64,000 nt of DNA from positions 70,387,282 through 70,451,281 of the forward strand of contig JARDVH010000106.1 in NCBI GenBank assembly GCA_030324005.1, written 5' to 3'. Each line of letters starts with the position of its first letter. The stretch's first letter is position 1. Shown here one piece after another: positions 1 to 64,000 of this stretch. The translations under genes were made by a program, and so were the position numbers. A model generated the notes under the pieces. That model was not told where the DNA came from, searched no databases, and worked only from the letters and a program-made list of their open reading frames with translations. The stretch is from Negaprion brevirostris (lineage: Eukaryota).

Positions 1-76
1 ATGATCTTATTGAATGGCGGGGCAGGCTTGAAGGGCTAGATGGCCTACTCCTGCTCCTATTTCTTGTGTTCTTATG
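1..76 (+). mobile_element. CR1-type LINE 3' end
   Basis: ...GAATGGCGGGGCAGGCTTGAAGGGCTAGATGGCCTACTCCTGCTCCTATTTCTTGTGTTCTTATG; the reverse complement of the same tail occurs at 28875-28922. Confidence 0.7.
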
Positions 77-349
77 TAGGTAGAGCAGCAAAGAATTGAG
101 GGGGGGAATTTAACATTGAGAGTTTTGATACATTAATAACTATTTTAACTGACAGGTCAGTAATCAGAAGAGACCAATTTAAAAATAACTGACAAAAGAA
201 TCAGAGGGTAGAGGCTTTTTTAATACAACTTATAATCTGGAATGCACTAACGAGAAGCTTGATGGCAACAGACTTGATATTTGTGTTCATACATACCAAA
301 TAAAAGACTGTCTCTTACCTAGAAGGCCCTTGGATGCATGAAGATTTAT

Positions 350-625
350 TCATTCATTTTACAGGTTGAGTGCCGCTGGCTGGGCCTGTCCCTAACTGCC
401 CTCCATTCCAGAGGGCATGATAAACCACACTGTGGTGGATCTGGAGTCACATGAAGGCCAAACCAGGTAAGGTGGCAGATTTCCTTCCGTAAAGGATCAG
501 ATTAATTGACAATGATTTCATGATCATTAGACTTTCAATTCCAGATTTTTATTGAATTCAAATTTTACCTTCTTGGTCTCGATCTCTGGATTACTAGTAC
601 AATGACAATATGACTATATCAGTGC
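350..625 (-). mobile_element. tRNA-headed SINE with L2-like tail (degenerate)
   Basis: Reverse-complement similarity to the copies at 4185-4525 and 15945-16290 (GAAGGAAATCTGCC, GGCCTACATGTGACTCCAGA motifs). Confidence 0.6.
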
Positions 626-799
626 CTCTCTATGACAGATTTGACAGAAGCAAAGCTGTATGCATTACTGAAAATAGGATATAGAGGTTTAAAAAGAGAG
701 GTAATCGTAACAGCATGCAGAACAAAACACTTGACTAATATCCTGAACACTTCTCAGCGCTGTTGAAGTGATGTTGCAAACATTTGAAAGAACATAATT

Positions 800-2160
800 G
801 AAATTGAGTGAGAGTCTTTGCTAGAATGGAATCATTAAGGTGCAGAATCAGACCTTGCAGCTAGAGTCCATGCCAGCTCTCTGTACAGCAATCCGGACAG
901 TCCCATTCCCCAGATCTATATCCCTTGTCATTCAAGCTCATTTTCCAAGCCCATCCAATTTCCTTTGGAGATCACTGATAGTCTCAGTTTCCAGCACCCC
1001 CCTCATGGGGCAGCAAATTTCAGATATGATAATGCTATACCAATGACATATTTTATGTTTAACACTATGTTTATGTTTTAAGGTCGAGGTTTTCTTTTCT
1101 TAAAAAAAAAGCAGTTGGTATGTCTGGCAGGAATACAGCTCAGATGCTGGGAAAGCAGGAAAAACACTCACGTAGCGTTTCCTGAGGACAGGGCTAATGG
1201 ACTCTTGTTTACAAAAAAGGTCCCCTGAGATTTTTTTTAAATAAAGGAATGGAAGGCGGGTTTAGGTATACAGGGTCCTGTGATTAATGGGAGGAGCTAG
1301 GTTTGTAGCAGAGAAAACCATGCTTAGGTTCTGGCTGTGTTTTAAGACAAAAGTCTGCAAGCTATTCTGAAAATCAAAATCTCTCTGAAAGCTTCAAGGG
1401 TGTTAACTCAATTTATTGCCGGTATACCTGGGTTTGCTAACTATATTTAAAATGACATTTGAATCTGGAAAAGACTGTTGCTTGCATATTTGGAACTGAA
1501 ATAGTGATATCAGAAATTAGAGTTGTTTCCTTTCATTTCTTAAGCTACTGTTCAACTGTTAAAAATTAAGCTGCTTACTTTTGTTAGTGCTACACTTAAA
1601 TTGTAGTATGAACAAAGTTTTAATAAAATATCCTTAATTTGTCAGTGAAATTATTTCTGGAGCAAAGCATCCTAACCTCACATTTATACCGAAATAGGAA
1701 AATTGAAGGGGTCTAATCTGGCTTCATAACATAACTTGGAGTTGGGATGCAGAATCCTAACACAGGTCATTACCACTTGTGGCATAAAATAGTTTTACCT
1801 TACAGCATAATCTATGACCCATTCTTTGTACGATCAGCAAACGGGAACAACTTTTCTTTATCTCCCTCATATAACCTGCGATAACCTGGTACAGATCTTC
1901 CTCAATCTCCTTTGCTTCAAGGAGAACAACCTCCTGTTCTCCTTCCTATCTTTGGAATCATCTCCTTTGCACCTTCACAAGAACCCTCATTTTTCTCATC
2001 CAGAATTGGACTCAGTGCTCCAGTGTGACCTAACCAGACCTTTATACTGATTCAGTATAACATGCTTCCTTTTTGTATTCAATATATTGTCTATTTATGA
2101 AGCTCAAAATCCCATGTGCTTTGCTAACTATTCTTTCAATATGCTCTACCACCTTCAATG
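800..2160 (-). mobile_element. Degenerate CR1 LINE 3' region, interrupted by a solo LTR
   Basis: CR1-like antisense text at 820-1024 resumes at 1763 (CAGGTCATTACCAC...) and runs to about 2160. Confidence 0.55.
1025..1762 (+). mobile_element. Probable solo LTR (Gypsy-like)
   Basis: About 738-bp insert ending ...CCTAACA with an internal AATAAA at ~1622; flanked by a 4-bp near-TSD CAGA (1021-1024)/CAGG (1763-1766); splits a CR1 copy. Confidence 0.5.
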
Positions 2161-3523
2161 AATGTCTCACAGGAATATATTTTTCAACTTTTGGCAACAG
2201 ATTGCCTTTGTAAATTACTCAGAGAAAACTCCTCAAACTATTCACTATTAGCAAAAAGAACAAGCACAGAGGCTGTTCTAAAGATTTGGGAAGTGCAACC
2301 TCCAGCTAATGTCAAGGCCAGTAATGGAGTACATGCATGATCACAGAACAAGAGTCAACAGTTTTACTACATAAATGGCAACAAAATTAACCATAACGAT
2401 AGTAATCTCAACTACAGTCACAAAATCAAGGAGCAATCTAAGTCAGCAAAAAAAATCAAAAAAGGGCCTCAAACTAAATACGCTGACCACGACTGCATTG
2501 GTCAGAGGTTCCTAAATGCAAAAAGGTCAGGGACAATATCAGAATCAAGACCTTCAGTTTGACAAAGAGAATTAGGGCATGACACAGATGGAAGAATAAA
2601 AAGGTTGGGCATATTGCAACAAAACCTAAACGCTCATTTTTGCCAGAATACTGGGGCAGGGTCATTGCCAACAACAGTATCATCCCTAAACAATGAGTGC
2701 CAAAACACTAAAACATGAAGCAGCCCAGATGGCCCAGCTCAGACTGCTGAGCTAAGAGATTATCAAGTATTAAGGGCAAGAGATTTCAGCAACAGGCAAT
2801 AACGTCCTGATGAGCAACATGCATTACTATTCTTAGAAATGATCCACATCTCTGAACAAGAAACTGAAATGGGAATAGCTGTTCAAGTATAATTATATTT
2901 CTACTGAAAATTAAACAAAAATTGATTGAGAGAGAAAAAATGTTTGGTCCATCTTGAGGTTCAACTTTTCTCAGACAAGATTTGTATTTTTAATAAATAT
3001 TGTCCATCTTCACTGTTTTCTGTGTCTGATCAGTACCTATGAAAACATGCATTCACAATCTTATTGTTCCTCAGGAACTCTCTCTGGCTCCAACTGAAAC
3101 ACCACCCTTCAAGTTTTGGATATCTGAGATTTGCAATACTTCTCAAATCACTGTTTTTGCTACATCATAACAGCCATTCTCAAATGTCATGTGCATACTT
3201 GTGACCTCTCTTTATCAATGCACTTTCAAACCTTTTCCCTTCATTTCAGGTGCCAAGAATTGTAAGCTTCAACAACTTTTGCATACCAACATCCCTCAGA
3301 TCTTTCTTTTTCTTCACTTTCTTCTGACCCATTCCCTTCTTCCAATCTTAATCTTGCCATATTTTCACTACCCCCTCTGACCCGAACGATCAATCCTCAG
3401 CAAAGATGCACATCTTATTTTAGGTAGGTTCAGCCCTGCCCCCCCCCCCCCACTCTCCCTCCCCCCATCCTACCTCAACTCTTCTCTGTCCCTCTCATTC
3501 CTCTCTCTCTTTCCCGGGCACAG

Positions 3524-3684
3524 GTAAGGAGGAGATGATATTCTATGTCTCGGCCAGTTTTCCACAGGTGAACAACCCGACAATCTTTGTGCAACACATT
3601 CTGGCCAATGTGACAGGAACAGCCACTAACCTGACGGAGGAGGAATGCCGCAACGCAGACAAGCGGCCAGAGCAGGTTCGGGAT
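3524..3684 (+). CDS. NCSTN: Nicastrin, third-last coding exon
   Basis: Polypyrimidine tract + CAG acceptor (3521-3523), GTGAGT donor at 3685; (G)KEEMIFYVSASFPQVNNPTIFVQHILANVTGTATNLTEEECRNADKRPEQVRD aligns with human ...[37 protein letters not shown]...; alternative acceptor at 3567. Confidence 0.88.
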
Positions 3685-3762
3685 GTGAGTCTCCACCTTC
3701 AACACTTTTCTTGTTCCCTCGCTCTTTTATTTTCTCTCTCACTCTTGCTTCCTATTCCACAG

Positions 3763-3975
3763 CTCTACGAGTTTCTGTGGATCCAGGGATGGAAGCATGA
3801 AAATGCTACTGAGCCTGAGGCCTACTGCCTGCGGAGCCCTGTGTGGCTGGCCAAGGCTGTGTCACCAGCCTTCGAGCTCAAGGACTGGTCCTCGACTGAG
3901 TACTCAACCTGGACGGAGAGCCGGTGGAAGGGAATCAGTGCCCGCATCTTCCTGGTGGCCAGCAGGAAGCTGGAG
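3763..3975 (+). CDS. NCSTN: Nicastrin, penultimate coding exon
   Basis: TTCCACAG acceptor, GTGGGT donor at 3976; LYEFLWIQG...LAKAVSPAFELKDWSSTEYSTWTESRWKGISARIFLVASRKLE contains the nicastrin signature SPAFEL..WSSTEYSTWTESRW. Confidence 0.97.
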
Positions 3976-4184
3976 GTGGGTGTGGTGTGGAGTGAATCTC
4001 TGCCTTGGTCCCAGGCAGTGTAGCCTAACATCAAGGCTGCATAGTGAGGCCTTGTATCATGGTTTTAACCATCGAGTTACCCACTGGCAGTGTGGTCTGT
4101 TAACAAGGCTTTAATCAGGTTAGACCCCACACTGAGGCCCTCTGTCAAGATTCGGCCTCACGTTCAGCTGCATATGTGATGGTA

Positions 4185-4525
4185 GGGGGAGGCAACGGCC
4201 CAGTGGTATTATGGCTAGATTTATTAATCTTGGAACTCAGCTGATGTCTGGGGACCTACTGAATCCCGCCACAGCAGATGGTGGAATTTGAATTCAATTT
4301 TAAAAATCTGGAATTAAGAATCCACTGATGATTGCCAGAAAAACTTATCTGGCTCATTAATGTCCTTCAGTGAAGGAAATGTGCTGTTCTTACCTGATCT
4401 GGCCTACATGTGACTCCAGAGACACAGCAATGTGGTTGACTCTCAACTGCGATCGGGCAACTGGGGATGGGCAATAAATTCTGACCAACCAGCAATGCAC
4501 ATGTCCCACGACTGAATAAAAAAAA
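4185..4525 (+). mobile_element. tRNA-headed SINE with L2-like tail, in the NCSTN intron
   Basis: Head GGCCCAGTGGTATTATGGCTAG, body GGTGGAATTTGAATTCAA...GGCAATAAAT, tail GAATAAAAAAAA; same family as 15945-16290. Confidence 0.7.
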
Positions 4526-4563
4526 GAGGGCGTCTCTCTCTTTCTCTCTCTCGTTCTCCTCAG

Positions 4564-4640
4564 ATCATCACGCTGCTGACAGGGATCGGGGTCCTCTTGG
4601 TGTCGCTCATCCTCATCTACTTTGTCAACGCTAAGGCTAA
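4564..4640 (+). CDS. NCSTN: Nicastrin last exon (transmembrane helix), truncated by N-gap
   Basis: CTCCTCAG acceptor; IITLLTGIGVLLVSLILIYFVNAKA matches human [25 protein letters not shown]; the stop codon is lost in gap 4641-4740. Confidence 0.95.
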
Positions 4641-7600
4641 NNNNNNNNNNNNNNNNNNNNNNNNNNNNNNNNNNNNNNNNNNNNNNNNNNNNNNNNNNNN
4701 NNNNNNNNNNNNNNNNNNNNNNNNNNNNNNNNNNNNNNNNAGCTCTTCTTGCATCACTTCCCATCTTCACACCCTTTGGTCTTTCCCAAGCACAGCAGGC
4801 CTTTCTCCCAACTTCCGAATTCTCCCTCCACCTAGCCCCCTTTGGATCTTTTCATTGAAAATTGCTGGCATGACATTAGCTACCTCACTTTCTACATTTC
4901 CTCCACTCGCTTTAATCTGAACTTGCAACATTCCATTGTCTCGGGTCCGACATTAATATAATTGTTAAACCTGTTGATGAGAATGGTGTCTATTACTTAT
5001 TGAAAACCTCTCCTTGGACTCCACTCACTTCCTCCAAATAAGAGCTGTTGTTATTGGAATCCACAAGGGTCGAAGTGGCTGGTGATGGGCTATGGGTAAC
5101 ATTCTTTGTTCCAATCCTATTCAGGTCCTAGAAAATTTCAACAATTTTACTTCCAATTTCCACCCTTCCTGGCCTCCAAAGGGTCCGTTTCTGTCTCTTC
5201 CCTTCTTCAAATTCTCTGCCTCCATTCCTGGGGTAGGATTTTGACCAATATCCCACTGTAAGTCCAATGTCCCTCACTATGCCCTGAATATCTCCCTACC
5301 TCCTGTAGGAACTCCCAGTTTCTCTGTCACATCTTTCACCAGTGCTTCCAATATAGTCTCCTTTATTCTCAACTGAGAACTTCCTCCCTCTATCTTACAG
5401 GAACCAAGATTGTGTTTCAGTGCCCACACTTCTTCCCTTGGAACCACATTAGAGCCCCCACACTCCCCATCCTGTCTTCACCTCCCACTATAGCAACGTC
5501 CTCATTCAACAGACCATCCTCTGCCATTCCTGCCAAATCCTGAGTGATGCCATCACTTCACCTCCCAGGATGAAAAAAGAAGTTTCCACTACAACACACT
5601 GGTCTAATCCTCAATCAGCCCAACACTCATTCCTCTTACAACTACATCTTCCTATGCAAGCACAGGAAATGCAATATCTGTCTTTTTACCTGCTCCCTTC
5701 TTGTATCATGCAGCCAGGGTCCCAACCATTCCTCCTTCCATGTGAAGCAGCAATTGAATTGTACTTTTTTCAGTTTATAACACTAGTGTTTGCTGCTCAG
5801 AGAGCTGTCTCCTTTACACTGGGAATATCAAGCACAAGTTGCATGATTGCTCTCTGAAATACCTTCATTCAGTTGGCAATCATGGTCCCAAGCTTCCGTT
5901 CGCAGTCCTTTCAATTCTCTCCTTATTTAGGCCTCAGCCTCCTATACTGTTTGAAACTTGAAGCAGCTCAGGGAATATCATCGTCTTCTGATTAGGCAGT
6001 TTACAGCCTTCTGGAGTCGGACTTCAACAGCTTGAGGTAATATAATTTCTGCCCCCATTTTTCAGATGACAGTGTTTGATGATTCTGCATTTCCTATTTA
6101 CATCTCTCTAGATCCATCTTTCTTTCTTTGTCCCATTTCCCTTCACCTTGTGCCATTTCTTGCACCCAATGCACACCTTCTCTTTGTTCTCTCCAGAGCC
6201 CCAACCCCCTTGCCCTGTTTCAGTACTTGCTAATTACCTGTTATAATCTCAAACGTTTACCAGGTCTGAACAGACGATTGTGAAATGTTAATTGTTTCTC
6301 TCTCCACAGGTGCTGCTTGACATGAGTATTTCCAGCATTGTTTCTCTTCTCACAGATACTGTCTGACCTGAGTATTTCCAGCATTTTTAAATTACCGACA
6401 GATTTCAACAGTATAATCTACTGGTACACAAAGTCCTGCCTGCCAGAATGCAACAGAAAATTATTATCTCAACTAACATTCCCACTATGGTTAAATATTT
6501 GAGGAAATACTCTGCAAAATTTCACAACCAGATAAAGAAAATGTGACAGGTGATATACTTTACATTAATAAACTAAGTCAGTTATCACCAAATAGTCTAG
6601 GGCTGCAAACTGGAAGGGGAACACGCCTACAAGTAATGAGTAATGACAACAGAAGCTAAAAAGGGAATGAATATACAACTTGAAATTTGAAGTGTATGTT
6701 GGCATGCAAGATTTAGAAGCTTCAAGGCAAAAATAAAGTTAATGCAGCTGTTTAAAAGATGCAACTAAACACTGACTCGAGTAGATTGTATTCTGACAAC
6801 TAGAATCACTGATAATGGAAGCACCAAAGGTTAAGCTGAAAAGGGAGCATGAGTCGCAGCATGAAAATGTACATAAAGCAATGGATCACATGTTGTCTCA
6901 GGACAAAGGCCCAAGGATGGAAATGACCAAGATAACAACATACAAGATTTTATGTTGTTCTCATGCCAGACTTTGGATAGCCATCCAGGAGACAGAAAGA
7001 TTCAATTATGGAATTCAGGACTTGGCAAACAGTCCCAGAATTCACAAAATCATACAATGTAGAGAGTGGCCATTCAGTCCATTGTGCTGATGTTGCTCTT
7101 TAAAACAGCTATCCTATTGGCCCCTATCTTTTGCTTATTCTCTGTTGCCCTGTAAAGGTTTCCTTTTTAAGAACGCATCCATTTTCCTTTTGAAAGTTAC
7201 TACTGAATAGAGTCTGAAACAGATTTGGATAAAAGATCTCAAGTGGAAGTATACAGGAAGTCAGTCATGTACTAAGTGATTCAATTACTACATATGCACC
7301 TGTCACTTTAGTTCTGCAAAGGAACCAGAGCTGTTTTGTATTACGTAGGAAAATGGCATAAGGACTGTGGCCCAAGAGGGTGATAAAGAGGAGAAAGTAA
7401 ATTTTGCTTTCAGTTCTACATAACAGAAGTTTGGAAGTGCACAGGAATTTTTGGGATCAAAGTATTTAATTTTATACACCACAAAATATTGCAAAGATAG
7501 CACAAATGTCAAACAAATAGATTCTCCAATCCAATGGAATATGCTTGCTGGAATTGATGGTTAACATCAAAAGTGAAACCATTCACTGATTACTACTATG

Positions 7601-8361
7601 CAAATCCTGAATGGGTTATGAGGTACTTCAGTGGAGGGAGTTATTTTCATTTGTCTAAAGGGATACTAGAATGTGGAGGTTGCACCTCAAATATTTTCCT
7701 CATCGAGAGAAAAATGTTTTGCTTTGTACACAAAACAGTAACTTTAAAGATTTAACATGCCATGGCTGCTAGCAAGGGAAAGCCTGTTGAGATTGGAAAG
7801 ATTTGTTACCAGCTAGTCCTGCTTGAATGCCAACCATTGCACTGGGATGCTACTCAGCACAATCCCAACAGGTATTGAAGTTTATTATTGCATTAGAATA
7901 ACCATGCAGCACTCAGAGAAGCTGGCAAAAGGGGACACATTCCACATCACTCAAATGGGTGACCTTTCCTACCTGGGAACCAAATGTCATAGGGAATTCA
8001 TGTTTTTCAGGATGAAAATAGATAGCTGTTCTGTCATGCAAGTGGATTTTATTTTCATATACTTGATGTCTCCAAAATGTGTTTGGGACTTTTGAGGTTC
8101 CAATTTCATCAATTGGATTTCTTCCAGAGATATTATGCCACAGGCCAGAAGTCTGAACTGAGTAAACAGGCTGCCTCTTCACTGGATTAGTAATAGCCTT
8201 GATAGTCTTAAGGTTGGGTGTTATTAATAACCATCAGTCACCTTAAACAAATAGTTTAACAGTTCTCTCCCCAGTTCTAAAACTCTGTTGCTTTCCAATG
8301 CTCTGTCCCTCTTCTTCAGATGACCTATTCTCTCTTTACTCTATGTATGTGAAAAAGAAAA

Positions 8362-8725
8362 AGAAAGACTTGCATTTTTAAAAGCACTTGTCACGACCAC
8401 CAGATGTCTCAAAGCGCTTTACAACCAATGAAGTATTTTTGAATTGTAGTCACTGTTGTAATGTAGGAAACGCGACAGTCAACTTGCGCACAGCAAACTC
8501 CCACAAATAGCAATGATAGTGACCAGATAATCTGTTATTGTGATGTTGATTGAGACATAAATATTGGCCAGGACACAGGGGATAACAGTCCTGCTCTTCT
8601 TCGAAATAATGCAATGGGATCTTTTACATCCACCCAGGCAAACAGGAGGGTCTCAGGAAGATGATACTTCTGAAAGTGCAGCACTCCCTCAGCACTGCAG
8701 TGAAGAGCCAGCCTTGATTTTTGGG
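8362..8725 (-). mobile_element. DeuSINE-like (SacSINE1/AmnSINE-type) SINE
   Basis: Reverse complement reads ...TTTGTGGGAGTTTGCTGTGCGCAAGTTGACTGTCGCGTTTCCTACATTACAACAGTGACTACA...GTAAAGCGCTTTGAGAC, a Deu-domain-like core. Confidence 0.75.
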
Positions 8726-9289
8726 CTCATACCAGATATAAGTGAGCTCCATATTATGGAGCTTTATATTACATGAAGACATGACTCACCACTGCCATAT
8801 TATACAAACACCAACAGTTCCACCAAAAATATTGCAAGATAAATTTCTTTCCTATTTTCATGGTCTTCACTGCTGTACCAAAAAAATTACACATTCTGCT
8901 CTGATAACCCAGAACGCCTCAAACGCTCTTTCAAACTCTGCCCAAAATCTTATCCCAATCACAAACTGATAGAAATTAATCTGAACACAATTTGAAAAAG
9001 AAACAAGGAACACATCTCTCATCTCAACCCTGAACCTTCAAGAAAGTTTCCAACTAAATGAAACCGAAACTTGTCCTTTCTCTCTCACCTACAATAATAA
9101 GACTTAATGATGTAACAATCAGCTACACTTGACTTCATGGTCCCTGTTGTCACTATGCATTCATATTAAGTGATAAAACTCTCAAGACATTGCACTGCAA
9201 TGCTAATATACTTCAAGAATCTGAAATGATTAATTTAAATGATCCTATCAATACAATTCGGTGTTATACAATTAACACCCACAGTGGTT

Positions 9290-9775
9290 GATGGTGTCAT
9301 TGAGGAATCCTGGCAAAATTGAAGTCAATGGCAATCAAGGGGAAAATGCTCCACTAGTTGGAGCCATACTCAGCACAAAGGAAAATGGTTGGAGTTGTTG
9401 GGGGCCAATCAGCTCAGTCACAGGACATTACTGCAGGAGTCCCTCGGGGGATTGTCTGATGCCCAATCAATCTTAAACTGATTCATCAATGACCTTCCTT
9501 GAAGGTGATGATTATAAATTGCTCAGTTGCATTTGCAGCTCCTGAAAATAATTACATATTCCATACCATCATGCAGCATGACCTGGACAACATTTGGGCT
9601 TGAGTTGATGAGTGGCAAATAACAACCACACCACCACCACATATTTGCAGCAGTGTTTACCATCTACAAGATGCACTGCAGCAACTCACCCAGGCTTCTT
9701 CTGACAGCATCTGCACCATCCAGAAGCACAAGTGCAGCAAACATACCTTCAAGTTCCCCTCTAAGTCACACCAGC
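9290..9775 (+). mobile_element. Degenerate L2-like LINE fragment
   Basis: RT-like GGAGTCCCTCGGG and TTCATCAATGACCTTCC, then a 3' UTR (ACCATCTACAAGATGCACTGCAGCAACTCACC) shared in antisense with 48525-49200. Confidence 0.6.
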
Positions 9776-9814
9776 CTGATAAGGGAGGGTGGGGCTGCAA
9801 AAATGAGCAAGGAG

Positions 9815-9903
9815 GAACAAAGAACGACACACAGCACAGGAAACAGGCCCTTCGGCCCAACGAGCCCGCGCCGCCGTCCCATTGTCTCAGTGACCTATTC
9901 ATG
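9815..9903 (-). mobile_element. Young CR1-like 3' end running into N-gap
   Basis: ACAGCACAGGAAACAGGCCCTTCGGCCCAA motif shared with 12312 and 39705. Confidence 0.55.
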
Positions 9904-10320
9904 NNNNNNNNNNNNNNNNNNNNNNNNNNNNNNNNNNNNNNNNNNNNNNNNNNNNNNNNNNNNNNNNNNNNNNNNNNNNNNNNNNNNNNNNNNNNNNNNN
10001 NNNNNNNNNNNNNNNNNNNNNNNNNNNNNNNNNNNNNNNNNNNNNNNNNNNNNNNNNNNNNNNNNNNNNNNNNNNNNNNNNNNNNNNNNNNNNNNNNNNN
10101 NNNNNNNNNNNNNNNNNNNNNNNNNNNNNNNNNNNNNNNNNNNNNNNNNNNNNNNNNNNNNNNNNNNNNNNNNNNNNNNNNNNNNNNNNNNNNNNNNNNN
10201 NNNNNNNNNNNNNNNNNNNNNNNNNNNNNNNNNNNNNNNNNNNNNNNNNNNNNNNNNNNNNNNNNNNNNNNNNNNNNNNNATTAGGTTACATTTCAGCTT
10301 CATTTGAAGCAATTTTTAAA

Positions 10321-10518
10321 AGCGGCATCTCGGCCTTTTGGCTAAGATGCAAATGAGGTCAAGTCTTGGAGGTGGTGCAATGCCTACTCCAATCAGTTTG
10401 GACCATGTAGATCAAGACCAAGACACGCCCTATCTTGTCAGCTTGGATCAGGAATGTCTCAACTTGTTGAAACTCTGAATTGCACTGCATTTGATTGAAT
10501 TGGAATAAAAACAAAAAA
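10321..10518 (+). mobile_element. U2 snRNA 5'-fragment-headed element (SINE-like or chimeric retrocopy)
   Basis: 10328-10348 TCTCGGCCTTTTGGCTAAGAT is identical to U2 nt 7-27; followed by non-U2 sequence ending in TGAATT-like repeats and an A-rich tail. Confidence 0.6.
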
Positions 10519-12311
10519 CTGTATTCTCAATACATCTTATTTCCCTGAATTGGGTTTTTCAGTTGCATGCATGTTGATTTCATAAAGATAAAAATTTCCT
10601 TGAGTATATTACCACCATTAATCAAATTCACAAATATAGTTAGATAGCAGTAACCAGAAACTTTGATGCCCACTTTTACACTTCATCAATATGTACAACT
10701 CTGCTCTCCTTAGCAGATTCAGTTGTTGTAGTTCAAGCTTTTTACATTCAACATATTGTCAACAAGTAATCAAAATTTCCACATGCCTAGTGGCTTCAGA
10801 ACACAGACCCTGCCAAAAATTTGGTCACAGTTCCGAAACAGCATGCAATCCCAAATGCAAGCACTTTGTTGTCAACTATGTTCTTGTCTCATCCCAAATG
10901 GCTGAAAATTGACACTGCCTATAGTACTTGCAGGCAGGCAAAAACCTGTCTAAATTATTTCCTTGATGAAATAATTCATGGAAACAAAAGAAGATACTAT
11001 CCAGCACAGATGATTTACCCAACACACAAGAGTAGACTACTTTGAAGGAAGTTTGCAGTTCTTGCAGATCCAACAAATATGATCACAATATTAACATTTA
11101 AGTACCCTTTTTTTTCCAAAGATACGTTTAATTTAACTAATTCACAATCTCTCGGGGTCTGAACACAGACAAAGCAGTACACAAGCAGCTAATTTTTTTT
11201 TGCCCAATGAAGCACATAAGAGTCATCACATGTCAAGCGGTAGCACAACTTTAAAAGATATATACAGGTGGAGGAAAATTTTATTCTCATAACCACAGGC
11301 ATGACAAAAGTATCAAATCTAAGTTAATGAGCCATGAATTCTACTTGCAGCTACAAAATAATGTACTGGCTGATTCCACTCCTCAGTGGGCATTTTTAGA
11401 CTGTAGAACTCCCATTCTAACATGTGGCAGTTCCTTTGCTGACAAGTTTATAATATGGGATAGTTTAGGAACAAGTGTGTTCAGATTCTTTCACATTTGG
11501 GGACTACAATGATGCATTTGCAAGTGTTATTCCGGATTCAAACCTTGACCATTATCCAATAAAGGTTTGCACAATTCCAGTGGCTGACTCAAATTCCCAA
11601 TGTGTGGTTGGACTGAAAGGTCAGCCAAGCAGCTTGTGTTTCAAATCTTGCCCGCAGGTAATTTGATCAAAACACCCACTCAAAGCTAAGCTAAGTAATA
11701 CTTACAACAAGAACTACATCTTCATGACGAATCTAATCTTCAGGCCGTCAAACATTTATTTCTTTCAACTATTCTACAGCATTATCTCAGCAAATGCCAA
11801 TTCTCTGTGCCTTTTACAAGAGTTTCCTTTTGAAACGGATCCCGACTACAAGATGTGATCACCTGTCCATCAGCAGAAAGACACAATAAACAAGGGAGCT
11901 CAGGGGTTCCTCCTTAAGACTTCTTTCCATTTACAATACGTTCACTGTTGATTTCATTTCTTGGAAATGCCAAAGAGAGTTCCTTTGGAAAACAGCACAA
12001 TGGCAAGCTGCTCAGTCATGGAAGCTTTTTAGCCTCAAGTGTTTTGTAGGATCTCGATGCAGTTAGGACTGATGCAGATTGTTACAACAGAGAGGCAGGA
12101 TAACTCAATAATACAATGAAGGAGGTGGTCATTCATTTCAAAGTGCTTGCGCCTGCTCTTTGGAAGCAGTCCTATTCCACTGCTTTTTCTTTGCAGTCGT
12201 ACAAATCTTTCCCCTTCAAGTGCTTATCCACATTCCGCAAAGTTTTAATTGAATATATTTCCACTACCCTTTGAGGTGCCCTACTGCTACTGGAAACAGT
12301 TTTTCCTTATT

Positions 12312-12660
12312 AGAACATAGAACATAGAACATTACAGCACTGAACAGGCCCTTCGGCCCACGATGTTGCGCCAACCAGTTAAAAACAATGACCCTCTAAC
12401 CTAAAGCAATCCCTTTTCGTCCATAAACCTATCCACGGATCTCTTAAACGCCCCCAAACTAGGTGCATTTACAACTGCAGCAGNNNNNNNNNNNNNNNNN
12501 NNNNNNNNNNNNNNNNNNNNNNNNNNNNNNNNNNNNNNNNNNNNNNNNNNNNNNNNNNNNNNNNNNNNNNNNNNNNNNNNNNNCACTATCCACCCTATCT
12601 AAACCTCTAATCATCTTATATGTTTCAATAAGATCCCCTCTTAGCCGCCTTCTTTCTAGC
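12312..12660 (-). mobile_element. CR1 LINE 3' end
   Basis: (AGAACAT)n tail; minus-strand translation LERRRLRGDLIETYKMIRGLDRVD is the CR1 ORF2 C-terminus. Confidence 0.9.
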
Positions 12661-12739
12661 TCAGAATCATTCAATATTTGAACACCTCTGTCAAATCTTC
12701 TCCAAACTAATGTTCCATCCAGCTTCTTCCATCCATGTT

Positions 12740-13050
12740 TGCTTTGATTTATTATTGTCACATGTATTAACATAGTGAAAAGTATTGTTTCTTGCATGGT
12801 AAACAGATAAAACATGCTGTTCATACAGAAGGAAATGAGGGAGTGCAGAATGTAGGTGTTACAGTCATAGCTAGGGTGTAGAGAAAGATCAACTTAATGT
12901 AAGGTAAGTCCATTCGAAAGTCTAACAGCAGCAGGGAAGAAGCAGTTCTTGAGTCGTTTGGTATGCAACCACAGACTTTTGTATCTTTTTTCCGAAGAAG
13001 GTGGAAGAGAGAACGTTCACAGTGCATGGGGCCCTTAATTATGCTGGCTG
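12740..13050 (-). mobile_element. Non-LTR element 3' end (Rex/Babar-like)
   Basis: TTTGATTTATTATTGTCACATG terminus; minus-strand PNDSRTASSLL resembles the end of a non-LTR ORF; family uncertain. Confidence 0.45.
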
Positions 13051-15009
13051 TGTGTGGAGTGAGTTTTGTCCTGTACCCCAATATGAAGGTACTATGCAAG
13101 TTGAGAGACGCAAGTACAAACATTAAACCCCAGCCATTGTCACGTTAGCCCCTAAATGACCGGGTTTATCGAATTAAATTTTAAATTTATCATGGTAGCA
13201 CCTGAACTCTCAACTTCTAGGTTTTAAGTTCAGTACTGTAACCCCCGCAATACCATACATGAGAAGCATTTGTTAGATTTTACATTGTACTTTGTATTTT
13301 AGGCATTTGACAGAAGAAAAGGTGATTTGCAAGCATTGGTTTATGACAAGACTCATCTCAATTTGACAACATCAAATAAAGAAAGCTAAAGCGATTTTTT
13401 TAATTGATAGAAAATGCAGAAAAAGCAACTTTCATTTTTTTCAGCTCTAGTATTTACTTAAAACTTGGCAGGAAAATAGCTCAGCAATTTCTTTACATCT
13501 GTCTGATTGTTTGTTGTGAAGTGTCTCAGTGAACTTGGAGAGAGGTTGGCTCTTGTGAACTGGAGGGTGATGGTCAAAGGGTGACGATATTCCTGTAAAT
13601 TGAAGTGAATACATTTGGAAATTGGAAAAAAGAGAAGGCTGTAACAAAGACAGAACAGAATCCCAGGAGGGAGAATGACTGCTCAGGTAGTTTTTGGGGC
13701 AGTCTTGGCATTTATTTCATCAATAGTTTAAGATTGCGAAGTTTATCAGTTGTGAAGTAATAAATTGAGTTTATCATTTTTCAGCTACTGCCTGTTCCTG
13801 GTTTGCTGCTTCTATCCCTAACTCTCCCACTGCAACTGGATGTTAGTGAGGGTTTGGGAGGGAGGCACTGAGCACATTTAACAACATGAACCTAGAAAGT
13901 TGATATTCAACCAAGCACACACTGCAGACATGACCTATTCACCACAATTCGTCATATTGCAGGAAGCCATGTCTTTGCACACTTTCCAACTGGGTCAGCT
14001 CGAACAGTTTTCACACCAACACAAATTACAGGTTACAGATTTTCTTGTGACAGTGACCGGTGCTAGGTGAAAAACTGCCCAGAGTTCAATGACACATGTA
14101 TAGGTCTTAATAATGTTATCAAGTTTCTGGCAGTCCCATTGTTAAGCCAGTTAGTGCATATGACAGACTTGTCACAAGAGGTTATCTGCAGAGCAACACA
14201 AGTTACTGACAATCTGTACTGAATGCTAACATATAAGCTAAACCATAGCTTGAGTGTTAATACTGGGATAGAAAAGCAGTCAGGTCTGCCTATGTAGCAT
14301 TTAATCTTTATGAAATTGGAAAGTGTCAAGGCACATATTGTATGAACACAGCAATCAGCTCTTGACATTTATGTTAGCAAATATTACATACAAATTTGAT
14401 CTTCAATTTTGAAATAATTCCTATCTGCTCACAAGAGCAATGCACAAGTGACTGTTAAATTGTAAGGTACCATAAATCCCAGGAATGGACACTGACATTG
14501 TAATTTGTTTCTTCGTTTAAAAAAGTAGCAGCATACAGGCACTGAAAAATGTTTAATAGAAAATAGGCAGATTGAGAGGGGGTGGTCTTGTACAAGACAT
14601 TCTACATGGGTTTAAACTTTGATAGTGTAGAACAATGCAATGGGAGGTTGTTGATTTATAATCTAACGCTTGTACGTTTTATCAGTATGACAATTTTATC
14701 TAGTGAGATACAAGGTGCAACATGAAGCTTCTTTGCTTGATTCTGTAGTCCACAGTTCTGGTATATTACTGCTCATACAAACTGACGTTAGTGGAATTTG
14801 CTTTTAATAGATTGCATAGAATGGTCTGAAATTCCAGGCCTCTTCACAATGTGCATGATATGTGGGTTACTATAGAACACAAAAACTCTGCAGTTCATTT
14901 GTCTGGGTCTAAATATCCCCATCATTTTGCTCACTTCTTTAAATGTTTTACCTCATTTTCACCTACGTGGTACGACATTGTCTGATTTCTTGGACACACT
15001 ATTCCAAAG

Positions 15010-16410
15010 ATTCACAGGAATAGGTCATGTAAAGCCCATCAAGCTGTATTGCCATTCAATGAGATCATGGTGGATCTGTAATCTAACTGTATAACTGTCT
15101 TTGTTCCATCTCCCTTAATACCATTGGTTAACAAAGTTTCAGTTACAAAATAATTGATCTAGCATCAACTCCATTTGCAGAAAAGAATTCCAAAATTCCA
15201 CCACTTAAGAGCAGGTGAATTATCCCTGGTGTCCTGGTTAATATCTGTCCCTCAATCAGCATCACAAAAAAACCGGTCATCACTTGGTCATTATCTTACT
15301 ATTTGTGGGAATTTGCTCAACATTAATGGCTGTTGATTCCTGCAACAGTGACTACACAATTCATCGGCCGTAAAGTGCTTTGAGACATCCAATGGTTGTG
15401 GTAAACACCATTTAAATGCAGGTCCTTTTTTTCTTTACCGCTTGTGTGTGGAAGTGTTTCTCAGTTTCATTCAAGGAGGACTAACCTCTAATTTTTAATA
15501 TTTGCCTCTTTGTCCTCGACCCCACAACAAACAAATAGTTTCACTCCACTGACCCCATTTGTTCCCCCGATATAATTAAAAATTTTGATCAAATTACAGC
15601 CTATTCGAAATTCCAAGGAATGCTAGATTGTGCACTCTATCCTCGTAATTTAAACCTCGTAGTTCAGGTATCATTTTGGTATATTTACAATGCACTCTCA
15701 GGTGACTACTTTGATTGAAAAAATCTTTTGTTGGAGGTATAGTGGGAAATGGATTTTGGAGAACCTGAGAGCACCAGGATGGGGCCAGGGAAATGGGTGT
15801 TGGGGTAATGGAAGAGGGTGCTGACAAGCCTGAGTGCGGCAGGGGAGGGAAGAATTAGGCTTGGGGTGGTGCCGACCAGCTTTCAAAACTGCTGCCTTCG
15901 AACCACATCTTGCCGCGCGGGGCGGGGCTGTCCCAGGAACGAGCGAGCGGCGGTATAGTGGTATTGCCACTAGACTAATAATCCAGTGACCCAGGGCAAG
16001 ATCTGGGCTCGAATTTCAACATGGTAAATGGTGAAATTTGATTTCAATATAAATCTGGAATTAAAAGTCTAATGATGATCATGAAACCATTGTTGATTGT
16101 CATAAAAACCCATCTGGTTCACTAATATCCTTTAGGGAAGGAAATCTGCCACTTTACCTGATCTGGCCTACATGTGACTTCAGACCCACAGAAATGTGGT
16201 TGACTCTCAAATGCTGAATGAAATGAAGGACAGTTAGGGGTGGGCAATAAATGCTGAGTCAGTGATGCCCAGATCCCATAAATCAATAAGCAATACACAA
16301 GGCTGAATTATAAGACTGTCCCATAAAGTCCAGGATGGTAAGTTACCCTCATGTACTCCCTCCCAGGCTAATATAGCCTCTCTAAGATGTGGTGTCAGGA
16401 CTTTGTGTAG
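15010..16410 (-). mobile_element. Degenerate CR1 with nested DeuSINE fragment (15208-15435) and composite insert (15700-16350)
   Basis: Minus-strand YTKMIPELRGLNYEDR (CR1 ORF2); CR1-like text resumes at ~16351; ACCACTT/ACCGCTT flank the DeuSINE piece. Confidence 0.6.
15945..16290 (+). mobile_element. tRNA-headed SINE with L2-like tail
   Basis: A-box-like GGTATAGTGG, B-box-like GGCTCGAATT; body as in 4185-4525. Confidence 0.75.
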
Positions 16411-17479
16411 CCATACCAAAAAAAGACTTTAGACCTCTCACATTCTGATTCTGTAAATAAACAGACTAACTTTGCGTTTAAACAAAGATGGCAAACCTCA
16501 GGATTAAAACAATGACCTCCAGATCTTCAGTCTAAAGTTCTCCCAACTGAGCTATTTTGATTAAATAATACTATCTACATTTAAGCTCTGTACACCTAAT
16601 GATTTAGTGGTAGCACTCTCACTTTTTGAATCAGAGGCTGAGACTTCAAAGAAACAGAACATGCCATCAAGTTTGTAATTAGCCATCATACAGAAAACCA
16701 CGCTTACTGCTTCCATCCCCTACAGATAGCATTACTGTTGCAACATCTGAAAAGTTGTGACTTCCAATCAGGGATCGAATTTAATTAAAAATGATAGTGT
16801 ACTTTGCAATTAAATTCATATTACTTCAGCACTGTTTGCACACCTTGTCAGACAACAGGATATGAGAAAACTTGCACCAAATAAAGAGCCAAATTGAGTC
16901 TAACCACAGACAGCATTAAAGACTGGATGTTTTTCAAACATGTTCAGACAATTTTTTAAATTTGTGTTTAGATTTAGTCATGCAGCAAAATACAGGTTCA
17001 TCTCGCAAAAGAACTAAATTTGTGCAGCAACATTTTATCTCTTTGCAGGTTGGCCAGAGTTAGTAGCACTGAAAGCCAGGAAGTATGCTTGGCTATCTGG
17101 TGTCAAAGTAATGGAAATAAGTTACGATAAAGAAAAACTGAACAAGATAGTGGATGCTGGTGGGATGGGATAGTAAATACCAAAACACTTCTCATGGGCT
17201 CCCTTCTTTCAGCTCATTGCAGCAATATTAGAGCAATTCTACTCACGTGGATAGTGTAAAAACTTTCATTTTATAAACAGCTCCTGACAATTTAAAACAT
17301 ATGAAATGAAAAAGATTAGTTTTATTCAAAGTTAGGAATAGACCATGAAGAGCTAAAATGAGAGAATAATCAAAATTAAATACTCCTTTTCCTCACATAC
17401 TGGGAGGATGACAGTATTCTAAACTGTCTACAAGAATACCAGATGAGTATAAAGAACTAAAGTTTTAATGTTTTAAAGT

Positions 17480-17756
17480 GGGGGTGGCACAGTAGTTAGC
17501 ATTGCTGTCTCAGTGCCAGGGACCTGGGTTAAGTTTCTAGCTTGGGTCATTGTCTGTGCAGAGTCTGCACGTTTTCCCTGTGTCTGCATGGGTTTCCTCC
17601 CACTTTCCTAAAGACTCGCTGGTTAGGTGCATTGGCCATGCTGAATCGTCACTCAGTGTACCCGAACAGGCTCCAGAGTGTGGCAACTTGGGGATTTTCA
17701 CAGTAACTTCATTGCAGTGTCAATGTAAGCCTATTTGTGACACTAATAAACTTTAA
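17480..17756 (+). mobile_element. HE1/V-SINE-like SINE
   Basis: tRNA head GGTGGCACAGTAGTTAGCATTGCTG, V-domain TCTGCACGTTTTCCCTGTGTCTGCATGGGTTTCCTCC, tail GTGACACTAATAAACTTT. Confidence 0.8.
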
Positions 17757-19699
17757 CGAGTACTTTCCTGCCCTGAGGGGGAGTGTGGGGAATCTATTAT
17801 GTCCACCTGAGGTAGAAAAAAAGGCTTCGATTTATATCTCATCCAAAAGCACTCCCTCAGCATTGCCAATCTAGATTATATTCTTAAATCCCAGAAGTGG
17901 AGTTTGAAACCCACAACTCAGGAGTGAGAATGCATCCAACTGTGCCAAAACTGACACCTAGAATTAATTCTTAGAGTGCCAACACATGCAAGATGGCCCA
18001 GCTTGGAAAAATGCTCAGCATCTATTCTGTAACTGGTTTCCTTAACTTGTAAATTTAGGGAGCAATATTGGTCTTACTTTTAGAAACTAAATATTAGAGA
18101 AGATAAAAACTTATTGCAAATACAAAGAACGTGCTCAACTCCCAGCCAGCTGGCCAGTCAAGATGTTTGTGATGATTTGCTCATCCAGACATAACTGTTT
18201 GAACAAATGAGCTGTCTGAGCTCATAATGCATGTTATTTTGATAGACAAATTTCAAAGCTTTTCATCAACCTCCTAATTATCTATGCCCCTGACGGGTCA
18301 GTTTATTGGTTGTAAAACAAACTATTTCATTACTACAGACAGTATACCATTTGAGCTCCTGACGTACAGTCACGCAAACAAATGGGCTTTCAAAACATTG
18401 TCACAATCATGTTAACTTACATGGCTTAATTAAAAACGATTCAAGAAACAAAACTTTCTACAGGAAGTTAATTCTGAAAGAATACTTTAAATTAAGCACT
18501 TTCTGGGGAGAACTGTACATGCAAATACATTCAATTTACTCACCAATATCACAAAAGTTTCATTGAAATAAAGATAAAAAGTAGCACAGGGCAGTGAAAG
18601 TCTTAACATGAAATGTGGACCGAGCAACATTTTGTATTGCTTTCCACAGTAAGTTACAGGCAATAATAATTGATAATTCCTTCTAGTCTCTGGTTCTTGC
18701 AACTGTTTTCTGTAACACAAACTGTTACAGGACATTTCTGCTATCATATTCAGTTAACATTCACACAAATTCAAAAATCCTATTTAGAATAAAAGCAGAA
18801 GTGTGCAGCACAAGAAGCTGCAAAGATTGTAATAACCAAGCTGTTCTATAAGTAAAAGACGCCTGATGTCTGATTACCTGCAGATCACAGTTTGATTCGA
18901 GATGGGTCATTCTTGGAGTTTACATTCTAGTAAAGCATTCAGAGTAATAATAAGGAAAATTTAAATTACTTTCCATCTTGATTCACATGATGAATTTATG
19001 AAACCCAAGTGCAACATCTGAAGCGTAAAAAGCTGATGGGTTGGTACAAGAAAACCATCAAGGTAAAATTTTGTTTGCATGCTTGTTCACCTTCAAGATT
19101 TTAAGAAATTAGTCCACATAAAAATCTGCTCACTGCACAGGGCTTCTGGGATATAATTGAAAGTCCCGCATCTACCCAAGCACCCTCAGTTTTCCAACAT
19201 GTGCGTCACATCAGGAAGTATGATTTCAAGAGTGCCACATGTTTGAGAGACATCGACTAAGGCACAGAGCATACAAAAGCCACGGTTAACAAGTTAACAG
19301 GCAAATTAGTTTTGGGTCAAACATCTGGCTGGCTAAACACAAAGAAATTAAAAGTAGCAAAAATTACTGATGAATGATTTTCTGTGCATTTGGTTTCTAA
19401 CTCAAGAATATTTTCCAGAATGTGTTGTAATTTAGGGAAGCAACTGTCTTTGCAAATCAAAAAATATTACTATCTGCCTTGAGTAAATAGCTTTCTATAA
19501 CAATTAGTTTTATATGACTTTAGGGTAACACATACACTGGAGTTTGTTACATCAAACCAAAGCACAGATAAAAACATTAGGATTGATGAAGTTGTCCTTC
19601 CTCATTATTTTCATTTGTTACTCCACCAGTTCTGAAGGCAGATATGTCCCGAGGCCAAATAGTACACCATCACTGCTTCACAAACTGACATTAGCTTAA

Positions 19700-20260
19700 T
19701 CAACACAAAGCAAAATTTCAGCCTTGCCTACTCATTAGCTGCTGCCAGACTCATTCATGCCCTTGCTACCTTTAGATTTGGCTATTCCAACACATTTCTA
19801 GCCTGCCTTTTACATTCTCCCTTCCATAAACCTGATAGCATCCAAAACATTGCTGCTCATGTTCTTGCTCACAACAAGTTGTGTTCACCCATAACTGCTA
19901 TACCCTCTGACCAAGTTAAGCAATGCCTCAATTTTTAAATTTTCATCCTCGTTATCAAATACCTCCATAGCCTCACACTCTCAGCCTCTGTAATCTCGTC
20001 CAGCCACTCAACCTAGAGGCATCTCTGTTTCTCTCATTCTGGCCGCACATGCGCTCCAATTATAATTGCTCCAGTGATAGTCAAGTCTTCAGTGGTTAAA
20101 GTCCTAAACTCTACTCTTCCATCCTGAAATCTTTTCGCCCTTCTACCTCGTTATCAACCACTACATCATCTTCTGTGGCTCAGTATCAAATAGTGCTTTA
20201 TAATGCTCACGTGACGTGCTATATTGCCTTTAAGGCCCTATATGTGTGCAAGTCCTGGTT
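19700..20260 (+). mobile_element. Degenerate L2 LINE 3' region
   Basis: CTCATTCATGCCCTTGCTACCTTTAGATTTGGCTATTCCAAC resembles LIHAFVTSRLDYSN; ATCCAAAACATTGCTGC resembles IQNAAA. Confidence 0.7.
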
Positions 20261-22899
20261 GAATGCAAGTGCTGACATCTAATCAACTCCTAGAATATTT
20301 GAGCCAAGACAAAACAGTATGCTAATCTAAAATTAAAAACTTTTTTTTAATTGAAGTTACAATAAGTTAGTTGTTCGACCACCTACTTCCCCACTTGGTA
20401 CCCAATGTTTTTTTTCCAGTCAGGGTGACTGCCAATGCCTTTGCGAAAAAGGAGATACCTGCCATCAACTGGTTAAATGCACATTTAAGACTAATGACAG
20501 GAAGTACTTCATACATAATTTATGGAATGGCCTTTTAGTTAAGTATTGGGGCCAGCAGTTCAGGAATTATTCCCAGGCATTGGATCATGGGAAGCGACTG
20601 AAATGACGATCAAAACTTTCCACACATGGGGAAATTAGAATGGTTTCATACAAATACTTTTGGGAAAACAGAATTCTTGGCTCTTTAAATATACTACTGG
20701 CTTCTGTGTCAGTTCACGAAACATATCTTTGATTTTTAACAATGCTGTCCCATAACTATGTGGTAGCAGAATCCAAGTGCAAGAAATACAAAAGAAGCAG
20801 GATTTATGGATTTTCTAAACTACGTATTATTTGGAGATTACATCCTTTGAGACTGTCTGTCCACTCTGAATCAGTCCCACCACAGAATAAATTCTCTCAG
20901 GAAAAGGTTTCATGCCAATTCAGATCAGGTGCAATGCACTACACAAGCCAGAGCAGGGCTGACTATATCTGATCCATGGTGTGATCAGAGTCCCAATTAT
21001 ACTACCTATTATGGAATAGAGCTGTTCTGTGAAAGCAAAATTGCATGTTGGGCATATTGCTGATCTCATGCTAAAATCTCCTTAATGTGTGATAAAACAT
21101 TAAATTCTTTATCATTGGCGAATATAGAACGAAGGTAGCGTTTGTATCTTGTGCTGTAAATATCGTATAAATGATACCTGGATTTTGATCAAACTGTTCT
21201 TTGTACTATCAAGAAAGTAGATGCAGGGAAGAAATTTTCACAAATGCTGGTAGTGCCCAAAAGTTCTCGTAGTGTGGTTACTCAACAGGAGTGGGAATGA
21301 TAAAGGGAATGGCTCCACAATCCATAAATACTGCACTCAGATTAAACCATGCCAAACATAGACAAAGTCGAACAAAAACAGTCACTATAGTTGATATGTC
21401 AAATCTCAACCTCCTCTTCTTGGATCAAAACTACCTGCTAATTCACTATTAAGACCCAATTTTTCACTTAGCTCAGTATTTATGTCATCTTATTCCATTT
21501 ATTGGATAATTCATTCAATAATGAGTATTGGGTACAAAAATCAGATTAGAGTGTACAAAAGAAAATGCAGCAAAATTCAACAATGGAATTTTACAGGATT
21601 ACAAAATCCTTTACATAAACATTGGTATAATCAATTCAACAGCACAAATCACAAAGTTCAAGGTTTCTGATGTGGCTCCTCACAGATTTTTTTTCAGTAC
21701 CGCAGCAAAAATTACTGCATCATAAATAACCAGCTTGTACCGTAACTAATCAGTTTGACATTTATTCAGATGATCTAACCCCAAATTTCTACATTTGGGT
21801 CAAAACCTATGGGCTTTTCTTTTAAAGGATACACGGTTCATTTTTTTTTGTTAAGTTACTTTGCTGCAATCTTATCAATCATCCATATACCACTCGGTTT
21901 CCTCCACAAGGTAACAAGTAGGCTTTGGCCCATAATTTGCCCAACTTGGACATCACACAGTGTTCTACATTAGATAGATTTTATTCTTCATCCAGTTTGA
22001 AATTATTCTGCAAAGTAAATTGGAGGAGATATGAACTTATAAAAGAGCAACAGGACATCTGGGACCTTGGTGAATGAATAGTCCAACTTTTTAAGATGAG
22101 ATTTAAGGATAGAGAGAGAAACAGAGGAACAACAGAGAAGGGAATAGGTTGATGGAGCCAAATTACATTCAGAAAATGAAACAGAGGGAAGAAAAACTGC
22201 ATAGAAATACAGGAGAGAAGAGACAAAGGAAAAGCAATAGGGATATTTAAAATTTAAAAGGTTTGATAATCATTTACAATCTGCAGGAACAAGTCCACAG
22301 AAAGATTGAAGAACATTGCAAGATCATAAATCTAATTATTAGAAGTTCCCTTACTTTGAGGTGATGTTAATTTATTTCAACAGTGCAAATGCAGCACTTT
22401 TTCACACAAGGTTGATGGCAAACTCCTGCTTTTGCAAAGTCAAAGCGGAGCAATGTAAAATGACCAGCAACAAATAACTCGTGTTTCTCATGGCCTATCT
22501 CTTCTTCCCAACAAATTATTAGAAAATTTACAAACAAACAGCGAACACCATTCTGAGCCATTGTGCTCTCCGAACTCAGTGGCTCAGAATGTGTTAGGTA
22601 ATGTGTTATGGGGACAAGTGTATTTCATCTCATTTCAACCCAACTTTTCTCTATGTTATGTGGATTCCCCACCCATCCCGCTACTGAAGAATTTGCAAAC
22701 TTCCTCTGTGGGAAACAGTGCCGTGCCACAAGACTTTCCCTTTATTTCTACTGTCACCCAGTTCCCTGATTCACAATTAACAATACACCAGAATATCAAC
22801 AATGGTACAACTACTGTCACCAATGATGATGGATTTTTGTTTGGGGTGGGGGTAGCAATGTAATTGCTTTGGTGCTTTAGTTTGAACTTAGAATAGTTC

Positions 22900-23216
22900 A
22901 GGACGCAACAGTGGTTAGCACTGCTGCCTCACAGCATCAGGGACCCGGGTTCGATTCCAGGCTTGGTTTACTGTCTGCGCAGAGNNNNNNNNNNNNNNNN
23001 NNNNNNNNNNNNNNNNNNNNNNNNNNNNNNNNNNNNNNNNNNNNNNNNNNNNNNNNNNNNNNNNNNNNNNNNNNNNNNNNNNNNNNNNNNNNNNNNNNNN
23101 NNNNNNNNNNNNNNNNNNNNNNNNNNNNNNNNNNNNNNNTGTGGGCAGGAGTGTGTTCGGTGCAGACTCAATGGGCCAAATGGTGGTCTTCTGCATTGTA
23201 GGGATTCGATGATTCT
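22900..23216 (+). mobile_element. HE1/V-SINE-like SINE (gap inside)
   Basis: CAGTGGTTAGCACTGCTGCCTCACAG, B-box GGTTCGATTCC, CR1-type tail GGGCCAAATGG...GTAGGGATTC. Confidence 0.8.
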
Positions 23217-23640
23217 AACCCATTTATAGTAACTTCAGCACCAAACAGGGCTAAGTTCCAGTCAATTTTACCTCTTAATTGATACGATGAAATGTTTTTA
23301 CAAAAAGTTTCATTTTTCAGGCAAAAGCGATGTTTAAAGTGCTAAATCATGGTCTTCTCAATAGTAATAGTAGGTTTGGTAAGCTTGTGCAATTAAAAGG
23401 GGTGTGTGCAGTCATATACATGTGCATCCAACTTCAATTTTAGCTCCGGAAAAAGTCATTAATACGCTGTTCTTTGAAATGGCAAACTCCTGATTTCAAC
23501 TAAAATATTAATCAAGTCAAGCTTCACCACACAAACCAGGTGCATATCTAATAGACAAGAGGAGAAACAAGTTAAGAGTCGCTCTAATCTATGCACTTAA
23601 TTTCCAAAGCAGCAGCAAACTAAAGTCGTGACTCAGGATG

Positions 23641-23724
23641 ATGTGGATATGCCGACGTTGGACTGGGGTAAACACCAGGTTAAAATCGGTTGGACTTAAA
23701 CCTGGTGTTGTCAGACTTTTTACT
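23641..23724. mobile_element. Minimal (84-bp) inverted-arm Penelope-derived insertion
   Basis: 13-bp TSD GTGACTCAGGATG at 23628-23640 and 23725-23737; head ATGTGGATATGCCGACGTTGGACTGGGGTAAACAC. Confidence 0.85.
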
Positions 23725-25457
23725 GTGACTCAGGATGGCAGTCAATATCTGAAATGGGGGATCTAAAGTAGAAAGGGATTGACAATCATTTGAAAGATAG
23801 AAAACTGAAGAAATGTAGAAAATAGGAGTAGACCATTCAGCCCTTCGAGGATCAACCGTGATCATGGTGAATATTATCATGGTTGATCCTCTGTCTTAAT
23901 ACCATACTCCTATGCTCTCTCCACACCCATTTACACCTTTAGATGACATGTTTGCTGGCAAAGTACAGACAGCCTTTTACTTTCCAGCTTTGTAGCACAG
24001 AACATAAATCAACATTCCTACAGCTCCCTGCTGAAACAGCTAACAAAAAAAAGTGAAGGTCCAAAATTATCGTTCGAGTTACTGCACAACATAACAAGCA
24101 TCTGGTCAAAAGAACAATGCTATCAGCTAGGCCCTGGAGAAAGCAAACCTACACAACCCATGAATAATCATTAAAACTGATAGCACTGAGCTCACATACA
24201 GCCTTGCTCAAAATATTTGCATCATAACTATGTTTTGCAGACTACTATTTGTTCAAGTTCCTTGCAATATAGAAGACTGATAAGAACATTGCCCAACTGT
24301 TTCTGACCCAATAGCTGTACAAGTCTCAAATGAGTACAAAGGATTCATTTAAGATTAAATGAATAAAATATAGGACATAGGACATAAAAGATTACTTTTC
24401 TCATCCAACTGTTCCTTTCCATTTTCTAAACAGAACATTGTCTATCATAAGATTCCATTACCTGATAGAGATGATTACTGAAGCAAAAATGTCCAACATG
24501 ACAAAACACTAGCTCTGACAAAATTTCAAAACGATGATTACAGGCATTATTCAACTCTGATCTGCATACTTTCCACAGAAAGAAATTTCTGAGCCAAATT
24601 TTAATACAGGAGTTTACATTTATCCTTATCTTTAACTCTGCTCTTAATTTAAGATGATGTGGGTATGCCGGCGTTGGACTGGCGTAAACACAGTAAAAAG
24701 TCTGACAACACCAGGTTTTAGTCCAACCGNNNNNNNNNNNNNNNNNNNNNNNNNNNNNNNNNNNNNNNNNNNNNNNNNNNNNNNNNNNNNNNNNNNNNNN
24801 NNNNNNNNNNNNNNNNNNNNNNNNNNNNNTTTATGATTCTCTTTTGAGGAAGTGGAGGAGGGTTCACCTAAGACCATTACGCTTCAGCAAGTGCTCAGAA
24901 GACAACGGCAGCTGACAGTGGGGTCCAGCTAAGCTGTTGTGGCCTTCACCATCCTGACATTCGTGGCCAGGGTTTGGGAGATCAGGTGGGTGACGTGTAA
25001 ATATGGGTGCTTCAAAACACAATAAATGCCTTGTGATGAGCAGCAGTTGTTTACAAGTTGTGATGTGTGAGTGTGCAACTTCCAGCATCCAGTACAGCTT
25101 GGTCAGGGCAAATGGCACCTCTCTGTGCAACGCCCCATCTTGAGTTTTCACCTGGTGGTGTAGGCTGAGAGAGGAAACCCCAAAGTTAGTTTACAAATTC
25201 AGGAGACGGCTGATACAAATGGAGAAAGGCGAATGCAACTTCGAGGGATAGTTTGGAATGCTCTCTGGCCACGAGACAGAATGCCGAGTTCAAAAGTTTC
25301 CTGGTGAAGGGTAAAGACGTTGCAGTAACAACAACAATCTTGTTTTTGTACTGAATTTACAAAGACTCCAATCCCAAGAATAGGCCAGTAAACTGCACTC
25401 ATTTTAATGGATTAACTGACCATTTCACACAAGGGCATAAAGGCAAACTGATGAGTC

Positions 25458-25571
25458 ACCCATTGCCCCCTCACTCTGACACGTCCCCCATTGACCCCTC
25501 ACTCTGACCCTCCCCCCTCCCCATTGACCCCTCACTCTGACCCTCCCCTCTCTCCCCATTGGCCCCTCACT
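25458..25571. repeat. C-rich minisatellite, ~30-35-bp unit, at least 3.5 copies, runs into gap
   Basis: Repeated CCCATTG(A/C/G)CCCCTCACTCTGAC followed by a C-rich spacer. Confidence 0.85.
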
Positions 25572-25614
25572 NNNNNNNNNNGCACCCAAAATCCCTCAGC
25601 CCGAGATCCTCACC

Positions 25615-26225
25615 CAATCACAGAATATTTAGAGCTCAGAAGTCCATTTGCTTCATCGCACCTGAACCAACTCTCCAAAAGAGCAACTCACCTCACTCCA
25701 TTCCACTTCTCTTCACAACCCTGCACATTCTTCCAGTTCCCTCTTTGAATGCTTCAATTGAACCTGCTTCCACCACACTGGGGCAAAGCTTTCCAAATCC
25801 TAACCAGTCACTGCGTGAAAGTTTTCTTTCATATCACTGCTGGTTTTACTGAGTATGTGAAATCTGTGCTCCCTCATTCGCAATCCTGAGTGGCAACAGT
25901 TTCTCCTCCTCTACTCTACCCAGATCCACTCATGATTTTGAATATCTCAAATAAATCTCTTATCCATCTTTTGTCCAAGAGATACAATCCTAATCTCCCC
26001 AATCCATCTTCATCACTCAAGTTCCTCACCCCGGAACCATTCTGGTGAATCTTTTCTACACTCTCTCGTCCACCAATACTTCTAAATCTTTCCTAAAATG
26101 CCCAGAACTGGACACCATACTCCAGCTGAGGGCAAACTAGTGACTTACACACATGCAACATAACCCCCGTGGTCTTGTATTCTATGCCCTTATTAATAAA
26201 GCCCAGGATACTGTAGGATTTCTCT
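25615..26225 (-). mobile_element. Degenerate CR1 3' region
   Basis: CCCAGAACTGGACACCATACTCCAGCTG is antisense to LEY.VQFW; CR1-like tail at ~25615. Confidence 0.65.
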
Positions 26226-26774
26226 ACCAGCCTGAACCCACATGCAAGCAGACACAAATCTGCCTGATTTCAGTACATCCTTCAGTGCAGCTAGGTCCCA
26301 AGAAGAAATACTAAAACCTGGTACCTTTCTTGGCAAGTGGAAAGAGTGAGAGAAACAGAAGGCAAAAATACACCAGTTATATGTCTCCCCAAACAGGATA
26401 CACAGAGCTAAGCAACCTGCCAGAACAAGTTGTGTGTTCATCTATTGCAGCAGTATTTCATCTTGCATGGTGCTGAAAACACTTCCTGTACGCTCACATA
26501 TTTGGCCACATGCCTTTCAATCACCATGAGGAAGGAACCAGGAGAACAGGTTTTCTGGGAGGCAATGTAAACTAAAATGGCCCAGGTCACAAACAGCCAG
26601 AGTTCATATGGATTGCAAATGAAACATGCAAAGGCCAGGTTCGATCCCATAGTTACTAGACTTAAACTGAGAAGGCACGCCCATAATGTGACTTTGGTTT
26701 AGTGGAAGAGAATCCAGCAAAGTCCATGAGAAATGCCATAATGGACAAAAACTCTGAAAATAAACAGCCACTTT

Positions 26775-27185
26775 ATTTATTATTTCACACGCTGTGGGCA
26801 TTGCTGGCTAGGCCAGTATTTACTGCCCATCCCCAATTACCTTTGCGGAGGTGGTTGGTGAGTCGCCTCCTTGAACTGCTGCAGTCCTTGTGGTGTGGGT
26901 ACACCCATAGTGGTACTAAGGGAGGGAGTTAAAGGATTTTGATCCAGCAACAGTGAAGGAGCAATATATTTCCATGTCAGGATGGTGAATGACTCAGAGG
27001 GGAAACTGACCTGCAGGTGGCAGTATTCCCAGGTATCCGCTGCTCTTGTCCTTCTAGGTGGTAGATGTTGGAGAGCGGGAATTTGGAAGGTGCTGTCAAA
27101 GGAGTTCCTGACGTGCAGATAGCATATGGTAAGCATAACTGCTATTGTGTGTCAGTGGGAGAGGGAGGCTGCTTTGTCCTGGATT
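26775..27185 (-). mobile_element. L2-like LINE 3' end
   Basis: GGCCAGTATTTACTGCCCATCCC...TTGAACTGCTGCAGTCC; same family as 48525-49200. Confidence 0.7.
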
Positions 27186-27312
27186 GTCCACTCACATTGT
27201 CAGCCACTTCAGGTCTTGAGCAGCAGGTTAGGTGTAAGGATTCGCATTCTAATCAGTAATCTCTAAACTGTCTGTGCTTTATATGCTCTGTCTGAGGCCA
27301 GAACTCTCCATT

Positions 27313-27350
27313 CACCTGACGAAGGGACTAACCCCGAAAGCTTGAGAGTC
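27313..27350 (+). ncRNA. Minimal type I hammerhead ribozyme motif in a Penelope arm
   Basis: CAC-CTGACGA-A-GGGA CTAA CCCC-GAAA-GC-TT; core intact, one mismatch in stem II. Confidence 0.6.
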
Positions 27351-27669
27351 TATTATCAAATAAATCGGTTGGACTAAAACCTGTTGTCAGACTTTTTACT
27401 TAATTTAACAGTCATTGTAACCAGGAAGGAAAGGGGACAGTCTCAACAACTCTTTGCCAATAATGATTAAGCAGCATCAAATTTCAATGTCTAGGTTATC
27501 AAGGAAGTTGGCAGGCACAAGCTGCCCTGTGCAATCCTTCCACTTCCATTCAGACATCAGCACATGTTGCTGTTTTTGCAACATTGATATAATGTTGATA
27601 TAGGACACTGATATAGGTGTCAGTTGAAGGCTGCTGAAGGAAGGTGAAAAAAATTCAAGGTGGAAAAAC

Positions 27670-28285
27670 AGAAGACAGCTTTATTAGTTGAGGCATAGGG
27701 TTTAAGAACAGGGACGTTATGCTGGAACTACATAAAATGTTGGTTAGGCCACAGCTAGAGTGTTGTGCGCAGGTCTGGAATCCAAATAATAGGAAGGATG
27801 GGATAGTATTGGAAAGGGTGCATGATGTTGCTTTAGCTGCAGAGTTTTAGTTACAAGATACACTGGAGTCGCTTTCCTTTGAGCACAGAAGACTGAGAGG
27901 GTACATGATTGGGATGTATAAAATTATGAGGGGCATAGATAAAGTAAGTAGGAAGAAACTTTTCCCCTTGACGGAGGGATCAAAGACTAGGGTGCATAGA
28001 TTTAGGGTAAGGGATAGGCAATTTAGAAGAATGAGGGAGAAAACATCTTCAATCAAAAGTGGTGGGAGTCTGGAACTCACTGTCTGAAAAAGTGGGAGGG
28101 AGACCCTCATAACATTTAAGAACATAAATGCAATATAAATGAATACTTGCGAACATAAATGAATATAAGGCTATGGGCCAAGTGCTGGAAAATGGGATTA
28201 CAACAGTTAGGTGGTTTGTCTTTGACCAGTGCAGAAACAATGGGTCAACTGGCCTTTTCCTTTACTGTATACCTCAATGACTATG
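27670..28285 (+). mobile_element. Degenerate CR1 3' region
   Basis: LVRPQLE.C.QVW.P-like text; RLRGYMIGMYKIMRGIDKVSRKKLFP. Confidence 0.85.
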
Positions 28286-28874
28286 AACTACTGGAAATTG
28301 TTATTTGGCAACCTAGCACGAGAACAAATGCTCACATATCCATACTGCCCATCATGAGTGGGCTGCAAGAGTCAAGAGCTGTTGAAGCTCTGTACATTTA
28401 ATTGATGGAACCACAGTCTTGCTAGGAGGATGGCAGTAATGGATGCAGACATTTTATCTTAGGGGTGTTGCTCACCGTGCTGCCCCTGTAATAGGCATTT
28501 CAGATATGGAGGATTCAAACTTGCAAATTATCAGTCATTAAACTGACTGATTAATGCCCTCAAGGGGTTCAGAGTTATCTTTTTAGGAGTGAGGTGGTTC
28601 AAGCATGGAAATTTAGAATCAAGTCAAGTACTGTGGTTAGCAATAACAAATACATGTGAATTTGCAATGCTTCAGAATATTATTGACTGGACAACCAGTC
28701 TTGCTCACAAATGGACACAAGGAGTAGATCCCTCACTAATCTTTCACTAGAAACTGCACCATATCATCGTGGAAAGACTTGCATTTTAAAATTGTACCCT
28801 ATCTGGCATGTGGGTGTAGCTAGTCACACCAATGTGTTACCCATCTCTAACTGCCCTCGAGTGGTGCTTTTATG

Positions 28875-28922
28875 AACATAAGAACATAAGAAATAGGAGC
28901 AGGAGTAGGCCATCTAGCCCTT
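28875..28922 (-). mobile_element. Very short 5'-truncated CR1 tail
   Basis: AACATAAGAACATAAGAAATAGGAGCAGGAGTAGGCCATCTAGCCCTTC is nearly the reverse complement of positions ~30-76. Confidence 0.75.
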
Positions 28923-30011
28923 CGCTATCAATCGCTAGCCCTTATGCTATCAATCAGTACAATTTTTGGGGTAGAGTCATCAAGACAGATTGAAAAGCAG
29001 AGCTTAAAGTCAAGGCAGTCCACTGGTCCCCTCTGTAGGGGGGTGCAGGATGCATCATGTCAAAAAATCCTTTATTAGACACTAGATAATTTTATTACAG
29101 ACTTGCAAATTATCAACCATGGAGAACCATAAGCTGCTGCATAAGGCAGCACAGTATGGCAATGAAGCCAAATATCTTACTCTAATTTGGCAGAAGTGGG
29201 TTGCCTCTTACCACCAGATACAGAAGATTAACTCTCACCAGAGTTCAAGGTTCTTTGCACTCAGTTTTAGACCAAGCCAAGTTCATGCCATAATGGAATC
29301 AGATTTTGGAATAAGTTTACATTACACTTTAGTGCAAGCCTGATGCAAGACTGGATTGATCATAGCAATTGACCGATTTCTGCTCGAGTGGATTAAACAG
29401 CTTGGCAAAAGGCCACCACTCTCTGTGATTGCACCTGGCATTGGAGGTCTGGAATATCAGTAGAACCAGAAGATCAAGTTGGAAAAACCGATACTTTCTA
29501 ACCTTAAATATAGGCAACTAGAAAGGAGCCATTGAGGTGTACAAGATAACAGGTAATGTGAATTCCAGAACAGCACTTCAACCAAAACTATTAGTAAAGG
29601 GAATTCAGTTTCGAACTAGCCAAGACAAATTTAGGATTATCAGCAAGCTCTTCACAAACAGCTAATACTTAAGCATTTTTGACATAAACCATCCTAATGT
29701 TTAATTTTTGGGGGGGGCAAGATCAAATGGTTATGATGACTACGTCCATCAACATTTGTAAGTCGTCACCAAACCATATTTTCCTCCAATGGGTAAAAGT
29801 ACTTCAATTTTCTCCAGGTAGTACTACACATCTTTTATTGCCACAGCTTCAGAATTTGTGTCATCAGGCGGGCACAAGACTTGGTCTCACCAGAACTATA
29901 GTGTTTAGAGTGGACCATTCTAAGTGGCCTAACTAGCTGCAGGCTAGTTGATTCTGTGCATTGACTGTTTACTTACACCACTCATCAAATGGTGAATATT
30001 GAAAGTAATGC

Positions 30012-30148
30012 TGGTCAGGTGCATTTGCCATGCTAAATTTTCTGTGTACCCGGGCAGGTGCTGGAGTGTGGTGGCTAGGAGATTTTCAGAGTAACTTCAT
30101 TTAGGTGTTAACGCAAGTCTACTTGTGACACTAATAAATAAAACTTTA
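30012..30148 (+). mobile_element. 3' part of HE1-like SINE
   Basis: Matches 17620-17756 (GTAACTTCATT...CTTGTGACACTAATAAA). Confidence 0.75.
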
Positions 30149-31784
30149 AAAAATTATTGGTACACTATTAGCTTTAAATCCTCAATTCAATCATGTTGCA
30201 TTTCTCTCAACTGTTCCCAATGAATTCAAGTTATGCAAAATTGCTGGATGAATTGGTGGAGAAATCATAAAAATGAAACTCTGGATATAATTTATCAATA
30301 GAAAAAGCAAGGGGTGGATAACAAATTTATACGAGATATTCGGTGAACAGTAACTAACATTGTGTACAGTTTTGGGCACTGTACTACGGTAAGGTATAAA
30401 TTCCATTCAGCAGGGTAGTACCAGGGATGAGAGGATTATTGGTATGATGACAGGCTGTAAAAGAAAAACCTAGCTGTCTTTATTGTAGTAGGGAAGGTCA
30501 AGGAGGTATATAATAGGTATATTCAAAATTTCAAAAGGATTTCAGTACAAATAATTTCCACTCATCGGTGACTCAGTAAAGACCCTTTGGCAGTAAGATT
30601 ATTGCCAAAGGGTCAAAAAAAGTCAGAATAATTTATTTTCGTACAAAAGATTATTTGGATACATTAAGCTTTACCATAAGTGGCTACTAAAGCCAAGTCA
30701 ATCTCAATATTTAAAATGGACTTGGAAAAATACTGGAAATAGGGATACAGTAACCAGCTCTGGTGAGCAAGCAACATGTACACCAGACCAAACAACCTCT
30801 TCCTTTTCTGATATTTCTACGATGCAGCACACTTAGTGAACGGAGTGTGTTTTCTTAAAATACAGTCCTACTTCTGATAGCCTTCGGATGAATAACTGGC
30901 CAAGCAATGGACATCAGGCAAAGGCAGCCTTAGGCTCACTTCTGATGCAAGCCCAGTAAAAGAGGCTATTGACACTCATGTGAATAAGAGCTACTAAATA
31001 GGTGCCCAAGAATTGATGGCTTTTTACCATACAGCAACAAGTCAGCAGTCTCCAGCCAAGAAATGAAGTGAAGGCAAAAGTGCCAAGAATTGATTTTTAT
31101 TCAAATAAACAATTTGTTTTAAAGTATGGATCATTTAGAATGCAAACCAAGTTTACAGCATAACCCTGTTCACAACTGCCCAACATTGGCTGCATATTCT
31201 GTACAGTCTTAAACACGCCTCAAGCATCTCCCACTTTTATTTACAGACACTAATTCAATGGTGTACATTTATCTTTTCTGATCTAACATACACCATATTA
31301 TGTTCAAGAACTGTTATTCTCAAATTTACCTGCATAATTTGGCTAGAGTACTATCCTGGCTACCATTAGCTGATGTCCTACCTTAGTCGTAGCCTCCAAC
31401 AACATTTTAAAATAGTAGCGTTATGTATCGTAATCCAATGCATCTCTGTTTGATTATTCATGCGATGTGCAGTGATATTTGCGTGTTTTTCTCTCTTCCA
31501 TCCCGAAGAGGTGTAAGAAAGCAACATCTATCTATAGAAGCTCGACTGACTGGTTAAGTAACACAATGTGGAACCTTTAAATCTTTTTATCTTGCTGTTC
31601 AAAAGTGAGCTGACCACATTACTATATACCAAGTAGCAAGGATTTTTGTTCTAGAAGCAAACTTTGGAATTCTACAGGGCAAGATCCCTTTCACCTGCAT
31701 CTTCTCCCATCTCCCAGCCCCTATTCCCATATATTGTTCAGGCAGTTTTCAGAACGCTGTCCTATTTGTCATTCATGTGTCAAC

Positions 31785-32185
31785 CACAGGGCTCAGTTCA
31801 TAACACACACCTCTGAACCACAAAGTTCTGGGTTCAAGTGGTACTCCAGGCCTTGAATACAAAAATGAAGGCTGACACTCCTCCAGTGTGGTATTGAGAA
31901 AGCACTGCACTGTCAGAGGTTCTATCTTTTGGAAGAGACATTAAACCAACGCCCCGTCTGGCTGGTCAGATGCATAACATGGCATTCGGAGTTATCCCTG
32001 CTATCCAAACCAATATCCCCAAATACAATGATCTGGTCATTATCACAGTGCTATTTGAGAGTGCTTGCTGAATGCAAATTAGCGGCCCCATTTCCTATAT
32101 TACACATTCAAAAAATACTTGGCTGGGAAGTGTTTTGAGGCATCCAGTGGTTGTATAAAATGCTATTTAATTGCAAGTCTTTCTT
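31785..32185 (+). mobile_element. DeuSINE-like SINE
   Basis: Head GGGTTCAAGT..CTCCAG, GCACTGCACTGTCAGAGG, core TTGCTGAATGCAAATTAGCGGC, tail GCAAGTCTTTCTTT. Confidence 0.7.
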
Positions 32186-33174
32186 TCACTCCATAGGCTT
32201 TCAATCTTCTCTGCAAACCACAGATGTATATTCCAAAAATCCAACTAAGTTAATTTATATCTATTGGATAACCTTTAGCTATTTATTTGGTTCCCTCCTC
32301 AAAGAATTCCAGCAGCCTTATGAGGCATGACCCATTAGATTTAAAACTCCTTACAGCCTTAGCACAGTTTGAAAGAAGATGAATAGTGTCGTACTGCCAC
32401 ATGTCCAACTATTACAGATGGTTACTGTTTAATTTGTTCTCACTACTAGATTCTTTCATATTCTCAATTTTCAGATACATCAGCGATGGGTGGTGACTAC
32501 ATATCTTAATGTACGAGAAAACAAACTGCACCAAAGCTTTGCAGTTTAACGGAGGCCTTTTCCAGCGTTTTTTGTTTACAGTCCACTAGTACCACAAATA
32601 GTGATTTCAAGTTACAAACAGGGCTTTAGTTGCTCCTGACCATCAGCATAGACAAGTGCCAGCTCCCTGGGATTCAGACTGGAGACTAATTATACCACTG
32701 GACTGAATCAGACCGAATAAAGGAAATTTTAATTAATTAGCTTGCTAAAACAGTAGAATGCAGGATTGTACACTTTGTTCAACAGAATAAACTTTGCACT
32801 ACATCATGTAGCACATTAACACAGTAAGTTATCTATGGAAAGGAGGAGGAGGCACTCAATTATTTGCACAATAATGTTGCTGGGTAACTGCAGCTTGTGA
32901 AATTCCCCTATTAAGATCTTTACCAAAAAGCCCAAAGTTGCTGGGTATATGAAATTACTTGCTGAAACTTTACAAATATCAACTGGAAAAGCTATAGTTC
33001 AAGCACGTTAGAGGGGTCAGTTTCTGTCCAATGTGTACAGGGAGGTCTCATGACACAGTATGTAAATAGGCCAANNNNNNNNNNNNNNNNNNNNNNNNNN
33101 NNNNNNNNNNNNNNNNNNNNNNNNNNNNNNNNNNNNNNNNNNNNNNNNNNNNNNNNNNNNNNNNNNNNNNNNNN

Positions 33175-33328
33175 TGGACTCGCCAACTTTAAGGGCGTTC
33201 AAATGGTCAGTGGATAGGCATATGGATAACATTGGAATAGTTTAGGTTAGATGGTCATTAGATTGGTTACAGTGGTGGGCACAACATCGAGGGCCGCAGG
33301 ACCTGTACTGCGCTGTAATGTTCTATGA
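33175..33328 (+). mobile_element. CR1 3' end after gap
   Basis: GGCACAACATCGAGGGCCGCAGGACCTGTACTGCGCTGTAATGTTCTATG. Confidence 0.75.
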
Positions 33329-34118
33329 AACAGGCCATACCTGAGTACCCTTCAAGAGTTACAAATCCACAATACTTTAAAACGATAGGCCACAGTGAGG
33401 AGGATGGAGGGGAAAGACATTCACTATTACAGTAAATTTTGAAATAAGTGAAACAAAAATCCACAGTGCGTACATTTTTAAAAGGTGTTTTCGTTTCATA
33501 ACTGCCTTCTAGAGCAAATGGAAGGAGCGGCCAACTACTTTGTGCGACTCTCTCTGATAATTCGCGCGCAAACCTGCTGGTAACGAAGCTCAATCATACA
33601 GAACACTGCACAGGCAACAGTTGCCATGGGGAACAATCTCTGCAACTCTGTGGTTAGCCAGAGCACTTAGCTTAGTTATTGCTGACATCAGGCCTCCCCC
33701 ATTCATAAGCTCCTGTCTGAAAATGCAGAAAATAGCAGACACTGACTGGCAATGGGAGACTAAACTGATCCAAGTCCAATTAAGTTTGAGAAATCACAGA
33801 TCTGAACTGGCAAAGCAAAACATTTGCCACACAATTGAAGTACTTTCTGTTAATTTTAATTATTGGCATATCTTCTCCATGAGAATATGAATGAAAAGGG
33901 TGTTGGAAACATTGCCAAATTTTCCTCCTCTTTTGCTCTCTCTCCAATTTGCCTGGTCAGTTACAACTACAGGAAATCGACAATGTAACACCTCATTGTA
34001 AAGTAGGCTGATTTGGGATCTTCTATTGTGGAGATGCCAGCATTGGACTGGGGTAAACACAGTAAGAAGTCTCACAACACCAGGTGAAAGTCCAACAGGT
34101 TTATTTGGTAGTACAAAC

Positions 34119-34153
34119 CACTAGTTTTCAGAGCACTGCCCCTTCATCAGGTG
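34119..34153 (-). ncRNA. Minimal hammerhead ribozyme motif
   Basis: Reverse complement: CAC-CTGATGA-A-GGGGC AGT GCTCT-GAAA-AC-TA-GTG; stem I is CAC/GTG. Confidence 0.6.
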
Positions 34154-34559
34154 AGTGGGAGTTCTATTCACAAACAGGGCATATAAAGACACAAACTCAA
34201 TTNNNNNNNNNNNNNNNNNNNNNNNNNNNNNNNNNNNNNNNNNNNNNNNNNNNNNNNNNNNNNNNNNNNNNNNNNNNNNNNNNNNNNNNNNNNNNNNNNN
34301 NNAGTTCTATTCACAAACAGGGCATATAAAGACACAAACTCAATTTACAAAATAATGGTTGGAATGCGAGCCTTTACAGATAATCAAGTCTTAAAAGGTA
34401 CAGATAATGTGAGTGGAGAGAGTGTTAAGCACAGGTTAAAGAGGTGTTATTGTCTCCAGCCAGGACAGTTAGTGAGATTTTGCAAGCTTAGGCAAGTCGT
34501 GGGGATTACAGATAGTGTGACACGAACCCAAGATCTGGTTGAAGCAAAGATCTCCCGTT

Positions 34560-34594
34560 CACCTAACTAAGGGGCAGCGCTCTGAAAGCTAGTG
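34560..34594 (+). ncRNA. Degenerate hammerhead ribozyme motif
   Basis: CAC-CTAACTA (decayed CTGACGA)-A-GGGGC AGC GCTCT-GAAA-GC-TA-GTG. Confidence 0.45.
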
Positions 34595-35658
34595 GCTTGT
34601 GCTGCCAAATAAACCTGTTGGACTTTAACCTGGTGTTGTGAGACTTCTTATTGGGATACTTTGTCATGTTCAAAACATTAAAAATTTGCAGCAGGACACG
34701 TTCTGTTTCCTCTCCTACCAAAGTGCTATTTTAGCCAAAATATAAAAAGTAAAAGCTCTGACCTAGACAGTTTCTTTCAATGTTAGCACTGACCAGAGAC
34801 CTGCAACATGAAACCTAATTGCAGATTTATTGCAGATTATGGTAGGAATCCAAAAAGATTTTACAATCACCTTGAACAGTAATTACGATCAATTATATTT
34901 AAAAATCACAAAGCCTTATGATGGTTTACTGGTTATGGTACTGGGTTTTATTTGGTATTACAGTTATCAAAATCCCAAGTTACAAAAGTAAATTCAATAA
35001 AGCTGCTTAATTTGCTAGCTATCATCAGATAAAAGAGACTATGAAAGCTGCCAAGATGCTAGAAAAAACAACTGGTTCACTAATGTCCAACAGGAAAGGA
35101 AACTGCTGTTACCATCTGGTCAAGTGAGTCAAAACAGAGCACTAGTGACTGACTCAATGCCCTTACAGTAAGTAACTCAGGGTGGGCCATAAGTGCATTG
35201 CTCATAACCCAAGAGCAAAAAGGTTAAGTAACAAGAGTGACAGATCAAAAAGTCCTAGAAACTTCAGTCAACACTAAAATAACAGAAATGTCCAGATTCA
35301 AAAGTAGCTTGAATATTGCAATATTAACCCCAAACTATTCAAATCATAATCTATACCTACAAAAATGAAACAGAGTGCTGCTGTATTTGATTGTCCACAA
35401 CATCACACATTTAGTGGTAGAAAAGCATTACTTTTCCCAAAATCAACAATCGCACTTATAGAGGGCCTTTAACGTAGTAGAATATCTCAATGTATCTGAC
35501 AGATCTTGAGACAGTTGTCAGGCTGGAATAAGTAAAAGATGAGCAAGGGTAATGCCATGGAGGTATTTGAAAACAAGGATGAGAATTTTAAAAATTGAAG
35601 CTTTTACCAGGACGCTTGGGACTTGCTTCTGAACAAGACTCCACTGTTATTCAATGAG

Positions 35659-36330
35659 AAACACTGAAAAAAAAACAATGCAACTGCAGGTAATAGAAAA
35701 ATAATAAATATCACCTTTCAACTTGGACTGGTGTACTGAAGCGATTGGGTAATTTAAAAAAAACACCTTTGAAGAAAAATCAAGTGAAATGTTAACAAAA
35801 CAAATCCAGTTACTTCTGATGTTCTGCACCATGTCCTTCCTTAGGTGGTTTAAAAGCCAGAAGCCAGAGACACACAAATGAGGTTAGAAATTCCCCACTG
35901 CTACAGTCAGTACTTGCCAAAGATTAAATTTATGATTATTAACTCCTTAATGAAACTATTAATGGAACTGTAATTACAAGTGAGCACAAAGGAACAAACT
36001 TCCACCCTGCATGTTTCAATGGATCATGGGAATGGTGCCAGTGGAGTCAACGACTTAAATTTATATCGCACAGTTATTCGGATAGATAGCTAAACGCTGA
36101 ATCAAAGATGTAGGTTTTAAAGAGCATTGTAAAAGCAGAGATTCTTAGAGATTTAGGGAGGAAATTTCAAAGCTCAGCGCCAAGGCAGCAAAAACACTGA
36201 AAAAACCAATGCAACCACGGCTAACAGAAAAATAATAAATATCACCTTTCACTGGTGTACTGGAGGCGATTGGGTAATCAAAAAAAACTGCCTTTGAAGA
36301 AAAATCAAGTGAAATGTTAACAAAACAAAT
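35659..36330 (+). repeat. ~140-bp dispersed direct duplication (35659-35804 and 36192-36330)
   Basis: Both copies contain AGAAAAATAATAAATATCACCTTTCA...CTGGTGTACTG...GCGATTGGGTAAT...CCTTTGAAGAAAAATCAAGTGAAATGTTAACAAAACAAAT. Confidence 0.9.
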
Positions 36331-36384
36331 GGGAGTATTAATATCAGTAATATGCAACAGGCTAGAATTGGAGGAGTGCAGAGA

Positions 36385-37885
36385 CCATAAGAAATAGGAA
36401 CAGGAGTANNNNNNGACCCGTCAAACTTGCTCTGACATTCCTCGCATCCACTTTCCTGCCCTTACCTCTTAACCTTCAATTCCCTTACTGATCAAAAATC
36501 TATCTCAGCCTTAAATATACACATGGAGTCTGTCCCCCCCCAGGTTCTCTGGCAAGGAGCCCCAAAGACACACAACCCTCAGAAAACATTTCCCCTTATC
36601 TAGATCCGAAATTGATGCCCCTTTGTGCTGAGGCTGCATCCTCTGGTAACAGACTCTCCCATGAGGGGCAACATCCTCTCATCATTTACCCTGTCAAGCT
36701 CCTTCAGAATCCAAAAAGTGGTCTCACCAGTACCCTGCAGCAAAACTTAGTTTGCCCAATACTACTACTTTGATACTCTTATACTCCAACCCCTTGAAAT
36801 GAGGGGTGAATATTCTATTAACCTTCCTGATTAGCTACTGCACCTATGTGCATAAGTACCTCCAGGTCCCTTTGTGTTGCATCTTCCTACAGTTTTTCTC
36901 TATGTAAACAATACTGTTCTTTTGTTTTTCCTTCCAAAATTAACAACTTCACATCTTCCCACAATTACTCCATTTACCAACCTTTTGCCCACGTATTGAA
37001 CCTATGAATATATCTTTGTAAACTGCTTGTATCCTCTTTTGCAATTTGCCTTTCCACCTATTTTTGTGTCGTCTGCAAACCTGGCTACAGTACGTTTGTT
37101 TCTTTTCTCCACGTTATTAATATACTTTGTAAAGTTGCGATCCCCACACTGATACCTGTGAAACCCCATTAGTTACAAGTCACCAAACTGAAACAGAACC
37201 TCTTATCCCCCACTTGCTGTTGCCTCCTCGTGAGCCAATTCTCTATCCATGCCAACAGACAACCTCCAACACTATGGGCTCTTATGACTTAACGTTTTAT
37301 CAAACGTCTTCTGGAAGTCCAAACACATCTATTGGCCACCCTCTATCTACTCTGGTTCAGATTTCCTCAAAAAACTCTAATAAATTAGTCAGACATGATT
37401 TCCCCTTCCGTGAAACCATGCAGGCTCAGCTAGATTAGATTATGATTTTCCAAATATATTCCTATCGCTTCCTTAATAAGTGATTACATTTTTCCAACAA
37501 AAGCTGCTTGGCCTATGGTTACCTGCTTTTTGCCTCCCTCCCTTTTTGAATAGGGATGTCACGTTGGCAGTTTTTCAATCATCTGGTACTTTTCCACAAT
37601 CCAAGAATTTTTGGAAAATTACAAACAATGTATCCACTATACCTGTAGCTACTTCTTTTAGGATCCCAGGATGCAAGCCACCTGGGCCAGAGGACGTACC
37701 TGCCCTGTTAATTTGTCTAATACCACTTCTCCACTGATGGGATTAATTCCTCCCCCATAATGTTTAGTATTAATGAGATGTTCAAAGTATCTTCACCGCA
37801 AAGACTAATGCAAGATATCTGTTTAACACCTGTGCTATTTTCTTGTTCCCCATAACTATCTCCGCAGATTCATTTTCTAAGGAAC
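36385..37885 (-). mobile_element. Degenerate CR1 LINE (~1.5 kb)
   Basis: CATAAGAAATAGGAACAGGAGTA tail; GTGTCGTCTGCAAAC is antisense to FADDT; nested in an L2-like fragment. Confidence 0.8.
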
Positions 37886-38155
37886 CTCAAAGATTTGCAA
37901 GGCTGGAGGAATCAAGGCAGAATGCTATAGAAAGTCAGATGGAAGTATCATTCCAGGGTTATTTTATTGCTCATTTCCTTTGACCCAAAACAATAATGCT
38001 TTAATTTTGATAGTTAATGAAGAGACCCGAAGTCAGTCTTTACTCAGGTTTGGATTTAGTCACAAAGTGAAACGTTAGAAATGTCTTGTTTCTAACTCCA
38101 CAACCCACCCCATGTCCCCAAGTCTTTTGTTTTGTAAAAAAAGACTTGGGTTTGC

Positions 38156-38430
38156 TCAGGTGCCAAAACCGTAGGATGCGGCCCTGGAGTTTCAGAGCAT
38201 ACAACATGTCTATAGTGGTGACCATCTTGCATTTGGCATGCTCAGCATTGGTGACCACATCACTGGTCACATTCCTCAGGTCTCCTCGTAGATCAAGCCA
38301 GAGATCTGCTTGACACCGACATGGTGACCTACACATCAGATAGCTGGTTTGGTGATCACAAAAGCACTTTCCCGTGACATTTTGTTCTACCTTCTTCCAG
38401 CCCTTTGCCTCCTTTTCCTCTGTTAGCCAT
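38156..38430 (-). pseudogene. H4: Histone H4 pseudogene
   Basis: Reverse complement reads MANRGKGGKGLEEGRTKCHGKVL...ITKPAI...GVKQISGLIYEET...NVTSDVVTNAEHAKCKMVTTIDMLYALKLQGRIL.GFGT*, with frameshifts and two internal deletions relative to canonical H4. Confidence 0.93.
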
Positions 38431-39704
38431 GCCACTTTTGTCAAACAATTATGCCATGAGTGCCCCTCTTCTGCATACACTTAACCTTAATTTATACAAT
38501 TAACAAATATCTGACAAGTGCCCCCTTTTACAAGGAGGCCATCATTAAAACAACCGGCTCAAAACAAAATGCTTATAGGTTCAGCCTTTCAGCTTTATGG
38601 AGATACACCAATTAATTTCCCTTAGAAAACCTCAGTGTACATTTAAATGCAATATATTCTTTAATCAAATTATTTGCAGAAAGGCCTTACTTCAAGGTTT
38701 GTTCTTTATTGATGACAAATTGCAACCCTGTGATTGAAAAGAGTTAAATATTTTCCAGTTGTTTACCACAAAAATTCAGTAAACACTTCAGCAATCCCAA
38801 CTATTCTTTTCAAATATAAAGGCAAGTCTGCCAAATAATTAGGAAAGCAGGTCCACAAACATGGGTGCCTCATGTTAAAGAATAATCACTTACCAACTAC
38901 ACTAAGTTACAGTAGAACTTAGTTGAATTTTTATCAGCACTATATTGATCAAGAATCTATTTCATCACAAAATTACCATATTTTAAATGGCAACTTGCTC
39001 CAGTTCCAATGAAAAGTTACCTTAAAATATTAACCCTTTCTTCACAGATATGGCTTGACCCATTTCCAGCACTTTGCTTTTAATTTGAATTTCCCATCTT
39101 TATTTTATGTTTTAGATAGATTCACTAAATTAACTGATCTCCACATTCTGATGCCTTTCCAATGACAAAATCTAAAATTCAAACTTCAAACCTTGTAAAA
39201 GACTGAAGCTAGTTGAGAGACAAGGGTCCACGCTCTGCCAATACAAACTGGACATAAAATTGGTTCTGCAATAAATTCTTTACCCTGGCACAGTTTTCCA
39301 ATCACCCTGAAATGTAAGTCAGATTATTTGTTTTCCTTCTGCATTTACTGGTGGTGGGAGCATACGTGGTGTCACGTTCTGCAACTGTTCAGTAGATGTC
39401 ATCAAGAAATTTCTGACGTGCACATTCATGTAATTTTACTGCCTACCGTGAAGACATTGAATCACATCAGACAACCCAAACAGTGGGCTGATAAAGTAGC
39501 CTTTATCGTTGTTCATCTTGTTGCTGCAACTAATAATACTATAATGATGACAGTAATCCCTGCTTTTTCGTATTTATCAATACCATGTTATTTTTACACT
39601 TACAATCAAATACATCTTTGCCTTGGGAATCACATCTGAATAGCAGTTTCCAAAAACAAAGGCAAAATACGACTCAAACAAAATTCTCCAAAATCTTAAC
39701 TCTA

Positions 39705-40476
39705 TCATAGAACATAGAAAAACTACAGCACAAACAGGCCCTTTGGCCCACAAGTCGCGCCGATGATATCCATACCTACTAGGCTTACCGACAACCCTCA
39801 ATCCTATTAAGTCCCACATACTCATCCAGAAGTTTCTTAAAAGACTGTACCGAATTTGCCTCCACCACCACCGACGGCAGCCGATTCCACTCACCCACCA
39901 CCCTCTGAGTGAAAAACTTACCCCTATATCTCCTCTGTACCTACTGCCCAGCACCTTAAACCTGTGTCCTCTCATAGCAAGCATTCCAGCCCTAGGAAAA
40001 AGCCTCAGAATNNNNNNNNNNNNNNNNNNNNNNNNNNNNNNNNNNNNNNNNNNNNNNNNNNNNNNNNNNNNNNNNNNNNNNNNNNNNNNNNNNNNNNNNN
40101 NNNNNNNNNNNNNNNNNNNNNNNNNNNNNNNNNNNNNNNNNNNNNNNNNNNNNNNNNNNNNNNNNNNNNNNNNNNNNNNNNNNNNNNNNNNNNNNNNNNN
40201 NNNNNNNNNNNNNNNNNNNNNNNNNNNNNNNNNNNNNNNNNNNNNNNNNNNNNNNNNNAGCATTATCTCCTGACTCCTAAACTCAATCCCTCGATTGATG
40301 AAGGCCAGTATACCTTACACCTTCTTAACCACATCTTCTACCTGTGAGGCCGAGTTAAGAGTCTTATGGACCCGGACCCTAAGGTCCTTCTGATCCTCTA
40401 CACTACTAAGAGTCTTACCTTTGATATTATACTCCTTCATCCCACTTGACCTGCCAAAATGGACCACTACACATTT
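39705..40476 (-). mobile_element. Young CR1 LINE (gap inside)
   Basis: CATAGAACATAGAA tail; minus-strand LFPRAGMLAMRGHRFKVLG and NKCVVVHFGRS...DQKDLRVRVH. Confidence 0.88.
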
Positions 40477-41482
40477 ATTATTATTTATTACTATCATTAT
40501 GGTCAGAAACTTTAGAACATACATTCTTAGCAACGGATGGAATATTGTTGAACTCAGCATTGACAAGTTGCAGATAAAAGATATTGAACTCAATAATGTT
40601 AAAATCAAGAAAGAAAGTGAACTAGTGGCTCATACCTTGCTGAGAAGTTCGCTGCTACTGGGGACGGCAATGACACCACAACCACTGGGGAGCCCATTCA
40701 CTCAAATCCAATGTGTCTTAATGGGCTCCAGAGGGGATCTATGAGCGTGGAAACTAATGCTGAATGCCCCGCATTTATCCCAGTATTAACATTGATTTAG
40801 GTCTGCCTCCCTCAGTTCAATTCAGTCCCTCAGTTCACCAATGTTGGAGAAGAGCTAGGAAGAGCTAAGTAAACCTGCTTATTTGCTGACAACAAGGTTC
40901 AGACCATCAAGGTTGGCCTACTCTTATGTCATGATCATTCCTCGATAATCATTGTAAAAGACGCTTCCTCATTGTCCAGTCCTCAGTGAGATTGTGACCA
41001 TAAGAATACCCAGAGTGATGAGGAATACAAGAACAGTCAAAGCTGTTTAACCATAATTACATATTCATATTTTGCACTAAATACCATCACTGAAGTTCCA
41101 CACAACATTCTTCCAAATGTTTCCCAAACAATTAGAGTGCCTGGAACCTTACTAATAGTATGAAGAATGGGCTGCATTCATGTCAGCAAAGACAGTAATT
41201 GACGAGTGTAGGTCTATACGGATCAGTGTTATGACCACTGCGTTGCTGCATCTCTTATTGATCATTTAGATCTTCACCAAATATATTAGACAGGACAGCA
41301 CCAGAAAGGGCCAGTTCGGGGATTGAACACATGACTTTGGTGTTATTAACACCATGCTTTAAATACCTGAGCTAATTGGCAAGGCATTGAAGGAACAATT
41401 CTTAACTTTACTAATGCTTTTGGGACAAGGTAATTCCAAACATTTTTATCTAATGCAAGATCACTTGCGTAAGTCAGCTGAA

Positions 41483-41528
41483 GAGGCTGGGATATAGCAG
41501 CTGTCGAGGCTGGGATATAGCAGCTGTC
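41483..41528 (+). repeat. Perfect 23-bp tandem duplication
   Basis: GAGGCTGGGATATAGCAGCTGTC twice. Confidence 0.95.
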
Positions 41529-41574
41529 AAACAGGAAGAGAATATTGCATTAGGATGCAGTCTGGATTTGCAAT

Positions 41575-42015
41575 ATTAAACTAGGAATATTATATAGCTC
41601 CATCTAAGCCATGTTTGGTTTGGATCCCCAAATGAAACAGTAGATATCAAAGGCTTGGAGAAGGCACCGAAGAGAGCTACCAGAACAGCACCTAGTTTTG
41701 GGATTCTTATTTGTCGTCAAGGTAGGATCCAGGCATTACTTATTGAGGAAGCCTAGACTTTGTGATATGATAGAAGCTTGAAAATGATAAAGGTAGTTAA
41801 TGTATCCTGTTTCAATGGTTATGATATGTTAACCAGAGAAAAGCAGGAATAAAGGTATCAGTATTAAACATAAAAACAAAGTTGTTAAATGCAAGTATTG
41901 CTTCAGAGTGTCCTTGACTTCTGGAACATTTTACCAAATTGGGCAATAAGTAGGAGTTGACTGCACTTCTTTAGTAGGGAGCTGGATGAGTTCCCATGAA
42001 TCAAGGGCATAGAAG
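41575..42015 (+). mobile_element. Old CR1 fragment
   Basis: GATATCAAAGGCTTGGAGAAGGCACCGAAGAGAGCTACCAGA resembles DI..LEKVQ.RATR. Confidence 0.6.
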
Positions 42016-42779
42016 GGGGGGTGTGGACTTACTGCTGTTATTGTTGATGAGTTACTGCAATCCCTTGGAACCAATTTGATTGAGGGAAAGAAATACCTCA
42101 AATCTCAGGCAATCACTTAACCGGCCTTCCATTATCATTCATGTGCAAGTTGGGCACCAGAGAAGAAAGCGTATGCAGGTTACACCATGTACACATAGAC
42201 AGGGCTGAGTTTTTGGCTTCTTTCAGCTTTGTTTATTCGGAAATTCAAAAGCAATGTCAATCATTGTATGAATAATGTTATCAGAGCATGCATTAGCGTG
42301 GGGTTAAATCCAGGCAAAAGATCAATTTTGGTTGACAGGTGTCCTCGTTGTTTTCTCCAGGTATACTTAATAGTTTCATTTAAAGTTATGTTCTTTTCAC
42401 TTAGCATCTCAAAACAAAGTATGCCCAGGTTGTCACTTGGTCATAAAAAAATCCCATTATACATATTGACATCAGGACACAAGCCGTCATCCACGCAATC
42501 ATAACATTTTGTACCTGTCTACTGTTCAAACAGCAAGAACCATCTGATTGAGACCAGGAGTGAATATGATGCTTGCAAAGAATGGAAGCATTTTAAGTGC
42601 CACGGGTAACTGGTTTGTTAATGAGCAGACAGCCATGAAACATTTAGATAAGGTCTTACAAAAATGCAAATGAGATATGGGCCAATAATAGTCAAAACTA
42701 AATTGACCACATAAGCTTATAGTTTACCCACGTGGTGGATCATTGCTCCTTTGGTGTAAAATTAGAAATCTGTGTAAAC

Positions 42780-43250
42780 TGTAATATTTAAAGTACAGGA
42801 TATTCCAAAGCTCATTACTTCAGTTCCTGCCCAGTCACAAGGGGGAGACCATCAAAGTGCTTTGATAGATCATCTGAACAGTTCAAAAGTCGGTGAACAA
42901 TCCCTTGAACTAGTTTCAGAAAGTTTCACAAACAGGAACAGTTAAATACTTAAAAGTCTTAAGTAAAGACGATTGTTGGGGCAAAGTTACCCCTTTGGAG
43001 CCATGGCCTTCTGCTGGGTATGGCCTTAGAACTGAAAGTGTGTTTGAACTACTGGGAAATCTAGAGAGGGAACCTTGGATGGAGATATTGAAACCTGTGA
43101 GGTGGGCCGTTGTTAAAGCGATTTGAGTGGAGCAGCCGGAATGCTACAAGATACATATTGTAAGTTGTTTCATCTTTGAGGATGTACAGTAAAGTCTGTT
43201 TCTGTTTGTTCAAAACCCACATCCTGGGGTCTGGCCGGGGCTCATAATAA
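42780..43250 (+). mobile_element. Possible degenerate solo LTR
   Basis: Starts TGTAAT, ends GGCTCATAATA, AGTAAA near the 3' end; boundaries and TSD uncertain. Confidence 0.3.
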
Positions 43251-43394
43251 GCTGCTTACTGCCAGTATTTATTCAATGATCCTGGAAAACAGGTCAGCCT
43301 TTAACCAAAATGCCCCAATCGTTGCACAGCTAACCAATGCTATCTTCTGTGTTTAAAAGGTGTAACGGCAGGGCACTTAGTAAAATGCAAAGCA

Positions 43395-43885
43395 ATCAGG
43401 CAGTCAACATGGTTTTCTAAAAGGGGGGTTTAATGTTTAGCCAGTTTATTGGAGGTCTTTAAAGTCATATGTGCTGTCGATAAAAGGGAACCAGCGGATG
43501 GACTGTACGTTGATTCCCATCTGATAAACATTTGATAAGGTGATACAGCAAAGATAAGTTAAGAGTAGGAAGAGACTTGATTGAAACTGTAAAGATCCCG
43601 AGGTGTCTCTAGGTCGATGTAGAGAGAACATTTTCTTTAGTGGGCGAACTGAGTGCTGGGGTTCATTATTTAAAAACAAGGGAACACGCATTTAAAACAG
43701 AAATTAGGAGAATATTTTTCTAAAATGGCAACCAGCCTTTGGAATTCCCTTCCCAAACATTGGTGGAAGCAGGGTCTTTGAACATTTTGAAGGTAGAAAG
43801 GTAGCAGAGATTACACAATCAGGTGGGCCATGATCCTATTGAACACTTGATGAGGCTCAAGGGGCTGAGTGGCCTACTCCTAATT
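43395..43885 (+). mobile_element. Internally deleted CR1 fragment
   Basis: Q..HGF..G-like text and ACATTTGATAAGGTG (FDKV) joined to the 3' UTR GGGGCTGAGTGGCCTACTCCT. Confidence 0.6.
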
Positions 43886-44454
43886 TACACGTCTGCGAGG
43901 ACTACTCATTTGCAAGAGGTGCCAGTGCACTGCTGGCACCTCTGGAATTGTACCCTACCACAAGATGGTCATCGCAGGAGACAATGTTTGTGGATAGGGG
44001 GATGGGTAGCACCTCTTGGTTTCAAACCAAAGTTCAGATTGACTAAAATAACACAGCTTTCACATTAACTTAGGAATCTGAGCACTTTGGGTAAAATATT
44101 AATTTTTCACTGTGTATTATATGTTTTATTCATGGAAGGTTTTCTGCATGCAATTAAAATGTTACTATATAGATTAACACTCTTTTTCAATAACTGGATC
44201 AAAGGGAAAACTGCTGGCTCTTGATGAAAATTCTGACCTTGAGCCTGAGGAATAGCTCTTTGCTCCAATTTCCTCCTTTCCTACACCATTCCCCCATGGC
44301 CAACATTCATAGCGAAAATCAGGTACAGAATGCCGAATTTCCCATCCACTTATTGCAAAGCACTACAGGAATAGTACAGAGGAAAAGATGCTGCCAGGGA
44401 AGGTGGGGACAATGCAAAGAAACCCTCATTTCGTTTGAGGATTTCAATTCATAA

Positions 44455-44632
44455 AAATCATAGAATCACAGTGCAGAAAAAGGCCATTTAGCCCACCATG
44501 TCTGCACCAACAACAATCCCACCCAGACCCAATCCCCATAACCCATACATTTACCCACTAATCCCGTGAACCTACATATACCAGGACACAAAGGGGCAAT
44601 TTAGCTTAGCCAACCAACCTAACCTGCACATT
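44455..44632 (-). mobile_element. 3' half of HE1-like SINE
   Basis: Reverse-complement similarity to 51585-51750. Confidence 0.7.
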
Positions 44633-45877
44633 TCTTTTGTTTTTAAGTGATCAATTTCAAATCATGCAAAGCGTGTGAATCACTCCCTTTTGATACAGGT
44701 GATGTCTAACCAGAGTGAAAGGTTTAATGAACCGAAAGGCCCTTTTTTCCCTCAATCTAAACTTGAGATGTGGCTCCAAGAAGGGTCTAAAAATCCACAA
44801 GATAAAGAGTATTGCCAAAATCTTATCACCACCTTTGACAACTCGGTAACCTCTAATGTGTTTTTTTCTCAACCTACATCGACAGACAAAACTAAAGGTG
44901 AAGTGCCATTTTTAGGTTAAAAATGTTCAAATGATCAGGTTTTTCTTCTTTATGATTGCTTTGAAATTATGAATTAATTGAACTGGTACCCTAGTGCTGT
45001 GAGGCAGCAGTGCCAACTACTGTGCCACCACACATAATTGATAGTATAGAACCTAGATTTTGCTGAAAAAGACACAGATCAAAATTTTTGTTTTGCACTC
45101 ATCAGGACATTTCAAGTATGCCAACATAAGGGTAAAACAATTTGTACTGAGAGAAGAATACTGGTTTATTACACTGAACAAAATAAGTGATAGCCATTCG
45201 CTGACTTATTCCTCAGTGTAATGCCTTGACCCATCAGGACCAAGCTGCCTGGTTTTAATTTCAATGAATGCCTTGCAGTTAATTGTCGGCCACCATCAAT
45301 TGGTGCATTGTCCATACAAATGGATCTATTGATCAGAGTCTACTTGCCAACCAATCCATTCCCTCTTATACGATAGTCTTTGCACTCTTTATATTGGTAT
45401 TCTTACGAAGTATTCCAATACTTGCAAGTCTAAAAGCTTCTATCTCTTTCAGCAATACTCAGTGCCACCAGAAGGGATACATTATGGCAAGCGAAATAAG
45501 GGTGCCGTACACTCTTTGGAAATTAAGAATCTGAGGTGGGGTAGAGCAGCAAAGGGATTTAGAGGTACACATTTAAAAATCATTAAAGGATAACAAGGCT
45601 ATAAATGTGCAAATAAAGCACAGGGTTTCATTCCTACAAGAATGAAATTGAAAAGCAAGGATATTATTTTAAACTTGTATATAACCTTGATTAAACCATA
45701 TTGATTATGATACAGCTCTGGTCTCCAGAGCTCAAAAAGGAAATAGGAGGATTGGAAAAGATTTGCAAGTGCAACTTTAGAACGGAGAGATTAAAACCAT
45801 CAAGAACTGACAAACCAGTACACCATACTTTAGAGTACTCGAGCATGGTTGTATTTAGCATGTCTAGCTTACATCCA

Positions 45878-46351
45878 TGATGTGGGTATGCCTGCGTTGG
45901 ACTGGGGTAAACACAGTAAAAAGTCTGACACCACCAGGTTTTGACAAGTCTGACAACACCACGCTGAACAGAGACTGATAGCCAAGTTCTGCACACATGA
46001 GGACGGTCTCAACAGGGATCTTGGGTTCATGTCGCACTATCTGTANNNNNNNNNNNNNNNNNNNNNNNNNNNNNNNNNNNNNNNNNNNNNNNNNNNNNNN
46101 NNNNNNNNNNNNNNNNNNNNNNNNNNNNNNNNNNNNNNNNNNNNNATTGTCAGCCACTTCAGGTCTTGAACAGCAGGTTAGGTGTAAGGATTCGCATTCT
46201 AATCAGTAATCTCTAAACTGTCAGTGCTTTATACGCTCTGTCTGAGGCCAGAACTCTCCATTCACCTGACGAAGGGGCTAACCCCGAACGCTTGAGAGTT
46301 TATTATCAAATAAATCGGTTGGACTAAAACCTGGTGTTGTCAGACTTTTTA
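45878..46351 (+). mobile_element. 5'-truncated Penelope 3' end with inverted head
   Basis: 14-bp TSD CTAGCTTACATCCA at 45864-45877 and 46352-46365; 45963-46045 encodes AEQRLIAKFCTHEDGLNRDLGFMSHYL (GIY-YIG C-terminus with GLN motif); 46146-46351 is nearly identical to 27196-27398. Confidence 0.88.
46263..46300 (+). ncRNA. Minimal hammerhead ribozyme motif
   Basis: CAC-CTGACGA-A-GGGG CTAA CCCC-GAAC (for GAAA)-GC-TT. Confidence 0.55.
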
Positions 46352-47319
46352 CTAGCTTACATCCACACAGCTCTACTTTCAGTCATTATGTCTTATATGC
46401 CTCTGAGTAAACTTTCCATCAGCAGTATTTTAACACCACGTTTCAAAATCATTGAGCAGTAACAATTGTGTTGTCTACTATTGCAGTTGTACATCACATA
46501 TTTTTCAAAGGCTGACATTGTATTTTCAGCGACTGACTACTACTGCTGCTCGGAGAGAAACATTGCCTCCGTAGGGTTTACCTCAATGACAAGTCATCAC
46601 AATCTAAACACAGTGCCTACCGAAATATCTGCAGTTGCATACAATGCAAGCTTGGATGTAAAACACTTGACTGACATGCGTCTGCTTTCTGATTCACCAT
46701 TTACAGACCTCAACAATAAGATTCTACAATGTTTCTGGAATCTCTTTATCAATAGGCCCCAGTCTATTGATTCATCACCAATGCTCTGTGCTCAACAAGT
46801 CAACACTGCTCACAGAAAACGTCCTCACACAGGATCACTACATCTGGTGCAACCAAATAAAAAATGGTGCAGCCTCCTATGAAAACAAGTGCAAATGAGA
46901 GGCAGCAAAAACACAAGGAGAGAAAACCCTGAGCTACCAGCTTGCCCAAATTTCAATAATCTACAACATCCTGCCCTATTTTGCAACAGAACCTCCTATG
47001 AGCAGATCGGCCTTAGCAGTCACCTACATAGCCAGCAGAAAACAACCAAACATTCCATACGATCAGCAAGATAAATTTCACATCGAAGGGCAAACAAAAC
47101 AGGCCAGGTTTATACTGTTATTTCCTCTCTGTTCGAAAACCGATCGGCTAAGAGTTGACTTTTTTTGTAGCATTGGACAACTTTAAGACATGGGTAAAAT
47201 TCAGTTCGACAAATTCCTGCTAGGGCAGTGGTTTCATTTCATGTCCACATAAATGTGGCTTTTGAATAAATCGCACATTGTATACAACGAATACAAAGTA
47301 CAACGTTAAATTCAACATC

Positions 47320-47905
47320 TTCAGGCCATGAATTCTGTCCTCTATTTTCTGTATCTTGGTCTCATGTTTTGCTTTCAGACAGCACTGACCTTTGTGCTTT
47401 TACGTTTCTGCTATTTTATCAGACAGCACTGATCTTTGTTCCACTAGTAACACCTACTCTGGATTAATGTTTTGTTCATTTAAAACTACCATTCCCATTC
47501 GTTTCTCTGACGGAGAATCATCCAGATTCAAAATATTGCCTCTGTTCTCTCTGCACAGATGATGTCAGTCCTGAGATTTTCCAGCCTTTCCTGCTTTTGT
47601 TTCAGATTCCAGCATCTGGAGTAATTTGCTTTTATCCCACACTTAGCCTTTTGTTCCTATGACACCTTTATAACTCAATCTCCTCTGCTGTCCAACCTAC
47701 CCCTGATCTTTTTATGCTCAATTTGATCCTCCACCTTTCAACAACATAAACTCATCGCATTTCTCACCCCTGTTCAGCTCTAAATTCATGTTGGACTTGA
47801 AATATGAACTCTATTTGCCTCTCCAGATGTTGCCAGACTTGAGGTTTTCTAGCATTTCTTGTTTTTATTTCAGATCGCTAGCATCTGCAGTGTTTTATGT
47901 TTATC
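47320..47905 (+). mobile_element. Old Penelope-like 3' repeats (second family), nested copies
   Basis: Repeated ACAGATGATG/CAGATGTTGCCAGAC...TTTCCAGC...TTTCAGAT...AGCATCTG; hammerhead remnant at 47507-47540. Confidence 0.55.
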
Positions 47906-48524
47906 GCACAAACCTCAATAATGGTCCTATTCAGCTGTAGATTAGAAAGATGTTTTGTTTTAATCTCCTAATTATCTTTCATGGAACACTCTTTTGCAAC
48001 ACTGCTTTCCTGACCACAACATCCAGAATCAAGGATGAATTCTTCTGTCCCACAGAAATGGGTGGTTGTTTTATCAGCTGAGTATCTAAATAGTTTATCC
48101 TGCAAACTCTGACCACTTTTGAGAGCGAGGTGAGTGTGATGTCCTGAAATATTATAATTCAGTGTAGAGACACAAGACTTCCTAGGTAATTCAGAATAAC
48201 ATCCTTAAGAATGTTAACACTTACATTGGCTGTAGCAAGGCTTCTTCCAAAGACCTCTGAAATCTAGCTTCTGAACCACATTGATCTATGCTGTCAACTT
48301 GCACAAGCAAACTCATGTCAGCATCAATTGCGCCAATCTTGGACGCACTATGACCACAGAGAAGCATTTGAACAAACCCCAAGTGCCAATGAGAAGTAAA
48401 ACCTCTTTCTCTATTGATGGTTTTGAATCAAGAAGCTTGATGCCACTTCTATTTAGCAATTAAATAAGGATGCAACTTCAAGTGTGCGGTTGCTAACCAA
48501 CCACCTGGCTATATTAACAAAATA

Positions 48525-49200
48525 TTTCATTTGTGGAATCTGAGCATCCCTGGCAAGGCCACCATTTATGGTTCATCCCTAACTGCCCTCGAAAGGTGTT
48601 ATCACATTTCTGAATCGCTGCAGTCCGCTGGTACGGGAGGGAATTTCAGGATTTTGCCCCAGCAACAATGAAGGACATATAAAATAATTCCAAGTCAGGA
48701 TGGTGAGACACTTGGAGGGGAACTTACTAGTGATATGTTCCCATGTGTCTGCTGCCTTGTTCTTCTAGGTGGTAGGAGATGGCAAGTTTAAAAGGTGCTA
48801 TTGACGGAGTTGGTGAGTTGTAGTGCATCTTTCCAGATAACACAGAGCAGCCACTGTGCACCAGTGGTGGAGGAGAATGTTTACAGTGGTGAGTGGGATC
48901 TCGATCAGCAGGCTGTTCTTTCCTGGATAGTGTAGAGCTCAAGTGTTGTCGTAGCTGCATTCATCCAGATAACCGGGGAGTATTTCATCATTCTTGTGCC
49001 TTTTAGATGGTGGACAGGCTTTGGGGAGACAGGATATGCATTACTCACCATAGAATTCATCGCCTCAGACCTGTTCTTGTAGCCACAATATTTATAGGAT
49101 TGGTCCAGTAAAACTTCTAGTTAATCATGACCCTCAGGATGTTGATAGGAAATTCAGTGATGGTAATACAGTTGAACATCCAAGGGGTATGGTAAGAGGC
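48525..49200 (-). mobile_element. Degenerate L2-like LINE 3' region
   Basis: GGCCACCATTTATGGTTCATCCCTAACTGCCC terminus; matches 26775-27185. Confidence 0.7.
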
Positions 49201-49539
49201 AACATAGCAATGTTTAACTTTTCTTGTTGACAAATTATGCTGAAGTCTAAGTCGGATAAAAGCACAGCCCTTTTGCAACCTATGATGTTTTTCTGGAGTA
49301 AAAGATGATGCTTTTCTCTCAAAGCTGCCATCATGGTCAGGTCCTATAATCAATTCAGTCGAATTACCCAATAAATCTTAGACACGTGAAGGAGCTAACC
49401 ACCTCTGGAAATCCTCAAGATCCATGCTTCATTAATGCTTTCACATTTGTATTCAAATATACAAGCAAGCATATGGAGGCTACGACTGGCTACACAGGTT
49501 AGACACATTTATAAATTTAAGTTCATATTTGAGTAGATG

Positions 49540-49935
49540 TCAGCCTTGGCTCAATGATTGTGTGCTTGCCTAAGTCAGAAGGTTGTAGGTTTAAGACCAT
49601 AGCAAGAGCCCTGAACACAAAACCTAGGCTGGCAATTCAGTGTAACAGTGTCAAAGATACCGTCTTTTGGATGCAAAACTAGACCAAGGTTCCACCTGCA
49701 TTCTCAGGTGAACATAATAGGGGGTTACTTTGAATGGCAGCAGTGAAGCTATCCCTGATCTCTAGACCGAAACGTATTCTCCAAGCAACATTAGTAAAAT
49801 GAATTCCGTTGATCATCACATCGTTATTTGTGCAAGTATGCTGTGTAAAAATTAGCTTTGCATTATAAAACTGACAATTGGCTGCAAAGTGCTTTGGGCT
49901 ATCCTGAAGCCATGAAAAATGTTCTTTGTTTCTTT
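49540..49935 (+). mobile_element. DeuSINE-like SINE (degenerate)
   Basis: CAGCCTTGGCTCA...GTCAGAAGGTTGTAGGTTTAAG head; TTGGCTGCAAAGTGCTTTGGG tail. Confidence 0.6.
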
Positions 49936-50462
49936 TAGTTACCACCTTCTTCCTCCTCCTGAAGCAATTTCTCTCTTCAATATTATATTGGTTGCTTTAA
50001 TGTGCACTTCTGTGGAATTTCCAAGGGATCTCGCATATTCTACTATCTGAACAGAAGGTATCAACTGACTTCAATCAGAACTTGCATTTATATCACACCT
50101 TTAATGTAGTAAACAATTCAAAAGCACTTGACAGGAAAATTCTCTCAAAATTTGGTAGGTTATTAGAGCAGATGACCAAAAGCTTGGTCAAAAAGATGAG
50201 TTTTAAAGAGCATCTTGAAGGCAGAGGGGGCGGGAAATTTGGAGATTTAAGAGAAGGAACTTGAATGGTTGGGGGCAGGAGGAGAGGGAGGGGTGAGGCA
50301 TTGAGTCAGCTAGAATACAAAAGGACTATTATTGCAAATCATCTGCCTCCTGACTGAAGGAGTTCATCTGTGCCTCAGATAGCTATAGGAATAAGTTGTA
50401 ATTTCTGGAAAGGAATGCAAACTTACCGTCATCCTCCTTGACAATCTGGTAGGAAATAGCCC

Positions 50463-50545
50463 AGTAAGAAGTCTCACAACACCAGGTTTGTGTTGTGAGA
50501 CTTCGTACTGTGTTTACCCCAGTTCAACGCCGGCATCTCTACATC
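50463..50545. mobile_element. Minimal (83-bp) hairpin Penelope-derived insertion
   Basis: AGTAAGAAGTCTCACAACAC-loop-GTGTTGTGAGACTTCGTACT plus tail; near-TSD AGGAAATAGCCC (50451-50462)/AGGAAATAACCC (50546-50557). Confidence 0.85.
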
Positions 50546-51432
50546 AGGAAATAACCCCCCAGTCAACTCTACAAGAGGACTACCAACGATAGATGGCTGC
50601 ATAATTTCTCAAGGATTCCGACTCCAAAGTTAACTGAGAGGTTCCTTTGCAGATTGCTCCTCCAAAAAGCACAGATATTGGATAGAGGTTAGTGAATGTT
50701 TTGATAGTCCCACTGGTGCCTTGCTTGGGTACAGATTTACATGCGTTTAGCTACTGCATTTAGACCTGTTTTATGGGCTTATAGTCTGAAAGGTATTCAA
50801 ATATCAACTGGTAGCAATTAAACCTCTGCAACATCGTTGTGGGTGCCACCAGAATAATTTTCTCGTGGGGTCTGCTGGGGTGAAGCTCTGAAATGCTGGC
50901 TTGTTAAACCTTTTTTGAAAAGGGTGGAGATGCTTTGCCTTTGTTCTGCATGATACTTAGCAACTAAGCGTGTCAGATCAACTTGCACTGATGAGTTAAT
51001 GGTGAGTAGTTGAGTGGTTAGCAACACCCAAATCAAAAATATATCAAGCTCAAAAAAATTCAAAATCAGACTAGTGGTGTTCTTGGTTTGTTTTTCCAGT
51101 TTCTCAATCATTGCTCACTAACGTCATTTTCATCTTTTACTTAAAAGTTTACTTGTCTCAAACAGTTTTTAAGTACTTGAGAAAAATGTGGCAGCCAAAA
51201 ATGTCACTTTTTTTTTTACAGGAAAGCATTAAATGCATTCTTTGTGAACGCATTAATGTATTTGACAGAATTGTCTCAGCTTTGGCAAAAGTTGGTGTAG
51301 ACATATTGCCTAAACTTCGTTTATATTGACTTTCGCCATTTATCTCAAGATAAAATCTCCTGTCAAATTGGTAGATGAGACTCAGTTATGAGTGCTACCA
51401 CACATTTATCACATTGAAAGCTAGATGAGGCA

Positions 51433-51762
51433 GAATGGTACGGCACAGTAGCAGAGTGGTTAGCACTGCTGCTTCACAACTCCAGTGACTTAGGTCACTG
51501 TCTATGTGGAGTTTGCGCATTCTTCTCGTGTCTGCGCGGGTTTCCTCCGTGTGCTCTGGTTTCCTCCCACAGTCCAAAAATGTGGTTAGGTTGATTGGCC
51601 ATGTTAAAATTGCCCCTTAGTGTTCTGAGATGCGTAGGTTAGAGGGAATAGTGGGTAAAATATGTGGGGATATGGGGATAGGGCCTGGGTGGGATTGTGG
51701 TCGGTGCAAACTCGATGGGCCGAATGGCCTCTCTCTGTACTGTAGGGTTTCTGCGTTTCTAA
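51433..51762 (+). mobile_element. HE1/V-SINE-like SINE
   Basis: GTGGTTAGCACTGCTGC head, V-domain, tail GGGCCGAATGGCCTC...CTGTAGGG. Confidence 0.85.
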
Positions 51763-53849
51763 GAAGCTGCATTATGTGCTAGACACTCAGCAGATCTCGC
51801 AGTTCCAAGATTCCAATGCTACTTTTTGTATAATTGGCACTTGTATTATTGCTGAAGAAAAAATAGCCATTTCTTCCACTAGCTAAAACTTGANNNNNNN
51901 NNNNNNNNNNNNNNNNNNNNNNNNNNNNNNNNNNNNNNNNNNNNNNNNNNNNNNNNNNNNNNNNNNNNNNNNNNNNNNNNNNNNNNNNNNNNNCTGAAGT
52001 GGCTCAGTTCCACCTTCCCGCTTTCTCCCCATAACCCTTAATCCCCTTGCCTACCAAAAACCTATCTACCCGCGTCTTATTATCACAACAGTGCATGTAT
52101 GCAGAGGACAAGGCCACAATTACTAACCCTCCTTGTCAAACTGAGGAAAAATTAGAATAGTAAATCGGAATATTGAAAACATTTTACCTGTGTGTAGTGA
52201 TGCACACCAACAAAAAAAATTAAGGTTAACCCTTGCCTTTTAAATTAGCTCTTGGGATGAGTGTGACGTAAGTAAGGAAGTATTTCTTGCCCATCTAGCT
52301 GCCCAAGACAATAAAAATCTCTCTCTCAGGATCACCCAATTCATACAAGATAGGTGCTCATACAAAAATAACGACTACTTGCAATAATGCAATGAGGTAA
52401 ACACTTCAGGAGAGAGAGAGAGGAGGGAAATAATAAGGAAGCAAAATAAGAAAATAAGAGATTGCAATTTAAAATACTGCAAGATCTGTGGATTCTAATG
52501 ACATTGGAAAAGCAGGGCATCCAATATCTGTTTACCACTGTCAAAGAGTGAAGCTTCTGTTCTGTATTTTTTTCTGCAGCTGTTCATTAGAGTACACTTG
52601 GCAGAAATACAATGAAAATTCAAGAAAGAAGATTTAGTTTAACTGGACAAAAACAACACAGACCATAATCTTCCACCAAATTGAGGAAGAGAAAAATGAA
52701 AAACAATGGTATGAACCAGGGAATTTACTAATGTAATCTGCAATCTTTAGAGCTGTGCAGAACACGAATTTTCTCAGCATGAAAAATTAACTGCTGTTGC
52801 AACTGTAAAAATGCACACTCAAAATGAGAGAGATCTCCAGAAAAACTTGTGTAAAAGCCAATCTGAAAACACAAACACTTGCAAATTATTAGCTACAAAC
52901 AGCCTTCCGTTTATCAAGCCCTTTTTTAACTTAAAAATGGGACACAGTCTTGTGTCACATTTTAAAATGGCCGAAGTATGCACAGGCCAGGGCCACCAGA
53001 CTGTTGATGGAATCCTTTTTGTGCATGCCATTTTAAGTTGCTGTCCCTGTTTCCAAAAGCACCCCATGGACAACATGTACCAGAAGATGTGTATGTGTGC
53101 CTTAGGAATAGGATCCTCTGTAGAGTTACTATAATTGGTATATCAAGGGAGAAGGCTTTGTTGGATCTGGAGAAATGAGGCAGATCAAGTGGAGCAAGTT
53201 TCAGATGGAGCATTTAGGGGGCAGTGATTTTCAATATCAAAGTTCAGATTATCTATGAAAAAGGACAAGCAGCAATCGAGAGTAGAAACATTTAATTGAC
53301 GGAGAACCAACTTAAGTGCATTGAAAACAGATCTAATCTGGATAAAGGCAAAATGTTCCTTGATTAATGAAAGAGATGGGTCAAGAAGCAGAGAAGGGGT
53401 GCATTACAGACGACATGTTGACAATACAAAAAAGCAGGCTGAATATAGAAAGCCCAAAGGAGAGGTGGAAATGGAAAAAAGCACAAAAAAGAACTTTGTG
53501 AAAATAACCTAGCAGCTACCATAAAAGGCAATTCAAACCAGTGTTCTAGCCAGGCTGCCTTTATCTGAATTCATCAAGAACTGGAGACCATCACTCCTGT
53601 GACATCTGCACAACCTTCTCTGCCTCTGCTCAACTGAGGAGGCAGTGCCCCAGGGTACACATGATGCAAGAGATTGTGAGTATGTACAAGAACAAGGGCT
53701 ATTGCAGTGATTGCAAAAATCGTTATAGCATTGCCTTGCTGAACATTTGGGGTGGGGGGGTGCGGGGGAGAGGAAGAAAGTGGAGGAATATTTGCTTGTG
53801 TTCCCTTCATCAGATTGCATACCTTGGTTTGATTAAATCTACCTTCTGG

Positions 53850-55110
53850 TTTGAGAACTCAAAGAATCAACATGACCATCTCAGCTGCAATAGAAATGCT
53901 GTGAACACTATACATTGCCATCCAACAAATCTGACCATCTGAGCAGAGGTGGTCAATTTAAACTGTTGGAGAAAACTGACTGCCAATGCTGCCGAGCGTG
54001 ACCTCCTCTTTCCATGACATGATGAGGAAGGACAATCATGACAGGGCAGCACTGGGACTATTTCAAATCCAGAGTGGGCTCAAACAGGGTTGTTCTGTCC
54101 CCCAGCATTTTCTTCTTTTTGCTGCTGTCACACATTTTTAGGTCATCCACCTAGCTGTTTACTGGAATTGATGGAATGCCATTCAGCCTTGCTTAATTAA
54201 AATCCAAGACAAAGGTATGTCAAGTCCACATCAGAGTTGCTCGAAGTTGACAATGTTGCGCTAACATTCCACACTAAGGAACACTTTCAGCAACAAATGG
54301 ACCTGTGAAGACTTCTGTCTGAACATCAGTCTCAGGAAGACAATGGTCATGATCCAAGATGCTGCCATAAAGCCAACTATCACCACTGACAACTTGATGC
54401 TGGAGACTGTTAAAGCTTTACATATTTATTCTCAATAATCAACAGTACCCTGTCACTTAATGCCAAAATGAACATGTGTATTGCAAAAGCTGCAGCTGTG
54501 GCACCAAGCTAAAGAATACAGAACAGCAACAAACTGGCAGAAAACACCAACTGCGAGTCTATCAAGCCTGCATCCTCAATGCTCTCTACAGTGGTCGGAC
54601 CTGGACAACATGCTAGATAGGGGAGAAGGCTGAATAGTTTCCGCTTTCACTAACTCAAATGCATCTTCAGCATCCTGACAGGACATGGTCACCAACTCAA
54701 GAGGTCCTGGAGTGTGCTAGATCCATCAGCAAACACATTGCTTAGCCAAAGACATCTGTGCTGGCTCAGCCAAGTTCATCTGATGGGCAACAACCATATA
54801 CCCAAAGATCTGCTGTAGTGAATTGACCACTAGGTCATGGTCTTTTGGATATCTTTCTCTCTCCCACAAGGAAACCTGCAAAAATGAGATGATGATGGTA
54901 GACATCAATAACTACTGACAAAGGTGAGAAGAACAGAAGCTCAGCTGCCCCAAAAGAAGATTCAAAGAAAACATGCACTTCCTCAGCCCATTGTTTTCCT
55001 CTACAGCAAACGTGGCAGGCACTACCACACCTGAGAAGAGCTCCTGAGCCACACCTGTTTAACACAGGTGACCACACCACTAATCATCTTACAAGACAGA
55101 AGTCTGCCAT
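53850..55110 (+). mobile_element. Degenerate RTE (BovB-like) LINE
   Basis: KLLEKTDC, FHDMM and FQIQSGLKQGC (54061-54093) resemble RTE RT motifs; 5' boundary uncertain. Confidence 0.7.
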
Positions 55111-55339
55111 AAGGCAAAACAAAAGGCAGCATCAGAGGCTAAAAAAAAAATGAAGATATTAGAAGGCTAACTTTACTTAAAAGTAGATAAGCCACCAGAT
55201 CCTGGTGGGATGCATGTTGAGGGAAGCCAGGGAAAACCATACCCTCGGTCTGAATCTTCCAATCCACTTTAGTTAGGGGTGGTGCTCAATGGCTGGAGCA
55301 ATGTAAACTTACATACACCTTTATGCATAAAAGAGCGTA

Positions 55340-55630
55340 AAGTTTATTTGTCACAAGTAGGCTTACATTAATACTGCAATGAAGTTACTGTGAAAATTCC
55401 CGAGTCACCACACTCCTTGTTCTGGTGCACCAAGGGAGAATTTAGCATATCCAATCCACCTAACCAACACATCTCTAGACAGTGGGAGGACTGTGGGCAA
55501 CCAGAGGAAACCCCACAGACATGGGGAGAAATGTGCAAACTCCACACAGGCAGGGACCCAAGCCAGGAATCAAACCCAGGTCCCTGGCGCTGTGAGGTAG
55601 TAATGCTAACCATTGTGCTATCATGCCATC
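55340..55630 (-). mobile_element. HE1/V-SINE-like SINE
   Basis: Reverse complement of the 17480-17756 family (TGGTTAGCATTACTACCTCACAGCGCCAGGGACCTGGGTTTGATTCC). Confidence 0.82.
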
Positions 55631-58600
55631 CACAGATAAACTCTCTAACTACAGGCCATCCAATTTAACCCTGGTGGTGAGAGATTTTAAGAAACAACAG
55701 TCCAGGACAAAACTAAATCACTAAAAGACAAGGAAAGCCAACCACAAACAAGCTTTTCACATGATACAAGAGAGGTTAATGAGTAATGCAGTTGATGGGG
55801 GCTTCCAAAAGGTCCTTGACGAAGTGCCACATAATACACTGGTCAGTAAAACTGAAGCCCATGGAATAAAAAGGAGAGCGTCTGAAGCACGACAAAACAG
55901 AACAGCAACGATTGGTTGTTTTATTGGGAATGGAGGAATGTATATTGTTGGAGTTCCCCTGGGCTTGGTACTGGGACCACTACTTTCCTAGACGTATATT
56001 AATGAGTTATACTTTGGTGTGAAAATTTGGAATTGTAGTAAACAGTGAAGAGGATGCTGATTAAGTACAACAGGATATATGAGACAGGTTGGTGGAATGT
56101 GCAGATATCTGACAGATGAAATTTGCCACAGTGAAGTACAAAATACATTTCAGTAGAAGAATAGAGGCAATAAAGAATACAATATAAAGGGTACAGTTCT
56201 AAAACGGATGTGGGAAACAGGGTGACCCGAGGACGCGCGCACATAAATTGTTCAAAGTAGCACAGCAGGTTGAAAAAGTAGTTAAAAAGCATATAGCTTT
56301 TTAAAGCTTTCTAAACTTAGTACAAAAGAAACAAAGGTACATGGGCCCTTCATAAAACACTGGTTCAGGCAGCTGATTTAACATATTTAGTGGGTTTACA
56401 TACATACTCAACAAAACCAATTTCACCTTTGTTTGTTGTCTTGGTCTGATCCCACATCCATTTTAGAACTGCACATTGCGCAAGATGAGCGCAGGGACTG
56501 CTGCACCACTTGCTTGGTCCTTCTTAGTCACTCAGTACTTTGTGCAGACACTCTCTGAGCTCTCAGCCTCCCAAATGCGGCAGTGTCAAGATAGGTGCTG
56601 TACATGCTCCAAAGCCCAGGCTGAGTTTTGTTGTTGACACTTGCTGCACACCACAACAATAGTAGTACCTGGAGTTCCCAAATGAGCCAGGATGTGTCTT
56701 TAACAGGATTGAGGCACCTTGCCATATCCCTCTAAATATTAGAATATTCAGAAATAAGGTACTTAAGTCTGAAGTTTTAAATGTTAAAATTTCAAAGGTT
56801 TAAAACCTCATTTTCTGAAACCTGGTTTAATTATTCTGGTTCCTAATCTGAGATCCTTACTCATTACTTACACATGTTCACAACCTTAATTCCTTCAACT
56901 CAGCTCCTATTTCTCAGTTCTGTCACCGTTTTATTTTTCCATTGGTTTGTGATGCTCTGTCTTCTATGCTTATTTATCCGCCTTGATCTTCCGACAATGT
57001 TCTTTCAACACTGCATGTAATGTCCTTCAGTGCTCCCCATCGCCCCCACCCTGCGCATTTCTATTAATGACTAGGCAAAATAATTACCAATTGCAATGGA
57101 AGAAAACGGAATACAAAATGAATGGAACATTGCTCCAATATAAACTGGCATAATGGATACCCTTTCAACTTCTTCATACTGCCCAGTCATTCCACAGAGC
57201 AACTTACCTGTCATTTTTCCGTTAAGTATTGAACACAGGTTATATTTAAATAAACATACATAAAAGAGGGGACAAGGAAATGTTAATCACAATACTTATT
57301 TGTTTGTTCTGTTTCCATGTTGTGGTGCCTTGACCCCGCCCATCAGTAATGATCACTACCATTGTATAACTAACCGAGTAAAATTTTCAAATACATTTGG
57401 ATAATGGGACATTTAACTCATTTTGGTAAAAAATGAGGGAACCTTCAAGATCTTGTCCTCTCAGTAAACTGTTCCACTGCACCACACAATAAAACATGAT
57501 TCCTTTTGTAAAGGCTTTCAAAATATCAAAGCTGTTGTTTCTTACCTGATACAGGTTTGAAGAACAATTAGAAAGGTCATCACAATTCCCATGGAGCAGA
57601 CCGAAGGAAAAAGAAAGAGAAAAACTGAATTAAAAGCTTGTTTTAAATCTCAAACACTTGCCATTTTCCTAGAAAAGATCAGCAATTAATCCAGTTAACA
57701 AAAGTACCAGTTCTATCAGAGTTTTTGTGAAATAAACCACAAATTAGTCATCTCCTATAAAGTAGTAACATGAGTTCCTCACATGCTGGACAAGAATTAT
57801 TATACACAGCACTGCACTATATTACACCTAAAACAGGTTATGCAGTCAACCAACACTCACTGTCTCAGTTAAGGCATGAAGAGCAGCCCCTTGGGAATGG
57901 TACAGGAGGATTATATTACCTGTGGGACTGACTGTCAACATTTGTCAAAGTTGAGATGAGAAGAGGGGATGGGTAAGGTGGGGGAGAAAAGGAAGAAAAC
58001 CTGAGAAACAAACATTTCTACAGCTGCTGCATCACAATGCCTCAAATGACATCAGCCAAATGGTTGCAATAGGTCCCTCTGCTTTGTCTGCAGGCAAAGC
58101 GGGAAGCAAAAGCAGCTACCTGAAAATCTGAATTATCCACACTTGCTGCAAACCAAGCGTTGTATTTACACGCAGTGATTGAACCAGTTTTAAGACAATA
58201 TACCTCATAGGCAAGACCAGGTAACCATTTTTCTGTTGTATTTAGGGATTGCCATCTGCATTAGATCACTTACAGGGGTTTAAATATTACCATTTCTCAT
58301 GGGTTATCTAGTTTTTATGTCTAAACAAAGAAGTTGAATTAAGACTTCAACAAGGACACCGAAAATGCATTAAAATAAAATATAAATAAATCTTCCATAC
58401 TTCTGCCTCCTCCATCCTGGGGAATTTTAGAAAAAAAGCATTCTATAGATTTTCACTCCCTCCTGATGTAAAACTTACACATTGTTGGACATCTGACCCT
58501 GGTCTCAAAAGCTGGGTATAAATTGTATTGTCATAGTAATACAATATTTCTAGAGTAAGGAAGGTATCAAACTGCTGAACTGCAGTCTATTTTGAGAGTT

Positions 58601-59114
58601 TTTATTTCTGAAAATTACTCACTGGAATGCTAGAAGACTGCAAGTATAACAGGTTACACAGCAAGACCAACAGCACCTTGAGAAGCAAGACAGGTTAGTG
58701 CTTTGTCTTTACAACAGGCTCAAACTCATCCTGATCCTTTCTACCAGAAATTTTGAGCAGTGGCTTCTTTTTCTTGACATTTTTCCTTCAGAGGCGTTAA
58801 TGAATCTTCTGCACATTTCCAGTATGGTCAGTTTGTACTTGCTTCTTTGAGTTTTGTTGCAGCTGTCTCATGGAAAATAAGCTTTTATTACAAAATTCAC
58901 CACTAATAATTCCCTAAACCTTAGCTGATTCTTGAGTCATCGCCACCCTTCCATTAAAACATCCATTAGAAGTGATCTGGTTAGCAGCTATCAAATAGAA
59001 TTAACGGACACACAAAGAATGAGAAACAGGTTGTAAACTACGAATAGTTGATATCAAACTTCAAACGTTAACAATAAAGCATTAAATGACAACTTGACAA
59101 TAATATTGTCTGAA

Positions 59115-59320
59115 AGTCAAAATTAAAACAGGAAACAAAAATAATCAGATCTGATAGGTTGCCTCAGAGAAAAAAAATTAATGCCTCAGGTCAGTGACTT
59201 GCATCAGAATTAATGTTTCTCCACAGTTGCTGCCAGAATTGAACATGTGCAGCGTTCTCTGTTTCTCCTCCTACCACCTCCTCCTAAATTTCCAGCATCC
59301 ATTGTTTTTTGTTTTGCATT
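59115..59320. mobile_element. Old inverted Penelope-like 3' fragments with hammerhead remnant
   Basis: Minus strand TTCTGATGCAAGTCACTGACCTGAGG (59183-59209) abuts plus-strand TTTCTCCACAGTTGCTGCCAGA...TTTCCAGCAT. Confidence 0.45.
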
Positions 59321-62300
59321 ATTGTTTAATATTACATTTGAAGGTGTTAAAAGGTAACCCAGAATGACTTGCCCTTCCAATCTTCCCACAGCTCCTGCAG
59401 AATAATTTCGTCCTCTAACCTCCAATCCCAACAACGTGATCATAATATCAGCTGCACTTTCAGACACAGCAGTTTGAGTCTATTTTACAGTGATGCCGTT
59501 AGCAAAAACAACTGATCCTATTTTTAACGAAGTGTAAATATTAACATNNNNNNNNNNNNNNNNNNNNNGTGGTGGTGGTGGTAGGGTGCAAGTTTCATTT
59601 CCCGCCCCCCACCCGCCCGAAGGCACTGGTGCATTTTGGTTGCACAGAAAGATTTTCATCAAGGTTGCTGCTGTTCGTGTATGAGCTGGAACAATGTGAA
59701 TGAGCATGCTACTCGACAGATAATCACTGACAAGCCTGATCCTGTTCTCATCCAATGTGCAACAGGTTGATTTGATTCCAATCTAGAATTTATCTGCTCC
59801 CTGCCCAAAGGGTGCAGAGGGCATCATAAATTTTGGCATAAAGCAGGGATCTTGCAGGTCCAAATGGGCCAGATCAATAAATTTAATTGAGCCATCCGAG
59901 TCCCAACGTTGTTCCTAGTTTCATCCAAAACACCATAGCTGCTTCACTACTGTGAAAAGTGCTCGTCAAAACTCTGACTCATGACATGGCACAAAAAAAA
60001 ACCAAACTGAAGAGATTGTTTTGTTTCATAAGTCTCCAGATGATTCAATGCTAAATGGGGTTGCAGCCAATGCCTCAGCAACTGAGCAGAGTAGCTATCC
60101 TAATCTTCACAATCACACCACTGGGAAAAGACCATTCCAAATCAAGGAAACCAAGCCTTTTTAACAGCGATAAGGAACAGTGCACCTGCTCAAAAAACTG
60201 TGCAGAGAGCTCTTATTTCCTGCTCATAACCAGCCAAAGAGAATTTCCCACCATTAAAATGCCAGTCTCCGTTATGTAAATTAGTGATGGGATCAAAAGG
60301 GTCTGTGTGCTGGAATACTTTCTCCAATGGTTCATACACANNNNNNNNNNNNNNNNNNNNNNNNNNNNNNNNNNNNNNNNNNNNNNNNNNTTATAAAATA
60401 TCACTTCAAATATCCATGAGTAAAGTGACAAGCTTTTAATATTTTTTTCAGTGAAACTGTACAGCTACCAATGCAATCAGTTTGCTTGCCCAATATCTTT
60501 GCACGCTCTTATTTTACCTCTTACATAGTATTAAGTGGATGGGTGGTGGGAAAAGAAAGATGGAATAGACAGGGTAGAAAAATAGGTGTAGAACACAGAA
60601 AAAAGGTGAGGCACAAGGAGAAAGACTGAGACATCACACTAAGTGTCCAGTTTTATTTGGTTTGTTGCCGGGGTACCTTGTGATGCATTGGACTTTGGAA
60701 AGCTGTCATTTAAGGTCAAAAGTAAATTTAGCAAGATGCAGTGAGGATCCTGAGCCAGCCAGAGCGAAGGTGTTTTTCGTGCTGTGGCTGAGTTTCAGTC
60801 ACTGTTGTGACCAGTTGTAATGCTCTGGCAAACAAAATTACTGGTTGAGCCACCTGCAATCTCAGGGACTCTCCTGCCTAATACCCATGTCCTTACCATG
60901 AAGCTTATATCAGGTGGCTTAAATTGGATCATAAAGATAAAAATTATAGAAAATCAATGGGACTAGACTTCTGTAAATCTCCCTTTCTCCAGCATAAAGC
61001 TCTACTTTTTGATCTCGTGCCCATCACGATCTATTTGATATAATATTGCTAGTAACAAAGCGCTCAATTGTTAAAACGCATGTAGTCTTGAAAAAGGTCT
61101 CACTCTGACTGCAAATATGATGGCTCTCAATGGAGCAAAACATAATGGTCAACAAAATGTGTGTTGGACAGTGGACTGCACATCCAAGTGCAGCTCTGTC
61201 GACTGCAGATCACTCGGCAGAAAACCATCCTGTCGGACTTCTTGCAGTAGCAGGAGGTAAGGCACTGTGGCTTTTTAACCTCGGCTGAAGAATTCTTCTC
61301 AATGAATATCCAGGGGTTCAACTTGGGAGTGTGGCCTGGTGCAAGCTTTGCCCGTCCTTCTTATGCAAAAACTAATTCCTAACACAACAGTATTCTAATT
61401 GCAGTTACATATCCTTCCAAGTACCTATCAATGGTGACAGGCAAAAGTTATTTACCAATGAGACTGTGGTGCTTAAAAATTCCAATATCACAGCAATTCC
61501 TAGTGCAAAGCAAAACTCAATTTTCAACCTCCAGTGATTACATCCATCCAAGGCATTCTTTTAGCAGGCATCATTCCAACTTGAGCTTTGTAAATTTAAT
61601 CGATGATTCTGCTCTGTGACACTGCTTCTGCACAAACTGGAAGCAACTAAACTATGAAATAAACCCTTTCAAATCAAAAAGAATCACTATTGTGACACTT
61701 TCCACACCTTTTCAGGCAGCTTCAAATGCACAGGATAAATATAAAGGTATCCCGTAACCATTTCATATGGGTTTCACAGCCTGTAGTAGGACCAAGCAGG
61801 TCCAAATAAAATACTAAAAAGGAGCATATGGTCCGAAGGGAAAGCTATAAATTCTTCCAACCTTTTTTGAAATTTTATTCAAATTGCAAAGTTTCAACAG
61901 GTACCATGAGTGATCCATGGGTAAATAGTTGCTTCTGAATGCAAAGTTGTGGGGGGGAGGCGATGGTGGTGGTGGAAACCATGGCATGGCATGGCATGTG
62001 ACAACCTTTTACATGTGCCTCGGTAAGTTGTGGAGAAACAGAGCAGAAATAATAATCTTTATTCCCGGGGTACCACATTCAGCTGGACATTGGTGGTGGG
62101 AGGCAGAGGATTGGGATAGAATCACTACAGTAATCTAGGGATGTGCAGCAAGGGACAAAACCGAATACAAGTCAAAATGCCTCAAGATTTGGGAATGAAT
62201 TAGCAGGTGGGTCAGAGTAAGATGAAAGCCCTACTTCCAGGAGAAAGTGCAGCATCAAGCAAAGGCAACCAATTCTTCATCTCGCCTGAAAATTTTAAGT

Positions 62301-64000
62301 GGCTACACTTTGCCTCAGCACTGGCTATTCCCAATACCATGGCCAGCTGCTTGGCACTAGCAAAGCAGGAGTACAGCCAACCCACTGGCACCACTGAGAA
62401 TCCAAACAGTGCAACAAATCTAAACCACAACAGATGACAAGTTCATTGGAGCATTATGCAATACCCAGCAAATGCTCATCTTTTCTTCACACAATCTTCT
62501 TAGGGAGAGATTAAGTTTCAAACTGATAACGGCACTGCCTCAGCAGACTCTCGTTCTTTCAGAGGTCTCAGCCTTGAGTGGTTAGTGCTGGAAAAGGAAA
62601 AAAATTCATCGGTCTTGAGACTGTAGTGAGAAATAGCTTTATTCAACCAGCCAAGTAAAACTAAGTTTTGGGAATCCTTCATGCCGGCAACAGGAGCAGC
62701 AAGTTAAATATTTTGATTTCCCCAATGCTGACATTCCCAGGTCCAATGCTGACCCTAGAATTTTAAAAAATTACAATTGTACGCCACTAACCATTTTGGT
62801 GCAGTTTTACCAGAGTGCTACTTGGACTTGCACTTGGGAAGTCATACAATTTTGAGGTGGCACCACTGCAATGATCAATACAAGTTTAATAAATTGGCGT
62901 TGCATGTATTGCATGGAAATGGCGGTAAAACACAACACAACTCCAAATCAGGAATGCCCCTCCTATTAATGCTAGTTTAAGGCAATATTCCCGGCAGGGA
63001 CTGACAGAATTGACACTGAAAGGAGGAAAAAAAAATCCACTGTATGGCAAATTACGTGCACCAGTTCAGAAAACCTAATGAAGTAGCGCAGCATGAATGC
63101 AACCTAGTGTTAACTTACAGAACAATTTGAGTATCATAGTATCATACAATCTCCATCCAAAAAGATCTTTTAAGAAAAGGCATAACAAATTCTAACGGCT
63201 TGACAAGATACACATTACGCTGTGGGCGAGGCTTTGGTAAATCCAGCTTTGCTGCTGCGTTAGCAACAAGATCATACTGACCAAAAGAAAATCCTGTGCT
63301 GCCACTCAGTGGTGGATTTGCAGAATGGCATTTGGAATTTTCACTTCCATCTGGTAATTTCCATTAGTGGCCAGCCATTTGATAAACCACTATTCATTGC
63401 AACCAGCATCACATTCCCAACACATAACACGTGATGTTCCAGCAACCACAATGAGTATTCCCCTAATTTAGATCAATCTTTAATCCTTCACTATGGTCCA
63501 GGCATATGGAATGATCCTGAGCCTCCCATACCCACATTAATAGATAACAAATCTTGGAATGATTTCAAAGCAGTAAGCTAAACACTGTTCACACAATGCA
63601 GACCTGTCAACTTGGGGAATATTAAACTTGAGATGTGTATTCAAAAAGAAATCATCTGCAAGCCCATTAAACATGACCCTCTCAGAGAGTACTCTGACTG
63701 AAGTTCATGTTTAAATCAATGTGAAAAAGAGATGGCAATCCAGTCCTCCTCATCTTTTTGTGATTTGTGCTCTCCTCTAATTTAAAACATTTTTGGACAT
63801 TGCTCTAGGTAAATTATTAACTCTTTTTAATTGCAGGCTTGACATATGTTGACTTGAAGACACAATTTTCAGGTTTTTGCCTCGGTTTATGTCTATTATA
63901 TTTGGACATCTACATTGTAATTGGGATAAAGTCCAATGACACCCATTCTTAACTGCACTGATTCCACCAAGACTGCTATAGGGAGCCAACAAAATGTCAG

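Follow-up and report, generated by a model that had tools for sequence, protein, structure and literature searches.

Does an insertion that bears a hammerhead motif on each of its strands give rise to self-cleaving RNA, or do its ribozymes only travel with the sequence that holds them? This question is raised by a fold-back element near 34 kb of the 64-kb stretch of DNA analysed here (the window), which a preliminary description took for a Penelope-derived, ambisense and retrozyme-like unit. We are confident that its two arms and the remnant between them derive from an endonuclease-positive (EN+) Penelope-like element (PLE), likely of Neptune type, which inserted as a 5'-truncated copy and was likely dead on arrival, that the fold-back shape likely arose from the insertion reaction, and that both hammerheads are passenger sequence of the pseudo-LTR (pLTR), predicted not to cleave.

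Anatomy of the 34-kb element

The inverted arms, at 34060-34165 and 34548-34653, are 88% complementary over 106 nt; arms with the motif had been described at ~90 bp, and were borne out at this greater length. The left arm represents the sense strand of the element. On the minus strand it consists of a 36-nt 3' tail (34027-34062), found in this arm only and with an end at 34027 that is common to other copies, and of a pLTR (34063-34165) with an AATAAA at 34105-34100, 16 nt past the predicted hammerhead cut. These are joined on the same strand by the 3'UTR of the element (34166-34508), which is split by a 100-N assembly gap (34203-34302) and which, across the closed gap, is colinear with a sister copy at 46183-46353, and also with 46146-46262. 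The final ~13 codons of the PLE open reading frame follow (34506-34546, minus strand), ending in DLGFVSHYL and a stop, with the 5'-truncation point near 34546. The right arm is an inverted pLTR without a tail (34548-34650, plus strand), with an AATAAA at 34608. A probable, decayed target-site duplication (TSD) encloses the whole: the left copy (34012-34021, plus) matches the right copy (34651-34661, plus) at 10 of 11 aligned positions with one gap, a score equalled by 2.5% of 3000 random 25-mer pairs (P ~0.025).

The gap is flanked by an identical stretch of 43 nt (34160-34202 and 34303-34345). We infer that this direct repeat is a contig overlap, and reading it as a biological repeat was rejected. 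The two arms therefore sit on two contigs, and with the overlap closed the element is ~481 bp long.

The Penelope origin proposed for the fold-back is supported by its pLTR, tail and TSD anatomy, which matches the published PLE unit: a pLTR with an adjoining inverted truncated copy at the 5' end, a tail on one end only, a TSD and a hammerhead within the pLTR are all present. An inverted 5'-truncated copy with a 30-40-bp tail is described as typical of PLEs (Craig 2021, PMC8557442), and inverted pLTRs, tail and TSD have been shown for them (Arkhipova 2013, PMC3846280). The canonical EN+ unit (Penelope/Poseidon, Neptune, Nematis; PMC3846280, PMC8557442) is alike in its 5'-truncated body with an adjoining inverted truncated pLTR, in a tail of that length at one end only (36 nt here), in its TSD and pLTR hammerhead and in the trouble that it causes in short-read assembly. 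The 34-kb element differs in being very short and in having neither a direct-repeat pLTR nor a partial tandem, and TSDs in the window measure 11-14 nt, compared with 8-10 in the rotifer cases. Moreover, dual minimal hammerheads on opposite strands, 100-700 bp apart, have been tied to truncated PLEs (Cervera 2014, PMC4209133); the fold-back layout with opposite-strand hammerheads is thus already known. A literature search, with Repbase and Dfam outside its scope, found no paper on this particular family.

The remaining codons give a hint of the clade. Eight of the nine residues of DLGFVSHYL are identical to the end of a 30-aa peptide encoded at 45954-46043, and this peptide (E..LIA..T.E.GLNR) can be aligned visually to the C-terminal end of Neptune GIY-YIG endonucleases (Craig 2021, Fig. 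S2). Its end, GLNR, is by eye closer to Neptune than to the SLNR of Poseidon, the type to which the PAc element of Anolis carolinensis belongs (Frangieh et al. 2024, PMC11167929). With so very short a query, Pfam returned no match and the ESM Atlas an uninformative best value of 0.77; RT and GIY-YIG profiles detected nothing, and there was no full open reading frame in the copies examined. A Neptune-type clade is likely, judged from this by-eye match over 9 + 30 codons.

The hammerhead motifs and their family

The motif sequences on both strands read as first described, with an intact core on the minus strand and a decayed one on the plus strand. The minus copy (34153-34119) reads CAC-CTGATGA-A-stem II-GAAA-AC-TA-GTG and represents a minimal type I hammerhead with a predicted cut after 34122, which lies 26 nt after an ATG within the core. 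The plus copy (34560-34594) reads CAC-CTAACTA-A-stem II-GAAA-GC-TA-GTG; its core, CUAACUA, has G5 changed to A and G8 to U. Calling the minus copy intact is correct for the CUGANGA/GAAA core, but not for stem III, which is AACT instead of the AGCT palindrome. The palindrome that would form the dimer helix (AGCU) is thus kept only in the core-dead plus copy, and the self-duplex is weaker for AACU of the minus copy, at -2.4 kcal/mol, than for the palindrome, at -4.5 kcal/mol. In both copies stem II has 5 bp with a G10.1-U11.1 wobble.

G5 is essential for hammerhead cleavage. The general acid is proposed to be G8 (PMC6155905), whose mutation abolishes cleavage of the PLE of the anole (PMC11167929), and G-C is conserved at 10.1-11.1 in minimal hammerheads (Cervera 2014, PMC4209133). 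Judged by their letters, each hammerhead of the 34-kb copy has lost its function, in complementary ways, and both are unlikely to cut. The arms differ from each other at 13 of 106 sites, compared with 2-3% for orthologous flanks (see below), which indicates that they are old and unselected; with 5 of 35 sites changed in the hammerhead versus 4 of 56 downstream, these small counts give no hint of selection on the ribozyme.

A descriptor of the minimal type I hammerhead found a single match in 64 kb, the minus copy, compared with a mean of 0.005 matches in 200 dinucleotide-type shuffles; the motif is therefore not a product of chance. Rfam reported no hammerhead, whether in 33500-35200 at E<=10 or across the 64-kb window at the gathering score, which is unsurprising for a motif that lacks a real stem III.

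To place the element in its family, we compared four of 24 listed public runs, using DNA-type contigs only, aligned to a 2.4-kb stretch around it; run X1 is possibly the window's own source and so not independent. No RNA-type run was listed as containing the sequence, and six runs that may be RNA had shares of 0.07-0.09, which carries no information on expression. Between 91,709 and 176,259 contigs per run fell on this stretch, within which other repeats also lie. The summed contig depth was 6x10^4 to 6x10^6 over the element versus 6-18 over the unique flanks. At the tail end, 34027, 1577-2147 contigs per run leave the alignment, representing other copies that stop there. The PLE family is very abundant, although summed depth does not equal copy number. 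The commonest loose-end letters before 34595, which stem from contigs that do not align to the decayed plus copy, spell CTGATGA...GAAA in all four runs (agreement 0.59-0.63), and a C at plus-strand position 34125, which restores the AGCT palindrome, makes up 92-95% of the family depth. Family conservation of CUGANGA/GAAA, set beforehand as a test that could refute the preliminary description, was thus found in four of four runs. Assignment to the minimal, dimer-type hammerhead class is likewise supported, the family having retained both core and palindrome. Metagenome contigs and viral contigs each gave 0 matches to a 27-nt pLTR pattern.

Further evidence comes from a sister subfamily in the window, at 27196-27400 (+) and 46146-46353 (+), ~73% identical. 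The former is a tail-less pLTR with a core-intact hammerhead at 27313. Stem I and stem II differ in sequence around the same core, and the compensated changes in these stems favour a real ribozyme in the families of origin. Compared with the minimal type I hammerheads of metazoan PLEs (PMC4209133), the motif is alike in its unpaired base after position 9, its 4-bp stem I, the palindrome at 15.2-16.2, which has an insert of 2 nt, and its occurrence as opposite-strand pairs; it differs in that both copies at 34 kb are damaged and in a 5-bp stem II with G10.1-U11.1 for G-C. Sharks are not named in the available portion of that paper.

A further point of comparison, PAc, is alike in a cut 26 nt after the core ATG (PMC11167929). 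In both elements the tail is bounded by two fixed ends; counted from the ATG, those of the 34-kb element lie at 85 and 121 nt, and the main site of PAc lies at 111-118. The PAc reading frame starts at the core ATG, whereas the frame from the core ATG of the 34-kb element is closed at the cut site, so that the start of its reading frame must differ from that of the anole element.

Origin of the fold-back shape

Six loci of the PLE family were found in the window: four fold-backs, including the 34-kb element, and two single ends. One single end is the tail-less pLTR at 27196-27400; the other is a tail with a pLTR end that enters an assembly gap (24656-24729, minus strand). Two siblings are mini fold-backs, one at 23640-23727 consisting of a tail and an inverted pLTR end (TSD 13/13) with no hammerhead left, and one in the opposite orientation at 50459-50545 (TSD 10/11), also with no hammerhead. 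The third, at 45879-46353, belongs to the sister subfamily (TSD 14/14), has the end of the reading frame on the plus strand and a hammerhead with a GAAC core at 46263, and contains a 100-N gap. All three have a tail on one end only, the same build as the 34-kb element. Given that the copies at 23.6 and 50.5 kb are shorter than 90 bp and devoid of a hammerhead, the fold-back shape is independent of the ribozyme. The TSDs of these two copies are clear, with ends that overlap the last bases of the element by 1-3 nt, and the copies are good material with which to locate the pair of RT start sites.

We propose that the RT-endonuclease would nick both target strands ~11-14 nt apart, and that cDNA would be primed at each nick from the two known start sites of the RNA 3' region, namely the tail end (121 nt past the core ATG) and a site 36 nt inward of it (85 nt past the ATG). 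The two cDNAs would stop early and be joined head-to-head, leaving a long arm that has the tail and, inverted, a short arm that lacks it. For the autonomous parent, we would expect the hammerhead to work as a dimer within transcripts of tandem arrays; in the 34-kb copy it would have decayed neutrally, and read-through would lock it in a duplex of ~100 bp. The protein of the anole element cuts and extends both target strands in vitro, with RT starting at two internal sites, the stretch between which is the tail (PMC11167929). In the portions of the literature available, we found no demonstration of the twin-priming step for inverted PLE ends. Such a fold-back is what PLE insertion ordinarily yields and not a special design.

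The alternative that survives best concerns the same class of element but derives the inverted arm from self-priming on an antisense template and not from priming at two nicks; we regard it as possible, though unlikely. Self-priming is the route favoured for inverted arms by Arkhipova (2013, PMC3846280), where it is proposed for PLE head-to-head junctions with palindromes, and at 34 kb two instances of a 7-nt word, AAGATCT, are present close to the junction. However, no palindrome crosses this junction, and both ends stop at fixed positions separated by 36 nt, in keeping with the pair of RT start sites seen in vitro. The choice changes only the inferred step and leaves the verdict on the element the same: under the two-nick route and the self-priming route alike, hammerheads on both strands are a by-product.

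Could the short fold-backs instead form a non-autonomous family, transcribed and re-inserted whole in trans by the PLE protein? Very many short copies exist, and in rotifers pLTRs in cis suffice for mobilisation in trans (PMC3846280). A replicating unit would repeat one junction, but all four fold-backs of the window differ in internal junction and arm length. In the public contigs, joints from left arm to right arm fall at varied points (13 of 15 among the joints listed, with 1859 further joints). We therefore consider a mobile mini-unit very improbable.

It is most unlikely that the fold-back is an artefact in which the assembly joined the ends of two copies across the gap. The gap does lie inside a repeat, and no contig spans the whole element in any of the four runs, so that the single-insertion reading rests on the TSD, on the colinear interior and on shared derived letters, both arms having two stem II letters unlike the commonest letters of the family. 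All three argue against an artefact, as do the two gap-free siblings of the same build. The window has 14 N gaps, and three 100-N gaps lie in or at PLE copies (24730, 34203, 46046), as expected from short-read assembly.

The same runs bear on the age of the insertion. The flanks of three other samples are 2-3% different from the window. Among the contigs listed, flank contigs enter the element at the left end in X2, X6 and X8 and at the right end in X2 and X6, with none listed at the right junction in X8; one of the junction contigs listed (X6, left end) has at least 31 letters on each side. No empty pre-insertion site was seen in the four runs. Since flank contigs of other samples run into the element, the insertion is likely shared by them and older than their split.

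Transcripts of the element and its genomic setting

We now consider what RNA such a structure could yield. Since the arms stand head-to-head, a read-through transcript of either strand makes the antisense arm first. The arms can pair at 99 of 106 positions in plus-strand RNA and at 97 of 106 in minus-strand RNA when G-U pairs are included, with longest uninterrupted runs of 30 and 23, respectively. Once the gap is closed, the read-through transcript is predicted to fold so that the distant arm engages 86% of the ribozyme bases on the plus strand and 92% on the minus strand. The cost of imposing stems I and II of the hammerhead is 48-56 kcal/mol when this arm is present, compared with 9-14 when it is absent; absolute folding energies are rough, the difference with and without the arm being informative. 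An undecayed younger copy would pair even better, so that in these models an ancestral self-cleaving hairpin is also disfavoured. A transcript initiated between the two arms would avoid the duplex, but would contain a single minimal ribozyme, a form that is not cleaved in vitro (PMC4209133).

The ambisense, retrozyme-like reading, in which a transcript of either strand cleaves itself and yields processed, double-stranded or circular RNA, can draw on one motif per strand, on the conserved family core and on the pairing of the arms, yet it retains next to no probability, because each strand has a single ribozyme preceded by its antisense arm, the forced fold is so costly, G5 and G8 are missing from the plus core and the stem III palindrome from the minus copy, no tandem array was found at 32-37 kb, and single minimal hammerheads were uncleaved in vitro, with low cleavage of dimers (PMC4209133). 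Circles require two ribozymes in tandem on the same strand (PMC7229834; bioRxiv 2026.07.22.740005), and a second core-intact motif was found nowhere on the minus strand of the 64-kb window. Animal non-LTR retrozymes (PMC7229834; Li et al., bioRxiv 2026.07.22.740005) are alike in being non-coding and in their PLE-derived type I hammerhead, whereas they form head-to-tail tandems with at least two hammerheads per strand and make circles, the 34-kb element being a single head-to-head insertion. The claims of the preliminary description on function were not supported for the most part: the self-cleaving hairpin is disfavoured by an antisense arm that is made first on both strands and is predicted to trap the ribozyme; the retrozyme-like architecture lacks a tandem array and a same-strand partner; and, of the proposed RNA products, a potential for dsRNA stands, generic to any inverted repeat, while circular RNA does not. 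Dimer cleavage of hammerheads has reportedly been described by Lunse et al. in 2017.

Taken alone, the 34-kb element is one old, decayed copy among very many and has little significance. Collectively, the short copies are nevertheless of use: their clear TSDs and paired fixed ends provide a large natural record of how PLEs invert their ends, which could separate two nicks and two RT starts from antisense self-priming. More speculatively, the many head-to-head PLE ends of this lineage could be a built-in source of hairpin RNA, in which read-through locks hammerheads in antisense arms and feeds Dicer or ADAR, insertion seeds silencing of the active family, and some short fold-backs may move in trans as units; we give this idea little credence. 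Detection of small RNAs derived from the hairpins of these copies would connect the insertion mechanism with self-silencing.

The suggestion that the element might process host intronic RNA found no support, as Pfam found no exon nearby and the only host exons identified lie ~29 kb away. At the curated cut-off, Pfam gave 0 matches in all 142 open reading frames of at least 70 aa in the whole window and in all 130 of 48-69 aa at 20-50 kb (130 of the window's 312); these 272 yielded two sub-threshold matches only, and short exons would escape such a search. The last nicastrin exons lie at 3700-3975 (+), where phmmer aligned human nicastrin residues 598-669 (E=6e-25), and a likely transmembrane exon of the gene was recognised by eye at ~4550-4640 (+). 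The region 38040-38480 (-), which we take to be a decayed histone H4-like fragment and probably a pseudogene, showed weak histone-fold Pfam matches to CENP-S and CENP-T_C (E 0.2-0.3).

Other repeats were observed in the window. A direct duplication with ~530-bp spacing (35659-35805 and 36192-36330) is 88-100% identical in three pieces. Two inverted repeat pairs, 423-573 with 4276-4437 and 51486-51622 with 55428-55565, are 72-74% identical and are likely independent copies of other repeats.
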